From the IMG/VR virus record IMGVR_UViG_3300030376_005178: 56,789 nucleotides of DNA. One strand, 5' to 3'. The DNA is from an uncultured virus (IMG/VR IMGVR_UViG_3300030376_005178). Lineage: Duplodnaviria; Heunggongvirae; Uroviricota; Caudoviricetes. The notes below the pieces were generated by a model. It made no database searches. It saw nothing but the letters and a program-made list of their open reading frames with translations, and had not been told where the DNA came from. Below, one piece after another: positions 1-56,789 of this stretch. The translations under genes were made by a program, and so were the position numbers. How positions within the stretch are numbered: position 1 is the stretch's first letter; the number at the start of each line of letters is the position of its first letter.

Positions 1-2028
1 CACACGAATAGTTTCACCATTTATAAGACCAATATCATTAACTGCTAACTCAAAATTACCATTAGGTACACTTGCAGGACTAAACTTAGTTCCTCTATGT
101 GAATTGATACCAACATTAGAAGTCTGTACACCAGCAGTTACATTTTCTGGCATATAAATTGGAGAACTGAATTCAGTACCACCAATAGAAAGATATAATT
201 TCTCATTTAAATTAGCACCAATTCTATATCCTTGGGTTAATCCAAGTGGTGATACATCTTCCCTAGTAAATCCAGAAAGGTATAGATGTGATGATATACC
301 AGTTTGTTGTGTCTTGTTAACATCTAACTGGAACCAAGTAATATTATCTAAGTCTTCTGCATATGTTGGAACATATTCAGGTGCAACAAAGTGTGTGATA
401 TATCCTTGGTCATCTCTTGGGAAAGCAGAGTTTCTAAATCCATCTGCAACTAAAGCATACTGACCAAAGTTGGAGTTAGAGTTAGTAATAGATGCGTCAG
501 CACCACTCTCACCTCTTAAGTGACCATTAAATCCAATAGCGAATACAGAAACAATCTGAAGTTGTGCATTATTGGTTATGGCAACATGATCCTGCTCCCA
601 TCCTTTACGGTATACTGCTCCACTATCCAAATGATAAACAGTAGTTGGGTCAGTAGAACTAGATTCTGCACTTAATGTTGCACCTTTAACAAGATTGTAT
701 GATATTGATTCATATAAACGAGTTTCTTTATTATACTTTACAAATGCTCTATCATCTTTCTGCAATGAAATACCAGTAAACTGAGCAACAACCATTGAAC
801 GGAAACCAGTTGCCTTGCTACCATCAGCTTTCATTCCTTGCATACCATAAACTGATCTCATTGAACAGTTAAAGATATAAGGTGATGCACCCTTGACAGT
901 ATCAGATTCAATAGTTACTCTAGCTGTAGTAATATTGGTAGGTTTAGCAGGTAAATTATTAGGGAAATCTGCTATAAGATAAGTAAATTGTGTACTTGAT
1001 ATAACACTCTGAACTACAGTAGAAATATTATATTCATTTACATTAACTCCACTAATCTTAATAGGAGTACCAGCAGTAAGATCATGTGGTAACTGAGTCT
1101 GTACTGTTACCTGTGATGTAGGTGTCAATCCATCACCAGATATGATTGTTGATATTACTAATGGGTCAGTACCAAGAGCACCAACGATTTCATATTCTTC
1201 TCTAACCTTATCAAAGTCACCCTCTAAGTTTGGCCATTCGTAGTTAACTGCACGACCTGTTGGTTCCTGATAAGCATAACTTAGCTTATAGTAGTACATG
1301 CTAAGGTCAGTCTTCTCATATCCCTTAACATCGTTAATACCGTCAGCATACTCAAAGCATGTCAACTTATGGTGAGAGAATGTTGGTTTAGATTGATTAG
1401 CTTCAGTAAATTGTTGGTGATCAGTATATACTAACTTTTGCTCGTTTCCATCAAAGAATGAGAACTGCCAGAAATAACAGTTACCAGTAATTCTGAATAT
1501 AGCAGTTTCTGGAACTCCAGTATCTGTTGGGTTAGGAACATACTTTGGTCTTATCTTTGTCTTTCTGAGGTCCATACCCACGATGGATGTACCACGAGGT
1601 ACTATAACTCCACCATTTACTGAGTTGAACTTATAAAGAACATTATTTTCTACTAATAAATCAAATTCACTAGTCAAACTAAGACTAAATGTTGTTGTAG
1701 CAAGAGTCTCAGCACCTGAAGGAGAAACTGATACTGCCCTAGTAGCATCTGAAGGATCTACTTTTAATGCAAATCCAGGTCTATTGTCAATTAAATGCTC
1801 ACCTGGATATATTAGAATAGTTGTCTTATCACTTTCGTCGTTATCAATACCTGACTGATAGGAGAATCTAGCAGATTCTAACAGTGCTCGCTGTATCGTT
1901 TTAAAGGGTTTTGTTAAAGAGTTACCCTGATTAGTAATACTATCGGTGGAATCCAAGTCATTTGGATTAACATAGAGAATCCTACCCTCAGTATTCTTTA
2001 TAAAATTCTCTAACTTATTTAAAGGCAT
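1..2028 (-). CDS. Large virion structural/baseplate-associated protein (N-terminal part; runs off the window start)
   Basis: Not in the ORF track. ATG at 2028 reads MPLNKLENFIKNTEGRILYVNPNDLDSTDSITNQGNSLTKPFKTIQRALLESARFSY, an N-terminus typical of large cyanomyovirus structural proteins. TAAATA late-promoter motif at 2060-2065 (-). Confidence 0.75.
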   Translation of the reverse strand, partial: MPLNKLENFIKNTEGRILYVNPNDLDSTDSITNQGNSLTKPFKTIQRALLESARFSYQSGIDNDESDKTTILIYPGEHLIDNRPGFALKVDPSDATRAVSVSPSGAETLATTTFSLSLTSEFDLLVENNVLYKFNSVNGGVIVPRGTSIVGMDLRKTKIRPKYVPNPTDTGVPETAIFRITGNCYFWQFSFFDGNEQKLVYTDHQQFTEANQSKPTFSHHKLTCFEYADGINDVKGYEKTDLSMYYYKLSYAYQEPTGRAVNYEWPNLEGDFDKVREEYEIVGALGTDPLVISTIISGDGLTPTSQVTVQTQLPHDLTAGTPIKISGVNVNEYNISTVVQSVISSTQFTYLIADFPNNLPAKPTNITTARVTIESDTVKGASPYIFNCSMRSVYGMQGMKADGSKATGFRSMVVAQFTGISLQKDDRAFVKYNKETRLYESISYNLVKGATLSAESSSTDPTTVYHLDSGAVYRKGWEQDHVAITNNAQLQIVSVFAIGFNGHLRGESGADASITNSNSNFGQYALVADGFRNSAFPRDDQGYITHFVAPEYVPTYAEDLDNITWFQLDVNKTQQTGISSHLYLSGFTREDVSPLGLTQGYRIGANLNEKLYLSIGGTEFSSPIYMPENVTAGVQTSNVGINSHRGTKFSPASVPNGNFELAVNDIGLINGETIRV

Positions 2029-2059
2029 CTCTCTATAATAAGATACATTGTGCTGATGT

Positions 2060-2097
2060 TATTTAGTCATGGATAAATACTTCGTTACTGATAAATA
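2060..2097. promoter_or_regulatory. Divergent T4-like late promoters (TAAATA on - at 2060-2065; ATAAATA on + at 2073-2079 and 2091-2097)
   Basis: Matches to the gp55-type late promoter core between divergent genes. Confidence 0.55.
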
Positions 2098-2098
2098 C

Positions 2099-2356
2099 AT
2101 GGACTTACAGAAGATAGCATCAACTGGCACAGCAGTAGCAGTCGTAGGGACTGGTGCGTTCATGGGTGGTGGTCATGTCATTGATCAACAAACTGGTGGT
2201 CCACAAAAAAGAGAAGATGCCCAAATAGAAAAGATTAGACAGGTTGTTAGAGAAGAGATATACATTCAATTAGTTGAGAATTGGCCAAAGAGTTCTGGTC
2301 CTGTTAAGGGAATCCAAACACCTAAAGAAAACTATAAGAATCAGATCCCTAAATAG
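2099..2356 (+). CDS. Small cyanophage protein with N-terminal hydrophobic segment
   Basis: MDLQKIASTGTAVAVVGTGAFMGGG. Start moved from 2069 to 2099 because the late promoter motifs lie inside the longer ORF. Confidence 0.6.
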   Translation: MDLQKIASTGTAVAVVGTGAFMGGGHVIDQQTGGPQKREDAQIEKIRQVVREEIYIQLVENWPKSSGPVKGIQTPKENYKNQIPK

Positions 2357-2375
2357 ATTAGTTTAACTTAAAATA

Positions 2376-3173
2376 ATGACAAGTTTGATCGATCCCAAGG
2401 AGTACTCAGACGCAGTTGGCCTTTTGAGGTCATTTTTTTTGTCTAAAAACTTTTTGGAAGTTCATACTCAAAATAGACTGAGTATCCTTGCTGCTTGTGA
2501 AGATCCTACAACAGTAGCAACATACAATTATGGTGGTAATATTTGGCCACTACCACAGACAGGTCAGATGTGGTTAGAACATGAATTACTTTCCAACCCT
2601 TCAGCAGAAGGGTTTTTCTGTGTCTCAACATCATACAGGGCAGAAGAGAATCCTGTTCCAGGTAGACATGAGACTATCTTCCCTATGTTTGAATTTGAAA
2701 TGAAGGGAGGTGTTGAAGAGTTAAAAGAAATGGAGATTGAATTATGTCAATGGTTAGGAATACCATTGGATTCATCTGCTATACAAACATATGATAAATG
2801 GGCTAAGGATTATGATACTAAGGAATTAGATCATGATCATGAAACAGCAATTGCTCGTGGTATGATTACTGACTTCCCTGAGTGGACATCACCATTCTGG
2901 AACATGGCACGAAATGATGATGGTACTAGTAAAAAGATTGATGTTATCTTAGGTGGCATGGAAACTATCGGTAGTGCTGAAAGGAGTACCGACAAGGAAC
3001 AAATGCGTAATACATTCTACACCATATCAGATGGTGGATATGCTCAACTTATTATTGATAAGTTTGGTAAGGAAAGAGTAGAAGCAGAACTTGAGAAATT
3101 CCTCGAATTCGACTTCTTCCCTCGTTCTGGAGGAGGAATCGGGATTACTCGTCTCATCTCGGCACTCAAGTAG
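2376..3173 (+). CDS. Class IIb aminoacyl-tRNA synthetase catalytic-core protein (AsnRS-like, no anticodon-binding domain)
   Basis: Motif 1 (FFLSKNFLEVHT), AsnRS-like LPQTGQMWLE, motif 2 (SYRAEENPVPGRHETIFPMFEFE), ETIGSAERS and motif 3 (PRSGGGIGITRL). Only 265 aa, with no N-terminal OB fold. Confidence 0.8.
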   Translation: MTSLIDPKEYSDAVGLLRSFFLSKNFLEVHTQNRLSILAACEDPTTVATYNYGGNIWPLPQTGQMWLEHELLSNPSAEGFFCVSTSYRAEENPVPGRHETIFPMFEFEMKGGVEELKEMEIELCQWLGIPLDSSAIQTYDKWAKDYDTKELDHDHETAIARGMITDFPEWTSPFWNMARNDDGTSKKIDVILGGMETIGSAERSTDKEQMRNTFYTISDGGYAQLIIDKFGKERVEAELEKFLEFDFFPRSGGGIGITRLISALK

Positions 3174-3182
3174 TGCCTACCT

Positions 3183-3267
3183 TGTGAGGTGGCGAAACGG
3201 TAAACGCTCTAGTCTGTTTAACTAGTGTTCCTGGCGGGACTTGTAGGTTCGACTCCTACCCTCACAG
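3183..3267 (+). tRNA. tRNA-Asn(GTT), atypical, with long variable arm; CCA not encoded
   Basis: Acceptor TGTGAGG/CCTCACA plus G73; D-arm GCG-AAACGGTAAA-CGC; anticodon stem CTAGT/ACTAG with loop CT-GTT-TA (anticodon 3216-3218); V-arm GTTCC-TGGC-GGGAC; T-arm GTAGG-TTCGACT-CCTAC. Confidence 0.9.
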
Positions 3268-3285
3268 TAAATAACTATATATGGT

Positions 3286-4212
3286 ATGGATCCAATAAAT
3301 GACATACCACTAGTTAATAACTCGGATTCTGGCATACCCTTCATTGGGGTAAATGGTACAGGCATCCAACTTATTCAAACAATAAAACCACCTAATAGTG
3401 TTGTTAAACCTATTGGTGTTACAAGAATTGCAAATCAGAGAATTTGGTTAAATGATGTACCACAATCTCTACCACCAACAGTTCCTGTTACTGAAATTAT
3501 AGGAACTCCTATAGTTAATATGCCTGGTTGTGTCAAGGTACACAAGGAGAACGCAAAGAATCCAAAAAATAAAAATAAGATGTTGGTCGATGACGACCCT
3601 AAAGGAAATACAGTATTATGTGACGCTGGTGCTCCATACTATGAACCACCTGACTATGATTATAGAGATCTAACTTGGCAAACTATTACTCAGGAACAAC
3701 CAGAAGCAGGTGGAGTAGATACTGGAACACCACCTGCCCCTGATCTAGACACTCCAGAACCGCCTCCAACTGGAGGCAATACAGCAGAGGATATAGAATG
3801 TCCTCCACTCAATGCAAGACGCATAGGAGACCTAAATCAAGCAGGTACAGAGAAGGTTAAAGAATATAAACTAACACCTGACGGTAAGATTTGTGAGACT
3901 ATCTGGGAACCAGTCCCATTTGTAGAGCAATATCTACCAACGATGGGTACTGTAACAACTACTGCATCTATTGCTGCGGTAGCGACGACATCTGCCCTAC
4001 TTGCCAAACCCCTAGCTGATCTGCTCCTGAAGGTAGTGAAGCCTGTGGTGAAGAAAGTGATTGCGAAGATTCAGAAGATTCTTGGGAAGACCCCGTACCG
4101 TCCAACTCAATCTGAACTTCAGACGAATCAGTATCGAGAGAAGAAGGGGATGCTGCCTCTGAAGTTTGGTCCGAAGAAGAAGGAGAAGAAGAAGAAGGAC
4201 GAGTCCAAGTAG
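3286..4212 (+). CDS. Proline-rich cyanophage protein with C-terminal hydrophobic/amphipathic helix and Lys-rich tail
   Basis: 308 aa ORF; TAAATA at 3268; TTTASIAAVATTSALLAKPLADLLLKVVKPVVKK segment. Confidence 0.7.
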   Translation: MDPINDIPLVNNSDSGIPFIGVNGTGIQLIQTIKPPNSVVKPIGVTRIANQRIWLNDVPQSLPPTVPVTEIIGTPIVNMPGCVKVHKENAKNPKNKNKMLVDDDPKGNTVLCDAGAPYYEPPDYDYRDLTWQTITQEQPEAGGVDTGTPPAPDLDTPEPPPTGGNTAEDIECPPLNARRIGDLNQAGTEKVKEYKLTPDGKICETIWEPVPFVEQYLPTMGTVTTTASIAAVATTSALLAKPLADLLLKVVKPVVKKVIAKIQKILGKTPYRPTQSELQTNQYREKKGMLPLKFGPKKKEKKKKDESK

Positions 4213-4999
4213 GTTGTGGTATCTGATGCTCATGAGGAAGTATCTTACCACCAGGAGATGTTACTACAACATCAGCACATATACTATGATACGGCGATGC
4301 AGGGTGGAAAAATATTCCAGCTTTTTTTAACTCACCACAATTTTTTAGTCTTGCGATTTCAAAATCCAATCTCTTATTAGATGTCAACTGTAATTGATGT
4401 GCTGTCTGTGCCTCTGCTGCCTCCTTACATCTCCTCTGCATACCTCTGTTTAATGGTATTGAAAGCGTAGCAGAGAGTCCTAGGTTGAAACTCTGGTTCG
4501 CTCTCATATCTGTTCTAACTGGTTTATACCATGTAGGTGTCATAGTACTACCACCATTAAGTACATCAGGTACTCCATCACCAGTTGGTACATCTACTTC
4601 TATTTGTATATCCTCTCCATCTGGGAACCATCTAGTTCCATCTGCCTTAGTGCGATTATCATACCAGTCTTCCCAAGGATAGTTCTTAACAGTAACAGTC
4701 TGTTTAACAGTCGTACCCTCTACATCTGTTAGGTTATATTGTGGTTCGTTATAAAAATCTTCCCAAGGATCCTTCCTTGAATCTGCAAATTGAATATATG
4801 GTGTCATATTCATAGTCGTACCCTGACATGACACCCCACCACCGTAGGTGTTAGTTACATATGGACCTTGTAAAACCTGTATAGCTTGATTGGTTACCGA
4901 GCCCGAACTATTAGCGATTGGATTGGCAGTGGCACTAACTCCACCTACACCTTCTGCTCTTAATGGTAAAGATTGAACGCTGAGAAGCGTTGCTATCAC
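3968..4999 (-). CDS. Secreted/outer-membrane-type cyanophage protein (signal peptide; NLGLSATLSIPL followed by a helical region)
   Basis: Likely GTG start at 4999 overlapping the upstream TGA (GTGA) gives VIATLLSVQSLPLRA-EG, a signal-peptide-like N-terminus. The track's 5305 start overlaps the upstream gene. Confidence 0.65.
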   Translation of the reverse strand: MIATLLSVQSLPLRAEGVGGVSATANPIANSSGSVTNQAIQVLQGPYVTNTYGGGVSCQGTTMNMTPYIQFADSRKDPWEDFYNEPQYNLTDVEGTTVKQTVTVKNYPWEDWYDNRTKADGTRWFPDGEDIQIEVDVPTGDGVPDVLNGGSTMTPTWYKPVRTDMRANQSFNLGLSATLSIPLNRGMQRRCKEAAEAQTAHQLQLTSNKRLDFEIARLKNCGELKKAGIFFHPASPYHSICADVVVTSPGGKILPHEHQIPQPTWTRPSSSSPSSSDQTSEAASPSSLDTDSSEVQIELDGTGSSQESSESSQSLSSPQASLPSGADQLGVWQVGQMSSLPQQ

Positions 5000-5466
5000 T
5001 GGGTAAATGTACTTGTAGTATCTGTGACGCTTTGGATCTGGGTGACTCTTTGTATGAGAGTTTGGTTGGTCATCCCTGGTCCTTGATAACTCTGGGTAAA
5101 TTGAAATGCTGCCCCAGCTTCGTGTAATGTAAAATTGTTTTGTGCTGACATGTCTAAGGCATCGAACGAAGAAGTTACGCTTCCCGTTATTGCACCTTCT
5201 CCCGTTCCCACTCCTGGAGTTAATGTCACTGTTGATGTTGATGTTGGTGGGTTTAAAGCCGCTCCGTTGTTGTCGATGCCTACCCCAGTTACTGAGTATT
5301 CCCATCCTGTCCTATAATCAATGGAATTAATAGTTTCCGTTACCGTAGATTCAGTCTCGGTGTGGCTCGTCATCGAGCCCTGTTGAAAGTTGGGGACCAC
5401 TGGAACTGCTCTTGCAGAACCAGCACCACCTAATAACAATGCTACTATAGTTATAAGTCTTTTCAT
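4996..5466 (-). CDS. Secreted Thr/Ser-rich cyanophage protein
   Basis: Sec signal peptide MKRLITIVALLLGGAGSARA; VPVVPNF start of the mature region. Confidence 0.75.
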   Translation of the reverse strand: MKRLITIVALLLGGAGSARAVPVVPNFQQGSMTSHTETESTVTETINSIDYRTGWEYSVTGVGIDNNGAALNPPTSTSTVTLTPGVGTGEGAITGSVTSSFDALDMSAQNNFTLHEAGAAFQFTQSYQGPGMTNQTLIQRVTQIQSVTDTTSTFTQ

Positions 5467-5469
5467 GAC

Positions 5470-5964
5470 CTACCTTATAGTGACCTCTGTTACAAATTGT
5501 CCCGTAGCTGCAGTACCTGCACCACCAGCTGTTAAACCAGCAAATGTGTGAGCAGAAGTTACATTACCAGCTAAGGATCCAGCAGATCCAGCAGCAGTTG
5601 AGGTAATGTTACCAAAGTTTTGTACAGCACCAACAGAAGGAGCAGATGTAGGAACAGCGTCTCCTTGAGTGTATGACTGAGCAAAGCTAAAAGCCGAGCC
5701 CGCAGTGTCCTGTGTCGCTGCAATAGTTCCTGGTGCATAAACACCAGCAGTTATTGTACCAGCACTAACAGTCGATGTAGTCGTACCATCAGTTGTGTCA
5801 ACATTTGTTCCAGAGATAGCAAAAGAAGATCCAATCCTCTCTACTTGTGTAGCAGCAGCATTCACATTCAGTTGAACACTAGATGCCATACGGGATGTTA
5901 TATCAGCTCTCGCAGCAAGCGGAGCAGCCATCATTAGCATTATGAAAGGAAGTATCCTTTTCAT
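5470..5964 (-). CDS. Secreted Ala/Thr/Gly-rich cyanophage protein
   Basis: Signal peptide MKRILPFIMLMMAAPLAARA. Its AGSAFSFAQSYTQG motif resembles AGAAFQFTQSYQG in the neighbouring gene. Confidence 0.75.
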   Translation of the reverse strand: MKRILPFIMLMMAAPLAARADITSRMASSVQLNVNAAATQVERIGSSFAISGTNVDTTDGTTTSTVSAGTITAGVYAPGTIAATQDTAGSAFSFAQSYTQGDAVPTSAPSVGAVQNFGNITSTAAGSAGSLAGNVTSAHTFAGLTAGGAGTAATGQFVTEVTIR

Positions 5965-6023
5965 GCAGGAAATACCTATTATTATCTACTAATATATATG
6001 CGTGAAGAAATGTAAAATTAATA

Positions 6024-6314
6024 TTAAAACTCTAAAGCCTGTGCCTCACTATGTTCTAATATTTTTTGTCCCTTTAATTGGGGATCACCAGGTAATGTTT
6101 CAGAATCAATATCTACTGTTTCGGGATCAATAGGTTTAGGAGCATCTATTCTTTTATATGTCAACTCCTTTCTATCAGCTTCAATAGAGCATGTCTTATT
6201 AAGAATTATAAGATCTTGTGCATGTTTCTCCCATCCACAGTCACAATACTGCTGACCTTTCTCATCGTAGACCCTATAGAATGGGTACATGTGATCAGGA
6301 ATTTTTCCTTTCAT
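6024..6314 (-). CDS. Hypothetical protein
   Basis: 96 aa ORF in a chain of ATGA-coupled small genes. Confidence 0.55.
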   Translation of the reverse strand: MKGKIPDHMYPFYRVYDEKGQQYCDCGWEKHAQDLIILNKTCSIEADRKELTYKRIDAPKPIDPETVDIDSETLPGDPQLKGQKILEHSEAQALEF

Positions 6315-6433
6315 AAAGTTACTCTCTTGTGTAGTTTATCTAATGCTGCTCTTGTTTCAGCAGTCTCTTCCCAACTCCACTCTTGGTTATGTTGAGGATT
6401 TTTCTTTTCGATTGTGTGTGTCTTCTTTGTCAT
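6311..6433 (-). CDS. Small hypothetical protein (40 aa)
   Basis: Not in the track. MTKKTHTIEKKNPQHNQEWSWEETAETRAALDKLHKRVTL, with ATGA overlaps at both ends. Confidence 0.55.
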   Translation of the reverse strand: MTKKTHTIEKKNPQHNQEWSWEETAETRAALDKLHKRVTL

Positions 6434-6606
6434 GATTTCCAATGTTTGATTAATAATTCTAATTCTTTTATCCTGCTTTTTGCAGTAGATATTTTTTCTT
6501 GAAGAGTTTTACTCGTTTTTTGGCTGCTCTCAACGCTTGAGGTTTCAGAGTCCTCTTGGGTTCCTTGTTGCTGTTGTGCTGCCAATTCGGTGTTGTCATC
6601 GGTCAT
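6430..6606 (-). CDS. Small coiled-coil hypothetical protein
   Basis: C-terminus LQEKISTAKSRIKELELLIKHWKS; start probably MTDDN at 6606. Confidence 0.5.
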   Translation of the reverse strand: MTDDNTELAAQQQQGTQEDSETSSVESSQKTSKTLQEKISTAKSRIKELELLIKHWKS

Positions 6607-6694
6607 ACTGTTTGTGCAGTTGAATGAACTCGTCATCATCATCGACCTCATCATCTATCTCCTCCTTAATCCAAGGATCTAGCGAGTTTCCCAT
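6596..6694 (-). CDS. Small acidic hypothetical protein (32 aa)
   Basis: MGNSLDPWIKEEIDDEVDDDDEFIQLHKQYDR fills the gap in the operon. Confidence 0.35.
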   Translation of the reverse strand: MGNSLDPWIKEEIDDEVDDDDEFIQLHKQYDR

Positions 6695-6713
6695 AGAAAC
6701 ATCGTATTGAGGA

Positions 6714-6914
6714 TCAGACTCTTGCGACTTTGATTTCTTCATAGTGAATGTCCTCAGGGTCTAGTACGGTCTTGCAGAACTCAACTACATTTATAAACTC
6801 TTGTGGTGAGTCACATTCCACTAGTTTTTCGTCACCATCAGATGAGACACAGAGGACTGTCCTCCTGCCCATGTTGATGACCACCCTCATAATCCACTCG
6901 TCTTCTTTACCCAT
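6714..6914 (-). CDS. Small cyanophage hypothetical protein
   Basis: MGKEDEW...SSDGDEKLVECDSPQEFINVVEF; start lies downstream of a sigma70 promoter. Confidence 0.6.
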   Translation of the reverse strand: MGKEDEWIMRVVINMGRRTVLCVSSDGDEKLVECDSPQEFINVVEFCKTVLDPEDIHYEEIKVARV

Positions 6915-6938
6915 AGTCAAATGCAACCAGATGTGGTT

Positions 6939-6967
6939 ATTGTAGCATGAGAGGATCATAGGGTCAA
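6939..6967 (-). promoter_or_regulatory. Sigma70-type early promoter
   Basis: TTGACC-17 nt-TACAAT with extended TG. Confidence 0.65.
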
Positions 6968-6980
6968 CCCTAACACTACA

Positions 6981-7766
6981 TTATATAGAAAGGTCTCTGT
7001 TAGGACTTTCTGTCCTGTCTCCTTGGTATTCTACTGTTATAGACTTAATATCTTTCCTTTCTCCTACTACCATCCACGATATAGTATCTGTACAGCTAGC
7101 AGTCTTTGCTTGTATTGTTAATGATCCACCTGTTACTGATCCTTTTATAGCAGTCCATCCTGTTTCATTTGTTGTAAAACATTGAACATTATCAACCAAT
7201 GCTTCAAATGTACCAGCAGTCATACCATTAGTAGTATTGATATCAACTGTAGCAATACCAGCAACTAATGCAGTTTTACCACGATAGATAAGATCTGCCT
7301 TCGGACTCTCTATACAACTGTGAGCAAGACGATTAGTTCCACCCTTGACTGGATGTACAATATCAAATAGTTTACTCGTAGCAACAATAGATCCAGACCA
7401 TGATGCATATCCACCAATGGACATATCTCCACCAGTGGTTACATTACCTTCAAGGTGACTAGTACCCTCAACATGTAGATTAGACATTAAGTCTGTATCA
7501 TTACAGACATACAATTCTTTCTCTATCTGCACCTCTTGGAATGTTGAGATGCCTGGTCTAACTAGAAGGTTACCTGTATAGATTCTAACATCACCATTAG
7601 TAATCTCTATGTCAGTAGGACGGGAAGGTATTCCCTGCACATCAATAAATCCTGAACATATGACAGGATCTTCAAAATAATTTGTGTCATCACCAATCTT
7701 ATATGGTTTGTTTGCTATATCTTCCTTAGCGTCACAATTAAATGAATTTGGATTAGATTCTGCCAT
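6981..7766 (-). CDS. Baseplate/tail spike-associated protein with C-terminal chaperone-like domain
   Basis: Short beta-helix-like repeats, then SKLFDIVHP...LAHSCIESPKADLIYRGK; located in the gp5 operon. Confidence 0.55.
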   Translation of the reverse strand: MAESNPNSFNCDAKEDIANKPYKIGDDTNYFEDPVICSGFIDVQGIPSRPTDIEITNGDVRIYTGNLLVRPGISTFQEVQIEKELYVCNDTDLMSNLHVEGTSHLEGNVTTGGDMSIGGYASWSGSIVATSKLFDIVHPVKGGTNRLAHSCIESPKADLIYRGKTALVAGIATVDINTTNGMTAGTFEALVDNVQCFTTNETGWTAIKGSVTGGSLTIQAKTASCTDTISWMVVGERKDIKSITVEYQGDRTESPNRDLSI

Positions 7767-7768
7767 AA

Positions 7769-9148
7769 CTATCTAAGTTTAAATTTCTTAGCGATACCTT
7801 TAAGATCGCCTATGATTTCTTCTCCTTCAAGAAGTCTCTTCTCTAAGTCTACATCCTTTATAGCTTCATCCATCTTCTTAAGTACATTAGGTGTATTAGA
7901 TGCAGTAAGGAAATCTTGTGCTAAGTTGTCCATGTACATGGCAGTAGAGTTAGCAAGACCCTTAATAGTCTGTTCTGATGGTATATCTGGATGAGTTGGT
8001 ATAGTATCACCTACTAATGATGCTAACTTATCACTAGTAAAGTTACCAACAGTAGCAGCAGCACCCTTAGCAACAGATCCAGTACCAATCATTTTCTTAA
8101 GTCCTGTAAGAGCATTACCACCCTTAGTAACACCTAAAGCAGATGCTGCTGAAGATGTTAATGTCTCTATGTTACCAGTTAATACCTTATTGCCAATACC
8201 TTGAATAGTATCCATTGCTCCACCAACTCCAGGTAATTGTCCCTGTAAAAAATTCTTACCAGCATTAGCAATACTAGTAGAACCAGGAATTTTATCCAAT
8301 CCACCAAGACCTAATGCAGTTTTAACTGGATTATTAATAGCATCCAATCCACCCTTTAACTGTCCAACAAGATCACCTGCACCTGCACCCTTCATCACAT
8401 CTCCCAAATTATCTCCTAATTTTCCTGACAATAAATTAGATGCTTTCTGCAATGGACCAACTAATTTAGTTGAAGCTTCTTTTATAGTTTCTTCAATAGC
8501 ATCTATAGCACCAGTCTGATCACTGATACCAAGATCTTCAAGAGTAAATCCATACCCCTTCAATGCTGCACCAGCAACACCATCAAAACCACCTGGTGCT
8601 GCACCTGGTTTAGTATTCTGAGATTTAGGATCAAATACCTTTGCTAATGTACTGTCAGGTATAAAACTATTCTTAGTTACTTTAGCACCATAAGATTCAG
8701 GAACCAGATTTCCTCTCTTTGCCTGAACTTGAGCACTATTTGCTTTAACATAGAAACGACCAACACCAGTATGCATATTAATATTCCTACCAGCATTCAT
8801 ATCAATATCTCTATCCGCATTAAACATCATATCCTTTGCATGTACTCTAAGTCTTCCTCTAGGACAAACTATAGTAATATCTCCAGTAGCAGCACTTATC
8901 CTAACATCAATACTATTAGGGTCATTCTTATCACCAGCATTAATTTCAATAGACTTATCACATGAGATCCTGCCCATTCCAGTCCCATGACCATGAGCAA
9001 TTAAAAATACTTCTCCCTTATCATTAGATGAATATATCTTTGTTGGTTCTGGACCATCCCTACCAACTCTAGGACTACCAGTTTCTATTCTAAAGTGTCC
9101 ACCTCTAGAATCAACAACTCTTCTTGCCCAAGTAGTTTCTGCTACCAT
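7769..9148 (-). CDS. Baseplate hub-associated protein (gp5 C-terminal-like repeats plus Gly/Ala-rich helical region)
   Basis: Repeats such as DMMFNADRDIDMNAGRNINMHTG; directly follows gp5. Confidence 0.55.
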   Translation of the reverse strand: MVAETTWARRVVDSRGGHFRIETGSPRVGRDGPEPTKIYSSNDKGEVFLIAHGHGTGMGRISCDKSIEINAGDKNDPNSIDVRISAATGDITIVCPRGRLRVHAKDMMFNADRDIDMNAGRNINMHTGVGRFYVKANSAQVQAKRGNLVPESYGAKVTKNSFIPDSTLAKVFDPKSQNTKPGAAPGGFDGVAGAALKGYGFTLEDLGISDQTGAIDAIEETIKEASTKLVGPLQKASNLLSGKLGDNLGDVMKGAGAGDLVGQLKGGLDAINNPVKTALGLGGLDKIPGSTSIANAGKNFLQGQLPGVGGAMDTIQGIGNKVLTGNIETLTSSAASALGVTKGGNALTGLKKMIGTGSVAKGAAATVGNFTSDKLASLVGDTIPTHPDIPSEQTIKGLANSTAMYMDNLAQDFLTASNTPNVLKKMDEAIKDVDLEKRLLEGEEIIGDLKGIAKKFKLR

Positions 9149-11698
9149 TTACCCGACCCCCACACAATCGATAACTGTAAGTACATCCTTCTGAACAGCT
9201 TCTGGTATCTCACCAAATACAGGTCGAAGAACTGCTCCTGTTCCAGTGGCAGAAAGAACTTTAATGACTGGTGGCACATCGTACTTAAGGATATTTAGAA
9301 CCTTCACAGCCTCGACACCTCCCGTCTCTGGATTAACAATTATATCATATATTGGTTGATCTTTAACATTTCCTAATGCTACTCTTTGAGTTCCTTCTGG
9401 AAGTAAATTTGTATATGGATCTGGAATTAATTCAGGTGCAACAGAAGGATCAACAGAATCTGGATCAACATCTGGGAATCCTGGTTGGAATACAAAAATA
9501 CTCTCATCAATTTTATCACCTACAACATATCCACTACCAGGATCTTCAACAATAACAGTAGTTACACCAACATTCTCTGGTGGATCAGTAACAACTGGAT
9601 ATCCTTCACCTACAGTATCTACAACAACAGCAGCTATTGTACCATCAGGAGCAAGAACAGCATGTCCATGAGCACCATATCCCTTACCACACTTATCAGA
9701 GAAACTAATAGCAGGTGGAGACTTATAGTTAGCACCAGGTACTTTTAGATCAACACCAATAATACTTGCAGTCTTACTAATACCATCTGCAATACCACCA
9801 AGTCCACTAGCTTCAATAGTCTTACCTAATACAACCTTTCCGATAGCACCAAATCCACCACCACCAAATATTTGCATAGTAGGATTACCACAATCTTTAT
9901 TACCACCAGTACATGATCCACCACCACTCAATTCATCAATCAAACCAGATACTCTACCAGCAGCACCAAGAGTCTTAGCAACACCTCCTGGTATTAGGTT
10001 ACCAAACTTGCTAGTAATACCACCACCAAGAGCACCACCAATTGCACCTTTAATGCCACCACCACCAAGAGCACTGCCTACTGCACCACCTACTGCACCA
10101 CTAATACCGCTACCACCACCAATTACATTACCTGCAGCAGCACCTAATGCACCACTAATACCGCCGCCACCAAGAGCACTACCTGCAGCAGCACCTAATG
10201 CACCGCCACCAAGAGCACTACCTACTGCACCACTAAGACCATCAGTAATACCACCAAGAGCACCTTGAGCAAGACCAGTTAATCCACCACCAGCAATACC
10301 TCTTGCGAGACCACTAATATCTCCAAAACCACCTCCAAGACCAGTAAGATCTCCAATAGCACCACTTAAAGCACCTGACAATCCACTACCACCCTTAGCA
10401 GCATTTTTCATCTGACCACTAATATAATTAAATGGATCAGCACCCTTCTCCATTGCTCCACCAGCAACCTGATATTTCTTAACTGGAGGACACTTATCCT
10501 TATTAGTCTGTCCACAATCTAGGAATCCAGAGAAGTCTTCTAATACAAATGCAGAACTCCTTAAAAATTCAGCAATATCAATACCTGGTGATAACAAATC
10601 ACTCAACCCACTCAACGGTGATTTTAATCCATCAGAGATACCATTAACCATATCACCTAAAAATTTACTGACGAAATTAGCAGCAACACAACCTGCTAAA
10701 CCTAAACCTGAGGCAAGCAGATCTTTTAACATATCAGATACAGTACCTCTTAATCCTTCTACTACCTTATTACCAACACATGCTAAAGCATTCTCTGCAT
10801 TCTTTATAGCAGGTATTTGTGCAACTTGAGATGCAACACCAGAAGCATGAGCAAGAGCATAGGATTGAGGAGAATTCCCCATCTGTCCAAATACTTTTCC
10901 AAAGGTCTCATCATATACCTTATCTAAACCCTTCTGCAACTGAGGTTCAAGAAAATCATATGTAGAATCCATCATACGACCAACAAATCCATTAGCCATT
11001 GACTCTACTTGATCGGCAACAGCATCAATCTCTGCCTCAAGTTTCATACCAGTTAATGATAGATCCTCAACTCTCTGTGCTAAGTTCTCAACTGCCTGTG
11101 CCATTCTAGACACAGAGTTAGTAGTACAAGTATCTGGAGCAACTATAGGAGTACCAGCACCTGACTGGTCTACATTCTTACCTTTAGTAGCACTAGAGTT
11201 AGTTGGGTTTGCTTTACTATTTTGTTCACTGGTCTGGTCTGGTTTACCACTATCTTTAACTTCAGTCTTTGGGTTAATTGGTGTATTATCTGTAAACGCA
11301 CTACCAGTTTTAAACTTACCTTCAAAGTCACTATCTAAATCAATTCCTGCAGTTCTTGAGAAATGACCTATGATAGCAGGAACTTGTCCTTCATCACCAT
11401 CTAAGAAAAATCCAAATACAACATCACCCTGCTGCAACATTGTAGATGTTGCATAATTAGCAGCACCACTACCTGATGTACAAGGTAGTAGTGCTATTGC
11501 CCAAGGTAGATCCTCATCAGTAACATCATCCGTAAAAGGATGATATCCCATTATTCTAACTTTATATCTATTACCCCATCCTTTACCGTCATCTGTCTGA
11601 TCAGCCTGATCTTTCCTAGGAGCAACTTGACCGATCCACCAACGGAATCCGTCCCTGCCTACGAACTTACTTTGACCTAGTAAAGATTCTTCAATCAT
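9149..11698 (-). CDS. gp5: Baseplate hub subunit gp5-like (OB-fold N-terminus, Gly-rich linker)
   Basis: GRDGFRWWIGQV...RYKVRIMGYH...LPWA...VFGFFLDGDEGQVPAIIG is the gp5 OB-domain signature. Confidence 0.8.
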   Translation of the reverse strand: MIEESLLGQSKFVGRDGFRWWIGQVAPRKDQADQTDDGKGWGNRYKVRIMGYHPFTDDVTDEDLPWAIALLPCTSGSGAANYATSTMLQQGDVVFGFFLDGDEGQVPAIIGHFSRTAGIDLDSDFEGKFKTGSAFTDNTPINPKTEVKDSGKPDQTSEQNSKANPTNSSATKGKNVDQSGAGTPIVAPDTCTTNSVSRMAQAVENLAQRVEDLSLTGMKLEAEIDAVADQVESMANGFVGRMMDSTYDFLEPQLQKGLDKVYDETFGKVFGQMGNSPQSYALAHASGVASQVAQIPAIKNAENALACVGNKVVEGLRGTVSDMLKDLLASGLGLAGCVAANFVSKFLGDMVNGISDGLKSPLSGLSDLLSPGIDIAEFLRSSAFVLEDFSGFLDCGQTNKDKCPPVKKYQVAGGAMEKGADPFNYISGQMKNAAKGGSGLSGALSGAIGDLTGLGGGFGDISGLARGIAGGGLTGLAQGALGGITDGLSGAVGSALGGGALGAAAGSALGGGGISGALGAAAGNVIGGGSGISGAVGGAVGSALGGGGIKGAIGGALGGGITSKFGNLIPGGVAKTLGAAGRVSGLIDELSGGGSCTGGNKDCGNPTMQIFGGGGFGAIGKVVLGKTIEASGLGGIADGISKTASIIGVDLKVPGANYKSPPAISFSDKCGKGYGAHGHAVLAPDGTIAAVVVDTVGEGYPVVTDPPENVGVTTVIVEDPGSGYVVGDKIDESIFVFQPGFPDVDPDSVDPSVAPELIPDPYTNLLPEGTQRVALGNVKDQPIYDIIVNPETGGVEAVKVLNILKYDVPPVIKVLSATGTGAVLRPVFGEIPEAVQKDVLTVIDCVGVG
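10020..10265 (-). repeat. Imperfect tandem repeats encoding a GGA(L/V/I)G-ALGGG glycine-rich tract in gp5
   Basis: CCACCAAGAGCAC occurs five times and CCTGCAGCAGCACCTAATGCACC twice on the + strand. Confidence 0.75.
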
Positions 11699-11967
11699 TA
11701 GTCGTCGTATACTCTACATTCTAGTGAATCTGGATGATTGTCACAATAAACTTCTAAGTGCTGATCTTCATGGCGTGTGTGCCAATCATTGATCTTTGCA
11801 CCACCAAGATTCTCTTCATTCTCTTCATGAGCATGAAAAGCATCGTTGTGAAGTTTCAAATCATCTTCTGTATATTCAATCATGCCATGATTGACATGCT
11901 CTTTATGATCCTTTGGATCAATATAAGATTCATGATTTAAATCGTGTTCTGGTACTTTAGTTGTCAT
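11698..11967 (-). CDS. cp12: CP12 Calvin-cycle inhibitor protein
   Basis: C-terminal LEVYCDNHPDSLECRVYDD CP12 signature. Confidence 0.85.
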   Translation of the reverse strand: MTTKVPEHDLNHESYIDPKDHKEHVNHGMIEYTEDDLKLHNDAFHAHEENEENLGGAKINDWHTRHEDQHLEVYCDNHPDSLECRVYDD

Positions 11968-11970
11968 GAG

Positions 11971-13275
11971 TTAATCTCCTGAGGTGTCTCGGATAACCTT
12001 CAATGCCGAATAGGATTTGTTGCCACTTATAAAATGACTAAGTTCCTTAATGATATATAGTCCACTTTGAGCATGGTCTACATCATCTTCTTCGCTCACT
12101 TTAGGGAATACCAACTTAATTATATCACCTGCCTCCAATTCTACATTCATTGCTACTGTTAATGTTATGACTTGAGTAAATAAGGAAGCATATCTTGAAA
12201 TAGATTGACTAACATCTTCAATATTATCCATATTAACCGTTGTAGCTGCAGCACCTACAACAGCCTCATCAACTTTCTCTTCTAAACATCCAACACTATA
12301 AACTCCAGTAACGATCCTGTGTGCCATTTCTGGGCTGGGAATATTTTCGGGTTTTGCTTCTTCTGTTATCGGACTTTCATCTGACCCTAGACTCTCTTGA
12401 CCTTCTGGTTTAAACACAGACACACTAGGTTCTGTAAATTTAAATGTATATGGATTCCAATAAATTCTATAAGTTGAATATGATCCCTCACTTTGAGCAC
12501 CCATCACATTATTATTCATTGCAATAGTATATTGTAATATATTGCTGAAAGTATCCTCTGGATCTTCGCCACCCTTATTAATTCTACTATACTTATAGGT
12601 ATGAACAGTATTCTCCTTCTTATTCTTAATAATAGTTTCAATGGATTTAAACTTCATACCAGTCTTAGTTTGCCATAAGAAAAAACCAGCAGATGCACTA
12701 TTTGCACCTTCAGGAATAGCTCTGGAAGATAAAGTTGGTGCAAGAGTAAACGGTTTTCTCATATTACCAATAAAATTATAGGTATTCTGAGTTGTTTCAA
12801 TGTTCTCATCCTCATATTCACATTCAACTAACTTAAGAAAGTCTTTTATAATATCACTAATCTTTGTTGCCTTATATTTTTTAATGACCCTCTTATTTAA
12901 ATTAACAATACCTTCTTTAGATACTAATTCCAACACAAAACTTTCTTTTTGTTTTTCAGATTCATAATTACTGATCTTGTTCACATACATTGTAAGTTCT
13001 AACAAACCAGGACTTTCCTCGTTATGCAATTCCCAAGGAGATGTGAAATGTAATTTCACTTCTTCTCCTCCCCTAATTGGAAGAGTATGATAAACACCAG
13101 AACCAGAAGCAGTTACACCCATTTTCGCAGTAATAACTGGAGACATCAAGTCTTCAAAGTATTGAAAAAATACTACACCCTGCCTCAAATCAATAGCTGC
13201 ATCAGTATTACCCTCCTCTCCAACAGGGTAAATCTCTGCAACCTCAAAGGTCGTTCCTTGGGTAGGTACTGCCAT
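11971..13275 (-). CDS. Baseplate hub/tail protein (gp27-like by position)
   Basis: YFEDLMSPVITA...SGLYIIKELSH pattern typical of the hub protein preceding gp5. Confidence 0.5.
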   Translation of the reverse strand: MAVPTQGTTFEVAEIYPVGEEGNTDAAIDLRQGVVFFQYFEDLMSPVITAKMGVTASGSGVYHTLPIRGGEEVKLHFTSPWELHNEESPGLLELTMYVNKISNYESEKQKESFVLELVSKEGIVNLNKRVIKKYKATKISDIIKDFLKLVECEYEDENIETTQNTYNFIGNMRKPFTLAPTLSSRAIPEGANSASAGFFLWQTKTGMKFKSIETIIKNKKENTVHTYKYSRINKGGEDPEDTFSNILQYTIAMNNNVMGAQSEGSYSTYRIYWNPYTFKFTEPSVSVFKPEGQESLGSDESPITEEAKPENIPSPEMAHRIVTGVYSVGCLEEKVDEAVVGAAATTVNMDNIEDVSQSISRYASLFTQVITLTVAMNVELEAGDIIKLVFPKVSEEDDVDHAQSGLYIIKELSHFISGNKSYSALKVIRDTSGD

Positions 13276-14954
13276 TATGTGTAAGCTCTATCTATTGTTT
13301 TCATTGAATGAACCAAATTTCTACCGCTAGAATGCGTAGTTATAGGTGTGCCACCACCGTCAAGATTCTTTTTAGCTGGTGGTGATTGTGCTGCCTGAAG
13401 CTTATTTATTGGTACAGGGACAATGGTTTTACTACCTTCTTTTTTGAGAGATGCTACTTTCTCACCAGTCTTCATGTTACCTTGCATCCAATTATTTTTT
13501 CCTGGTTGTATCCAATGTTGATTGTCAGGATTACCTCCCATAAAATCAAAATGAACAGGATCATTGGGATCAGTATTCCATCTCCAACCATACTTAGATC
13601 CATTCTTCTTCAACCACTCCCACTCAGGAGTTCCTGCAGCTAAATCAACTGCCCAACCTTGAACATGAGGAGATTTATCAACAGGAGCAGGTGTCATTGA
13701 ATTTGGATCTGCAATTATCTCTCTTTGCTTCTCTGGTGATCTATATGATGATGTAACTGCGTTAGTTAAATCAATACCATCTTCTGCTGCTGCTCTAAGA
13801 ACTTTCTGCCATCCTCTTGCAGCATCAGGGTTTAGTATAATCTTACGACTATACATATCCATTCCTAAACCTGATGGTGTAACTATTTTCTTCTTCTCAC
13901 CACCACTATCACCTTTCCTCACATTGACTGTTACTTCTTTCGTCACACCATAATTTTTGACCTTATCCCTTAAGGAACTATTATGAAATTTCATATATTC
14001 ATCCATCGTAACTTCTGCGTCATTAATATATGCTTTTCCAGTCTTCATATCAACATGACCACTACCAGCCCTTTTGACTGTTATGGTTTTTGTAACAGTT
14101 TCTACTTCTTTCTTTACTATAGGTGCAACCTGTTTATTCTCTTCAACCTTAGGTTTAGCACCGTTAGTATCACCTTGTCCTTCTTCCTTCTTTACCTCAC
14201 CTTCCATATTTTTATGGAGTTGCTTATGACCAGATAAATCTAATCCTTTATCTGGTTGCTCACCAGAAGAATGAGCTTTTTCATCTGTATCATGAAGTGG
14301 GACATCACCATCACCTCTATCATTAGCAAACTTACCGATAGCCTCTTTTGTATCGGCAAGATTTTTATCCATATCATCTCTTGTTTTCTTAAGATCATTC
14401 TCTATGTTATTAAATTCATTTAATACTTTATCACTATCTTTAGGAATATTTTTATTATTATCTAAGGCACTAACTACATTTTTAGATGCATCATTAATCT
14501 CATCCATTCCACCTGTTAGCGTATCCCATATCTTCCATACACTTTGAAATATCGCTGTTATTTTTTCTATAACTGGTGCAATTGATTTAATAAATGCAGG
14601 TAGTTTAACTAAAAGCCATCCAGTAAATACAGCGGCCGCTGCTGCCAATACTCTTTGAAATATTCCTCCTACTGTTTTCTTTACACTTTTACCAAGACCA
14701 CCCTTAGATTCCTTAGGTTTAGACTCAAGTGTTTTCTCCTTATCTGCCTGTTTCTTAGCATTTAATAGTTTAGCAGCTTGAATCTTTTTATCTGCCCTTA
14801 CTTGTTGTTTTTGTGCTAGTCTATCTTTAAATGAATTTTTAATTCCTTGTGATGTTTCATTAATAGCACTAACACCAAAAGAAATAATATCAAAAGCATC
14901 CGCTACAGGAATTAACCTACTAGGATCAACTTTAGCCTTATCTTTATCTGCCAT
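13275..14954 (-). CDS. Virion protein with coiled-coil N-terminus and peptidase M15 (VanY-like) domain
   Basis: SSYRSPEKQ...SPHVQGWAVDL...WLKKNGSKYGW...DPVHFDF Zn-peptidase motifs. Confidence 0.75.
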   Translation of the reverse strand: MADKDKAKVDPSRLIPVADAFDIISFGVSAINETSQGIKNSFKDRLAQKQQVRADKKIQAAKLLNAKKQADKEKTLESKPKESKGGLGKSVKKTVGGIFQRVLAAAAAVFTGWLLVKLPAFIKSIAPVIEKITAIFQSVWKIWDTLTGGMDEINDASKNVVSALDNNKNIPKDSDKVLNEFNNIENDLKKTRDDMDKNLADTKEAIGKFANDRGDGDVPLHDTDEKAHSSGEQPDKGLDLSGHKQLHKNMEGEVKKEEGQGDTNGAKPKVEENKQVAPIVKKEVETVTKTITVKRAGSGHVDMKTGKAYINDAEVTMDEYMKFHNSSLRDKVKNYGVTKEVTVNVRKGDSGGEKKKIVTPSGLGMDMYSRKIILNPDAARGWQKVLRAAAEDGIDLTNAVTSSYRSPEKQREIIADPNSMTPAPVDKSPHVQGWAVDLAAGTPEWEWLKKNGSKYGWRWNTDPNDPVHFDFMGGNPDNQHWIQPGKNNWMQGNMKTGEKVASLKKEGSKTIVPVPINKLQAAQSPPAKKNLDGGGTPITTHSSGRNLVHSMKTIDRAYT

Positions 14955-16783
14955 TATTCATCCCCCTGCTGATAGGTATGTGTAAAGTAAAACCTATAAT
15001 CATTTGCATTATTAAAAGTCGAGAAACTAGGTAACTCAGTTGCATCTCCAGTAAACATACTTTCATTAAAATTATTATCTGTATTCATAGCAGTATCAAA
15101 AGGAACAAATTCAAAACTACTAGCAGAATCTGATAAGGTACTAGAAATACTACTAATCTTCTCATTATTAACCTTGCTACCAAGTTCTACTGCAGTCTTA
15201 AAGTCAATACCAGTATCTGAAGTATTACTTTCTAAAGTATTATTCTTATTAATTGTTGTTTCTCTCAATGATGGTGGTATTTCTCTTTTCCTATCCTCTT
15301 TTACATCCAGAAAATCCCACCATTGGTTACCGTGAGTTGCTCCTTTATAGTTTACAAAATTAGGATTCTCAAATAATTTCATAGTACCATCCTCTTTTTT
15401 CTCCCATAGATATTTCTGCTGTTTATCATCCAATACTGGTAAAGTGTTAACATCATTATCAAATAGTTCAGGGAATTTTAATTTAATCTCCTTGTCATAA
15501 TGTGCTCTAATCTCAAGTTCAGAATTTTTAACTAATTGACCAGTATCTTTCATATATTTCTGAGCACCTGGAGATTCCAACATGGGATCCCCATCTGCAG
15601 AAATTTTATTTAAACCTGGTGCTCTTTCTCTCCGAATCTTCATCTCACCTTCATGAATATCATTCTTCATCTTCTTAAGCATCTCTTTTTTCAATGCCAT
15701 TACATTCTGATAGCTTTGATATCTTTTATCAGCATTAGCTAATGCTTCTTCACCATAATTCTCAGCTATCCACTTCCTATGCAATGGATTTATTATATTC
15801 ATCTCAGCACTCCTATTTTTACCGCTATCTTGCCCAACAACAAAAGCTCTTCCCATCAAACTTCCATGTTTATCATCACCTAATGCACCAGTATCACCTT
15901 CCCACATTTTTACACGGATAGGTTTCTTAGTTTTAGGATCAAGGAATAATGCACCAGTACCAAAATTCTTAACATCCAATCCCCCTTCTTCAGTACCAGC
16001 TCTTAAACTTTTATCAAAGTTTTCAAATTCTCCACCTCCAGTAACAGATTTCTTTATTGCTTTAAAACCAAAGTAACCTGCCACACCAATACCCAGTACA
16101 ACCCAAGTCCAAGGATTTGCAAGGAGTCCAAGAATTGCTGGTATACCTATCTTAAGTCCAGCAACAAGTAGTTTTATAGAACCAATAATACCAACAAGAT
16201 TAACTGCAAGTAATAAACCACCTACAACTGCTAAAGATTTTATTATTTCATTCTTCATCTTATTGAAAGTTTCTGTGTCACCCTCTTGCCATGCCTTTAA
16301 CATCTTTGCACCCTTATCAATCAACCAACCACCAAAAACAGCAGTAAGAGCATCAAACAATCTTTGAAAAACACTCTTAGCTTTTTCTTTTACTTTTTCT
16401 ACTGGTTTAACAGCCTTCTCAGTCTCTAATTCAAGAAATTTTTCTGCTTTACCTTTTTTAAGAGCATCTACTTCTCTTTGATCTCTCGTTTTTTCATCTG
16501 CAGCAAGTTCTTTATCTGCAACTAATTCTCCTGCTAATGCATCACCTATTGCTTGTAAAGTATTATTGACTGAAATAATACCCTTATTAAGTTCAGTAAA
16601 TTTCTCTACGCTTATTCCACCAACATTAGATTCTATATTATCAACTCTCTTTTCTAATCCAATAACTCTTGCTAATGTTTTTTTCTGCAGTCCAAAAGAC
16701 TTTGACATTACACCATGAGAAACACCCCCAGATGAAGATTTCTCGCCTGGTGGTGTTGGTAATTTATCTTTAATGTCAGCCAT
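14954..16783 (-). CDS. Tape-measure-like/baseplate hub protein with hydrophobic segments
   Basis: Coiled coil plus hydrophobic LAVVGGLLLAV...ANPWTWVVLGIGVAGYFG; downstream of gp51. Confidence 0.55.
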   Translation of the reverse strand: MADIKDKLPTPPGEKSSSGGVSHGVMSKSFGLQKKTLARVIGLEKRVDNIESNVGGISVEKFTELNKGIISVNNTLQAIGDALAGELVADKELAADEKTRDQREVDALKKGKAEKFLELETEKAVKPVEKVKEKAKSVFQRLFDALTAVFGGWLIDKGAKMLKAWQEGDTETFNKMKNEIIKSLAVVGGLLLAVNLVGIIGSIKLLVAGLKIGIPAILGLLANPWTWVVLGIGVAGYFGFKAIKKSVTGGGEFENFDKSLRAGTEEGGLDVKNFGTGALFLDPKTKKPIRVKMWEGDTGALGDDKHGSLMGRAFVVGQDSGKNRSAEMNIINPLHRKWIAENYGEEALANADKRYQSYQNVMALKKEMLKKMKNDIHEGEMKIRRERAPGLNKISADGDPMLESPGAQKYMKDTGQLVKNSELEIRAHYDKEIKLKFPELFDNDVNTLPVLDDKQQKYLWEKKEDGTMKLFENPNFVNYKGATHGNQWWDFLDVKEDRKREIPPSLRETTINKNNTLESNTSDTGIDFKTAVELGSKVNNEKISSISSTLSDSASSFEFVPFDTAMNTDNNFNESMFTGDATELPSFSTFNNANDYRFYFTHTYQQGDE

Positions 16784-16952
16784 TTTGTTGCTGTGCCTTT
16801 AAATTCTCATCCTCAATATGCTGTCTCAATAAACTAATGTATATCTCCCGTTCCCACGGGATCATATTTTCAATATCACTCAAACTATATTTATGATGCT
16901 GCATGAGAGCGAAGTTAATCCTGTAGTATGATACAAGATCTTCATGCAACAT
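16776..16952 (-). CDS. gp51: Baseplate hub assembly catalyst gp51
   Basis: Not in the track. MLHEDLVSYYRINFALMQHHKYSLSDIENMIPWEREIYISLL signature, immediately after gp26. Confidence 0.85.
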   Translation of the reverse strand: MLHEDLVSYYRINFALMQHHKYSLSDIENMIPWEREIYISLLRQHIEDENLKAQQQNG

Positions 16953-16954
16953 CG

Positions 16955-17671
16955 CTAGTTGAAAAAAGCTGCTAACCCTTCCAATTTAATATTATTCTCT
17001 ACTTTAGTATTAGGATTAGTAACAGTAAATTCATGACTAAGTTTAGGCATAGTAACAAAGAACTTCTCCAATGCTTTAAACTGTTTAGATCCTAAACCTT
17101 CTAGAAACTCAATCATTTCCTTCTTGGTAAAATCTGCCCCAGTCCAAGTCTCATCTTCATTAAAGACCATATCAACACAACCAGCAATCATATCAATAGA
17201 CTGCTCAAACCCAACACCATCTACGGCAAAGTTCTCTTTAATAAACTGATCAAGTGAAGGATACTTCATCCTCATAGTTAGTTTCTCATCCAATTTTATA
17301 TCTTTATCATGTTCTGGATCAAATGTAACATTAATCGAATCTAAGTCTACAGTAACTGGAACTTGGGTTTCCCCATCATCATTACAAGTTACTAATACTT
17401 CTACTGTTTCACCTACAGACTTACCCCTAACATTAAGGAACAAATATTCAATATCAAAAGTAGATAACTTATCAATCTTAATCCCTCTAGTAATAATACA
17501 ATTTCCTAGAACCTGTTTAACTGCTCTAGCAATATCTTGTATATCATTACTTTCCATAGCAATGACAAGAATCTTTTCTTCTTTAACCAAGAATGGTCTA
17601 TACTTAATCTTCTTATTAGATGAAGGAATCACCAACTCATAAGTTGGTGCATTAATCTTAGGTAGTGGCAT
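16955..17671 (-). CDS. gp26: Baseplate hub subunit gp26
   Basis: MPLPKI..PTYELVIPSS.KKIKYRPFLVKEEKIL...FDIEYLFLNVRGKSVGE. Confidence 0.9.
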   Translation of the reverse strand: MPLPKINAPTYELVIPSSNKKIKYRPFLVKEEKILVIAMESNDIQDIARAVKQVLGNCIITRGIKIDKLSTFDIEYLFLNVRGKSVGETVEVLVTCNDDGETQVPVTVDLDSINVTFDPEHDKDIKLDEKLTMRMKYPSLDQFIKENFAVDGVGFEQSIDMIAGCVDMVFNEDETWTGADFTKKEMIEFLEGLGSKQFKALEKFFVTMPKLSHEFTVTNPNTKVENNIKLEGLAAFFN

Positions 17672-18344
17672 CAGTTTTTCCTTTAATTATACCACATAGG
17701 TAAGCTATTGTGGATTTGAATGCATTGCCATCCAACTCTTCAAACATAAACATATTCAAACGAAATGCATAGTTTGCTTCTGAAACGATAGCAGAGACCT
17801 GTGATTCTGTCACAGGCAGTGTATTTAGTGTAGCACGATAGTTATTTTTAAACTCCTTCTTATTTTCTATCAAAGGAAAATCATAGAAGTCCAAACCACC
17901 ATCGTCTAACTTGAGTGCGTTGAAAGCAATATTTCTAAGTATCTGACCTCCAGACAAATCACCAAGATAACGAGTGTAATGATGACCCACAAGAAGTTCA
18001 ACCTCGTCATGTGCTACCTCACGAATACGGTTAACATATTGTTGACATGCTTCAGTAGGGTAGATAGTCTTTCTCCAATCCTGTCCAAAGAAATACTCAC
18101 AGTCTTTTGCTAAAGCATCATGTCTATTAAGTTCTTTTATATTAAGAGGTCCAACATAAGAATTATTCTTTAGTCGTTTAACCTCTGTTTCCATCGCTTG
18201 ATAGATGAAGTAGTAGTTAGCAACGAGTTGCCTATACTTATCTCTATTCACTACTCCACGAAGGAATGATGAAACAAACTTTGTGTTCTCTGCTGCTGAG
18301 TGAGACTGTTTAGTCCCTGATTTCAAATCTTGTGCGAGTCCCAT
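17658..18344 (-). CDS. ho1: Heme oxygenase
   Basis: GTKQSHSAAEN, HHYTRYLGDLSGGQIL and EANYAFRLNM motifs. Extended -10 TGCTATAAT upstream. Confidence 0.95.
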   Translation of the reverse strand: MGLAQDLKSGTKQSHSAAENTKFVSSFLRGVVNRDKYRQLVANYYFIYQAMETEVKRLKNNSYVGPLNIKELNRHDALAKDCEYFFGQDWRKTIYPTEACQQYVNRIREVAHDEVELLVGHHYTRYLGDLSGGQILRNIAFNALKLDDGGLDFYDFPLIENKKEFKNNYRATLNTLPVTESQVSAIVSEANYAFRLNMFMFEELDGNAFKSTIAYLCGIIKGKTDATT

Positions 18345-18380
18345 ATACAAGTATTCACTGATTTATATATTATAGCATAT

Positions 18381-19238
18381 TTACTCTTCAGAATCCGCAG
18401 AGTTATTTTTATTCGCTAAAGCAATTTGTTCAGATGCACTTGGTTGACCACCTGGACCCCATTCATTTTCCTCTGACTCATATGAAGTTTCATATGTTTC
18501 ACCAACTTCTGATGAAGTATCGGCACTCTTAACAGGATCATTACCAATACTAGTTCCTGTATCTACTTCTTTGTATGCAGAATTAAATACTCTGCGATCC
18601 AAAGAATTTATTGGACCAAAGAAATATCTATCATAAGTAAAGGTTACCTGACATTCAAGCACATTATTTCCGTCATAAGAAACAGGCATTGAAGATACAG
18701 CAACTGGAAAAGCATTCAAGAAAGTATATTCAACACTTCTAAAATGGTCTTTATTAAATTTTTGTATTCTTATAGTATCTACTTTATATTCTTCAGGATA
18801 CTGCATTCTATGATAATATGCAATATGAGTCCTATCTATTTGATCACTATTAGAACCGTAATGAGATCCAGACGCAATAAATTCATGCCATAACTCAAAG
18901 AATTCTAATGCCCTATAATCACTATCAACATAGAATGTAAAGGTTGCATCAGTAAATACTCTAGTATGAGCCATCTTTTCAACTATACCCATCCTCTGAC
19001 CTTCAACTTGTGAAGTAGCAAAAGAAGTTGCAGGTAATTCAGCACTATTACATAACAATCCAAGATCTCTACTAATAAAGAAATTACTAACTCTAGGTGA
19101 CTTAGAAGTAATATAACCTCTCAGTCTTTTCATTGAACCAAACCCATTAAAGAACACCTCATAATGGTTTGTAGTAGCAACCTTTTGGAATAGACTACGA
19201 ATTCGTTCAGTTTTTTTTACTCTTGGGTAAGCTGGCAC
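18381..19238 (-). CDS. Baseplate-tail tube initiator (gp54/gp19-like)
   Basis: LLCNSAELP, TFTFYVDSDY..LEFFELW and LNAFPVAVSSMPVSY tail-tube-fold motifs. Confidence 0.7.
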   Translation of the reverse strand: MPAYPRVKKTERIRSLFQKVATTNHYEVFFNGFGSMKRLRGYITSKSPRVSNFFISRDLGLLCNSAELPATSFATSQVEGQRMGIVEKMAHTRVFTDATFTFYVDSDYRALEFFELWHEFIASGSHYGSNSDQIDRTHIAYYHRMQYPEEYKVDTIRIQKFNKDHFRSVEYTFLNAFPVAVSSMPVSYDGNNVLECQVTFTYDRYFFGPINSLDRRVFNSAYKEVDTGTSIGNDPVKSADTSSEVGETYETSYESEENEWGPGGQPSASEQIALANKNNSADSEE

Positions 19239-19269
19239 AATAAATACCTAACGGGATCTTATACGATAT

Positions 19270-19704
19270 ATGGCTCGTTCAGGAAAGTTTAGACCTTCTA
19301 ATATAAAAAAGTATAAAGGGGACTATCGTAACATTATTTATCGTAGTTCTTGGGAAAAAGTCTTTATGGCATATTGTGACAAGAACGACAACATCATTGA
19401 ATGGGGTAGTGAAGAGGTTATTATCCCATATAGATCACCACTTGACGGTGGATTGCATAGATATTTTCCTGACTTTTATGTTAAAGTAAAAGATAAATCA
19501 GGAGTACCTAAGAAATATATTATTGAAGTAAAACCCAAAAGACAATGCACTGCACCGAAGGTTCAGAAGACTAAGAATAGAAAATATGTAAGAGAAGTGA
19601 TGGAGTATGCTAAGAACCAAGCAAAATGGGATGCAGCAAAGGACTGGTGTAAAGATAGGATGATGGAATTTAAAATACTAACGGAGGATAACTTAGGTGT
19701 CTAG
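19270..19704 (+). CDS. gp4: Head completion nuclease gp4
   Basis: KYKGD...IIYRSSWE...WGSEE..IPY...HRYFPDF...IEVKP signature; ATAAATA upstream. Confidence 0.9.
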   Translation: MARSGKFRPSNIKKYKGDYRNIIYRSSWEKVFMAYCDKNDNIIEWGSEEVIIPYRSPLDGGLHRYFPDFYVKVKDKSGVPKKYIIEVKPKRQCTAPKVQKTKNRKYVREVMEYAKNQAKWDAAKDWCKDRMMEFKILTEDNLGV

Positions 19705-20047
19705 ACTACAGCCAATTGTAGATAAAATGACTGGATTGCGAGATTCAGAAGAAATTATGCTGGAAGTTTTAGATGCTATACAGGATACTAAAACTATCAT
19801 GCCAGAAGAAGGTGGTTTCTATACCTTTGTATATCTACCAAAGACTCCTATGATTGAATATGATGAATTTCCTTTGATAGCATGTATGGAATTAAAACGA
19901 TGGGGATTTAGAGGATTTAACTATCATTGGAACACAATGAGAAATTATACATGGGCAGAAGTAGTTGGAGAATTCCATGAACTATCAGTTAGTGAGTTAA
20001 AAGATGCAAGAAGACTATCATATGCCAAATTCAAGCTAAATACATAA
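19697..20047 (+). CDS. gp2: DNA end protector gp2-like (short form)
   Basis: GFYTFVYLPKT...YDEFPLI...FRGFNYHW core; follows gp4. Confidence 0.6.
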   Translation: MSRLQPIVDKMTGLRDSEEIMLEVLDAIQDTKTIMPEEGGFYTFVYLPKTPMIEYDEFPLIACMELKRWGFRGFNYHWNTMRNYTWAEVVGEFHELSVSELKDARRLSYAKFKLNT

Positions 20048-20062
20048 AAAGAGACTACAATA

Positions 20063-21046
20063 GTGCCAGCTAATCTCGGAAAAATACAAAGATATCCAGA
20101 GGATTTGATTGATCACAAAAGTGATTACTTTCAAATCGAAATTCTAGAGCACAAAAAATCTGACAAAAAAGGTTTTGCTGCTATTACTAAAGATAGAGAA
20201 GTAGATGTTAAAGCTGAGGATGGGACAGTATCTAAGAAAACGGTACAAGATTTTGATACATTTACAGGAACACTAGCAGAGGGAAACACCACACAAGTAG
20301 GTAAGAAGTACGATAACTTACCAGCTAGTAGTGTTATTATTTTACCCATACCACAAAATATAAAGGATAGTAATGGAGCTAGTTGGGGTGAGAGTAAACT
20401 AAATGATTTTGCTGCTTGGGGTCTTAATAAAATTGGAGATGCGATGAATTCAGAGACTGGGATGGAACTATTAAAAAGTCCTGGAACTTCATTTTCAGAA
20501 GTAAAAAATGCTGCTCTTGGTACTAGAGGAGGTGCTATTGCAAATTATGGAAAAATGGTAATGGCTGCTTCTGCGGCTAATGCTCTTGGTGGAAATGTTA
20601 CTATAGGAGGACTACTATCAAGGGTTAGTGGTCAAGTTATTAACCAAAACCTTGAAATGGTGTTTAGTGGTGTTACAGTAAGATCTTTTAATTTTGGTTG
20701 GGATTTAGTTCCTAGAAGTATTGATGAAGCAAAAGTAGTTAAAAAAATACTAAGAACTCTTAAAATAGCAAGTTCAGCAAAAATGCATAAAGATAACTTA
20801 GGATTCTTAAATGCTCCTGATATATTCAGAATAAGTTATATGAAAGGTGGTTCAAAACATCCATTCTTAAATAGATTTAAAACATGTGCTTTAGAAAGTA
20901 TGAATGTTAACTATACAGGAAGTGGAACATATGCAACTTATCCTGATGGAACACCAGTTCATATGAAAATGGATTTAACCTTTAAAGAACTTAATCCAAT
21001 ATATGCTGAAGAACATGAAAAAGTAGCAGATGGAGGATTCTACTAA
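20063..21046 (+). CDS. gp48: Baseplate tail tube cap gp48
   Basis: IILPIP, NQNLEMVFSGVTVRSFNF, CALESMNVNYT and LTFKELNPIY motifs. Confidence 0.85.
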   Translation: MPANLGKIQRYPEDLIDHKSDYFQIEILEHKKSDKKGFAAITKDREVDVKAEDGTVSKKTVQDFDTFTGTLAEGNTTQVGKKYDNLPASSVIILPIPQNIKDSNGASWGESKLNDFAAWGLNKIGDAMNSETGMELLKSPGTSFSEVKNAALGTRGGAIANYGKMVMAASAANALGGNVTIGGLLSRVSGQVINQNLEMVFSGVTVRSFNFGWDLVPRSIDEAKVVKKILRTLKIASSAKMHKDNLGFLNAPDIFRISYMKGGSKHPFLNRFKTCALESMNVNYTGSGTYATYPDGTPVHMKMDLTFKELNPIYAEEHEKVADGGFY

Positions 21047-21675
21047 TGTCTAAGCACTATTTTAGAAATTTGCCAAATATTCAATACAAAAATCCCCTAG
21101 ATTCTAGTGTTACTAGAAAAAATGGAGTTATTGTAAAAAATATGTTTTTAAGAGCAAAACTTAAAGATGCAATATATTCCGACTTAACTTTCCTACAAAG
21201 TTATACAATCAAAGAAGGAATGAGACCTGATACTGTTGCTGAAGAAATTTATGGAAATTCAGAATTAGATTGGATTATATTAATGACTGCAAATATTATC
21301 AATGTTAGAAGCGAATGGCCAATGGATAGTAAAGTATTATATGATTACTGTGAACGCAAATATGGTACAAACTTAAATGCTACTCAATTCTACGAAACTA
21401 CAGAAGTAAGAGATAACCAAGGTAGATTAATTCTTCCTGCTCAATTAAGAGTAGACTCTAATTTCACCATCCCTGATCCAGATACACACAACATAACACT
21501 AAATCCTGTTATAGGTATTAGTAATTACTTAGTAGAAACAAGAGAAAATGAGAAAAAAAGGAATATTAAAATTATGAGAGAAGAATATATGACAATGTTT
21601 ATGATGGATATGAAAGATACTCTTGAGTATAGTAAATCTTCACAGACTGTTAATAAGAGATTAAAATCTACCTAA
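21046..21675 (+). CDS. gp53: Baseplate wedge subunit gp53
   Basis: YFRNLPNIQY, RPDTVAEEIYGNSELDWIILMTANI...WP motifs. Confidence 0.9.
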   Translation: MSKHYFRNLPNIQYKNPLDSSVTRKNGVIVKNMFLRAKLKDAIYSDLTFLQSYTIKEGMRPDTVAEEIYGNSELDWIILMTANIINVRSEWPMDSKVLYDYCERKYGTNLNATQFYETTEVRDNQGRLILPAQLRVDSNFTIPDPDTHNITLNPVIGISNYLVETRENEKKRNIKIMREEYMTMFMMDMKDTLEYSKSSQTVNKRLKST

Positions 21676-22228
21676 GTTTAGGTCCACTTGCCCAACCAAC
21701 TAAAACTAACCTCTCACCTTTGGTGACAGGTTCTGCTCTATGTGGACATCTAGAATCAAAAACTATACTATTACCTTTACCTTTAGGTAATTCACAATGC
21801 TTATTGCAGTAATCAACAATAATTAAGCCACCATCCTCATAATCCTCTGGATCAGATAGTTGAACACTCAAACTCAATTTTCTCCAGACTTTTTTATTTG
21901 GAGCAATACCATAATCACAGTGCCAATCAAAGTTACCACCTACTCCATATCTAAGAATTTGAAATTCATATAACTCTATATCAAACTCATATTTTTTATT
22001 AATAGTGTCAAATATACTACGACCTATAGATGATACAACACTATTTGATTGAGGACAATGAATATCACACAATCTAAAATCTTTTTGATCTAGATAATCA
22101 GTTTGATGGGTTTGCCAAGAATCCTCTGGCACACCAGAAAGATAAGTATCTATTTCTTTAATTGCATTATCACTCAGCGAAAGAACATAAAAAGGTTCTT
22201 CACGGGAATAATTAAATTCTTCACTCAT
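21668..22228 (-). CDS. 2OG-Fe(II) oxygenase (PKHD/P4H-like)
   Basis: FDWHCD, RKLSLSVQLSDPEDYEDG and HRAEPVTKGERLVLVGW motifs. Confidence 0.85.
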   Translation of the reverse strand: MSEEFNYSREEPFYVLSLSDNAIKEIDTYLSGVPEDSWQTHQTDYLDQKDFRLCDIHCPQSNSVVSSIGRSIFDTINKKYEFDIELYEFQILRYGVGGNFDWHCDYGIAPNKKVWRKLSLSVQLSDPEDYEDGGLIIVDYCNKHCELPKGKGNSIVFDSRCPHRAEPVTKGERLVLVGWASGPKLR

Positions 22229-22632
22229 TAAATCAATGCTTCAAGTTGAGATACAGTAGTAGCGTTGGTAATTGATGTATATGGTACTGAGGGGTTTGAT
22301 TTAAGTGATGCAGATTCCCCCTTCATATCTGCTATTGCCTGAATATCAACATTCTCTTTATTAATTGTAAGATATCTAGTCTCTAGAATTTCTGTAGTGA
22401 TAGTCTTAGCATCTGCAAGTTCTGCAATAACACTTTTACTCCCATGATAATATTTCCATGCAGATCTAAATGCTGTATTTGGTAGATCCGCAGCATCAAT
22501 CAGAGAATACTCTGATGCAGAAATATCTTTTGAGATAATAGCACTATCAGATAGAGCACAATCCACTGTGGGGATTACTACTCTACATTTGCCATCTGCT
22601 CCATTAAAGACTATGACTTTATCTCGTGCCAT
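22228..22632 (-). CDS. Hypothetical protein (possible tail-fibre accessory)
   Basis: DLPNTAFRSAW motif seen in phage fibre accessory proteins; 134 aa. Confidence 0.5.
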   Translation of the reverse strand: MARDKVIVFNGADGKCRVVIPTVDCALSDSAIISKDISASEYSLIDAADLPNTAFRSAWKYYHGSKSVIAELADAKTITTEILETRYLTINKENVDIQAIADMKGESASLKSNPSVPYTSITNATTVSQLEALI

Positions 22633-22634
22633 TA

Positions 22635-22796
22635 CTATGCACCAGCAGTTGCGGTTACAGTTTTAGCCCAAGGGTAAGCAATTAAAACCTTTGCTTTAGC
22701 ATCATCTGCATCCTTAGCATATACATCTGCTGTAAAATTGCCATTTGAGGCATCTTTATAGGTGCAAACAAAGTGATTTCCAGTGTATCCTGCCAT
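22635..22796 (-). CDS. Small hypothetical late protein (53 aa)
   Basis: Not in the track. MAGYTGNHFVCTYKDASNGNFTADVYAKDADDAKAKVLIAYPWAKTVTATAGA; TAAATA upstream near 22822. Confidence 0.55.
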   Translation of the reverse strand: MAGYTGNHFVCTYKDASNGNFTADVYAKDADDAKAKVLIAYPWAKTVTATAGA

Positions 22797-22830
22797 TTTT
22801 ATAAACTTAAGATATATGTTTTATTTAGGC

Positions 22831-23379
22831 TTATAGATCAACTTCACTCAATCCCATAGATCCAGTATACCATCCTGTAGCAATATACTTATCACTCATA
22901 GGAGGATTACCTCTATGTACATGAGTATAAGAACCTGGCCAAATTACCACAGTTCCTTTTGTTGGTTTAATTTTATATTTCTGATATAAAAACTCAGTTT
23001 CTCCACCTTCAGCGACATCATTTAAATATACCATCCATGCCATAATTCTTGTTGAAGTTACCCAACCAGTATTCTCGCTATGAAAATGATGATAACCTTT
23101 AGTAGGTTCAGTCTTTTGAAGTAGAGTAAGTGAACTTATAAATCTTTGTTGCTGAAGATAAACATATTCTTCAGAATATTCTTTAAGACATTCGTTAACA
23201 TATCCATTTAATGCTTGTGCCTCACCTGGAGAGAAAGCATCCATACATATCTGTTTATCATTGACAAAATTAAATTTTCGAGGGATCACATGAGGTGACC
23301 TCTCGATAAAATCAATAATCCAATCACAAAGATTGGAGTCTACGAATTTCTCGTAAACTCCAATAAAGTCATGATACAT
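22831..23379 (-). CDS. 2OG-Fe(II) oxygenase
   Basis: YHHFHSE, WMVYLNDVAEGGETEF and HVHRGNPP motifs. Confidence 0.85.
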   Translation of the reverse strand: MYHDFIGVYEKFVDSNLCDWIIDFIERSPHVIPRKFNFVNDKQICMDAFSPGEAQALNGYVNECLKEYSEEYVYLQQQRFISSLTLLQKTEPTKGYHHFHSENTGWVTSTRIMAWMVYLNDVAEGGETEFLYQKYKIKPTKGTVVIWPGSYTHVHRGNPPMSDKYIATGWYTGSMGLSEVDL

Positions 23380-24236
23380 TATTCTTCAGCTAACTGCTGG
23401 AAGTAGGAAAGTGCATCATCTTCAGCAGCAGGTGCTGCTGCAACTGCTTCAGGTTCACGATCAACATCCTCTTCTTCAACTACTCTTCTAGCAGGTGCAG
23501 CAGTAAGTTTTAGAACAGACTCAAGACGCTTCTTAAGTTCATCATAAGTCTTAAACTTATCAGCAGAAACTAACTCCTGTAAGGAATACTCCTTCTTCCA
23601 GAGTGCTTCTAGAGCATCATCATCCTTAAGGAGTGGTTTAGGAGCAGCAAACTCAGAACTATCATAGTTCCAGAAACCTGCTACCTTCTTAATCTTAACC
23701 TTAAAGTCTGCTCCTGCCCAGAAATCAAATGGGTTGAGAGGTGTCTCATCCTCAAATTCTGGTTGCATTGCACCCATGATCTTATCAAAGATCTTCTTAC
23801 CAAACTTGTACAAGAATACCTGACCTTCATTAGAAGGATTAGCAGGATCCTTTACAACATAGATGTTAGCAAAGTAAGAAAGCTTACGCTTTTGGTTACG
23901 AGCAATCTGCTTATCAGACTCTACTCCACTGTTCCAAAGAGTAGTATTGTGCTCTGAGCAAGGATCCTTAGCATTCACTGTAGTCAGTGAATTCTCAATA
24001 TACCATCCACCTGGTCCTTGAAAGGCGTGAGAGTATAGTTTTACCCAAGGGAGATCTTCTCCATCGGGTGCTGGTAAAAATCTTATTACGGCGTATCCGT
24101 TACCTGCTTTATCGACTTCAGGTTTCCAGAGACGGTCATCTCCTTTATTTGCTGAATTGGTTTTTTCAACCTCTTTAACAAGTTTGGCAGTAAGACTACC
24201 AAGAGATGATTGCTTTTTAAGCGATGCGAAAGACAT
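23379..24236 (-). CDS. gp32: Single-stranded DNA-binding protein gp32
   Basis: DDRLWKPEVDKAGNGYAVIRFLP...KYGKKIF-type motif, NYDSSEF, acidic C-terminal tail. Confidence 0.95.
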   Translation of the reverse strand: MSFASLKKQSSLGSLTAKLVKEVEKTNSANKGDDRLWKPEVDKAGNGYAVIRFLPAPDGEDLPWVKLYSHAFQGPGGWYIENSLTTVNAKDPCSEHNTTLWNSGVESDKQIARNQKRKLSYFANIYVVKDPANPSNEGQVFLYKFGKKIFDKIMGAMQPEFEDETPLNPFDFWAGADFKVKIKKVAGFWNYDSSEFAAPKPLLKDDDALEALWKKEYSLQELVSADKFKTYDELKKRLESVLKLTAAPARRVVEEEDVDREPEAVAAAPAAEDDALSYFQQLAEE

Positions 24237-24281
24237 AGATTTGGCCTGTGTTTAGTTAGATTTGGCTTTTTGTACGACTCT

Positions 24282-24310
24282 ATTATAGGGCGGTCATGCT
24301 CCCATGTCAA
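24282..24310 (-). promoter_or_regulatory. Sigma70-type early promoter for gp32
   Basis: Perfect TTGACA-17 nt-TATAAT. Confidence 0.8.
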
Positions 24311-24632
24311 TACCCTTACGGACTCTTTCTAAAGTGGTCTTCATGTTAGCAAACAGAAGATTACAATCAACATCCTTAGGGAACCCCATTACTATAGCAG
24401 ATTTCCGAACATTGTCAGCCATCTCCTTAGCACGAGGATCATCAGATAGTTTCATACGAGTATAAAGGATCTGCTGTTTTTCAAGCAATTCCATCAAAGA
24501 ATCTAAATGATCGACTTGTTCATCTAAAGGAAGATTAGGAAAATCGAATACCTTACTATAGATATCCTCTTGCATTTCATTGATAGTCTCCATCTCCTCT
24601 CGGACAATATCTGACTCAAAGAAATCTGTCAT
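24294..24632 (-). CDS. DUF1825-family protein
   Basis: FFESDIVREEM...YTRMKLSDDPRAKEM; usual position upstream of gp32. Confidence 0.75.
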   Translation of the reverse strand: MTDFFESDIVREEMETINEMQEDIYSKVFDFPNLPLDEQVDHLDSLMELLEKQQILYTRMKLSDDPRAKEMADNVRKSAIVMGFPKDVDCNLLFANMKTTLERVRKGIDMGA

Positions 24633-24664
24633 AACTCCTCTCTGAACACTACTATTTATCTGTA

Positions 24665-25165
24665 TTATACCATAGTTGCGACTAAAATCACCCTTCGGTT
24701 ATCCGCAGGAGTCTTCATATAATGCTCACCAGTAAATAGGATAATATCATCCTCTTTAGGATCATACTCTTCACCTTCTACAAAAGTAGATCCACCAGCA
24801 TCAGTAAAATACATCAATAAATTTCCATGATTAAATTGATGATCCACATGAGGTAAAGAAGACACAACTTCCTTCTCTGGATGAACAGCATTAACAGATA
24901 TTCTAATAAAACTATTCATTACTACATCATTATACTTAAGGATCTCCATTAACATTTTAACTACACCCTCAGTCTCTTGAGGATTATCAATTTTAGGATA
25001 TCCTTCAGTCTCTGGTCTTTTTATAAAAGCATGAGTATAAAAGGGCAAATCAACAGTAGAATTTGTCGTTTTTACATTATAATTCCAAGTAAAATCAGGT
25101 CCAGTAACCCAATTTTTAAATCCCAGATAATCTTTAGTTTTTGGATTTTTTAAAACTTTTATCAT
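24665..25165 (-). CDS. 2OG-Fe(II) oxygenase-like protein
   Basis: PHVDH...YFTDAGGST...H...RRVILV jelly-roll pattern. Confidence 0.6.
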   Translation of the reverse strand: MIKVLKNPKTKDYLGFKNWVTGPDFTWNYNVKTTNSTVDLPFYTHAFIKRPETEGYPKIDNPQETEGVVKMLMEILKYNDVVMNSFIRISVNAVHPEKEVVSSLPHVDHQFNHGNLLMYFTDAGGSTFVEGEEYDPKEDDIILFTGEHYMKTPADNRRVILVATMV

Positions 25166-25752
25166 AGAAATTTAATATTAAAACTTGCACTAATCCTTTC
25201 ATGATCAGTTTCATTAGGTGATGTATTATGAAGAAGCACAGAAGGCCACAATGCTAACAAACCTTTCTCTAAAGGAAGAGATTGAGTAAAATCTGTTATT
25301 CTAGAAATTATATAGTTACCTGCAAATAATCTATAAGGACTTGAAAAAAATAAGTTTCCATCTTTACCATTTGTTTGTAAATAATAAACTCCAGATATAT
25401 CATAATTTCCATGATCATGCATATGGATATACTTACCTTTTGTTGTTCTTGTCAACCATGAATTATGAACTACATATTCTAATTTCTCTTTAGATCCTAT
25501 TTGCTCCAAATAGGTCATAATATTGATATGCAAAAAATCTAAGAACTGAGTACAATCTTTAAGTTGATGATCAGCAAAGAAAGCATTATCTTTTTCTAAA
25601 CTTAACTCATTAGTGTCATCAGTCCATTGAGGATTTTGAGCAAACTTTACTTTATCATATACACTGAAAAGTTCTTTGTCTATAGCTTCATGTTGTGATC
25701 CATTTACCTTATCAATATAGATTGGCATTGGAAACCATGATAAAGTAGGCAT
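25162..25752 (-). CDS. 2OG-Fe(II) oxygenase (TIGR02466-like)
   Basis: HDH..YDISGVYY...WPSVLLHNT.PN...RISASFN. Confidence 0.8.
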   Translation of the reverse strand: MPTLSWFPMPIYIDKVNGSQHEAIDKELFSVYDKVKFAQNPQWTDDTNELSLEKDNAFFADHQLKDCTQFLDFLHINIMTYLEQIGSKEKLEYVVHNSWLTRTTKGKYIHMHDHGNYDISGVYYLQTNGKDGNLFFSSPYRLFAGNYIISRITDFTQSLPLEKGLLALWPSVLLHNTSPNETDHERISASFNIKFL

Positions 25753-25754
25753 TT

Positions 25755-26009
25755 TTATAAAGGCAATTTAGCTCTAGTGGTCTTCTTCATAAAGTTTAAT
25801 TGTTGTGCATCACACTTCAATTTCTCTTTAAGAGGTTTTGATATAAGTTTAGTAATAGAATCAATCTCAATGCTATTCTCTTCACAAAAAAGAACAATAG
25901 CATCTATGTAATTAATTTTTTCCTTTATGACAAGTTTCTCAATCTCTTGAGAAAACTTAGCAGCATTCATAAATTTCTTACTCAATGCTGCTGTAAATTC
26001 ATTTTCCAT
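25755..26009 (-). CDS. gp33: Late transcription co-activator gp33
   Basis: FSQEIE...NYIDAIVLFCEENSIE...ISKPLKEKLKCDAQQLNFMKKTTRAKLPL. Confidence 0.9.
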   Translation of the reverse strand: MENEFTAALSKKFMNAAKFSQEIEKLVIKEKINYIDAIVLFCEENSIEIDSITKLISKPLKEKLKCDAQQLNFMKKTTRAKLPL

Positions 26010-26676
26010 GTAATTGAAGTTGGTGAGTTAAAAAGTTTTCAATGTAAGTAACGAGTAGTCTCATATATTTCAACTTATCTCGTTCTTCATAAACAACACA
26101 TTCACCGTCTTCACATGCCATTATAATGACTAGTTTTTTGACAGCAATACCTGTTAGTTCATAATACATACACGCATATGCTGCTGCTTGAACAAAGTAA
26201 CCATCAATCCACTCTCGTGGTTTTGGTGCTTTAGAAGTCTTAAAGTCAATGACTGATAATTCTCCCTCATACTCTGCTATACAGTCTACCGTACCAGCAA
26301 CACCCAACTCTTTACTATAAAGAGATCCTTCTAAAGAGTGGATGTTATCAATCTTCTTAAGAGTAGGTTTAGCAATCTTAAATAACATATCTCCCATAGG
26401 TGCAACCTTAGGAAGATCTTCATTTAAAAGATAGTGTTCTGTCATGGTATGCATGTCAGTTCCACGAGCAGTTGCTTTACGAGTAATCTCGTTAGCTTTC
26501 TCCTCACCAACCTTTTTTCTCCACTTAGCAAACTTTTCTCTACTCCAGTGAGAAGTCACTGAAGTGATTGATACTAATTTTAAAAATTCATCCTCATTGG
26601 GAACTTTATAAAATCTAACTCCATCAATAGTTTCTCTCTCTAATCGAGGGAGATTCGCTGGTACATGATTAAACAT
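25999..26676 (-). CDS. PD-(D/E)xK exonuclease
   Basis: SITSVT...RGTDMH...AGTVDCIAEY...IDFKTS...YFVQAAAY. Confidence 0.85.
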   Translation of the reverse strand: MFNHVPANLPRLERETIDGVRFYKVPNEDEFLKLVSITSVTSHWSREKFAKWRKKVGEEKANEITRKATARGTDMHTMTEHYLLNEDLPKVAPMGDMLFKIAKPTLKKIDNIHSLEGSLYSKELGVAGTVDCIAEYEGELSVIDFKTSKAPKPREWIDGYFVQAAAYACMYYELTGIAVKKLVIIMACEDGECVVYEERDKLKYMRLLVTYIENFLTHQLQLHGK

Positions 26677-27431
26677 TACATAGACAGTGCGTGTTTCGTG
26701 GTTAGATACTCCTTACAGAGTCCAGATCGAACAATATCATCAAGACCAAATTCGATGCAGGAAAATGATTCCATTTGCTGCAATATTCTCATAAAGTCAA
26801 TGATACCATTTCGTTCTTTATCTCTGGTGAGATCAGATTGAGTGGCATCACCACAGAACATGATCTTAGTATCTTCACCAACTCTTGTTATTATACTATC
26901 TAACTCGTGAAAATTCAAGTTTTGGCATTCATCTACTATTACAATGGCACTATCAAGTGTAGTTCCCCTTATAAAAGAAGTACTCCAAAAGGAAATGGTC
27001 TCTTGGGTCTTGAGGTTTCCATACAACATCTCAAAGTCTGCATCAGTATTCATCTCAAACATGTATTTCACCATGTTCTTATAAGGAATCTGATATAGTG
27101 CAGACTTATCTTCATGATCTCCTGGTAGGAAACCAATCTCACGAGTACTTACAAGAGATCTAACCATGTAGATCTTCTGATAGGGTGTCGTATGATCTAA
27201 TACTTCTTTAAGAGCGTTATAGAGTGCGATAAAGGTCTTTCCTGTACCAGCACAACCATATGCAAAAAGATGTTTACCTGCCTGATAATCTTTAAAGAAT
27301 TGTTTCTGATTTTCTGTTAATGGTTGGATGTCATTTAAGAAATCACTACTAATAGGTTTCTTTCTTTTCATCTGTTTGGCAGTCATGCCAATACCAGTAA
27401 CAACTGAAGCAGTTTTTCTTTTGCGTGGCAT
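26676..27431 (-). CDS. phoH: PhoH-family ATPase
   Basis: GCAGTGKT, IGFLPG, RGTTLD, DECQN and CGDATQSDL motifs. Confidence 0.95.
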   Translation of the reverse strand: MPRKRKTASVVTGIGMTAKQMKRKKPISSDFLNDIQPLTENQKQFFKDYQAGKHLFAYGCAGTGKTFIALYNALKEVLDHTTPYQKIYMVRSLVSTREIGFLPGDHEDKSALYQIPYKNMVKYMFEMNTDADFEMLYGNLKTQETISFWSTSFIRGTTLDSAIVIVDECQNLNFHELDSIITRVGEDTKIMFCGDATQSDLTRDKERNGIIDFMRILQQMESFSCIEFGLDDIVRSGLCKEYLTTKHALSM

Positions 27432-27432
27432 A

Positions 27433-27687
27433 TTAGTCTAAAGTAAGTTTTTGGCGATTTCTACCTGTTTTTTGAGCTCTTGATAGAACTTCATTCCAAC
27501 CAGGTTTAGATTTTCTAAGTTTATCTTTCCACTCACCAACTTCTCCTACACCAGGCATTGTTGATGGATCAGACCAATCTCTAGTCCAATCGGGGTTATC
27601 TTCTGTCCACTTAGTCCATTCATGAACACTTAGAATGACTTCTTTTTGTTCGCCAGTCTCTTTATTAACAACGGGATAGGTAGCCAT
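27433..27687 (-). CDS. Conserved T4-like cyanophage hypothetical protein
   Basis: MATYPVVNKETGEQKEV...PGWNEVL; typical gene upstream of phoH. Confidence 0.7.
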   Translation of the reverse strand: MATYPVVNKETGEQKEVILSVHEWTKWTEDNPDWTRDWSDPSTMPGVGEVGEWKDKLRKSKPGWNEVLSRAQKTGRNRQKLTLD

Positions 27688-27710
27688 AAAACTTTACAAG
27701 GTAGTGTTAT

Positions 27711-28403
27711 TTAGAGTGGCACTAAATTGTGCTCTTTCGTGTTTTCCGAGTTATCAGGATTACTAATCAGTATATCAAATCCGACAGTAATCCTAGGAGT
27801 ATCTAATAAATGAGTAGTAGAATCATGAACAACCCAACTGGGGAACATTGTCATTCTACCATCAATATTTTCACTAGTATATACATCATTATTAAATGGA
27901 TGATAATAGTTAGTAGTAGTGTCATATGACTGAACTACAAAATTACCACTCAAATAACAATATTCGTGGTGAGCATGACAATGCTTATTGATCAATTGAC
28001 CTTTACGCATTACATTTGCCCAACATCTAACTTTTAATTCAGGATGTTTACCATTAGATTTAAAAGCATTGTCTATAAACTCCTTATGAAATTCACGAAT
28101 TTTTTCATGCAATTTCTTACATACAGGATAGTCCCATTTTAGCACATTAAAATGGTTAAACCTAGAAGTTAAACAGTCTTTACCTAATCCAACAGCACCA
28201 CATGCATCAAGTTCATCTTGGGATGCATCTGCCCAATAATCTGGATATTTCCCCTTAATTATCTGCTCTTCCTTTAAAATTATGCTAGAAAGAGATTTTA
28301 CATCAATATCAAGATCTTTCTCAGCAATATAATACCCCCATGTGGGGGCAAAAGGTGTCTGAGGGGTTTCGCAGAAAATTGGTGTAACTTTCGTCATACC
28401 CAA
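27711..28403 (-). CDS. 2OG-Fe(II) oxygenase (TIGR02466-like)
   Basis: WANVMR...HCH...LSGNF...FPSWVVH...RITVGFD. Confidence 0.75.
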   Translation of the reverse strand: MGMTKVTPIFCETPQTPFAPTWGYYIAEKDLDIDVKSLSSIILKEEQIIKGKYPDYWADASQDELDACGAVGLGKDCLTSRFNHFNVLKWDYPVCKKLHEKIREFHKEFIDNAFKSNGKHPELKVRCWANVMRKGQLINKHCHAHHEYCYLSGNFVVQSYDTTTNYYHPFNNDVYTSENIDGRMTMFPSWVVHDSTTHLLDTPRITVGFDILISNPDNSENTKEHNLVPL

Positions 28404-29035
28404 CCAAGAGCCTCTGCAACTACAGGAAGTTGTTCCTTAAAGATCTCCCTACACTGTTCTGCAATGTCCTTGTGCTCCTTCTGAGTACCATGATTAGATC
28501 TAAGATCAATATAATGTATCCAAGACCTTACACTGCCACTCATGTACAATCTAGTAGGTACAGCAAGTGGTAATACAAATCTGGCACATTCTTTAGCAAC
28601 ACCCATATCTATCATATAACGATAGAGATCCTGAGCATCATGGAAATGTTGAGCAATTTCTTTCTCTAACATTTTTACCTTTTCTGGATCAAGATCATCT
28701 GTAGAATTCTGACGATTCTTCAAATCTTGCCTTCTTAATTCTGGTAAAGGTATTAAACTACCTTTTGTCATTAAAGAGGTGTCAGCATACCTTTGGGAAA
28801 ATTCCTGAAAGGTGAAAGACCTATGACGCAATATCTGAGCAGCAAGACCTCTAGTGGTCTCGATCTCAAGTGTCATAAATGCTTGTTCAAATATAGACCA
28901 ATGTTGATGCTTAATACAATAAGCAAGTAATTTGGCATAATCTGGATTATCCTGATTATTGGGATTTGACACCCTAGCGATATACGCTATTTGTTCCTCA
29001 GGATTTGGTGTTATCTGAATCAGTTTTACAGTCAT
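28394..29035 (-). CDS. thyX: Flavin-dependent thymidylate synthase
   Basis: HWSIFE and QILRHRSFTFQEFSQRY ThyX motif. Confidence 0.95.
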   Translation of the reverse strand: MTVKLIQITPNPEEQIAYIARVSNPNNQDNPDYAKLLAYCIKHQHWSIFEQAFMTLEIETTRGLAAQILRHRSFTFQEFSQRYADTSLMTKGSLIPLPELRRQDLKNRQNSTDDLDPEKVKMLEKEIAQHFHDAQDLYRYMIDMGVAKECARFVLPLAVPTRLYMSGSVRSWIHYIDLRSNHGTQKEHKDIAEQCREIFKEQLPVVAEALGWV

Positions 29036-29180
29036 TCTGTAGTTTTCTCAGTTGTTTCAATTTGAGTTTTGCTTTAGCTTCTCTTTTTGCCTGACGCATA
29101 TAATGAAGTTCTTCCTCATTATACATCTCAGGATGCTTCAGTGCTTTCTTCACTAATTTGATCGTTTCCTTTAGTCGCAT
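28998..29180 (-). CDS. Small basic hypothetical protein
   Basis: LVKKALKHPEMYNEEELHYMR; typical gene upstream of thyX. Confidence 0.55.
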   Translation of the reverse strand: MRLKETIKLVKKALKHPEMYNEEELHYMRQAKREAKAKLKLKQLRKLQNDCKTDSDNTKS

Positions 29181-29343
29181 AATACGCTTTAAAATAACCT
29201 GCTAGTCCGTTTGTTGTAACCTGCTTACTACACCACTCATCTGCACATTCATAAATGGCACGATTTAAGTAGGTATTACTACCGTATTTAGACAGCAAGA
29301 TCTTAAGGACTTCTTGTCGTAGCTTTAGTTTTTCGTCATTCAT
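29128..29343 (-). CDS. Small hypothetical protein
   Basis: MNDEKLKLRQEVLKILL...AIYECADEW. Confidence 0.55.
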   Translation of the reverse strand: MNDEKLKLRQEVLKILLSKYGSNTYLNRAIYECADEWCSKQVTTNGLAGYFKAYYATKGNDQISEESTEAS

Positions 29344-29482
29344 CAGTCTCCTCTTCCCATACTTCATCTACATCCTTAAGATCTTTAGTATATGCCTCAG
29401 TGTCAGAATATATCTCTGACTCTAATTCCTCTACAATCTCCTTAAGAGCCATAGTCAATACTTTTAACTTTCCTTTATTCAT
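29336..29482 (-). CDS. Small acidic hypothetical protein (48 aa)
   Basis: Not in the track. MNKGKLKVLTMALKEIVEELESEIYSDTEAY..., overlapping both neighbours. Confidence 0.6.
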   Translation of the reverse strand: MNKGKLKVLTMALKEIVEELESEIYSDTEAYTKDLKDVDEVWEEETDE

Positions 29483-29714
29483 TCAAAGCCTCTTTAGTAG
29501 GTGCTCTAAAGTATTTGTTAATAACATCTATTTGATCCTGATACTTTGCTATTATATCCAATTCTTTTTCAATAGATTCCAATATGTCAGTATGTTCACC
29601 AACACCAGCAGGATGCTCTAGATAGATTTCAATGTTTGCTTTATGTTTAGCAATGTCACCTTGAGCATGTGCTAGTAGTGCTCTTAGGATTTGTTCTCTC
29701 ATATGAAGTGCCAT
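29475..29714 (-). CDS. Conserved hypothetical protein
   Basis: HAQGDIAKHKANIEIYLEHPAGVGEH motif. Confidence 0.7.
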   Translation of the reverse strand: MALHMREQILRALLAHAQGDIAKHKANIEIYLEHPAGVGEHTDILESIEKELDIIAKYQDQIDVINKYFRAPTKEALNE

Positions 29715-29734
29715 AAGATTTTCCTCTTTTGGAT

Positions 29735-29763
29735 ATTATACTATAAAAAAAGAGGGGTCGCAA
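29735..29763 (-). promoter_or_regulatory. Sigma70-type promoter overlapping the terminator
   Basis: TTGCGA-17 nt-TATAAT; the -35 box lies in the terminator loop. Confidence 0.55.
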
Positions 29764-29772
29764 CCCCTCTTT
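29745..29772 (-). terminator. Rho-independent terminator after the DUF4278 peptide gene
   Basis: AAAGAGGGGT-TGCG-ACCCCTCTTT followed by a T-run on the - strand. Confidence 0.8.
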
Positions 29773-29775
29773 ATA

Positions 29776-29919
29776 TTAACTACAAGGTTTTGCCTTGCTT
29801 TTGCACTGTATACCTCGATACATGAGATCGAAGTTTCGTTGTTGTGCTGCTTCCGCAAGAACTGCCTTGCGATGAGCATCAGTGTCGTACTCGACACCAC
29901 GGTAAGTAACTTTTGCCAT
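29776..29919 (-). CDS. DUF4278-family peptide (YRG motifs; related to glutamine synthetase inactivating factor IF17)
   Basis: Not in the track. MAKVTYRGVEYDTDAHRKAVLAEAAQQRNFDLMYRGIQCKSKAKPCS, with two YRG motifs, downstream of a glutamine-riboswitch-like element. Confidence 0.8.
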   Translation of the reverse strand: MAKVTYRGVEYDTDAHRKAVLAEAAQQRNFDLMYRGIQCKSKAKPCS

Positions 29920-29950
29920 TGGCTGTACCTAAAGGTAGGGTGGATAACCC

Positions 29951-30131
29951 CGTTCCTTCAGTCGGCTTTTGCGTCCCAACATTCAGGTGTTTCTTCTATC
30001 ACGACCAAAATCATTTCTGCTCGTGTCTCTTCTTCGACCTTAAACTCATAGATCTTATCGATCAATAATTGAGCATCGGCACAAACTAGAGTACTAGCAA
30101 CTGCTGCTAAGTGAAACATGTGGGATGAACG
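29951..30131 (-). ncRNA. Glutamine riboswitch-like aptamer 2 (glnA/Downstream-peptide family) with greatly expanded P2 loop
   Basis: 5' half CGTTCATCCCACAT (30131-30118) and 3' half ATGTTGGGACGCAAAAGCCGACTGAAGGAACG (29982-29951). P1 is CGTTC/GAACG; P2 is TCCCA-CAT/ATG-T-TGGGA. Confidence 0.7.
29958..30119 (-). CDS. 53-aa protein nested inside riboswitch aptamer 2
   Basis: Not in the track. MFHLAAVASTLVCADAQLLIDKIYEFKVEEETRAEMILVVIEETPECWDAKAD. ATG lies in the 5' P2 strand and TGA in the 3' conserved block. Confidence 0.65.
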   Translation of the reverse strand: MFHLAAVASTLVCADAQLLIDKIYEFKVEEETRAEMILVVIEETPECWDAKAD

Positions 30132-30135
30132 GTTC

Positions 30136-30176
30136 CGTTCCGAGTCGGCTTACTTGCGTCCCTTCTGGGATGAACG
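30136..30176 (-). ncRNA. Glutamine riboswitch-like aptamer 1 (glnA/Downstream-peptide family)
   Basis: CGTTCA-TCCC-AGAA-GGGA-CGCAAGTAAGCCGACTC-GGAACG, with a TATAAT box at 30185-30190 just upstream. Confidence 0.75.
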
Positions 30177-30227
30177 ATATGTGCATTATAACACATTACT
30201 ATGTATAAGACCAGAATGTAATATTTC

Positions 30228-30299
30228 TTATAAAATCCTGTAGCTCGAAAAAAATGCGGAGTTTTTTTTCCCGAATATTTGGAACAAAAAGTCGAATTT
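30228..30299. repeat. 72-bp dispersed intergenic element, copy 1
   Basis: Ungapped match to 43455-43526 (55/72 identical by manual count). Confidence 0.75.
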
Positions 30300-30302
30300 G
30301 CC

Positions 30303-30857
30303 TCAGAAACCGATTTTGTGATGAGGATTCGATTTGTGGTGCGGAACATCCCAAACAAAAGTAATCCTATCAACATCACCCACATTTTCTGCAGAATGAG
30401 GTATTTTATTATAAAACCAGAAGAATGTGCCAGGTTCTACGATCATTTCTTCGTCACCAACTCTATAACGATATTTTCCCTGTAATGATAGATGATACCT
30501 ATCTTTATTTTTATAATAATCTCCTCTATCAATATGCTCTAAAACTTTCCGACCTGGAGCTAATTTAAAAAATGCTGCTCTGCCAGTTTTCTTGATCTTA
30601 TACTTTTTCCAAAATTTATGAATTTCTGTGTAATGATCGTAAAGTCCAGTAGGTTCCTTACCACTATGTTCGTGAGGATCTATACCAGGAGGAACTTTTG
30701 CCCATACTAAAGGTAAAAATCCATAGGGGTTCTTTTTTCCACCCAAATTTTTTTGCCTAGAGACCCAATTCCAATGATCAGAATCCATCTGATCAAGAAA
30801 TGGTTTTGGGTCAATACCTGTTTTTATAATTCTTATATTTTCTTTATATGGATTCAT
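30303..30857 (-). CDS. Aspartyl/asparaginyl beta-hydroxylase-family 2OG-Fe(II) oxygenase
   Basis: HIDRGDYY...RYHLSLQG...FWFYNKIPHSAENVGDVDRITFVWD. Confidence 0.75.
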   Translation of the reverse strand: MNPYKENIRIIKTGIDPKPFLDQMDSDHWNWVSRQKNLGGKKNPYGFLPLVWAKVPPGIDPHEHSGKEPTGLYDHYTEIHKFWKKYKIKKTGRAAFFKLAPGRKVLEHIDRGDYYKNKDRYHLSLQGKYRYRVGDEEMIVEPGTFFWFYNKIPHSAENVGDVDRITFVWDVPHHKSNPHHKIGF

Positions 30858-31621
30858 CTGTAGTTAGCGTTGGGTTTGCCATCAGGAATACATTCTAATA
30901 CCTTTTCTCTTGGGAACCAACCCATCTCACGCAAGGCAGTAGTGTCAGCACATGTTTCATCTCTTTCACCTGGTGTACTCTCCTTAACTGGTAGATTAAA
31001 ATGACCAAATGCTTCTGCTAGATCTTTGACTGCTATAGTCTCACCTGTTCCCACATCTATGTGTCCAGTATATGTACTAGACATTAGGTAACAGATTGCT
31101 CTAGCAACATCCTTAACATGGATCCAATCCCTATAATGATTGGTAATGTATTTGGCATCTCCGTCCTGTAGCATCCTGAATAACATATCAGACCTACTAT
31201 TCTCACCATACACAGTCTGGAATCTCATCCCTACACTGTTAGGTGGTGCTTGTAGTTCATTAACCTTCTTGGTAATACCATAAGGATTCTGCCACCACTC
31301 CTCTACTTGTGCTGAACTAGCATAGAGTAGTCTGACATTATATCTCCTACAATAATCAAAGATAGGTTTAGACTTCTCGACATTATTCTCCCAGAATACA
31401 TCTGGATTGTCTACACTACCTCTGATGTTAGCAAATGCTGCGAGATGTATGACATAATCATATGGTTTCTCGAACATGCTGATCTCAGACTGAAAATCCC
31501 CGACATCATCGGGGAAATCCATACCATCAACTAGGTATCCGTAACCTGCCTCATGTCTAAGGTGATTGAAGACATAACTGCCTATGAATCCCTTATGACC
31601 AGTAACTAAGATTTTTGTCAT
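30854..31621 (-). CDS. NAD-dependent nucleotide-sugar epimerase/dehydratase
   Basis: ILVTGHKGFIG, HLAA, YASSA and PYGITK motifs. Confidence 0.85.
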   Translation of the reverse strand: MTKILVTGHKGFIGSYVFNHLRHEAGYGYLVDGMDFPDDVGDFQSEISMFEKPYDYVIHLAAFANIRGSVDNPDVFWENNVEKSKPIFDYCRRYNVRLLYASSAQVEEWWQNPYGITKKVNELQAPPNSVGMRFQTVYGENSRSDMLFRMLQDGDAKYITNHYRDWIHVKDVARAICYLMSSTYTGHIDVGTGETIAVKDLAEAFGHFNLPVKESTPGERDETCADTTALREMGWFPREKVLECIPDGKPNANYR

Positions 31622-32004
31622 TTGCGTTTCTTTTTAGTTGGTGGAGGAGTATTGCCCCACATAGCAGGGTTTCTCGTGCCGTTAGTGTATCCTATCTTCT
31701 TGAGACCACCCTTAAGTTTGTCCCAATAAAAATCAAATACATCTGCTCTCTTACCAGCAATCACTATATCATAGTGCATCTTGTCAGAGTTATCAACAGT
31801 GTACTCTACCAAATAAGAGTTGGTAGGTAATGTTTTTACATTAGATTTTTCTAATGAGCAATCGGGTACATGGATATTAATCCAATACTTTTCCTTTGCT
31901 AACTTTATGTCCTCTGCTTTCCAAGTCTTAGACTCTTCCACCCCATTTGATATCGGGGTAGGCTTCTTGGACAACTGGGAAGCTGCATCTGTATTTTTTG
32001 GCAA
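31618..32004 (-). CDS. Conserved cyanophage hypothetical protein
   Basis: LPTNSYLVEY...YDIV...VFDFYWD...GTRNPAMW. Confidence 0.6.
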   Translation of the reverse strand: MPKNTDAASQLSKKPTPISNGVEESKTWKAEDIKLAKEKYWINIHVPDCSLEKSNVKTLPTNSYLVEYTVDNSDKMHYDIVIAGKRADVFDFYWDKLKGGLKKIGYTNGTRNPAMWGNTPPPTKKKRK

Positions 32005-32377
32005 GTTTCTTGTCCTTTACTAAACATAACACTTCAGCCTCATCTGGTGCGAGAGACTCAAGGAGTTGAATAAACAATACCTCTCTTCGAGTGTTGTTTA
32101 TATCATAGTTACCTCCTTCAATGAAATTATACAGGGTTCTGTACTCAGATGCAAGCTTGCTCTGAGATTCAGGAGTTGGAGAAGGGTTAGGTTCGTAGGG
32201 TACTTCACCTTCAGGCAAAGCACTCTTAAGACTCTCATCATAGTTCCAGATGAGACAATACCTTAATGCTTTAGAGTCGTACTCTCTGAGTACATCTATC
32301 TTTTTCTGCTTAGTCTTCTGCTTATGAACAGCATCTAAGACTTCAGCAACCGTTGGTTTTGGTGGTAATTTAGCCAT
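31928..32377 (-). CDS. Conserved T4-like hypothetical protein
   Basis: WNYDESLKSALPEGEVPY...RREVLFIQLLESL..EAEVLCLVKDK. Confidence 0.7.
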   Translation of the reverse strand: MAKLPPKPTVAEVLDAVHKQKTKQKKIDVLREYDSKALRYCLIWNYDESLKSALPEGEVPYEPNPSPTPESQSKLASEYRTLYNFIEGGNYDINNTRREVLFIQLLESLAPDEAEVLCLVKDKKLAKKYRCSFPVVQEAYPDIKWGGRV

Positions 32378-32391
32378 GATAATTTCAAAAG

Positions 32392-32622
32392 TTAATCGTC
32401 GTCGTCGTCTTCATCCACAAGGTTGTCGAATCTAAATGCAATCAGTGATTCGGGTATGATATTTCCATGTTCATCATACATTTCTGGATGTGATGGAGGA
32501 TTTATGTTAGGTCTATCATGATGATAGAACATATACTCTCGGAGTACCCATCCTAACATGACTGATACAATCGCTGTTAAGATGATAAAAAATGATCCGA
32601 AGACCAAAGATACTGGTAACAT
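32392..32622 (-). CDS. Small single-pass membrane protein (DUF2973-like)
   Basis: N-terminal TM helix, HPEMYDEHGNII motif, acidic tail. Confidence 0.65.
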   Translation of the reverse strand: MLPVSLVFGSFFIILTAIVSVMLGWVLREYMFYHHDRPNINPPSHPEMYDEHGNIIPESLIAFRFDNLVDEDDDDD

Positions 32623-32696
32623 TTTCCTGCCTCTATAGGGTTGTCAAGTAAACTAAAACTTTAACCCTCCATGCTAATTAATTTTATTTAGCAGGT

Positions 32697-33029
32697 TTAT
32701 ACGAGACTATTCTCCTTAAAATACTGAGCAAGCTCAGCAGCACCTCCTATCTTAATTCTTGCGTCTTGTCCTTTGATATCAGCAACTACCTGAGGGAATT
32801 GCTTTGTACCAAATTCCTCCTCGAAAGCTTCAATAGTAAAGTGTTGATCTAAAGTATACACCACATACTGTTGATTTGTCAACCGCATAAGGTCTTTAAC
32901 CTTCTCACAAAAAGGACATCCTTCCATTGAATAGAGTATGAATGTATTTTCTTGTGCAAACTTAGTAATAGAAGGCACTTGATACTCTGTTTCGGGAGGA
33001 GCTACATCCCCACATGTGGCACAGGTCAT
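32697..33029 (-). CDS. nrdC: Glutaredoxin
   Basis: CPFC active site, FPQV, IGGA; TATAAATA at 33047-33054. Confidence 0.85.
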   Translation of the reverse strand: MTCATCGDVAPPETEYQVPSITKFAQENTFILYSMEGCPFCEKVKDLMRLTNQQYVVYTLDQHFTIEAFEEEFGTKQFPQVVADIKGQDARIKIGGAAELAQYFKENSLV

Positions 33030-33049
33030 GTTAGTCTAGAAAAAATTAT

Positions 33050-35812
33050 TTATAGGAATGCAGGTTCTCCATCTTGACCTCCATACACAACTATATTAAC
33101 ATCCCTTAGGTCTTCTGGAGCAGGGATGCCGTTATATATTGTAACACCAAATCCCGTTGTTGTCCTGTCAAATACCGTACCTTCTACAAGACCACCTGGG
33201 AAATTGTTAGTACCTCTACCATTTACCACTACAGCATAGTTATTATCATTCATTGCATCAGCAAAGTTTACAGTGTATACACCAGTAGATGACTGTTCAA
33301 TAGAACTAACATTGAAAGAACGATCTCCAGGAACATAGTCACTGTTACCTACACCTAAGTTAGTGTTCATGTACCATGCAGTAGCACGACCCTCGAACAT
33401 CTGAGTGTGTGTACATGTCTTAAGTCCAGCAGTATTCTTATACTCTCCTACCTTAAGGACTCTATTCATCTCAGAGTTAAACACCTGAATAGAGTTACCC
33501 ATACTACCCATAGTAGTACCAACTCCAACACCATACCAGAATAATGATGGTGTGTACTCAGTAACAGTAATCTCTGTATAAGATCCAGTAACAGTAACAT
33601 CCTGTGTCATTACAGAAGGTGTGGTACTACCATAACCTACTGGATCACCTGATGCTGATGTATAGAATGTAATAGGATAGTTTCCTTGCTGTGATGCGTT
33701 CTCAAATCTATATGTCTGTCCAACTTCAAATCTTAAGTAAGGTGACTCGTATCCTTGAATGTTTACTGATCTATCAGATCCAATTCCATGATACCTATGG
33801 TTGGTAGTTTTAGTACCAAGAGTAACAGGTAGAGGTAAGAATGGTCCTTTGTGCTCTGTGTAGAGACTCTTAGAGGTCTCTGCAGCACCTGTTAAGGTAG
33901 AGAATGACGCAGTGTTAGCAAAGGTGGCATTGGTCGCCTGTGAAGCGATCCCTGCGTTAGTTGCATAGGTAGCAACACCACACTTATCTGCGTAACTAGA
34001 AACACCACAGATGTCAGCATGAGGAACCTTCTGAACACTGATGGTTGTAATACCAGCAGAGGTTGTTGTAACATCAAAACTAGTTGTGAAATCAATGGAA
34101 CTTGCAGTACCTACACTAGCTCCATCATGTCTAACAACAATACCAGTTCCAGTTGCAACTATATTTTCTAACTGACTACCATCTCCATAGAACTTATCAT
34201 ATGTCCTGATAGGATTGTAAGATACAATATCAAAATTAGTAGTAAGACCAGATGCAATGTCAGCACTAGCAGCATTACCTGTACATTGATTTGCACTAAG
34301 AGCATTCGATGCTAAAGATACAGCAACACCTACAGAAAGAGACTGTGCCTCTACTGCTACATCAGCAGTGCCAGCAGTCGTAGCATAGTTTGCTGTCTCT
34401 GCTAGTCCAACTGTACCAGCAGTAACAGTTGCAACACCAGCAGATGCATTAGTAACATTAAATTCTGATCCAAAATCTATGATAGCACCAACACCTCTCT
34501 GAGCCTGATTGCTAGTGAGACTGACACCAAATCCTGCAGCAGTTACACCAGTAATCTGAGTACCATCACCAACAAATGCTGTAGCAGTAATTACACCAGT
34601 AGTATTAACACTTCCATCAGTTCCTACACCAGCAAACTGAAGTTCAATAGGTCTAGTGTATGCAGCAAATGCTACATCAGTTTTGGATGCTCTAGTAACA
34701 AGAGTTTGTCCACTAGCAATACCTATATTGTCTATCTTTAATTCTTGTAATGGTTGTAGTCTCTGACCAAAGAGGAAGTAATCTTCAACACTAAAGCTAT
34801 TAATATCTCCCGAAGCAATACCAACAGAGACCGCAGCAACTCTATCTGAATTTCTATTTGATACATGAATAGTTGCTACACCATCATACTTAGATGTAAA
34901 TAATCCTACATTATCATTAATCTGAGGGAATGCAGTGCTACTAATATATGAATTACCTCTACCTAAATTTTTCTGAACATCAGAATTAACATTACCGTAT
35001 GCTGTATTAGATATGATAGTAAAACTTACACCAGGTTCAGATGATGTAACATATATTGAATCTCCTGCCTTCAATGTAATATCATCATACATTGCATTGC
35101 CACCCACTTCCAGTGGTATACCATAAGCAATATAATCAGAGTCTTTGTTGAAGTTACCATCAGCAACTGTAACAGTTGCACCATTCCCATGAATAAAATC
35201 AACATTTAATTCTGCATCTCCACCACCAGATCCAGAAATTTGTACTGTTTCATTCTGTATATACCCTGAACCATCAGTTCTAATAGCAACAGCAGTAACT
35301 GATCCATTGTCAGCAGTAACATCTAGTGTCAATCCTGTTCCAGATCCATTAAGACTAGTTGTATTAACCTCACTTGTTATTCCAGCAGGATATGCATTAC
35401 CAGAATTAATACCAATAGAAACTTGCTTTACACCAGATGCATTAGCATTGGTAATTGATAGAGCATCTCCTAGATTATATTCACTTCCACCATCAAAAAT
35501 ATTTACACCACTTACAGTACCATTCCCATGAACAGAAATGTCTACTGTTGCTCCAGATCCATTACCTCCTATCAATACTAGTCCAGTCCCATCAGTATAC
35601 CCAGTACCTGCATTAACTAAGGGACTTAGTTTAGTTATATCACTGTTGCCAGAGATAGAAACTGAATGGGTTAACTTATCTTCTGTCTGGTTCGATGCCG
35701 AGACATTGACAGTTACCATCTCAGTAGCAGTGTACAGTAGAGTGTTGGTAACTGTACCCTTCTGGTATGTCGTTTTTAACGATGCGAGTCTTCCTATCAC
35801 GGCTCTATGCAC
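33050..35812 (-). CDS. Tail fibre/virion structural protein
   Basis: Gly/Thr/Ala-rich fibre repeats (GVITATAFVGDG, ATNATFAN) and C-terminal NVSSIEQSSTGVYTVNF domain. Confidence 0.7.
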   Translation of the reverse strand: MHRAVIGRLASLKTTYQKGTVTNTLLYTATEMVTVNVSASNQTEDKLTHSVSISGNSDITKLSPLVNAGTGYTDGTGLVLIGGNGSGATVDISVHGNGTVSGVNIFDGGSEYNLGDALSITNANASGVKQVSIGINSGNAYPAGITSEVNTTSLNGSGTGLTLDVTADNGSVTAVAIRTDGSGYIQNETVQISGSGGGDAELNVDFIHGNGATVTVADGNFNKDSDYIAYGIPLEVGGNAMYDDITLKAGDSIYVTSSEPGVSFTIISNTAYGNVNSDVQKNLGRGNSYISSTAFPQINDNVGLFTSKYDGVATIHVSNRNSDRVAAVSVGIASGDINSFSVEDYFLFGQRLQPLQELKIDNIGIASGQTLVTRASKTDVAFAAYTRPIELQFAGVGTDGSVNTTGVITATAFVGDGTQITGVTAAGFGVSLTSNQAQRGVGAIIDFGSEFNVTNASAGVATVTAGTVGLAETANYATTAGTADVAVEAQSLSVGVAVSLASNALSANQCTGNAASADIASGLTTNFDIVSYNPIRTYDKFYGDGSQLENIVATGTGIVVRHDGASVGTASSIDFTTSFDVTTTSAGITTISVQKVPHADICGVSSYADKCGVATYATNAGIASQATNATFANTASFSTLTGAAETSKSLYTEHKGPFLPLPVTLGTKTTNHRYHGIGSDRSVNIQGYESPYLRFEVGQTYRFENASQQGNYPITFYTSASGDPVGYGSTTPSVMTQDVTVTGSYTEITVTEYTPSLFWYGVGVGTTMGSMGNSIQVFNSEMNRVLKVGEYKNTAGLKTCTHTQMFEGRATAWYMNTNLGVGNSDYVPGDRSFNVSSIEQSSTGVYTVNFADAMNDNNYAVVVNGRGTNNFPGGLVEGTVFDRTTTGFGVTIYNGIPAPEDLRDVNIVVYGGQDGEPAFL

Positions 35813-35861
35813 TTTTTTTAGTATTTATCTGTGCTAGAATATATACAGTAAACATTTTAGT

Positions 35862-36647
35862 ATGTATATTCTTACAGGAGCTGATGGTTTCATTGGGAAA
35901 CACTTCAAGAGTTCTCTTGATGGTGTAGTTGAATGTAATCTAGATAACTGTCTTACTTTCTTAGACAACTTTAAGAGTTGGGATAAGATTGATATGATCA
36001 TCCATCAAGGTGCGTTGTCCTCTACAACCAACAAGAACCTTGAGATGGTATACAAATATAATATAGACTTCAGCATTAAACTATTTGAGAAGGCAATAGA
36101 GTATGGTATCCCTGTTAAGTATGCCAGTTCAGCATCTGTCTACGGTAATCAACAAGGCATTATAAATCCCCTGAACTACTACGCATTATCTAAAGCAACA
36201 GTAGATTACTGGGTCTTAGATAATATAGAACGCTTTAGATATGTTCAGGGGTTTAGATACTTTAATGTATATGGATCAGGTGAGCATCATAAAGGAGCGA
36301 TGGCATCACTAGTCAGTCAGTTTACTTGGCAAGCAGCTACTGGTCAAATACATCCGTTTGAAGGCTCCGAGAAAATCCTTCGTGACTATGTGTGGGTTGG
36401 GGATCTGGTGAATGTAGTTTTATCAAACACTGCGGGTTCTGGCATATTCGATCTTGGCACAGGATCGCCAACAGCAATTGGCACTGTAGCTCAACTAGTT
36501 TCATCAAAAACGCAGTCGAAATTGTCTCCAATCCCATTTCCACCTCATCTTAAGGGTAAGTATCAATATTATACCATAGCAGATATGTCTTGGTTAAAAG
36601 ATTATAATTTCTTAACAGTTGAGGAATATATTAATCGCCAGGAATAA
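35862..36647 (+). CDS. hldD: ADP-L-glycero-D-manno-heptose 6-epimerase
   Basis: TGADGFIG, HQGALSSTT, YASSASVYG, PLNYYALSK and RYFNVYG.GE.HKG.MAS motifs. Confidence 0.85.
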   Translation: MYILTGADGFIGKHFKSSLDGVVECNLDNCLTFLDNFKSWDKIDMIIHQGALSSTTNKNLEMVYKYNIDFSIKLFEKAIEYGIPVKYASSASVYGNQQGIINPLNYYALSKATVDYWVLDNIERFRYVQGFRYFNVYGSGEHHKGAMASLVSQFTWQAATGQIHPFEGSEKILRDYVWVGDLVNVVLSNTAGSGIFDLGTGSPTAIGTVAQLVSSKTQSKLSPIPFPPHLKGKYQYYTIADMSWLKDYNFLTVEEYINRQE

Positions 36648-36987
36648 TCCTGTGCGAGTCCTCATCAAAATGTTCCGTAGAAAATTCAAATAATTCTGCA
36701 TCTTCTAGTGCAAGCATCTGATGTCTAGTTCCTCTACAACAATGGAAACTCTCACCAGGTTCTAATAATAAAGTCTTTGCAGAATCTCTATCATTATCCG
36801 AACTATAAAATAATTCTATTCTTCCTGATTGTAAGTAAAAGGTTTCATCCTTTAGGATATGATAGTGCCATGAACACCTGTGGTTCTTCTTAATAAACAG
36901 TAGCTTGCCACAGTACTCATCAGAGTTAGCAATCCACTTCTCATAACCCCATCCCTTGTTTACAAATTTAGGTTGTTTCTTTTTCAT
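36631..36987 (-). CDS. Cupin-fold sugar isomerase-like protein
   Basis: KGWGYEKWIAN...SWHYHILKDETFY...RHQM...EFSTEHF. Confidence 0.7.
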   Translation of the reverse strand: MKKKQPKFVNKGWGYEKWIANSDEYCGKLLFIKKNHRCSWHYHILKDETFYLQSGRIELFYSSDNDRDSAKTLLLEPGESFHCCRGTRHQMLALEDAELFEFSTEHFDEDSHRIIPGD

Positions 36988-37328
36988 TTAAAAAACTCAT
37001 AATCGTTCATGCCTTTATCATCAATAAAGAGATCGGCATGGGGTTTACCCATGATTAACTCATGATACTTAACACCCCACATTTTTAATTGTGCTTGAGT
37101 AAGAGGTCTCAACAAGTCCTCTGCTACTGCTGCTGCTTCTGCATGAGGTTTAGTTTTATTCCTACCCATTGCACGAGCAGTCATGTATATTATGTAGTGA
37201 CCCTCATCATATAGTTTATTAACTGCTTCTATCCTATCCTTCTTAGGAGTAGCACCTTCGTACTGGCATGTCCCACACCCCTCACCAGGTGTACAGATAG
37301 TACCATCTATATCAAAGCAGTATCTCAT
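36984..37328 (-). CDS. HAD-superfamily phosphatase (capsule-biosynthesis type)
   Basis: FDIDGTIC, MTAR and MGKPHADLFIDDK motifs. Confidence 0.75.
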   Translation of the reverse strand: MRYCFDIDGTICTPGEGCGTCQYEGATPKKDRIEAVNKLYDEGHYIIYMTARAMGRNKTKPHAEAAAVAEDLLRPLTQAQLKMWGVKYHELIMGKPHADLFIDDKGMNDYEFFK

Positions 37329-38481
37329 GTTCTGGTCCAAGGTAAAGGGTTTCAATAGGATTTATATCCATTGATTCAGTTAAGTGTCTCCAACAATGCA
37401 TTGCCATGCCAATAGAAATACCAGCATCACTAGAAATTGGTTCGACATATAGTTTAGCACCTTCTGGTAAATGTTTCAAGTACTCATAGTTTGCAACACA
37501 ATTTAAAGCACACCCACCAGTCAATACCACATTATTACTATGCTCTAATGCTTTCTTTATTAATGCTAACATATAATTTTCAAAATCTTTCTGACATCTC
37601 CATGCAAGGTTGCATAGATGTTGACACTTATCAAAATCAAAAGTCTCTTCATTCAATACTTTCATCCACTCACTTCTATCTGCAATATAATCATAAGGTA
37701 TTAATTCTATACCATGAATATTTCTTTTCCATAAAGACTCATCAACTCTACCATCAACAACAAAAGGTTTAATGTTAGGATCTTCTTTACCATATGTTGA
37801 CAGACCCATTAGCTTACCACACTCAAGAGTTCCAAACCCAAGAAATGCACTGACACCAGAGTATAACATACCAATACCACTAGTAGGATCCTTAATGGTG
37901 TGACTATCCATCAAAGTATGCCAAGGCACTGCTCCTTGAGATATCTTTTCAAATGTATGAGGATAAGATGCTTTGTAAATTGTTTCTACTTCATGACCAC
38001 ACCTTTCTATCCAAGCACCAGCACCATCAACAACTAAGACAGATGCTTCTTTGAATCCTGAATTATAAAAACCCAATGCTGCATGATATAAATGATGTTC
38101 CCCACTACACTCAGTAAATTCGGTCAAGTCTTCTCCAGGAGTAACCCATTGAGTAGTTACATGACCATTATCCCCAACAGAATATCTCTTTGATCTTTTC
38201 TTCTTTGATTTATTAGTTGCTTTAGCAATAACATCATTACATATTGCCATAAGAGCATCAGTTTCTTCAATTTTATCAGGGTAAATCAAAGATGAATGCA
38301 ATATCCAATCAACTGCTTCCTCCACATACTTACTGATAACTGTATAAGGTCTATGATCATGTTTACGACGAGTATTTCTCTCCTCTTCTAACATCCACTC
38401 TATCTTACCATCTTTAAGATAACATACAGAAGCATTATGTGAGGTATGATATGATAATATCTTAGGATTTGAGTATACCAT
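37312..38481 (-). CDS. Carbamoyltransferase (CmcH/NodU) N-terminal Kae1-like domain only
   Basis: HNASVC...EEERNTRRKHD, HHLYHA, VVDGAG, GKLMGLS, TGGCALNCVAN and DAGISIG motifs; ends before the C-terminal domain. Confidence 0.8.
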   Translation of the reverse strand: MVYSNPKILSYHTSHNASVCYLKDGKIEWMLEEERNTRRKHDHRPYTVISKYVEEAVDWILHSSLIYPDKIEETDALMAICNDVIAKATNKSKKKRSKRYSVGDNGHVTTQWVTPGEDLTEFTECSGEHHLYHAALGFYNSGFKEASVLVVDGAGAWIERCGHEVETIYKASYPHTFEKISQGAVPWHTLMDSHTIKDPTSGIGMLYSGVSAFLGFGTLECGKLMGLSTYGKEDPNIKPFVVDGRVDESLWKRNIHGIELIPYDYIADRSEWMKVLNEETFDFDKCQHLCNLAWRCQKDFENYMLALIKKALEHSNNVVLTGGCALNCVANYEYLKHLPEGAKLYVEPISSDAGISIGMAMHCWRHLTESMDINPIETLYLGPEHEILL

Positions 38482-39262
38482 CTACATCCTCCATTGTAAG
38501 TGTGTATGTACCAGGATTTTGTACAGCAATTGCTGCTGCTCTGTTAGCAAAGTTAATTGCCTCACTCATATCTGGTAATTGTATGTAATAAAAAACTAAT
38601 GCTGCTAAGAAAGTATCACCAGCACCAGTAACATCAAAAGTTCTTTGTATCTCAGGACATGGAAACTGTTTCTTATTCCAATAAGCACCATGAGCACCCC
38701 TTGTAACAATTAAATGATCTGACTTAGGAATATAAGCAGAGTCTAACTTACTAAATTCCTTATCATTAATCTTATATACTATATTATTATATTGAATAGG
38801 TGGTTTTGTTTTCTTAGTATCTACAAATATTTTAATATCTGGATTCCTTTTAGCAAGATGATCTATACATTCTGTATCAACATAACCTTTATTATAATCA
38901 GATATAACAACAGCATCATAGCGTTGATGAACTGCAGCTATAGTAAGTTCAGAAGGATGTAATGGAGTGCAATCTGGTTCAGTATCTACTCTCAATATTT
39001 GTTGGTTACTTCTCTCGTGAATATATCTTGTCTTAGTAATAGGTTCTTTATTAGTAAGAAAGTTTACATTAATACCAAGAGACTTTAAATTCTCATGCAC
39101 ATTCGCTGCCATACCAGGAGCACTCTGCTTCTCCCGATACTTCATGACAGGGATAGGTCCCTCAGGACTTAAACGATCACAAGATCCATACACCCACTCA
39201 TCGGTGCAGCTATCCCCGATCAATAATACATTGTACTGTCTTGCTAGTAGCATACTTTTCAA
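38462..39262 (-). CDS. D-glycero-beta-D-manno-heptose-7-phosphate kinase (HldE/RfaE domain I, PfkB family)
   Basis: RLSPEGPIPV, ISDYNKG and DVTGAGDTFLA motifs. Confidence 0.85.
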   Translation of the reverse strand: MKSMLLARQYNVLLIGDSCTDEWVYGSCDRLSPEGPIPVMKYREKQSAPGMAANVHENLKSLGINVNFLTNKEPITKTRYIHERSNQQILRVDTEPDCTPLHPSELTIAAVHQRYDAVVISDYNKGYVDTECIDHLAKRNPDIKIFVDTKKTKPPIQYNNIVYKINDKEFSKLDSAYIPKSDHLIVTRGAHGAYWNKKQFPCPEIQRTFDVTGAGDTFLAALVFYYIQLPDMSEAINFANRAAAIAVQNPGTYTLTMEDVDGILKS

Positions 39263-39656
39263 TCCTATCGAAGAACTTTAATTCAGAAGACCAATACGAT
39301 CCAATGACCGACTTGTCTTTCCAATCAGAACCAACCACCATCACATCAGGTTTGATATCTTTTACCAATGCCTCAAGAGATTCATCACTATCAAAGTAAG
39401 TCACCTCATCAACTGCCTCAAGAGCAATCAACATCAGTCCTCTATCTTCCTGATTATATATTGGACGGGTTGGTCCTTTCTTTTCCCGTACTCTGTCGTC
39501 AGTATCGATACCAACTATAACATAGTTCCCTAAAGACTTAGCATAGTTTAGTAATGATATGTGACCTGGATGTAAGAGATCAAATGTACCATTGACAAAG
39601 ACTCTTACTGGTGCAAAGGGATGGATAAACCTTTTAGTCAAACTGGTTGACCCCAT
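39210..39656 (-). CDS. Heptose-1-phosphate adenylyltransferase (HldE/RfaE domain II)
   Basis: NGTFDLLHPGH, KGPTRPI and KPDVMVVGSDW motifs. Confidence 0.8.
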   Translation of the reverse strand: MGSTSLTKRFIHPFAPVRVFVNGTFDLLHPGHISLLNYAKSLGNYVIVGIDTDDRVREKKGPTRPIYNQEDRGLMLIALEAVDEVTYFDSDESLEALVKDIKPDVMVVGSDWKDKSVIGSYWSSELKFFDRIEKYATSKTVQCIIDRG

Positions 39657-41605
39657 TCCATCTCAGTGTCATTCTTTGCACCATCACTTTCTTCTGCACC
39701 CATAGTAGCATACTGTCTTAAACGCTTACCCTTCCTTGCTTCCAACTTTGCTGACGGTTTCCATTCATGTTCTTCTTCAACAGTAATCAACTTACCGTAC
39801 TCAGGAAGATACAAATACTTAACAGCACTACTATAGAGGGTACGAACCGCATCATCGAGTGTTTCAACCAGAGGTTCTCCACCCAGATTAAAGGAAGTAT
39901 TGAATATGATAGGGCAACCAGTCTGTTTAAAGAATTCTTGGATGATTTCATAATAGTTTTTGTTTTGTTCTGGTGTAACTGTTTGTATTCTACATGTACC
40001 GTCAACATGTATAATAGCAGGGATCTTTTCCTGAATACCTGGCTGACATTCAACAGCATACATCATGAATGGAGTCTCATCCATACCACGAAGATCAAAC
40101 CACTCATGCACATGTTCTTTTAGTATACTACCAGCAAAAGGACGGAAGAATTCTCTATGTTTCACACTGTTAACATGATCTCTACCATCAGGATCTCTAG
40201 GGTCATAAAGGAAAGAACGATTACCAAGTGCTCTTGGACCTGCCTCAGATCTACCTTGGAATAGTGCAACAATATTTTTCTCAGTTATAAGCTTAACAAC
40301 ATCTGCATGTGTTACATCTGTAATCTCTGCACCATACTTCTCACTAATCACATCAATTTCCTCCGCAGTGTAGTTGTATTCTGGACCAGTATAAAGATCT
40401 TTAATAGGTGGGTGTACAGTACGATCTTTATTAATTCTATGATGCCATAGTAATGCTGCTCCTAATGCAGTACCAGAATCATTGCTGACAGGTTCAACAT
40501 AAAGATTAATACCTTCACCTTTCAACTGTTCAAGATACCAGTAGTTTGCAACACAATTTAATGCATACCCACCACTCAATACTACATTCTTATTACCTGT
40601 CATTTTAACAGAGTTACGAATCAAGGTCAAGACTTGTTGTTGAGTTTCATTTTGAATCTTCCAAGCAGCATCCTTTCTATTTTGCAATTCATATAGATCT
40701 TTAGTATCATCATCACCTAAGTCCATAACCTCCTCAATCATATGTCTATTATAGATTGATCCATTAGGATAGAAAGGTGTAAAAGTATTTCTACAAGCAA
40801 TTTGCATCTGAGAGATACCATCATCAACAAAGAATGGTGGTAGATACTCAGGGTTCTTACCATAAGGAGCAAGACCCATTACTTTTCCTGCTTCTATAGC
40901 AGGGAATCCACAGTACTCCGTAATACCCTCATAGGTTTTAACAATACCAGCACTAGGAGTAGCATATAATTCATGATGATCATTCTCTTGAGACTCATAC
41001 CTCTCCACCATTCCATACCCATCCCAGAATCCAGAATCAAATCTATGATAGAAACAAACTGGAGTAGCAAACTTAGTTCCTATATGTTTATACTTTGTGT
41101 CAATAATATCAGGATAAGAACAATCAAATACAGTCTCGGTCTCCCAATAATCTTCAGTAAATTTTTCTATACTACCAAACTTACACCATGATCCTGCACC
41201 ATCAACAATAACTGCTGTTGCCGTCTCAAATCCTGAATTATAAAATGCACACGCAGCATGTAATCTATGATGAATATGACCCATATCTATAACACTATCT
41301 GGCCAAGTTCCAAACTCTGCAGTGTCTTCAAGCAAACCAATCTTTCGTGCAAGACCATAGTATTGATCATTACCACAGTAATCCATCCTGAAATTATGCT
41401 GACTCATCCTAGTAGTATGAGCAATGATAAAGTAATCAAGTTTATCTGTGTACTCTTTGATCTTTAAGATAGTTGCTAGTGGAGCACCATCATACTTAAC
41501 TCTGGTAAGTCTTTCTTCTTCTAAATTAAATACAACTTCACCATCTTTAAGAAGACAAACTCCACCGTTATGTCCTCTAGTAATAGCAGCAATCCATTGG
41601 GTCAT
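39638..41605 (-). CDS. O-carbamoyltransferase (CmcH/NodU/TobZ family), full length
   Basis: HNGG..EEERLTRVKYD, HHRLHA, GKVMGLAPYG, EAGPRALGNRS, REFFRPFA, HVDGTCRIQTV and NTSFN motifs. Confidence 0.9.
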   Translation of the reverse strand: MTQWIAAITRGHNGGVCLLKDGEVVFNLEEERLTRVKYDGAPLATILKIKEYTDKLDYFIIAHTTRMSQHNFRMDYCGNDQYYGLARKIGLLEDTAEFGTWPDSVIDMGHIHHRLHAACAFYNSGFETATAVIVDGAGSWCKFGSIEKFTEDYWETETVFDCSYPDIIDTKYKHIGTKFATPVCFYHRFDSGFWDGYGMVERYESQENDHHELYATPSAGIVKTYEGITEYCGFPAIEAGKVMGLAPYGKNPEYLPPFFVDDGISQMQIACRNTFTPFYPNGSIYNRHMIEEVMDLGDDDTKDLYELQNRKDAAWKIQNETQQQVLTLIRNSVKMTGNKNVVLSGGYALNCVANYWYLEQLKGEGINLYVEPVSNDSGTALGAALLWHHRINKDRTVHPPIKDLYTGPEYNYTAEEIDVISEKYGAEITDVTHADVVKLITEKNIVALFQGRSEAGPRALGNRSFLYDPRDPDGRDHVNSVKHREFFRPFAGSILKEHVHEWFDLRGMDETPFMMYAVECQPGIQEKIPAIIHVDGTCRIQTVTPEQNKNYYEIIQEFFKQTGCPIIFNTSFNLGGEPLVETLDDAVRTLYSSAVKYLYLPEYGKLITVEEEHEWKPSAKLEARKGKRLRQYATMGAEESDGAKNDTEMEWGQPV

Positions 41606-42633
41606 GATCCAAATCCTCTAGGGTTATGTGCTGGATTATCACAGCATTTTTTTGGTTCTTCTTTCTTCTTAAGTTTTTCAGGATCAACCTTACGCATAAC
41701 AGGTTTACCCAATCTCTTTCTACAACTATCAATGACATTCTTAACATCATCGTTAGTCATAGTCATACACTCATCATTCTCCATGTCCTGCTGATCCTCA
41801 CCAGTCATACGCAAAGGAGAATATGTTCTACTACCCTCACCAACATCAAAGATGTCAAATGATGGTTCATTTGGATATGATATGTTAACAGGGAATGTGG
41901 AACCAACAACAACTGTTGCTGATGTTTCAACAGACCTAGCAATATGCTGACCTACACTATCACATCCTAAGAAATGATCAGCGTGACCTATCAAAGCTGC
42001 CCACAAACGAATGTCTGATACCTGAGGTATAGCATGATTGTGTTTAGTACTACCAGTAGACTCAATCTCAAAAGGAAACTCACTCATTACTACAACAGCA
42101 TAATCTTTCTTAAGATCATTAATAATCTTAGAAACATCACTTACATTTAAACTTCTAGATGATGGATCAAAAATATATCCATCAGTATTCATCACACCTC
42201 TACCAAAGGGTTGAATAACTATACATTTATCTTTACCTAGTTGATCTTTAATTCCTTCTAAAGTATTAAGTGCTGATATACCTTCTGTCTTAGTAACTTT
42301 AATATTAGGTGCAGGTAATTCTCTTGGTTCTTCTAATCCATTAATTTCTATATCAAATGCCTGTGCAAGACTACATTTCTGATTATAATAATGCCAAATT
42401 CTATATGGTTCTGGTGTTACACAGTCACGCATCTTAAGTTTATCCTCAAACAAACCCTTGTGCCAGAAGTCGTAAGCATGTTTATGTAAGACAGGATGTG
42501 CCTTATAAAAATTCATCCCTCCTTCTGCTACGATAATAAAATCGTCGTGAGTTTCTGCATACTTTTCAAATGCAGGGATGGAGCAGATGATACGACCAGC
42601 ACCACCATTAATAAAAAATGCTTTAGATCTCAT
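41602..42633 (-). CDS. GT9-like glycosyltransferase (putative heptosyltransferase)
   Basis: INGGAGR N-terminus; WAALIGHADHFLGCDSVGQHIA...GST matches the GT9 DS-H motif; adjacent to ADP-heptose genes. Confidence 0.65.
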   Translation of the reverse strand: MRSKAFFINGGAGRIICSIPAFEKYAETHDDFIIVAEGGMNFYKAHPVLHKHAYDFWHKGLFEDKLKMRDCVTPEPYRIWHYYNQKCSLAQAFDIEINGLEEPRELPAPNIKVTKTEGISALNTLEGIKDQLGKDKCIVIQPFGRGVMNTDGYIFDPSSRSLNVSDVSKIINDLKKDYAVVVMSEFPFEIESTGSTKHNHAIPQVSDIRLWAALIGHADHFLGCDSVGQHIARSVETSATVVVGSTFPVNISYPNEPSFDIFDVGEGSRTYSPLRMTGEDQQDMENDECMTMTNDDVKNVIDSCRKRLGKPVMRKVDPEKLKKKEEPKKCCDNPAHNPRGFGS

Positions 42634-42658
42634 AATATTCTTTCAACAATTTATATAG

Positions 42659-43453
42659 TCACATAAAGAGAACCTGATTTATTCTATCGTAGTCGGTAAA
42701 CATACCAAGATCTACATTCTGACTATGTAATGTCTGTGATTCGTATAATGCCATCCTATTATACACCATTTCAAACTCATGTTCAACCTTCCACTGTGCA
42801 TTATTCTGTAATGACCAATGAATGTGCTCAAAGATTTCTTCATTAGTCATAGTTTCTTGTGGTCTTGACGGAAAAGGAATACCAGTTGGTCCTTTCATAG
42901 CCAAAGACATCTCACCATCATAACTCCAAAGGTTTGTGCCACCAGCACATTCCTCTGGAGTATTTAAATATATCACAGCTGCAAATTGAGTATGTAAAGG
43001 TGGCATTTGTAATCTATAGGCATCCTGATGAGGAATAATTCCCATAGGTTTATCTGCCAATGTCTTATCATTGATAACATTACATATAAATGCACACTTT
43101 TGCCACTCGGCTTGGAACCATTGTTTATTCTGCCACTTACCACCACCCCATATATTAGTATCAAAACATAACTCCTCAAAGAGAGGATATAATTTCTTTC
43201 TTACTTCAGAAGTCTCAATAAAAACCCTATGACCAGGCATATATGATAACAATGCTGGATCAGTTTTCTTTTTTGACTCCAAACACAACTGTCTAACAGC
43301 ATCTGGATCCTTATAAAAATTATCTATAACTACTACTGATTTCTTTTGTGGTCCTATATTTTGTTGTATTTTAATCTCTAGTTCATCACTAAGATGAAAC
43401 ATCTTCATATATCTTATAGGATCAAAGTCACTAGGCGGTGTTAGATCTGGCAT
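42659..43453 (-). CDS. 2OG-Fe(II) oxygenase-like protein (DUF6445-like)
   Basis: VIDNFYKDPD, PHQD, IYLNTPEECAGGT, YNRMALY...H and RINQVLF motifs. Confidence 0.7.
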   Translation of the reverse strand: MPDLTPPSDFDPIRYMKMFHLSDELEIKIQQNIGPQKKSVVVIDNFYKDPDAVRQLCLESKKKTDPALLSYMPGHRVFIETSEVRKKLYPLFEELCFDTNIWGGGKWQNKQWFQAEWQKCAFICNVINDKTLADKPMGIIPHQDAYRLQMPPLHTQFAAVIYLNTPEECAGGTNLWSYDGEMSLAMKGPTGIPFPSRPQETMTNEEIFEHIHWSLQNNAQWKVEHEFEMVYNRMALYESQTLHSQNVDLGMFTDYDRINQVLFM

Positions 43454-43454
43454 T

Positions 43455-43526
43455 TTATAAAATCCTGTAGGTCAAAAAAAATTCGGGAAAAATTTTCCCG
43501 AATTCTGGTAAACAAAAGGTGAATTT
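43455..43526. repeat. 72-bp dispersed intergenic element, copy 2, with perfect palindrome
   Basis: AATTCGGGAAAA-A-TTTTCCCGAATT (12-bp arms); matches 30228-30299. Confidence 0.75.
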
Positions 43527-43538
43527 CGTTTCGGGTCT

Positions 43539-44321
43539 CTAAAGATAAGGACTCTCGTTAGGTAGGACTGCATCCTTCCATTCATCATCACCATTTTGCT
43601 TTGCTGTTTTATGTAGTGCGTCTTGCTCAGTGATTTCAGGGTCACGAGGCCATACAATCAAGTGTGTTGCAGTACCGACACCTGCCCAATCTTGTGGCAA
43701 GTTCCTTAGTTTTGTACGATAGTCTTTCCATGCAACCTTGAATGACTCTGGTGCATCCTCAGGAATTCTACTATCAGATGAATGAAGTATTTTATTCCTT
43801 TGAAATCTTACCCAATCCCATCCCCAAATTTGTTCATCCTCATCAACATCAGGATTATTATCAGGATTCTTTTCATGAGAGAACTTAGGAGTCTTCCATC
43901 CACCTGCACCTGAGTTAAGAGTTGGATCCCATCCAAAACTACTCATATCATATACTTCTTGGAAGTGTGCAGGGTCTTGGATCCAAGGGTTTGGATCTGA
44001 TGAAGGACCACATACAACTTCAATAAATTCTGGACCTGCTACACCACCATATAATGCTGCAGCTGTTTCTGGATGCTGATCTGCATCTAGATCTACAGTG
44101 TAGACATTCAAAGGAAGATCCGTTGGATAATCTGATCTATCTGGATCAGTTGTATCCATAATAATATCAGTCTTATCACCGTTCTCATCGAGTTCCAACC
44201 AAACCTTAAGGTTTTTAGGACCGATGTAAGTTGCGACACCTACATTAGCATCGTCTTGTTCTTGTCCCAGCCAATCTGTTGGTACTGGGAAGATAAAAGT
44301 TTTGTTTATTTGTGCAGCCAT
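43539..44321 (-). CDS. Tail fibre assembly chaperone-like protein
   Basis: C-terminal W.WVRFQRNKILHSSD...WKDYRTKLRNLP...WP motif. Confidence 0.7.
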   Translation of the reverse strand: MAAQINKTFIFPVPTDWLGQEQDDANVGVATYIGPKNLKVWLELDENGDKTDIIMDTTDPDRSDYPTDLPLNVYTVDLDADQHPETAAALYGGVAGPEFIEVVCGPSSDPNPWIQDPAHFQEVYDMSSFGWDPTLNSGAGGWKTPKFSHEKNPDNNPDVDEDEQIWGWDWVRFQRNKILHSSDSRIPEDAPESFKVAWKDYRTKLRNLPQDWAGVGTATHLIVWPRDPEITEQDALHKTAKQNGDDEWKDAVLPNESPYL

Positions 44322-44356
44322 GGTTTGTTCAGGTTTACTCCTTCATTTGTTATTTA

Positions 44357-45202
44357 TTATGACCAATATGTTACTACGACTAGTCCACCAGCACCGAAAC
44401 TTCCCCAACAGTTAGATCCTTCTGTACCAGCAGTGAATCCACCGCCACCTGGGAATAGTGAGTGACCATAGCAGCAACCAACTCTGTTACCTGTACCACA
44501 CTTAGAGCGACCTCTAACAAAGGATGAACCCCAAGGTCCAGGACCACCACTAGCAATAGGATAGTGTTCTGTATTACAGTACTGGTTAGCAGAATCAGCA
44601 CCGTTCATACCACCAAGAGCGAAGTCCCAGTTACCACAAACACATGCCATTCTTTCATTATTGCACCAAGCACACTGAGTATTCATCTTACAAGTATAGC
44701 ACCACTGAGCACACTTATGGTGACCCCAACCTCCTCCTGTTGCACAGAAGTTACTCAGTCCAGAACCTTGTACATAAGTTGTGCAACCACAGAATCCACA
44801 ACCATTTCTTCCAGTACAACATCCACAACATGAACATCTAGTTGTTGCAGCAGCACAAATAGTATATTGTGTTGAACCTGGTGTAAATTCTCCTTTGTGT
44901 GCATGGAGTGTCTTAACACCATAAGCACCAGAACCACCTGGGTGGTAACCACCAGTACAGCAACGACCAGGACCACCTGATCCTCCACCACTCATGATCT
45001 CAAATTTAATAGTCAGTGCCTTACAAGGTACTGTCCAGAGATAGCAACAACCTCCATTTTCAGGACTCCAATAACAGCAGTCATAATAGAAATCTTGTTC
45101 AACCACAGCAGTAGAAAATCCACTAACCTGTGCTGGACCTAGCGAGTTCGCTATGACCGCCTGATCCCCCTGCAGTTTTTTATATGTTTGATAATTAGCC
45201 AT
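44357..45202 (-). CDS. Cys/Gly-rich virion (fibre-tip-like) protein
   Basis: WTVP...GGGSGG...GAGGLVVVTY glycine-rich domain; 29 Cys; TAAATA at 45225-45230. Confidence 0.65.
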   Translation of the reverse strand: MANYQTYKKLQGDQAVIANSLGPAQVSGFSTAVVEQDFYYDCCYWSPENGGCCYLWTVPCKALTIKFEIMSGGGSGGPGRCCTGGYHPGGSGAYGVKTLHAHKGEFTPGSTQYTICAAATTRCSCCGCCTGRNGCGFCGCTTYVQGSGLSNFCATGGGWGHHKCAQWCYTCKMNTQCAWCNNERMACVCGNWDFALGGMNGADSANQYCNTEHYPIASGGPGPWGSSFVRGRSKCGTGNRVGCCYGHSLFPGGGGFTAGTEGSNCWGSFGAGGLVVVTYWS

Positions 45203-45242
45203 TGCCTATACTCTGTGGTATTAGTATTTAGAAAAAAATATA

Positions 45243-45267
45243 ACAAAAAGGGAGTAGTACACTCCCT
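45243..45267 (-). terminator. Rho-independent terminator after the tail fibre gene
   Basis: AGGGAGT-5 nt-ACTCCCT hairpin followed by a T-run on the - strand. Confidence 0.65.
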
Positions 45268-45279
45268 CATCAACGAGAA

Positions 45280-48200
45280 TTAAATTGTAATGATTCTCCA
45301 ACCTTGAGAGTTGTCATAGAATACAAGTTCAAACGCAGCACCTTCAGTATTAATTGTTAGATCAGAAGCGTCACCCATAATTGGTTTACCATTTCTAGCA
45401 ATTGTCAATGCGTTTGAATCAAATGTCTTGGCAACATCAAAGATTCTAACAGTATCACCCTTCGCAGGAGATGCAGGTAGTGTGATAGTGAATCCACCTG
45501 AGTTTGTATCACAGAATGCTTGCTGTCTGTTAGCAAGAGTAGTACCGTTACCTGACACATCCAAGTTAGAATATGCACCTAGAGGTAACCAATCACTACC
45601 ATTGTAGAATTCAAATCCGTTTGCGTCAGTGTCATAGCGTAGACCACCTTCTAGTAGATTACTACCAGTAGGTCTTCCTGCCTGTGTTCCACGAGGAGGA
45701 ACTATGATACCAGATGTGGCATCCATGTTACCTCTTGTTAAGAATCCACGAACTGCTTTCTCAGTAGGTGTTGCGAGGTTAGAGTCGCCACCCATTGTTT
45801 CATCAGATGAGAATTCGTTAATCGCTTCACCAATCTGACCACCGATAGCACCCAATCGTAGTTCTGTCAAACCAGAAAGGTTGAATGCGGAAGCGTCCAA
45901 GGTAGCAGCACCAGTTAACTGGTTAACAGAGAAGTATTCTCCAACTCTGAAGTTACCTCCTTGGTCTGTTGATACAAAGAAGATCTTACCAGTATTTCTA
46001 ATGGTAGTCTCATTACCCTGAGAAGCATTGTTCTCGTTAACATTAGGGTAATTAGTTTCAGCTGTGTTACCTACACCAATTAGTAGGAAGTCATGACCAG
46101 TAAGTCTCAATTTAGAGAACTTACTTCTCATTGTAAATTCTTGTTGGTCGTTACCTGCAGAAGGAGCACTTCCTTTTCCAGGAGCGATAGTAACAGTAGC
46201 ACGACCAGTACCAGTTAAGATAGCATCCGTAGATGTCTTACCTATACCACCGACCATACCAATGTATCCATGATCACCCGTGTAAGTAGATGCTTCTGAT
46301 GCACCTGTAGTATTCAAGCACTGGAAGACAAGAGTTGTAGATCCAGATCCTGTAAGGACTTTAATTGGATGTCCTGCAATTGGGTCAGTTACTCTTGGAT
46401 ATGCAGTAGATGATATGTTACCATCCTTAGCACAAGTGAAGCAAAGTGATCCAGTTCTAAGTCTAAAGTATTGACCGAATGTTAATCCGTGAGCACCAGC
46501 AGTGTATGCAGTTACAATACCAACATTAGGATCATAGACCGCCTGGTTGATAGAGAACTTACTACCCTCAACATAATTTGTTTGTGTTCTAACGATGTAA
46601 GTATTGGAATCGGAATATCCCATACCAACTGTTGTGAATCCAATTGCGTCTCCCACTACAGGAACCGTAGTTAATCCAGCAACTTCAAGAAGAATATCTT
46701 TTTGTCCAGCAATTGATCCAGAACCAGCAGCGATTCTAAAGTATCCAGTAGCACCTGCACCAACGGAATCAAGTTCAACATACTCACCATCGATGAAGGT
46801 TGTAGTACCAACACCAACAGCACCGTTTAATGGTAGGTTACCAGATCCAGTGTTACCAAATCCTGCGTTGTACTTAAAGTACAATGCATCAGCAGCAGTC
46901 TGGTCATTAGTTACAGTACCACGAGCACCTGATACAGTACCACGCATCGTTGCACCAACTGCAATCGTACCAGCGTAAGTACCAACAGTTGTTGCCATCT
47001 TATCACCATACAGTTTCGCTGGTCTTGCAATCTCATGAGTAGAGAATCCAGTAGCAACTGCACCGTAGGTTCCATAAGAGTTGTTACCTGATAGAGATCT
47101 GATCTCAGATCCATCATCAGAGAAGTAACCGAATGAACAGTAGTAAGTGAAGCAAGATACAACTTCAGCAACAGCGTCATCTTCTAGCATGAATCCAACA
47201 CCATCAGAATGGATGTTAGTAAATGCATCAAACACCATCGATTTGAATCCACCACCTTCAGGGTTCAAGTGATGTTGTCCACCTTCTATAAGGATACCAA
47301 TTGCACCACCATGTCCAGTGCCATCCTTGGCAACATCAGAGAATGATGTACAGTCTTTAATATATGGTGAGCGAGTTAGAATAGATTCATCAGGGTTAAG
47401 TCTTACAAATACACCACAAGCAGTAGTACCAACACCAACCTTGTGTTGCATCACATCTGTATTGAAAGGATCATTGGTATCATAAGCAAATCCTTTCAGA
47501 CCCTTCATGGTAATCGCCTGAATCGTTGTAGCGTCAGACACATAGAACATCGTTGAACGATCATTCGGTGTGACACCATCAGTTGATATACCAGCAGCAG
47601 GTTGAACTGTTGAACCTCTTAGAACATCACCAGCAATGGAGAAGTTCTTAGGTAGAACGATAGGTAGCTGCTCATTGAACACACCAGCAGATAGTTTTAG
47701 TACAACTGGAGCAGCGTTAGTGACTTGGTTAATCGCAAGTGGATCAACATTAAGTGCAGGTTGTGGATTAGAATAAGTGTGTGGGATTGTTGAAGCACCA
47801 ACACGAGTTACGAACTGTCTATCACTATTAATACCAGAGATAGAGAAGTAGTAACCTTCTAAACCTGATGGGAATACAGTACCTAAACCGAAGGAAGGAG
47901 CACAAGTAAAGTGCAATCCAACCAATTTGATTTCACCACCGACAAACATACCGTGGTTCTTCACGGTAGAAATCGTTACAATACCTGTTGTGTTATCATA
48001 AACCGCATCAGCAATATCCAATTGTGGATTTGTTGATGTAGATGCATAAGCAATGGTTGCGAATGCAGCGTCTGGAGATTCTCCAGAGAATGTATTATTA
48101 CCTTTCTGTGCGTCAACATAATAAACTTTAGTTCTCTTAGCAGCAAATTCCCACTGAATTTCATCAGAAGTACTAACCTGTAAGAATGTACCTTGAGTAC

Positions 48201-49329
48201 CAATACCTTGTCGTGTTGGACCTGTACCGTTTCTTGTGAGTAAGTCACCCTTAGTGGTTAGGAGTGCTGCACTATCACCAATAGCAAATGCTTGCCATCT
48301 AGTAGGATCACTACCAGGATTTACATTAACATTGGTAGAAGCAACAGAAACATATGCAGATGATTGAAACTCTGCTAAGTCTCCTATTTCATAGTAAGTT
48401 GTTGTGCTATAAGCACCTGTCCAGTTAAAACCTGACTGAACTAGTGACCAACCATTAACACCCTTAGCATAAGTTGTGTTAGCTATTCCAGTTGGACGCT
48501 GCCAGTTATCAATGAACAGTGAGTCAGCCTGATAAGTGTTACCACCAAATCTTACAATCTGACCTTTAGAATATTGTTGTGTCTCATCCCAAGGATCCTG
48601 ACCACCAGTACCAATACCTAAGTTAAGGAACTTCCATGAGGTCTCATCTTGGTTAGGTTGTGTGTTAGCTGGGTTAGTACCAATAGCAACATAAGTAGCA
48701 CCCTGCCACTCAACAACATCTCCTCTTTCATATCTTGTTGTTGCTATGTACGATCCCTGAGCATCAAGACCAGTAGCAAGCTGTTCAAAGTTTTGCTCTG
48801 GTGGATAGAATGCATCACTACCAGCAGGAGTGACAGAACTCATGCCTGGTGGCATTAAATCTGATGCTACTTGGAATGGTGCAGTACAACGATACTTTCT
48901 TGGACCAAAAGAAATTACATCGTTAATACCATAATAAGTATCAGTAGCAAATGATCCTACAAATCTAAGACCTTCATGGAATAACTCCCAGTTACCAGGG
49001 AAATCTCCTGAGTACCATGCACTAGCAACACCTGTAGATGTGTGTTGGTTAGTACAGATGTATAAGTTACCACCTTCCCTAACAATATCGTCAGGAACAT
49101 AAGAATAACCATACTGTAAAGTACTTAAGTTATCAAAACCAGCTGTATGAAGTTGCCAATTGGCAGCGTCGTTGCTGAAGTTGTTAGCTAAAGCTTCTGA
49201 TGTGTGGTTACCCACGCAGACATATGAGTTCGCACCAAATCTTATAATGTCATCTATGACATATGCAGTGGAACCTGTCCAGTCCCCACGCCAGTTGAAC
49301 TTCAGTCTGCCAAGTCTAAATTCTGCCAT
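45280..49329 (-). CDS. Long tail fibre/virion protein with carbohydrate-binding-like repeats
   Basis: MAEFRLGRLKFNWRGDW start, repeated W..TY..GDVV..GG.TY motifs, beta-helix region, and C-terminal TLPASPAKGDTVRIFD baseplate-attachment-type domain. Confidence 0.75.
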   Translation of the reverse strand: MAEFRLGRLKFNWRGDWTGSTAYVIDDIIRFGANSYVCVGNHTSEALANNFSNDAANWQLHTAGFDNLSTLQYGYSYVPDDIVREGGNLYICTNQHTSTGVASAWYSGDFPGNWELFHEGLRFVGSFATDTYYGINDVISFGPRKYRCTAPFQVASDLMPPGMSSVTPAGSDAFYPPEQNFEQLATGLDAQGSYIATTRYERGDVVEWQGATYVAIGTNPANTQPNQDETSWKFLNLGIGTGGQDPWDETQQYSKGQIVRFGGNTYQADSLFIDNWQRPTGIANTTYAKGVNGWSLVQSGFNWTGAYSTTTYYEIGDLAEFQSSAYVSVASTNVNVNPGSDPTRWQAFAIGDSAALLTTKGDLLTRNGTGPTRQGIGTQGTFLQVSTSDEIQWEFAAKRTKVYYVDAQKGNNTFSGESPDAAFATIAYASTSTNPQLDIADAVYDNTTGIVTISTVKNHGMFVGGEIKLVGLHFTCAPSFGLGTVFPSGLEGYYFSISGINSDRQFVTRVGASTIPHTYSNPQPALNVDPLAINQVTNAAPVVLKLSAGVFNEQLPIVLPKNFSIAGDVLRGSTVQPAAGISTDGVTPNDRSTMFYVSDATTIQAITMKGLKGFAYDTNDPFNTDVMQHKVGVGTTACGVFVRLNPDESILTRSPYIKDCTSFSDVAKDGTGHGGAIGILIEGGQHHLNPEGGGFKSMVFDAFTNIHSDGVGFMLEDDAVAEVVSCFTYYCSFGYFSDDGSEIRSLSGNNSYGTYGAVATGFSTHEIARPAKLYGDKMATTVGTYAGTIAVGATMRGTVSGARGTVTNDQTAADALYFKYNAGFGNTGSGNLPLNGAVGVGTTTFIDGEYVELDSVGAGATGYFRIAAGSGSIAGQKDILLEVAGLTTVPVVGDAIGFTTVGMGYSDSNTYIVRTQTNYVEGSKFSINQAVYDPNVGIVTAYTAGAHGLTFGQYFRLRTGSLCFTCAKDGNISSTAYPRVTDPIAGHPIKVLTGSGSTTLVFQCLNTTGASEASTYTGDHGYIGMVGGIGKTSTDAILTGTGRATVTIAPGKGSAPSAGNDQQEFTMRSKFSKLRLTGHDFLLIGVGNTAETNYPNVNENNASQGNETTIRNTGKIFFVSTDQGGNFRVGEYFSVNQLTGAATLDASAFNLSGLTELRLGAIGGQIGEAINEFSSDETMGGDSNLATPTEKAVRGFLTRGNMDATSGIIVPPRGTQAGRPTGSNLLEGGLRYDTDANGFEFYNGSDWLPLGAYSNLDVSGNGTTLANRQQAFCDTNSGGFTITLPASPAKGDTVRIFDVAKTFDSNALTIARNGKPIMGDASDLTINTEGAAFELVFYDNSQGWRIITI

Positions 49330-49341
49330 TGTTAGTAGTCT

Positions 49342-49692
49342 CTATACAGGTCCAGAGTATGTGTGTGATCCATTGACTTGAAGGACAAGATATCCGTCAG
49401 AATCTAGGAAATAATTTATGTTTCGCCTATCGTAGCGAATCTGTTGATATTTATCCATTGGATGATTGCTTGCAGCTTTCTGCTCAGTGGTTTCTTCCAC
49501 ATAATCTTGGTAGTCGCCGAAGCCTTCTACCTGAGTACCATCCAATCTAAATGGCTCAAAAGTTTCAGTTGTTGATGCAGTACTCACCTTAGTAAGATGA
49601 AGCATATCAGCATCGTCACGCCTTAAAGCGTAGACATAGTAACCTTTTGAGTCCTTCGGTTGGAAGTGTGAATTACTTAACGAGAGTGCCAT
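49342..49692 (-). CDS. Virion structural protein
   Basis: YALRRD...YQQIRYD...YFLDSDGYLV motif, in the fibre operon. Confidence 0.6.
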   Translation of the reverse strand: MALSLSNSHFQPKDSKGYYVYALRRDDADMLHLTKVSTASTTETFEPFRLDGTQVEGFGDYQDYVEETTEQKAASNHPMDKYQQIRYDRRNINYFLDSDGYLVLQVNGSHTYSGPV

Positions 49693-50156
49693 TAGCTAAC
49701 AATGCTCCAATAAGATCCGTTCCATAAAAGCATAACAGTGATCGTAGAAACATCTAAAATTAGAGGTGGTTCCTCTATATTTCCGAGTGCATCCCGAAAT
49801 TTATTCACAGCGTCAGTGATAATAACATTATTTATATGCCAGTTGTTTGCCGCATCATGGATCTCAATGCTATCTCCAACCGATAAACCAACGGTGGGCA
49901 TCGAGAAAGTTAATTCTCCAGAAGTTGTATCAATAATATACCGTTTATTAACAACAAACGCAGCAGATGCTGATTGATAGTTCCAAACTGGAACAGCACC
50001 AGTAGCAGCAGATGCAACGGTCTCGATGTTATCGCCACTTCTAATGTAGATCTTTTGGTCTACAATATTAATCGCCATCTCTCCGTCTTGGAGATCGGAC
50101 AGACTTGGAATCTGTCCGATGGTAGTACTTCGTTTTGGCTTAATTGCGGTAGGCAT
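49692..50156 (-). CDS. Virion structural/fibre-associated protein
   Basis: IKPKRST...LQDGEMAINIVDQKIY fibre N-terminal motif; ATAAATA upstream near 50182. Confidence 0.6.
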   Translation of the reverse strand: MPTAIKPKRSTTIGQIPSLSDLQDGEMAINIVDQKIYIRSGDNIETVASAATGAVPVWNYQSASAAFVVNKRYIIDTTSGELTFSMPTVGLSVGDSIEIHDAANNWHINNVIITDAVNKFRDALGNIEEPPLILDVSTITVMLLWNGSYWSIVS

Positions 50157-50187
50157 TATCTAGGCTTAGACGCTTCCAAGTTATTTA

Positions 50188-50669
50188 TCAGAAGTAATTA
50201 ATCGAAAGAACGACTCTAACTTTTTGATCTGTACATGTTGAACTATTATGCGGCTTTGATCCGTCAAATAATACTACTCTGTTTTCAACACTCTCAACCT
50301 TAGTACCATCTTCAAACTCAGTGTATCCATTATTTGTATTGAAATAAAATACAGCTGTCTTATGCTCAAAGTTATAATCAGTATGTTTCTCATGAACAAT
50401 CTGCTTTCCTTGGTTAACATACAACAATGCTCTAGCTCTAACCAAAGCATTCATCTCTAACTGCTCAAAGAAAGGAATACATTCCTGATAAAATGAACTC
50501 TTAGGAGCATACTCTTCATAGATTCTATGAGTAAAATAAAAATGTTCACTCTGATTCTCACCTAAGTTAGCAACCTCTGCCTCATATAGCCATGGAAAAT
50601 TATGTCCCATTACACTGTTTTGCAGATGCTCAAAATAATCATGCGGTAAATAGTTTTCAATGACTTCCA

Positions 50670-50670
<1 letters not shown>
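50188..50670 (-). CDS. 2OG-Fe(II) oxygenase-like protein
   Basis: HTD...FYFNTNNGYT...FDGSKPH.SSTCTD...RVVLSINYF. Confidence 0.7.
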
Positions 50671-52039
<1,369 letters not shown>

Positions 52040-52046
<7 letters not shown>

Positions 52047-52585
52047 TTTTCATAGAGGGCAAAATAGCCACGAAGATACGGTAATTCATTACTATAAAAG
52101 TATGTATCCTTTAACAAAGAGCATTGAAATCCAAGATCGATATAAAGATCTTCCAATTCCTCCTCACGAAAACGATAAGGAGCATTAGGTTGATCGAAGA
52201 AAGGATTGCATCTAATCTCATAAGGACTAAGAACCTTTAATAGAATAACACTGTCATCATGAGTGATATTCTCAATGGTATCAAAGTATCCATCAACTCT
52301 ATCATCACGAATAAGATTGTGAATCAATCCTCTGTCTATAATAAAGTCATACTTTTTATTCAACCTAGAATTTAAAGCATCATCAATAATAAAATTACCA
52401 ATAAAATACTCCAAAGTATTTTGAATATCAGTTCCTGTGACATCAAAACCACTTTGTTCTAAATTATAACATAAAGATCCATTACCACACCCAAGTTCTA
52501 TTATAGAATAGTCCTTTGAGTTTTTAAATCTTTCAAAGAATTCTTTATAATCCTTATCAAAATCATAGTAATCATATACATTCAT
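52040..52585 (-). CDS. Class I SAM-dependent methyltransferase
   Basis: IIELGCGNG, VTGTDI and YDFIIDRGLIH motifs. Confidence 0.8.
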
Positions 52586-52587
52586 AT

Positions 52588-53103
52588 TTAAAATGCATTA
52601 AGTACTAATGGTAAAAGTTGATGCTCTGCCTGTTGTATTGCTCGCTGCAATGACTCAGCATTATCACCAGGAAGAATAGGTACTGTCTGTTGCTTTATTA
52701 TAGCACCAGAGTCAAGATGTTCGTTAACAAAGTGAACAGTACACCCTGTCTCATCTTCACCTGCTGCCATTGCTTGCTCTACAGCATGTAGTCCCTTGTA
52801 CTTAGGTAACAAAGATGGATGGAGATTGATAATCCTACCAGCAAATTCATCAGTAAATTTTTTAGATACTATCCTCATCCATCCTGCCATGACAATCATA
52901 TCTACTTCATATGCATTAAAGATCTTAATAATATCATCCTCATCCTTACTATAAACACAAGGTATGTCTAATCTTTCTGCTCTCTTCGCTGCTTTAGCTT
53001 TCTTTTTATTGTAAACCATAAGCACCACATCATGCTTAGGACATGAGTGTACTATGTTCTCAAAGTTGCTTCCGTTTCCAGAGCACATAACTCCTAGTCT
53101 CAT
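52588..53103 (-). CDS. purN: Phosphoribosylglycinamide formyltransferase
   Basis: SGNGSNF, AGWMRIV, NLHPSLLPKYKG and GCTVHFV.EHLDSG motifs. Confidence 0.95.
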   Translation of the reverse strand: MRLGVMCSGNGSNFENIVHSCPKHDVVLMVYNKKKAKAAKRAERLDIPCVYSKDEDDIIKIFNAYEVDMIVMAGWMRIVSKKFTDEFAGRIINLHPSLLPKYKGLHAVEQAMAAGEDETGCTVHFVNEHLDSGAIIKQQTVPILPGDNAESLQRAIQQAEHQLLPLVLNAF

Positions 53104-53273
53104 TACCCTCCTCCAAAATCGTATTGGTTATTAGTTATAAAGTCGAGGTAAGCATACCAATCGACTTGTTTACATTCATGGATATTAATAGCATCATACA
53201 TTAGATCAACAGTATTGTGATGAGGAAATATAGGATGCTTACAGGTGTATTCAGGTACAACAAATAATCCCAT
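53103..53273 (-). CDS. Small hypothetical protein (56 aa)
   Basis: Not in the track. MGLFVVPEYTCKHPIFPHHNTVDLMYDA..., TAATG-coupled at both ends. Confidence 0.55.
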   Translation of the reverse strand: MGLFVVPEYTCKHPIFPHHNTVDLMYDAINIHECKQVDWYAYLDFITNNQYDFGGG

Positions 53274-53602
53274 TAGTAATGATCCTCCAGTCCTTCTTGT
53301 GGTTCAGGTTTCCAATCCTTACCATAGTATTTCTCTAATATATTATGGTGTGGAGCACGATCAAGTTGCTCTTGTGTAAATTCAATCTTAGGTGGAGGTG
53401 GTGGTGGAAACAATTCCATCTGTATACCATGTGCCTCCCAAAACCATTCTTCTGGATCCTCTCCTTTCATATGAGTAAACCCATAGAAGGAACCATCCTC
53501 TCTCACATATAACATGTGATGGTCATGAGGATTGAGGAGCCACATCTTACGAAGTTTGTCGGTAGGTTTGTAACCTATCTCTTCTTTAGTTAGTTTCTTC
53601 AT
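53273..53602 (-). CDS. Hypothetical protein
   Basis: 109 aa ORF in the operon. Confidence 0.6.
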   Translation of the reverse strand: MKKLTKEEIGYKPTDKLRKMWLLNPHDHHMLYVREDGSFYGFTHMKGEDPEEWFWEAHGIQMELFPPPPPPKIEFTQEQLDRAPHHNILEKYYGKDWKPEPQEGLEDHY

Positions 53603-53825
53603 AGAAATCGTATGGTCCTTCTAATTTCTTTTGATATTCTCTCTCATCCAGAACCTCATTAATCAATGCCTTCAGTTCTATCTTTAACTGAGGTTCAATC
53701 AAAGGTAATGGTGTAGGAGTATATGATGGATAGATTGGTTCACCATTTTCATCTCTGGGGTACACATTATCTGTGCATCCTTCAACTGACTCACCACTCA
53801 ATCCTTGGGTATCTATTTTACTCAT
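53586..53825 (-). CDS. Hypothetical protein
   Basis: 79 aa; ELKALINEVLDERE motif. Confidence 0.55.
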   Translation of the reverse strand: MSKIDTQGLSGESVEGCTDNVYPRDENGEPIYPSYTPTPLPLIEPQLKIELKALINEVLDEREYQKKLEGPYDFYEETN

Positions 53826-53905
53826 CTGTGAGGGTTATAAACATACAAAACAATCAATGTGGTAGCGATTGTTACGATAGTTATAAGAGTAATAATATGG
53901 AGCAT

Positions 53906-53931
53906 AAAAAAAGGGGGTCGTTTGACCCCCT
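53906..53931 (-). terminator. psbA Rho-independent terminator
   Basis: AGGGGGTC-AAAC-GACCCCCT followed by a T-run on the - strand. Confidence 0.85.
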
Positions 53932-53957
53932 CATTATAACAGATATTTAATTGTCTA

Positions 53958-55040
53958 TCAACCAACAGCAGGAGCAACGAGTGCAACTTCACTGGTCTCA
54001 GCAGCAGCCAAGTCTAGTGGGAAGTTGTGAGCATTACGCTCGTGCATTACTTCCATACCAAGGTTTGCTCTGTTTAGAACATCACCCCATGTAGGAACAA
54101 CCTTACCAGATGCATCAACAACCGACTGGTTGAAGTTGAATCCATTCAAGTTAAATGCCATCGTGCATATACCCATAGAGGTAAGCCAGATACAGATAAC
54201 TGGGAATGAAGCAAGGAAGAAGTGAAGACTTCTACTGTTGTTGAATGATGCATACTGGAAGATTAATCTACCGAAGTATCCATGAGCAGCAACGATGTTG
54301 TATGTCTCTTCTTCTTGTCCAAACTTATATCCGTAGTTCTGAGAATCTAAACCTGTTGTCTCCCTGATCAGAGAAGATGTAACAAGTGATCCATGCATAG
54401 CACTGAAGAGTGCTCCACCGAACATACCAGCAACCCCTGCCATATGGAATGGGTGCATTAAGATGTTATGTTCTGCTTGGAATACGAACATGAAGTTGAA
54501 TGTTCCTGAGATACCTAAAGGCATTCCGTCTGAGAAAGAACCCTGACCGAATGGGTATACCAAGAATACTGCGAAGGCAGCAGATACTGGAGCAGAATAT
54601 GCTACACAGATCCAAGGTCTCATACCTAAGCGATATGAAAGTTCCCACTGTCTGCCCATGTAAGCAGAGATTCCTATGAGGAAGTGGAAGATTACCAACT
54701 GGTAAGGACCACCGTTATACAACCACTCATCGAGTGATGCAGCTTCCCATATAGGGTAGAAGTGTAATCCAATTGCGTTGGATGATGGAACGACAGCACC
54801 AGAGATGATGTTGTTACCATACATGAATGAACCTGCAACAGGTTCACGGATTCCGTCGATATCGACAGGAGGAGCAGCGATGAATGCTATGATGAAGCAT
54901 GTAGTTGCTGCGAGTAAGCATGGAATCATTAAGACTCCGAACCAACCAACATATATTCTATTGTTAGTTGAAGTAACCCACTCACAGAACTCAGACCATC
55001 CAGATAGCAAGCCTTGCTCTCTACGAGTAATACTTGTCAT
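53958..55040 (-). CDS. psbA: Photosystem II D1 protein
   Basis: Unmistakable D1 sequence ([12 protein letters not shown]...[13 protein letters not shown]); 360 aa, no intron. Confidence 0.99.
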
Positions 55041-55064
55041 TGAAAAAAGATTGCGTTTTGAGAT

Positions 55065-55110
55065 TAGGTATGAAAAGACATTGTAACCCCTTGGTCTTGG
55101 TTAGGGGGAG
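55065..55110 (-). ncRNA. PhotoRC-II-like RNA motif in the psbA 5' leader
   Basis: CCCCT-AACCAAGACCA-AGGGG hairpin whose loop AAGAC can pair with downstream GTCTT(TTCATACC) as a pseudoknot; upstream of psbA. Confidence 0.65.
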
Positions 55111-55137
55111 TATTGGATGAGGATTTCCTCACCGATA

Positions 55138-55171
55138 TATTTATTATATACTTTTGTTAAGTTTTTGTCAA
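55138..55171 (-). promoter_or_regulatory. psbA composite promoter (sigma70 plus overlapping late motif)
   Basis: Perfect TTGACA(55171-55166)-17 nt-TATAAT(55148-55143), overlapping ATAAATA. Confidence 0.8.
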
Positions 55172-55181
55172 GTATCAAATG

Positions 55182-55355
55182 TTACTCTTGCATTACACTA
55201 CCATTTCTCCATCTACAAAGATAAGATATAGTATCAACTGTCTTAACATATGGAGTGGTTCCTTTTTCTAAAACATGTTCGATTGCAATCCGTTTTGCAT
55301 GTGTCATCTCTCGTGTATAAAAGATTGCTGGTTGCTCTCTACAGTCTCCACTCAT
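55182..55355 (-). CDS. Small hypothetical protein (57 aa)
   Basis: Not in the track. MSGDCREQPAIFYTREMTHAK..., with a TATAAT upstream. Confidence 0.45.
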   Translation of the reverse strand: MSGDCREQPAIFYTREMTHAKRIAIEHVLEKGTTPYVKTVDTISYLCRWRNGSVMQE

Positions 55356-55423
55356 AGGTATGTGTTGAATTCCTCATAATATATTATAACATTAATATTC
55401 GCTTTATATTTACAAACTTAACA

Positions 55424-55687
55424 CTAACCTTCCCAAATCATGTCAGGCATTGGTGTTTGCTGTCCTCTCATTGTAAACATAAGAATAATATATCCAACAA
55501 ACCATATGATGTTGAACAGCCATGCCTGTCTCCAGAAATATTTTCTCACTGCCATAGACCTAAGCACTTGAGGTGCTTTGTCTTGTGCTCTGAAGATGGA
55601 CTCAATAATAAATGCAATGATGCATCCTATCACTAGAGGATAGAATACAAAGTTTGCAAATGACATGATGCTGATTAGAAAAATCAT
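55424..55687 (-). CDS. Small two-TM membrane protein
   Basis: Two hydrophobic segments. Confidence 0.6.
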   Translation of the reverse strand: MIFLISIMSFANFVFYPLVIGCIIAFIIESIFRAQDKAPQVLRSMAVRKYFWRQAWLFNIIWFVGYIILMFTMRGQQTPMPDMIWEG

Positions 55688-55806
55688 TTTCTTTTGTCCT
55701 TAAGGACTGATTGAATTGCTAAGTGTTCTACTAACAGATATATCCACACTATACTTAATACTATTATACCAAACACTCTAATAGAACTAGGTGAGGTGTC
55801 TATCAT
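55684..55806 (-). CDS. Small single-TM protein (40 aa)
   Basis: Not in the track. MIDTSPSSIRVFGIIVLSIVWIYLLVEHLAIQSVLKDKRK, ATGA-coupled at both ends. Confidence 0.5.
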   Translation of the reverse strand: MIDTSPSSIRVFGIIVLSIVWIYLLVEHLAIQSVLKDKRK

Positions 55807-56123
55807 ATCCTTGGTATGTATCCTTTATACTTTTCAACCTGTGGTATTACATCTTGCTCAACCTTCTCCACAATCTGATCGATGATATTAACATCAAGAC
55901 CTGCGAATGGTGGAATGATACCAAGTATACGAAGTAATCCATCTACAAATAGTGCTAGACATGTGAACCCAAGGATCATGCTGATGATGGTAGCGTCTCT
56001 ATTATGCTTACGCATGGACTCTTCATCTATCGCTCGTGCTTCTGCTAATGCATCAGCAATCATTTTGTCTACTTCCCCCTTAGTATAAAAGTTACCTAAG
56101 ATAGGAATGTCATGTTGATCCAT
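55803..56123 (-). CDS. Conserved cyanophage membrane protein
   Basis: RKHNRDATIISMILGFTCLALFVDGLLRILGIIPPF. Confidence 0.7.
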   Translation of the reverse strand: MDQHDIPILGNFYTKGEVDKMIADALAEARAIDEESMRKHNRDATIISMILGFTCLALFVDGLLRILGIIPPFAGLDVNIIDQIVEKVEQDVIPQVEKYKGYIPRI

Positions 56124-56126
56124 AAG

Positions 56127-56333
56127 TTAATAATCATATTCATCAAGAACATCGAGTGCATTGTTGAGTGCTTGTTGTGCTGCCCATCTTTCCTTAGGTG
56201 TCCATTTAGGATACCAAGACTTAGTGTCAATGTCTCGCTTCAACTTTAACAGTCTAGCACTCATGTCAACTTTTTTCAAGCGTCCGTTCATATACTCAGG
56301 GTATTGTGGGAATTCTGCGTCCTGGGGTCTCAT
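56127..56333 (-). CDS. Conserved hypothetical protein
   Basis: GRLKKVDMSARLLKLK...AQQALNNALDVLDEY. Confidence 0.65.
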   Translation of the reverse strand: MRPQDAEFPQYPEYMNGRLKKVDMSARLLKLKRDIDTKSWYPKWTPKERWAAQQALNNALDVLDEYDY

Positions 56334-56353
56334 ATGGAGTACCAGTTGGTATA

Positions 56354-56470
56354 CTATATTATACCAAGAGAACCTGCAGTAATACCGATTGTCACCATAC
56401 CAAAAAATTCCGCTAGAGGCATATGCTCTGGAGGAATCGAGGATAATATTTGATTTGCTATTGATATCAT
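56354..56470 (-). CDS. Small hydrophobic protein (38 aa)
   Basis: MISIANQILSSIPPEHMPLAEFFGMVTIGITAGSLGII; ATGA-coupled to the upstream ORF. Confidence 0.45.
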   Translation of the reverse strand: MISIANQILSSIPPEHMPLAEFFGMVTIGITAGSLGII

Positions 56471-56541
56471 TGTAATACTAGCTGTCCGATATTACTATAT
56501 GCTGTAAGAATTAAGATGCATCCAAAAAATAAAAATGGCAT
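56467..56541 (-). CDS. Small hydrophobic peptide (24 aa)
   Basis: MPFLFFGCILILTAYSNIGQLVLQ; starts 2 nt after the upstream stop. Confidence 0.4.
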   Translation of the reverse strand: MPFLFFGCILILTAYSNIGQLVLQ

Positions 56542-56543
56542 GG

Positions 56544-56732
56544 TTATGCTCCAGAAGGTACTGCAATGGGTTGTGCTATTCGTATTCCTTTACCGCCGTC
56601 ATCATCGTTGTCATCATCATTAAATGCACGGAGTAATAGTTCTATCAACACAAGAGCAGCCATTGGATAGAACACCCAAAGGATTGCCATGAATGGTGAT
56701 ATACTGTCTGTTGCTCCTACGAAGTCCGACAT
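56544..56732 (-). CDS. Small single-TM protein with acidic tract
   Basis: AILWVFYPMAALVLIELLL...DDDNDDDGGKG; TATAAATA at 56755-56762. Confidence 0.65.
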   Translation of the reverse strand: MSDFVGATDSISPFMAILWVFYPMAALVLIELLLRAFNDDDNDDDGGKGIRIAQPIAVPSGA

Positions 56733-56789
56733 GTAAAGGAATGTTACGAATAGTTATTTATACTTAGGGTTAACTAAAGTATTGGAGCT

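Follow-up and report, generated by a model that had tools for sequence, protein, structure and literature searches.

The locus

The stretch of DNA analysed here (the window, 56,789 nt), from a marine cyanobacterial virus, contains, in close succession, an ORF of 95 aa, a gene that we call X, and a tRNA gene with a GUU anticodon (Table 1). The stop of X (3173) is separated from the first base of the tRNA (3183) by nine bases. The 95-aa ORF and the X gene may belong to one transcription unit. Late-promoter motifs had been proposed to precede X and the tRNA. However, the window has 138 copies of TATAAATA with no more than one mismatch versus 142 expected by chance, and none in the 270 nt directly upstream of X; the two TATAAATA-like matches nearest to X, at 2072 and 2090, both fall within the 95-aa ORF. 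Thus, the promoter claim is not upheld.

Table 1. Features of the X-tRNA locus, numbered by position in the window
Feature	Position	Strand	Remarks
95-aa ORF	2069..2356	+	PHROG 22018, function unknown; co-oriented, ends 19 nt before the X gene
Gene X	2376..3173	+	PHROG 29758; 265-aa AsnRS-like class IIb catalytic core, no anticodon-binding domain
QTGQMWLE, residues 61-68 of X	2556..2579	+	Aligned to AsnRS QSxQLYLE
Motif 2 region SYRAE...GRHETIFPMFEFE, residues 86-108 of X	2631..2699	+	R88 and E90 conserved
ETIGSAER, residues 196-203 of X	2961..2984	+	Aligned to AsnRS GGSQRE
Motif 3 FPRSGGGIGITR, residues 247-259 of X	3114..3152	+	Intact
tRNA	3183..3267	+	85 nt; tRNA-Leu-like body, U1-A72, G73 discriminator, CCA not encoded
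Anticodon and position 37	3216..3219	+	G34-U35-U36, then U37 instead of the usual purine
Variable region of tRNA	3226..3242	+	17 nt; 5-bp stem and 4-nt loop

An AsnRS-like catalytic core

Pfam assigns residues 12-264 of X to PF00152 (class II D/K/N synthetase core; E=1e-14). The AF2 model of X, which has a pLDDT of 96, gives the catalytic domains of AspRS, AsnRS and LysRS as the top Foldseek matches. In a PDB search with the X family profile, the class IIb enzyme AsnRS ranks first (9e-14); the AsnRS entries (2XGT and 2XTI from Brugia, 1X54 from P. horikoshii, and 8TC7 from human) span 9e-14 to 5e-10 and are also among the top structural matches. AsnRS and X share motifs 2 and 3 and the residues of the amino-acid pocket: the Leu in QxxQxxLE, the Glu of ExE, and the Arg of GSxR. 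In the profile alignment, Leu67 of X occupies the site of the Asp-binding Lys in AspRS. FPMFEFE (residues 102-108) aligns to the ExE end of AsnRS motif 2, placing E106 opposite Glu228 of P. horikoshii AsnRS, a position at which AspRS has Asp. R203 aligns to Arg364 of the P. horikoshii enzyme, and E196 is a residue that we take to be a metal ligand. R88, E90, R250, and R259 are conserved in the X family, and the AsnRS-type residues L67, E106, R203, and E42 are kept in every group of X enzymes. The alignments show that X keeps the class II ATP site together with an asparagine-type amino-acid pocket.

These results agree with the original prediction in that QTGQMWLE, FPMFEFE, and ETIGSAER are all present in the 265-aa protein, at AsnRS motif positions. 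The further statement that X has all three class II motifs holds for motifs 2 and 3, which are intact, but not for motif 1, whose signature proline is Gln32 throughout the X family. X also differs from AsnRS in lacking the N-terminal OB fold, as had been predicted: the alignments start at about residue 140 of AsnRS and AspRS and are confined to the catalytic domains of those enzymes. In addition, X orthologues co-exist with canonical AsnRS and adjoin pyrimidine genes (see below), and X lies below the AsnRS equivalog cut-offs (21.6 bits vs 342.6 for asnS TIGR00457; 23.6 vs 414 for NF003037).

Other enzymes built on such a core are more distant. The archaeal asparagine synthetase A, AS-AR (PDB 3P8T), and the bacterial AsnA, which make free asparagine, resemble X as stand-alone, Asp/AsnRS-derived class II cores of ~290 aa with a small-molecule substrate. 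However, AS-AR is only a distant match to X (2e-6), and X reaches 20.7 bits vs 389 with the asparagine synthetase A model NF005055 and has no AsnA match in Pfam or NCBIfam. We know of no tRNA dedicated to AS-AR or AsnA and of no pyr genes around either. EpmA (also PoxA or GenX; PDB 3G1Z and 3A5Z, ~2e-6), whose LysRS core modifies EF-P, is likewise a class IIb paralogue that is reduced to the core and works outside translation. Its pocket is Lys-type whereas that of X is Asx-type, and X falls below the EpmA cut-offs (TIGR00462, 16.5 bits vs 286.9; NF006828, 18.9 vs 264).

X is a member of a large AsnRS-derived, catalytic-core-only family with no prior characterisation. At E <= 0.001 there are at least 8000 candidate clusters at 90% identity and 668 representatives at 50% identity, from marine phages, giant viruses, CPR bacteria, Rickettsiales, and Bacteroidota. 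A quick tree of 51 rows is star-like, and in a midpoint-rooted FastTree of 76 rows, used solely for this statement, the groups interleave.

The adjacent tRNA

ARAGORN reports Asn(GTT) at 3182..3268 as the sole tRNA of the whole window, and the Rfam tRNA model scores 3183..3267 at 52.8 bits vs a gathering score of 29. Among 51 distinct relatives, the fold is far above chance: 99.9% of cells pair, and compensatory changes are present at 18 of the 24 pairs. The prediction of a GTT-anticodon tRNA with a long variable arm, starting 9 bp past the stop of X, is confirmed. U1-A72 and G73 are invariant in all 51 tRNAs, while the remainder of the acceptor stem covaries.

The window tRNA has the cloverleaf, GUU anticodon, G73, and U1-A72 of canonical bacterial and phage tRNA-Asn, which is acted on either by AsnRS or by ND-AspRS together with GatCAB. 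However, it has neither the 4-5 nt variable loop nor the purine 37 of that tRNA, but a 17-nt arm and U37. It also differs from canonical tRNA-Asn in its tRNA-Leu-like body, in a position 33 that is not always U in relatives, and in its constant tie to X. With the model of the tRNA family, tRNA-Leu genes of huge phages score 52.7-63.6 bits vs 46.5 for one ordinary tRNA-Asn. A tRNA-Leu identity was nevertheless rejected; the likeness is in the body only, and the tRNA has anticodon GUU and G73, not a Leu anticodon and A73. G73 is listed in published work as an antideterminant against LeuRS. U1-A72 and G73 also occur in 2 of 4 ordinary tRNA-Asn genes of huge phages.

Across clades, only G34-U35-U36, G73, and U1-A72 are kept. 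Related tRNAs have U, C or A at position 33 and U, G or A at position 37; every tRNA of the cyanophage group has U37, and several clades have C33 or A33. The length of the X-linked tRNA varies from 77 to 108 nt, with the arm present or absent, and in other clades the distance from X to the downstream tRNA reaches 236 nt, and in one case 880 nt, and the CCA is encoded. The GUU anticodon, G73, and U1-A72 correspond to the identity set published for the anticodon-reading enzymes ND-AspRS and AsnRS plus GatCAB. In yeast tRNA-Asn, t6A37 is described as an antideterminant against AspRS; since the phage tRNA has U37, this modification is impossible there.

Pairing of X and the tRNA

The predicted co-occurrence is seen in both directions, and the pair is co-inherited. 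The tRNA is present at 74 of 80 close IMG/VR loci, with the other 6 ending without downstream DNA, and X lies upstream of the tRNA in 45/45 testable tRNA copies. Among more distant viral loci, 53/67 have a GUU tRNA, and the pairing holds down to ~45-60% enzyme identity in many virus lineages. The spacing within the cyanophage group is 10-22 nt. The pair is found in three different genome contexts; in P-SSM7, it adjoins three ordinary codon-supplement tRNAs. A search elsewhere in the X-bearing huge phages LR756501 and LR756508 for a long-arm GUU tRNA yielded ordinary tRNA-Asn and tRNA-Leu only, and an alignment-based locus scan of viral contigs, made with a smaller and less diverse alignment, returned close relatives only. 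RNA-library contigs of relatives (85-95% identity) span the 3' end of X and the tRNA, with some parts uncovered. Because DNA carry-over is possible and strand and transcript ends are unreadable, these contigs do not prove transcription.

In bacteria and giant viruses, orthologues with 55-63% identity to X lack such a tRNA and lie beside pyrD/pyrE/pyrF. In the family alignment, no residue position separates tRNA-linked from tRNA-less X enzymes. The tRNA-linked enzymes are strongly acidic, with a mean net charge of -18.8.

Pyrimidine genes near X

By Pfam, 7/16 cellular X loci have pyr-type genes within 4.5 kb, and two of these seven (L290 and L335) have X-pyrD-pyrE-pyrF operons. By tblastn, pyr matches are present at 21/80 cellular X loci; within the fetched stretches, no pyr gene was found at the other 59 or at 157/174 viral X loci, and there is none anywhere in the 56.8 kb of the window. 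In a giant-virus bin (L256), X is followed by a PyrE-PyrF-PyrD fusion, and at one viral locus (L265) the order is pyrD-X-tRNA. At four cyanophage-type loci, a bona fide pyrE (141-146 bits vs a cut-off of 106.8) lies within ~1 kb of X-tRNA. P-SSM7 and P-SSM2 encode pyrE. Homologues of pyrE were found in 13 of 50,697 phage records, including all 6 records of P-SSM7, P-SSM2, and P-SSM5, which are the only isolates in that set to carry X. Among isolated phages, pyrE is confined to those with the X-tRNA pair. Short PRT-like ORFs (127-142 aa) near X at loci L181-L201 appear Rickettsiales-operon-like by tblastn, but since no NCBIfam model matched them, they are not counted as pyrE.

Pathway genes were checked in five cellular X-bearing genomes, which are MAGs of unstated completeness. 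Above curated cut-offs, pyrB is found in 0/5 of these genomes vs 14/14 controls, pyrC_multi and pyrC_dimer each in 0/5, and carB in 1/5; the genome with carB (G005) also has a sub-threshold PyrC-like match. The steps with which pyrimidine synthesis usually begins (PyrB, PyrC and, mostly, CarB) are thus missing from these genomes. All five have either asnS (2/5) or gatB (the other 3), and thus X is not needed there as an AsnRS. AsnB is above cut-off in 3/5 and AsnA in 1/5, so in 4/5 X would be redundant as a route to free asparagine. This weakens the alternative raised in the original prediction, that X is a free asparagine synthetase.

Proposed function of X and the tRNA

Because relatives of X are found beside genes for pyrimidine synthesis, we consider it probable that the pair serves nucleotide synthesis rather than private translation. 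Both what X makes and whether it touches the tRNA are inferred from these gene neighbourhoods. Our preferred reading, held tentatively and at somewhat less than even chance, is that X is a pyrimidine-precursor enzyme and that the adjacent tRNA is a host-charged Asx carrier. X would adenylate an Asx-type substrate, leading to dihydroorotate or its direct precursor; in the simplest chemistry, Asn, CO2, and ATP would give dihydroorotate. Together with phage PyrE, X would then raise the pyrimidine supply of the phage. The tRNA would be a dedicated, tRNA-Asn-like carrier, loaded and amidated by the anticodon-reading ND-AspRS and the GatCAB of the host, and would supply X with Asp or Asn attached to tRNA where the host forms its asparagine mainly in that attached state. 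To our knowledge, Prochlorococcus has no AsnRS and depends on ND-AspRS and GatCAB. Delivery of Asp or Asn to X is what would follow from a tRNA that keeps the marks of ND-AspRS and GatCAB while its decoding features are relaxed.

Several points count against this reading. Most cellular and viral X loci show no pyr gene in the fetched stretch, nor does the window, and the pathway genes were checked in five cellular genomes only. Activation of the alpha-carboxyl of Asn, as in an aaRS-type site, is not obviously of benefit for dihydroorotate synthesis, which counts against the pyrimidine role. In addition, the tRNA-less orthologues evidently work alone, which would be unexpected if the tRNA were no more than a carrier. 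The complete tRNA-dependent route to the pyrimidine ring, in which host ND-AspRS and GatCAB make Asn-tRNA and X closes the tRNA-bound Asn with CO2 and ATP to dihydroorotate, we regard as distinctly doubtful.

Several systems use aminoacyl-tRNAs outside translation: haem synthesis draws on Glu-tRNA, cell-wall bridges on tRNA-Gly isoacceptors, and GluQRS acts on tRNA-Asp. In such cases, the tRNA serves a metabolic or modifying enzyme as carrier or substrate, and is sometimes a specialised, poorly decoding isoacceptor. In concept, these systems match the proposed roles of X and its tRNA; none of them is known to rely on an AsnRS-like core, to travel in a phage-borne cassette, or to include pyrimidine genes. 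Our literature searches found nothing on the X-tRNA pair, nor on any role of an AsnRS-like enzyme in making pyrimidines. If X replaces the first three pyrimidine steps, it would give a textbook pathway a new starting point, and calls of "pyrimidine auxotrophy" in reduced genomes would change. If the tRNA is the carrier of the X substrate, it would be a rare metabolism-dedicated tRNA, packaged with its enzyme by viruses.

Alternative explanations

According to the original prediction, X and the tRNA are a co-evolved private pair. In this case, X would charge the tRNA with Asn through the acceptor end (U1-A72 and G73), leaving the anticodon unread, and the tRNA would decode AAY in an AT-rich phage, bypassing host GatCAB. 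Consistent with this are the AsnRS-like pocket, the intactness of motifs 2 and 3, the strict two-way co-occurrence at close spacing in the cyanophage group, the constancy of U1-A72 and G73 in all 51 tRNAs while other acceptor-stem pairs covary, the conserved GUU anticodon, and the position of the P-SSM7 pair beside ordinary codon-supplement tRNAs. Co-inheritance is supported; orthogonal charging by an anticodon-blind, shape-recognising enzyme is not. Such charging is unsupported because the invariant G34-U35-U36, G73, and U1-A72 are read by ND-AspRS/AsnRS and GatCAB, not by a core-only enzyme, whereas tRNA length and arm vary; if decoding is relaxed, a core-only X also gives no reason for the constancy of GUU. 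It is also unsupported because the tRNA-less orthologues lie in pyr operons with pyrD/E/F, in genomes that have AsnRS or GatB, because no residue is conserved in tRNA-linked X yet different in tRNA-less X, and because the enzymes are so acidic. Furthermore, the universal U37 of the cyanophage group and the C33 or A33 of several clades should weaken decoding. We consider a private pair unlikely; if X and the tRNA did form one, this natural and minimal synthetase/tRNA pair would interest those who engineer the genetic code.

Alternatively, the two functions may be unlinked. X would be a small-molecule enzyme, either forming a pyrimidine precursor or making asparagine as AsnA and AS-AR do, and the tRNA would be a tRNA-Leu-derived, codon-supplement tRNA-Asn that hitch-hikes in the same mobile cassette. 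The tRNA-less orthologues that evidently function alone and the different genome contexts of the cassette favour this explanation, and one X homologue is named "asparagine synthetase A" by NCBI. It would also fit the co-occurrence of tRNA genes with non-syntenic regions described by Sullivan et al. 2010. However, a hitch-hiking tRNA is difficult to reconcile with a pairing that lasts to such low enzyme identity in many virus lineages, with a tRNA that follows X in all 45 testable copies, and with an anticodon loop that departs from translation norms while the identity marks are fixed. The plain asparagine-synthetase version is further opposed by the AsnB or AsnA already present in 4/5 cellular genomes and by the low AS-A score and missing AsnA match of X. 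Unlinked functions thus seem improbable to us.

Finally, the tRNA could be a cis-acting, tRNA-like element that mainly sets where the X mRNA ends, as an RNase P/Z processing or stabilising signal, or that acts as a sensor in the regulation of X. Its position directly past the X stop on the same strand and, weakly given possible DNA carry-over, the RNA-library contigs would allow this, but it is very unlikely, since a processing signal has no need of an invariant GUU, G73, and U1-A72, and in other clades the tRNA lies well downstream of X with its CCA encoded.

The enzyme encoded in the window

The window is DNA of a T4-like cyanomyovirus (with baseplate and tail genes, a gp32-like SSB, PhoH, ThyX, psbA and purN), whose nearest isolate is Prochlorococcus phage P-SSM7. 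Residues 12-264 of its AsnRS-like enzyme, X, match the class II Asp/Lys/Asn synthetase catalytic core (Pfam PF00152, E=1e-14), and X matches PHROG 29758, listed as "unknown function" (E=4e-165). All scores against curated NCBIfam models fall far under cut-off: 31.2 bits for ND-AspRS (cut-off 353), 21.6 for AsnRS (342.6), 20.7 for asparagine synthetase A (389) and 16.5 for EpmA (286.9). An AlphaFold model, made with an alignment of 51 family members, has a mean pLDDT of 96.1; in Foldseek it best resembles the AspRS, AsnRS and LysRS catalytic domains. When the PDB is searched with a profile of the X family, AsnRS is the best match (2XGT, 9e-14) and archaeal AspRS the second (3.5e-12), whereas AS-AR and EpmA reach only ~2e-6.

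The original prediction had described all three class II motifs, AsnRS-type residues and no anticodon-binding domain. Indeed, X lacks this domain, its QTGQMWLE aligns with AsnRS QSxQLYLE, and E106 and R203 align with Glu228 and Arg364 of P. horikoshii AsnRS; the QTGQMWLE match thus puts Leu67 at the position of the AspRS aspartate-binding lysine. Motifs 2 and 3 are intact. However, the motif-1 proline is replaced by Gln32 across the whole family. Late promoters, also predicted ahead of X and the tRNA, were not supported when the window was checked.

Locations of the features discussed (in the window unless a locus is named)
Feature	Location	Strand	Detail
X gene	2376..3173	+	ORF, 265 aa
tRNA Asn(GTT)	3182..3268		ARAGORN; sole tRNA found in window
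tRNA	3183..3267	+	Rfam tRNA model, 52.8 bits
ORF	3286-4212	+	phrog_570, 5e-83
ORF	3968-5305	-	phrog_848, 8e-116
2OG-Fe(II) oxygenase	21671-22228	-	
2OG-Fe(II) oxygenase	22834-23379	-	
2OG-Fe(II) oxygenase	25165-25752	-	
2OG-Fe(II) oxygenase	27714-28403	-	
2OG-Fe(II) oxygenase	50673-51251	-	
Nucleotide-sugar epimerase	30857-31621		
Nucleotide-sugar epimerase	35862-36644		
Cysteine-dioxygenase-like gene	36634-36987		
Phosphoheptose-isomerase-like gene	36987-37355		
Carbamoyltransferase	37315-38481	-	Nol/NodU-like
Carbamoyltransferase	39641-41605	-	Nol/NodU-like
X and pyr fusion	L256:2501-5627		giant-virus bin
pyrD-like ORF, X, tRNA	L265:1279-2965		3.6-kb contig binned "Bacteroidetes"
X neighbourhood	L321:3008-6834		Patescibacteria, 831-kb contig
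Five consecutive tRNA-Leu genes	LR756501, ~194.4-194.9 kb		735-kb huge phage (L006/L087)

The adjoining tRNA

Nine bases separate the X stop codon from the start of the tRNA. In an alignment of 52 copies (51 distinct), 99.9% of cells pair and compensatory changes occur at 18 of 24 pairs; no shuffled or slid-register control comes near this. U1-A72 and G73 are present in 51/51 distinct copies, whose anticodon loops are CUGUUUA (21), UUGUUUC (15), CUGUUUC (9) and CCGUUUA (6). Thus, G34-U35-U36-U37 is invariant and C is permitted at position 33. The tRNA body resembles tRNA-Leu, with a blastn match of 77% identity to a huge-phage tRNA-Leu(CAA); a covariance model built from these tRNAs gives huge-phage tRNA-Leu genes 52.7-63.6 bits and one ordinary tRNA-Asn 46.5 bits. 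Besides its tRNA-Leu array, the huge phage LR756501 carries numerous further clusters of tRNA genes, among them one that groups three tRNA-Asn with three tRNA-Asp genes.

Occurrence of the pair in viruses

Among GenBank phages the pair is present in P-SSM7, where it follows gp23, and in P-SSM2 and P-SSM5, where it lies near lipase and gp61; it is annotated as "tRNA ligase" and "tRNA-Asn", and the window provides a third genomic context. In a table passage of Sullivan et al. (2010), "tRNA ligase" (T4-GC 194) is only listed for two genomes, at 741 and 798 bp, lengths that agree with the X genes of P-SSM2 and P-SSM7. Neither the pair nor a link between X and pyrimidine synthesis was found described in the literature searched.

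Among close viral relatives, the predicted co-occurrence holds. IMG/VR contains at least 594 X relatives; among the best 80 of these, ARAGORN places a tRNA 10-22 nt downstream of X in 73, inspection reveals one more (74/80), and the six other loci have only 0-119 nt of downstream DNA. In the reverse test, a scan with a tRNA-derived pattern yielded 80 loci, 25 being chance non-tRNA matches and 55 tRNA-like. X is encoded upstream in 45/45 tRNA-like loci having at least 900 nt upstream, and the five without X have at most 79 nt.

A more distant viral set comprised 67 loci, after 21 re-fetched contigs had been excluded as duplicates. A GUU tRNA follows X in 53 (45 by ARAGORN, 8 by covariance model). 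These tRNAs span 77-108 nt, some without a variable stem, and their genes frequently encode CCA; position 33 can be U, C or A and position 37 U, G or A. GUU and G73 are kept, as is U1-A72 bar two exceptions. Neither method detects a tRNA downstream of X in the remaining 14, one of which has just 210 nt of downstream sequence (L205); among the other 13 are members of the P0135 clade as well as three giant-virus bins. In two huge phages with X at 47% identity, there is no tRNA within 5 kb. Marine RNA-library contigs, which are assemblies of relatives and possibly include DNA, extend from the 3' end of X through the tRNA.

Relatives in cells

A prokaryote search, taking one genome per species, gave 402 X relatives, the best 80 of which are 53-81% identical to X. 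The tRNA follows X in the six most phage-like of the 80 (L264, L265, L266, L267, L268 and L313; 66-81% identity), from archaeal or bacterial MAGs labelled Poseidoniia, Bacteroidetes, Legionellales, Flavobacteriaceae and Neomarinimicrobiota. Five lie on contigs of 2.4-28 kb and L313 on one of 335 kb; a number of the six probably represent viral sequence placed in cellular bins. In the other 74 the tRNA is absent after X, many of these loci lying on 0.3-1.5 Mb contigs; they belong to CPR (Saccharibacteria among them), Rickettsiales/Midichloriaceae, Aureispira/Saprospiraceae, Moheibacter and a MAG of Pasteurellaceae. Two homologues from cultured species are annotated by NCBI, one as "amino acid--tRNA ligase-related protein" and the other, from Phocoenobacter, as "asparagine synthetase A".

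A comparison of X sequences from viruses (38 with the tRNA, 11 without) and from cells (27) showed 76 positions conserved in all three groups, which interleave in a quick tree. No position at least 85% conserved in tRNA-linked X differs in cellular X (38 versus 27 sequences); tRNA-linked X is the most acidic (mean net charge -18.8 versus -11.5 in cellular X). The simplest reading of these alignments is that tRNA-linked and tRNA-less X would have one chemistry in common.

Pyrimidine genes beside X

Genes of pyrimidine synthesis (pyr) type lie near X in 7/16 cellular loci by Pfam (135 neighbouring ORFs), with operons including X-pyrD-pyrE-pyrF and X-pyrF-pyrE-pyrD-prs, and in 21/80 by tblastn. 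The Patescibacteria locus L321 differs from this pyrD/E/F type, having phosphoribosyltransferase, amidohydrolase and fumarate-lyase-family genes, then X, on the same strand.

In a giant-virus bin (L256), an ORF of 758 aa begins 16 nt after X and matches PyrE, PyrF and PyrD in turn, a triple fusion adjoining X without a tRNA. L265 is the only locus seen in which a pyrD-like ORF, X and the tRNA are all adjacent, in this order. A bona fide pyrE lies within ~1 kb of the pair in four cyanophage-type loci, and P-SSM7 and P-SSM2 encode pyrE elsewhere in the genome than X. Homologues of pyrE occur in 13 of 50,697 phage records; P-SSM7, P-SSM2 and P-SSM5, the only isolates to encode X, contribute six of the 13, their full set of records. 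Against a pyrimidine link in viruses, no pyr match exists anywhere in the 56.8 kb of the window, and pyr genes were not found by tblastn in most fetched X loci. In five loci (L181, L187, L199, L200 and L201), ORFs of 127-142 aa near X resemble the PRT-like ORFs of Rickettsiales X operons (tblastn 1e-14 to 1e-20) and match no NCBIfam model; they may represent a diverged phosphoribosyltransferase travelling with X.

Pathway genes matched over curated cut-off; as completeness is not stated for the X-bearing genomes (MAGs), a gene's absence is provisional
Gene	X-bearing MAGs	Controls
pyrB	0/5	14/14
pyrC_multi	0/5	11/14
pyrC_dimer	0/5	1/14
carB	1/5	14/14
asnS	2/5	6/14
gatB	other 3/5 (those without asnS)	12/14
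asnB	3/5	7/14
asnA	1/5	2/14

Since asnS or gatB is present in all five X-bearing genomes, X is unneeded there as an AsnRS, and asnB or asnA makes it unneeded as an asparagine synthetase in four.

Possible roles of the enzyme and tRNA

According to published work, bacterial Asn identity resides in the three anticodon bases and G73, a set that ND-AspRS reads through its anticodon-binding domain; U1-A72 is required by GatCAB; and t6A37 in yeast tRNA-Asn blocks AspRS. The viral tRNAs retain exactly the ND-AspRS/GatCAB marks, with drift at U33, purine-37 and the variable region. Such a pattern fits a molecule that would be loaded by host anticodon-reading enzymes and for which good decoding may be dispensable. 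It does not fit recognition by a core-only enzyme or of a fixed "shape"; the proposal that an anticodon-blind enzyme recognises tRNA shape is not supported.

Together, the conserved tRNA marks and the pyrimidine evidence favour, at rather less than an even chance, a model in which X makes a pyrimidine precursor and the tRNA, charged by host enzymes, would be its Asx carrier. The adenylation of an Asx substrate by X is inferred, as is every later step of this model. A true private AsnRS/tRNA pair, which the AsnRS-type residues and constant linkage would suit, is unlikely given the tRNA pattern. Unlinked functions of X and tRNA in one cassette are likewise doubtful: tRNA-less X in cells is compatible with them, and the result of the reverse test is less so. 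That the tRNA is a cis-acting tRNA-like element is very improbable, the RNA-library contigs being consistent with it and the retained charging marks pointing elsewhere.

Other features of the window

The two carbamoyltransferase genes cluster with the epimerase, phosphoheptose-isomerase-like and cysteine-dioxygenase-like genes in what looks like a glycan-modification island. The five 2OG-Fe(II) oxygenase paralogues lie within 30 kb. The convergent ORFs that follow the tRNA overlap by ~245 nt despite their strong PHROG matches; the start or the end of one of them has probably been placed wrongly.
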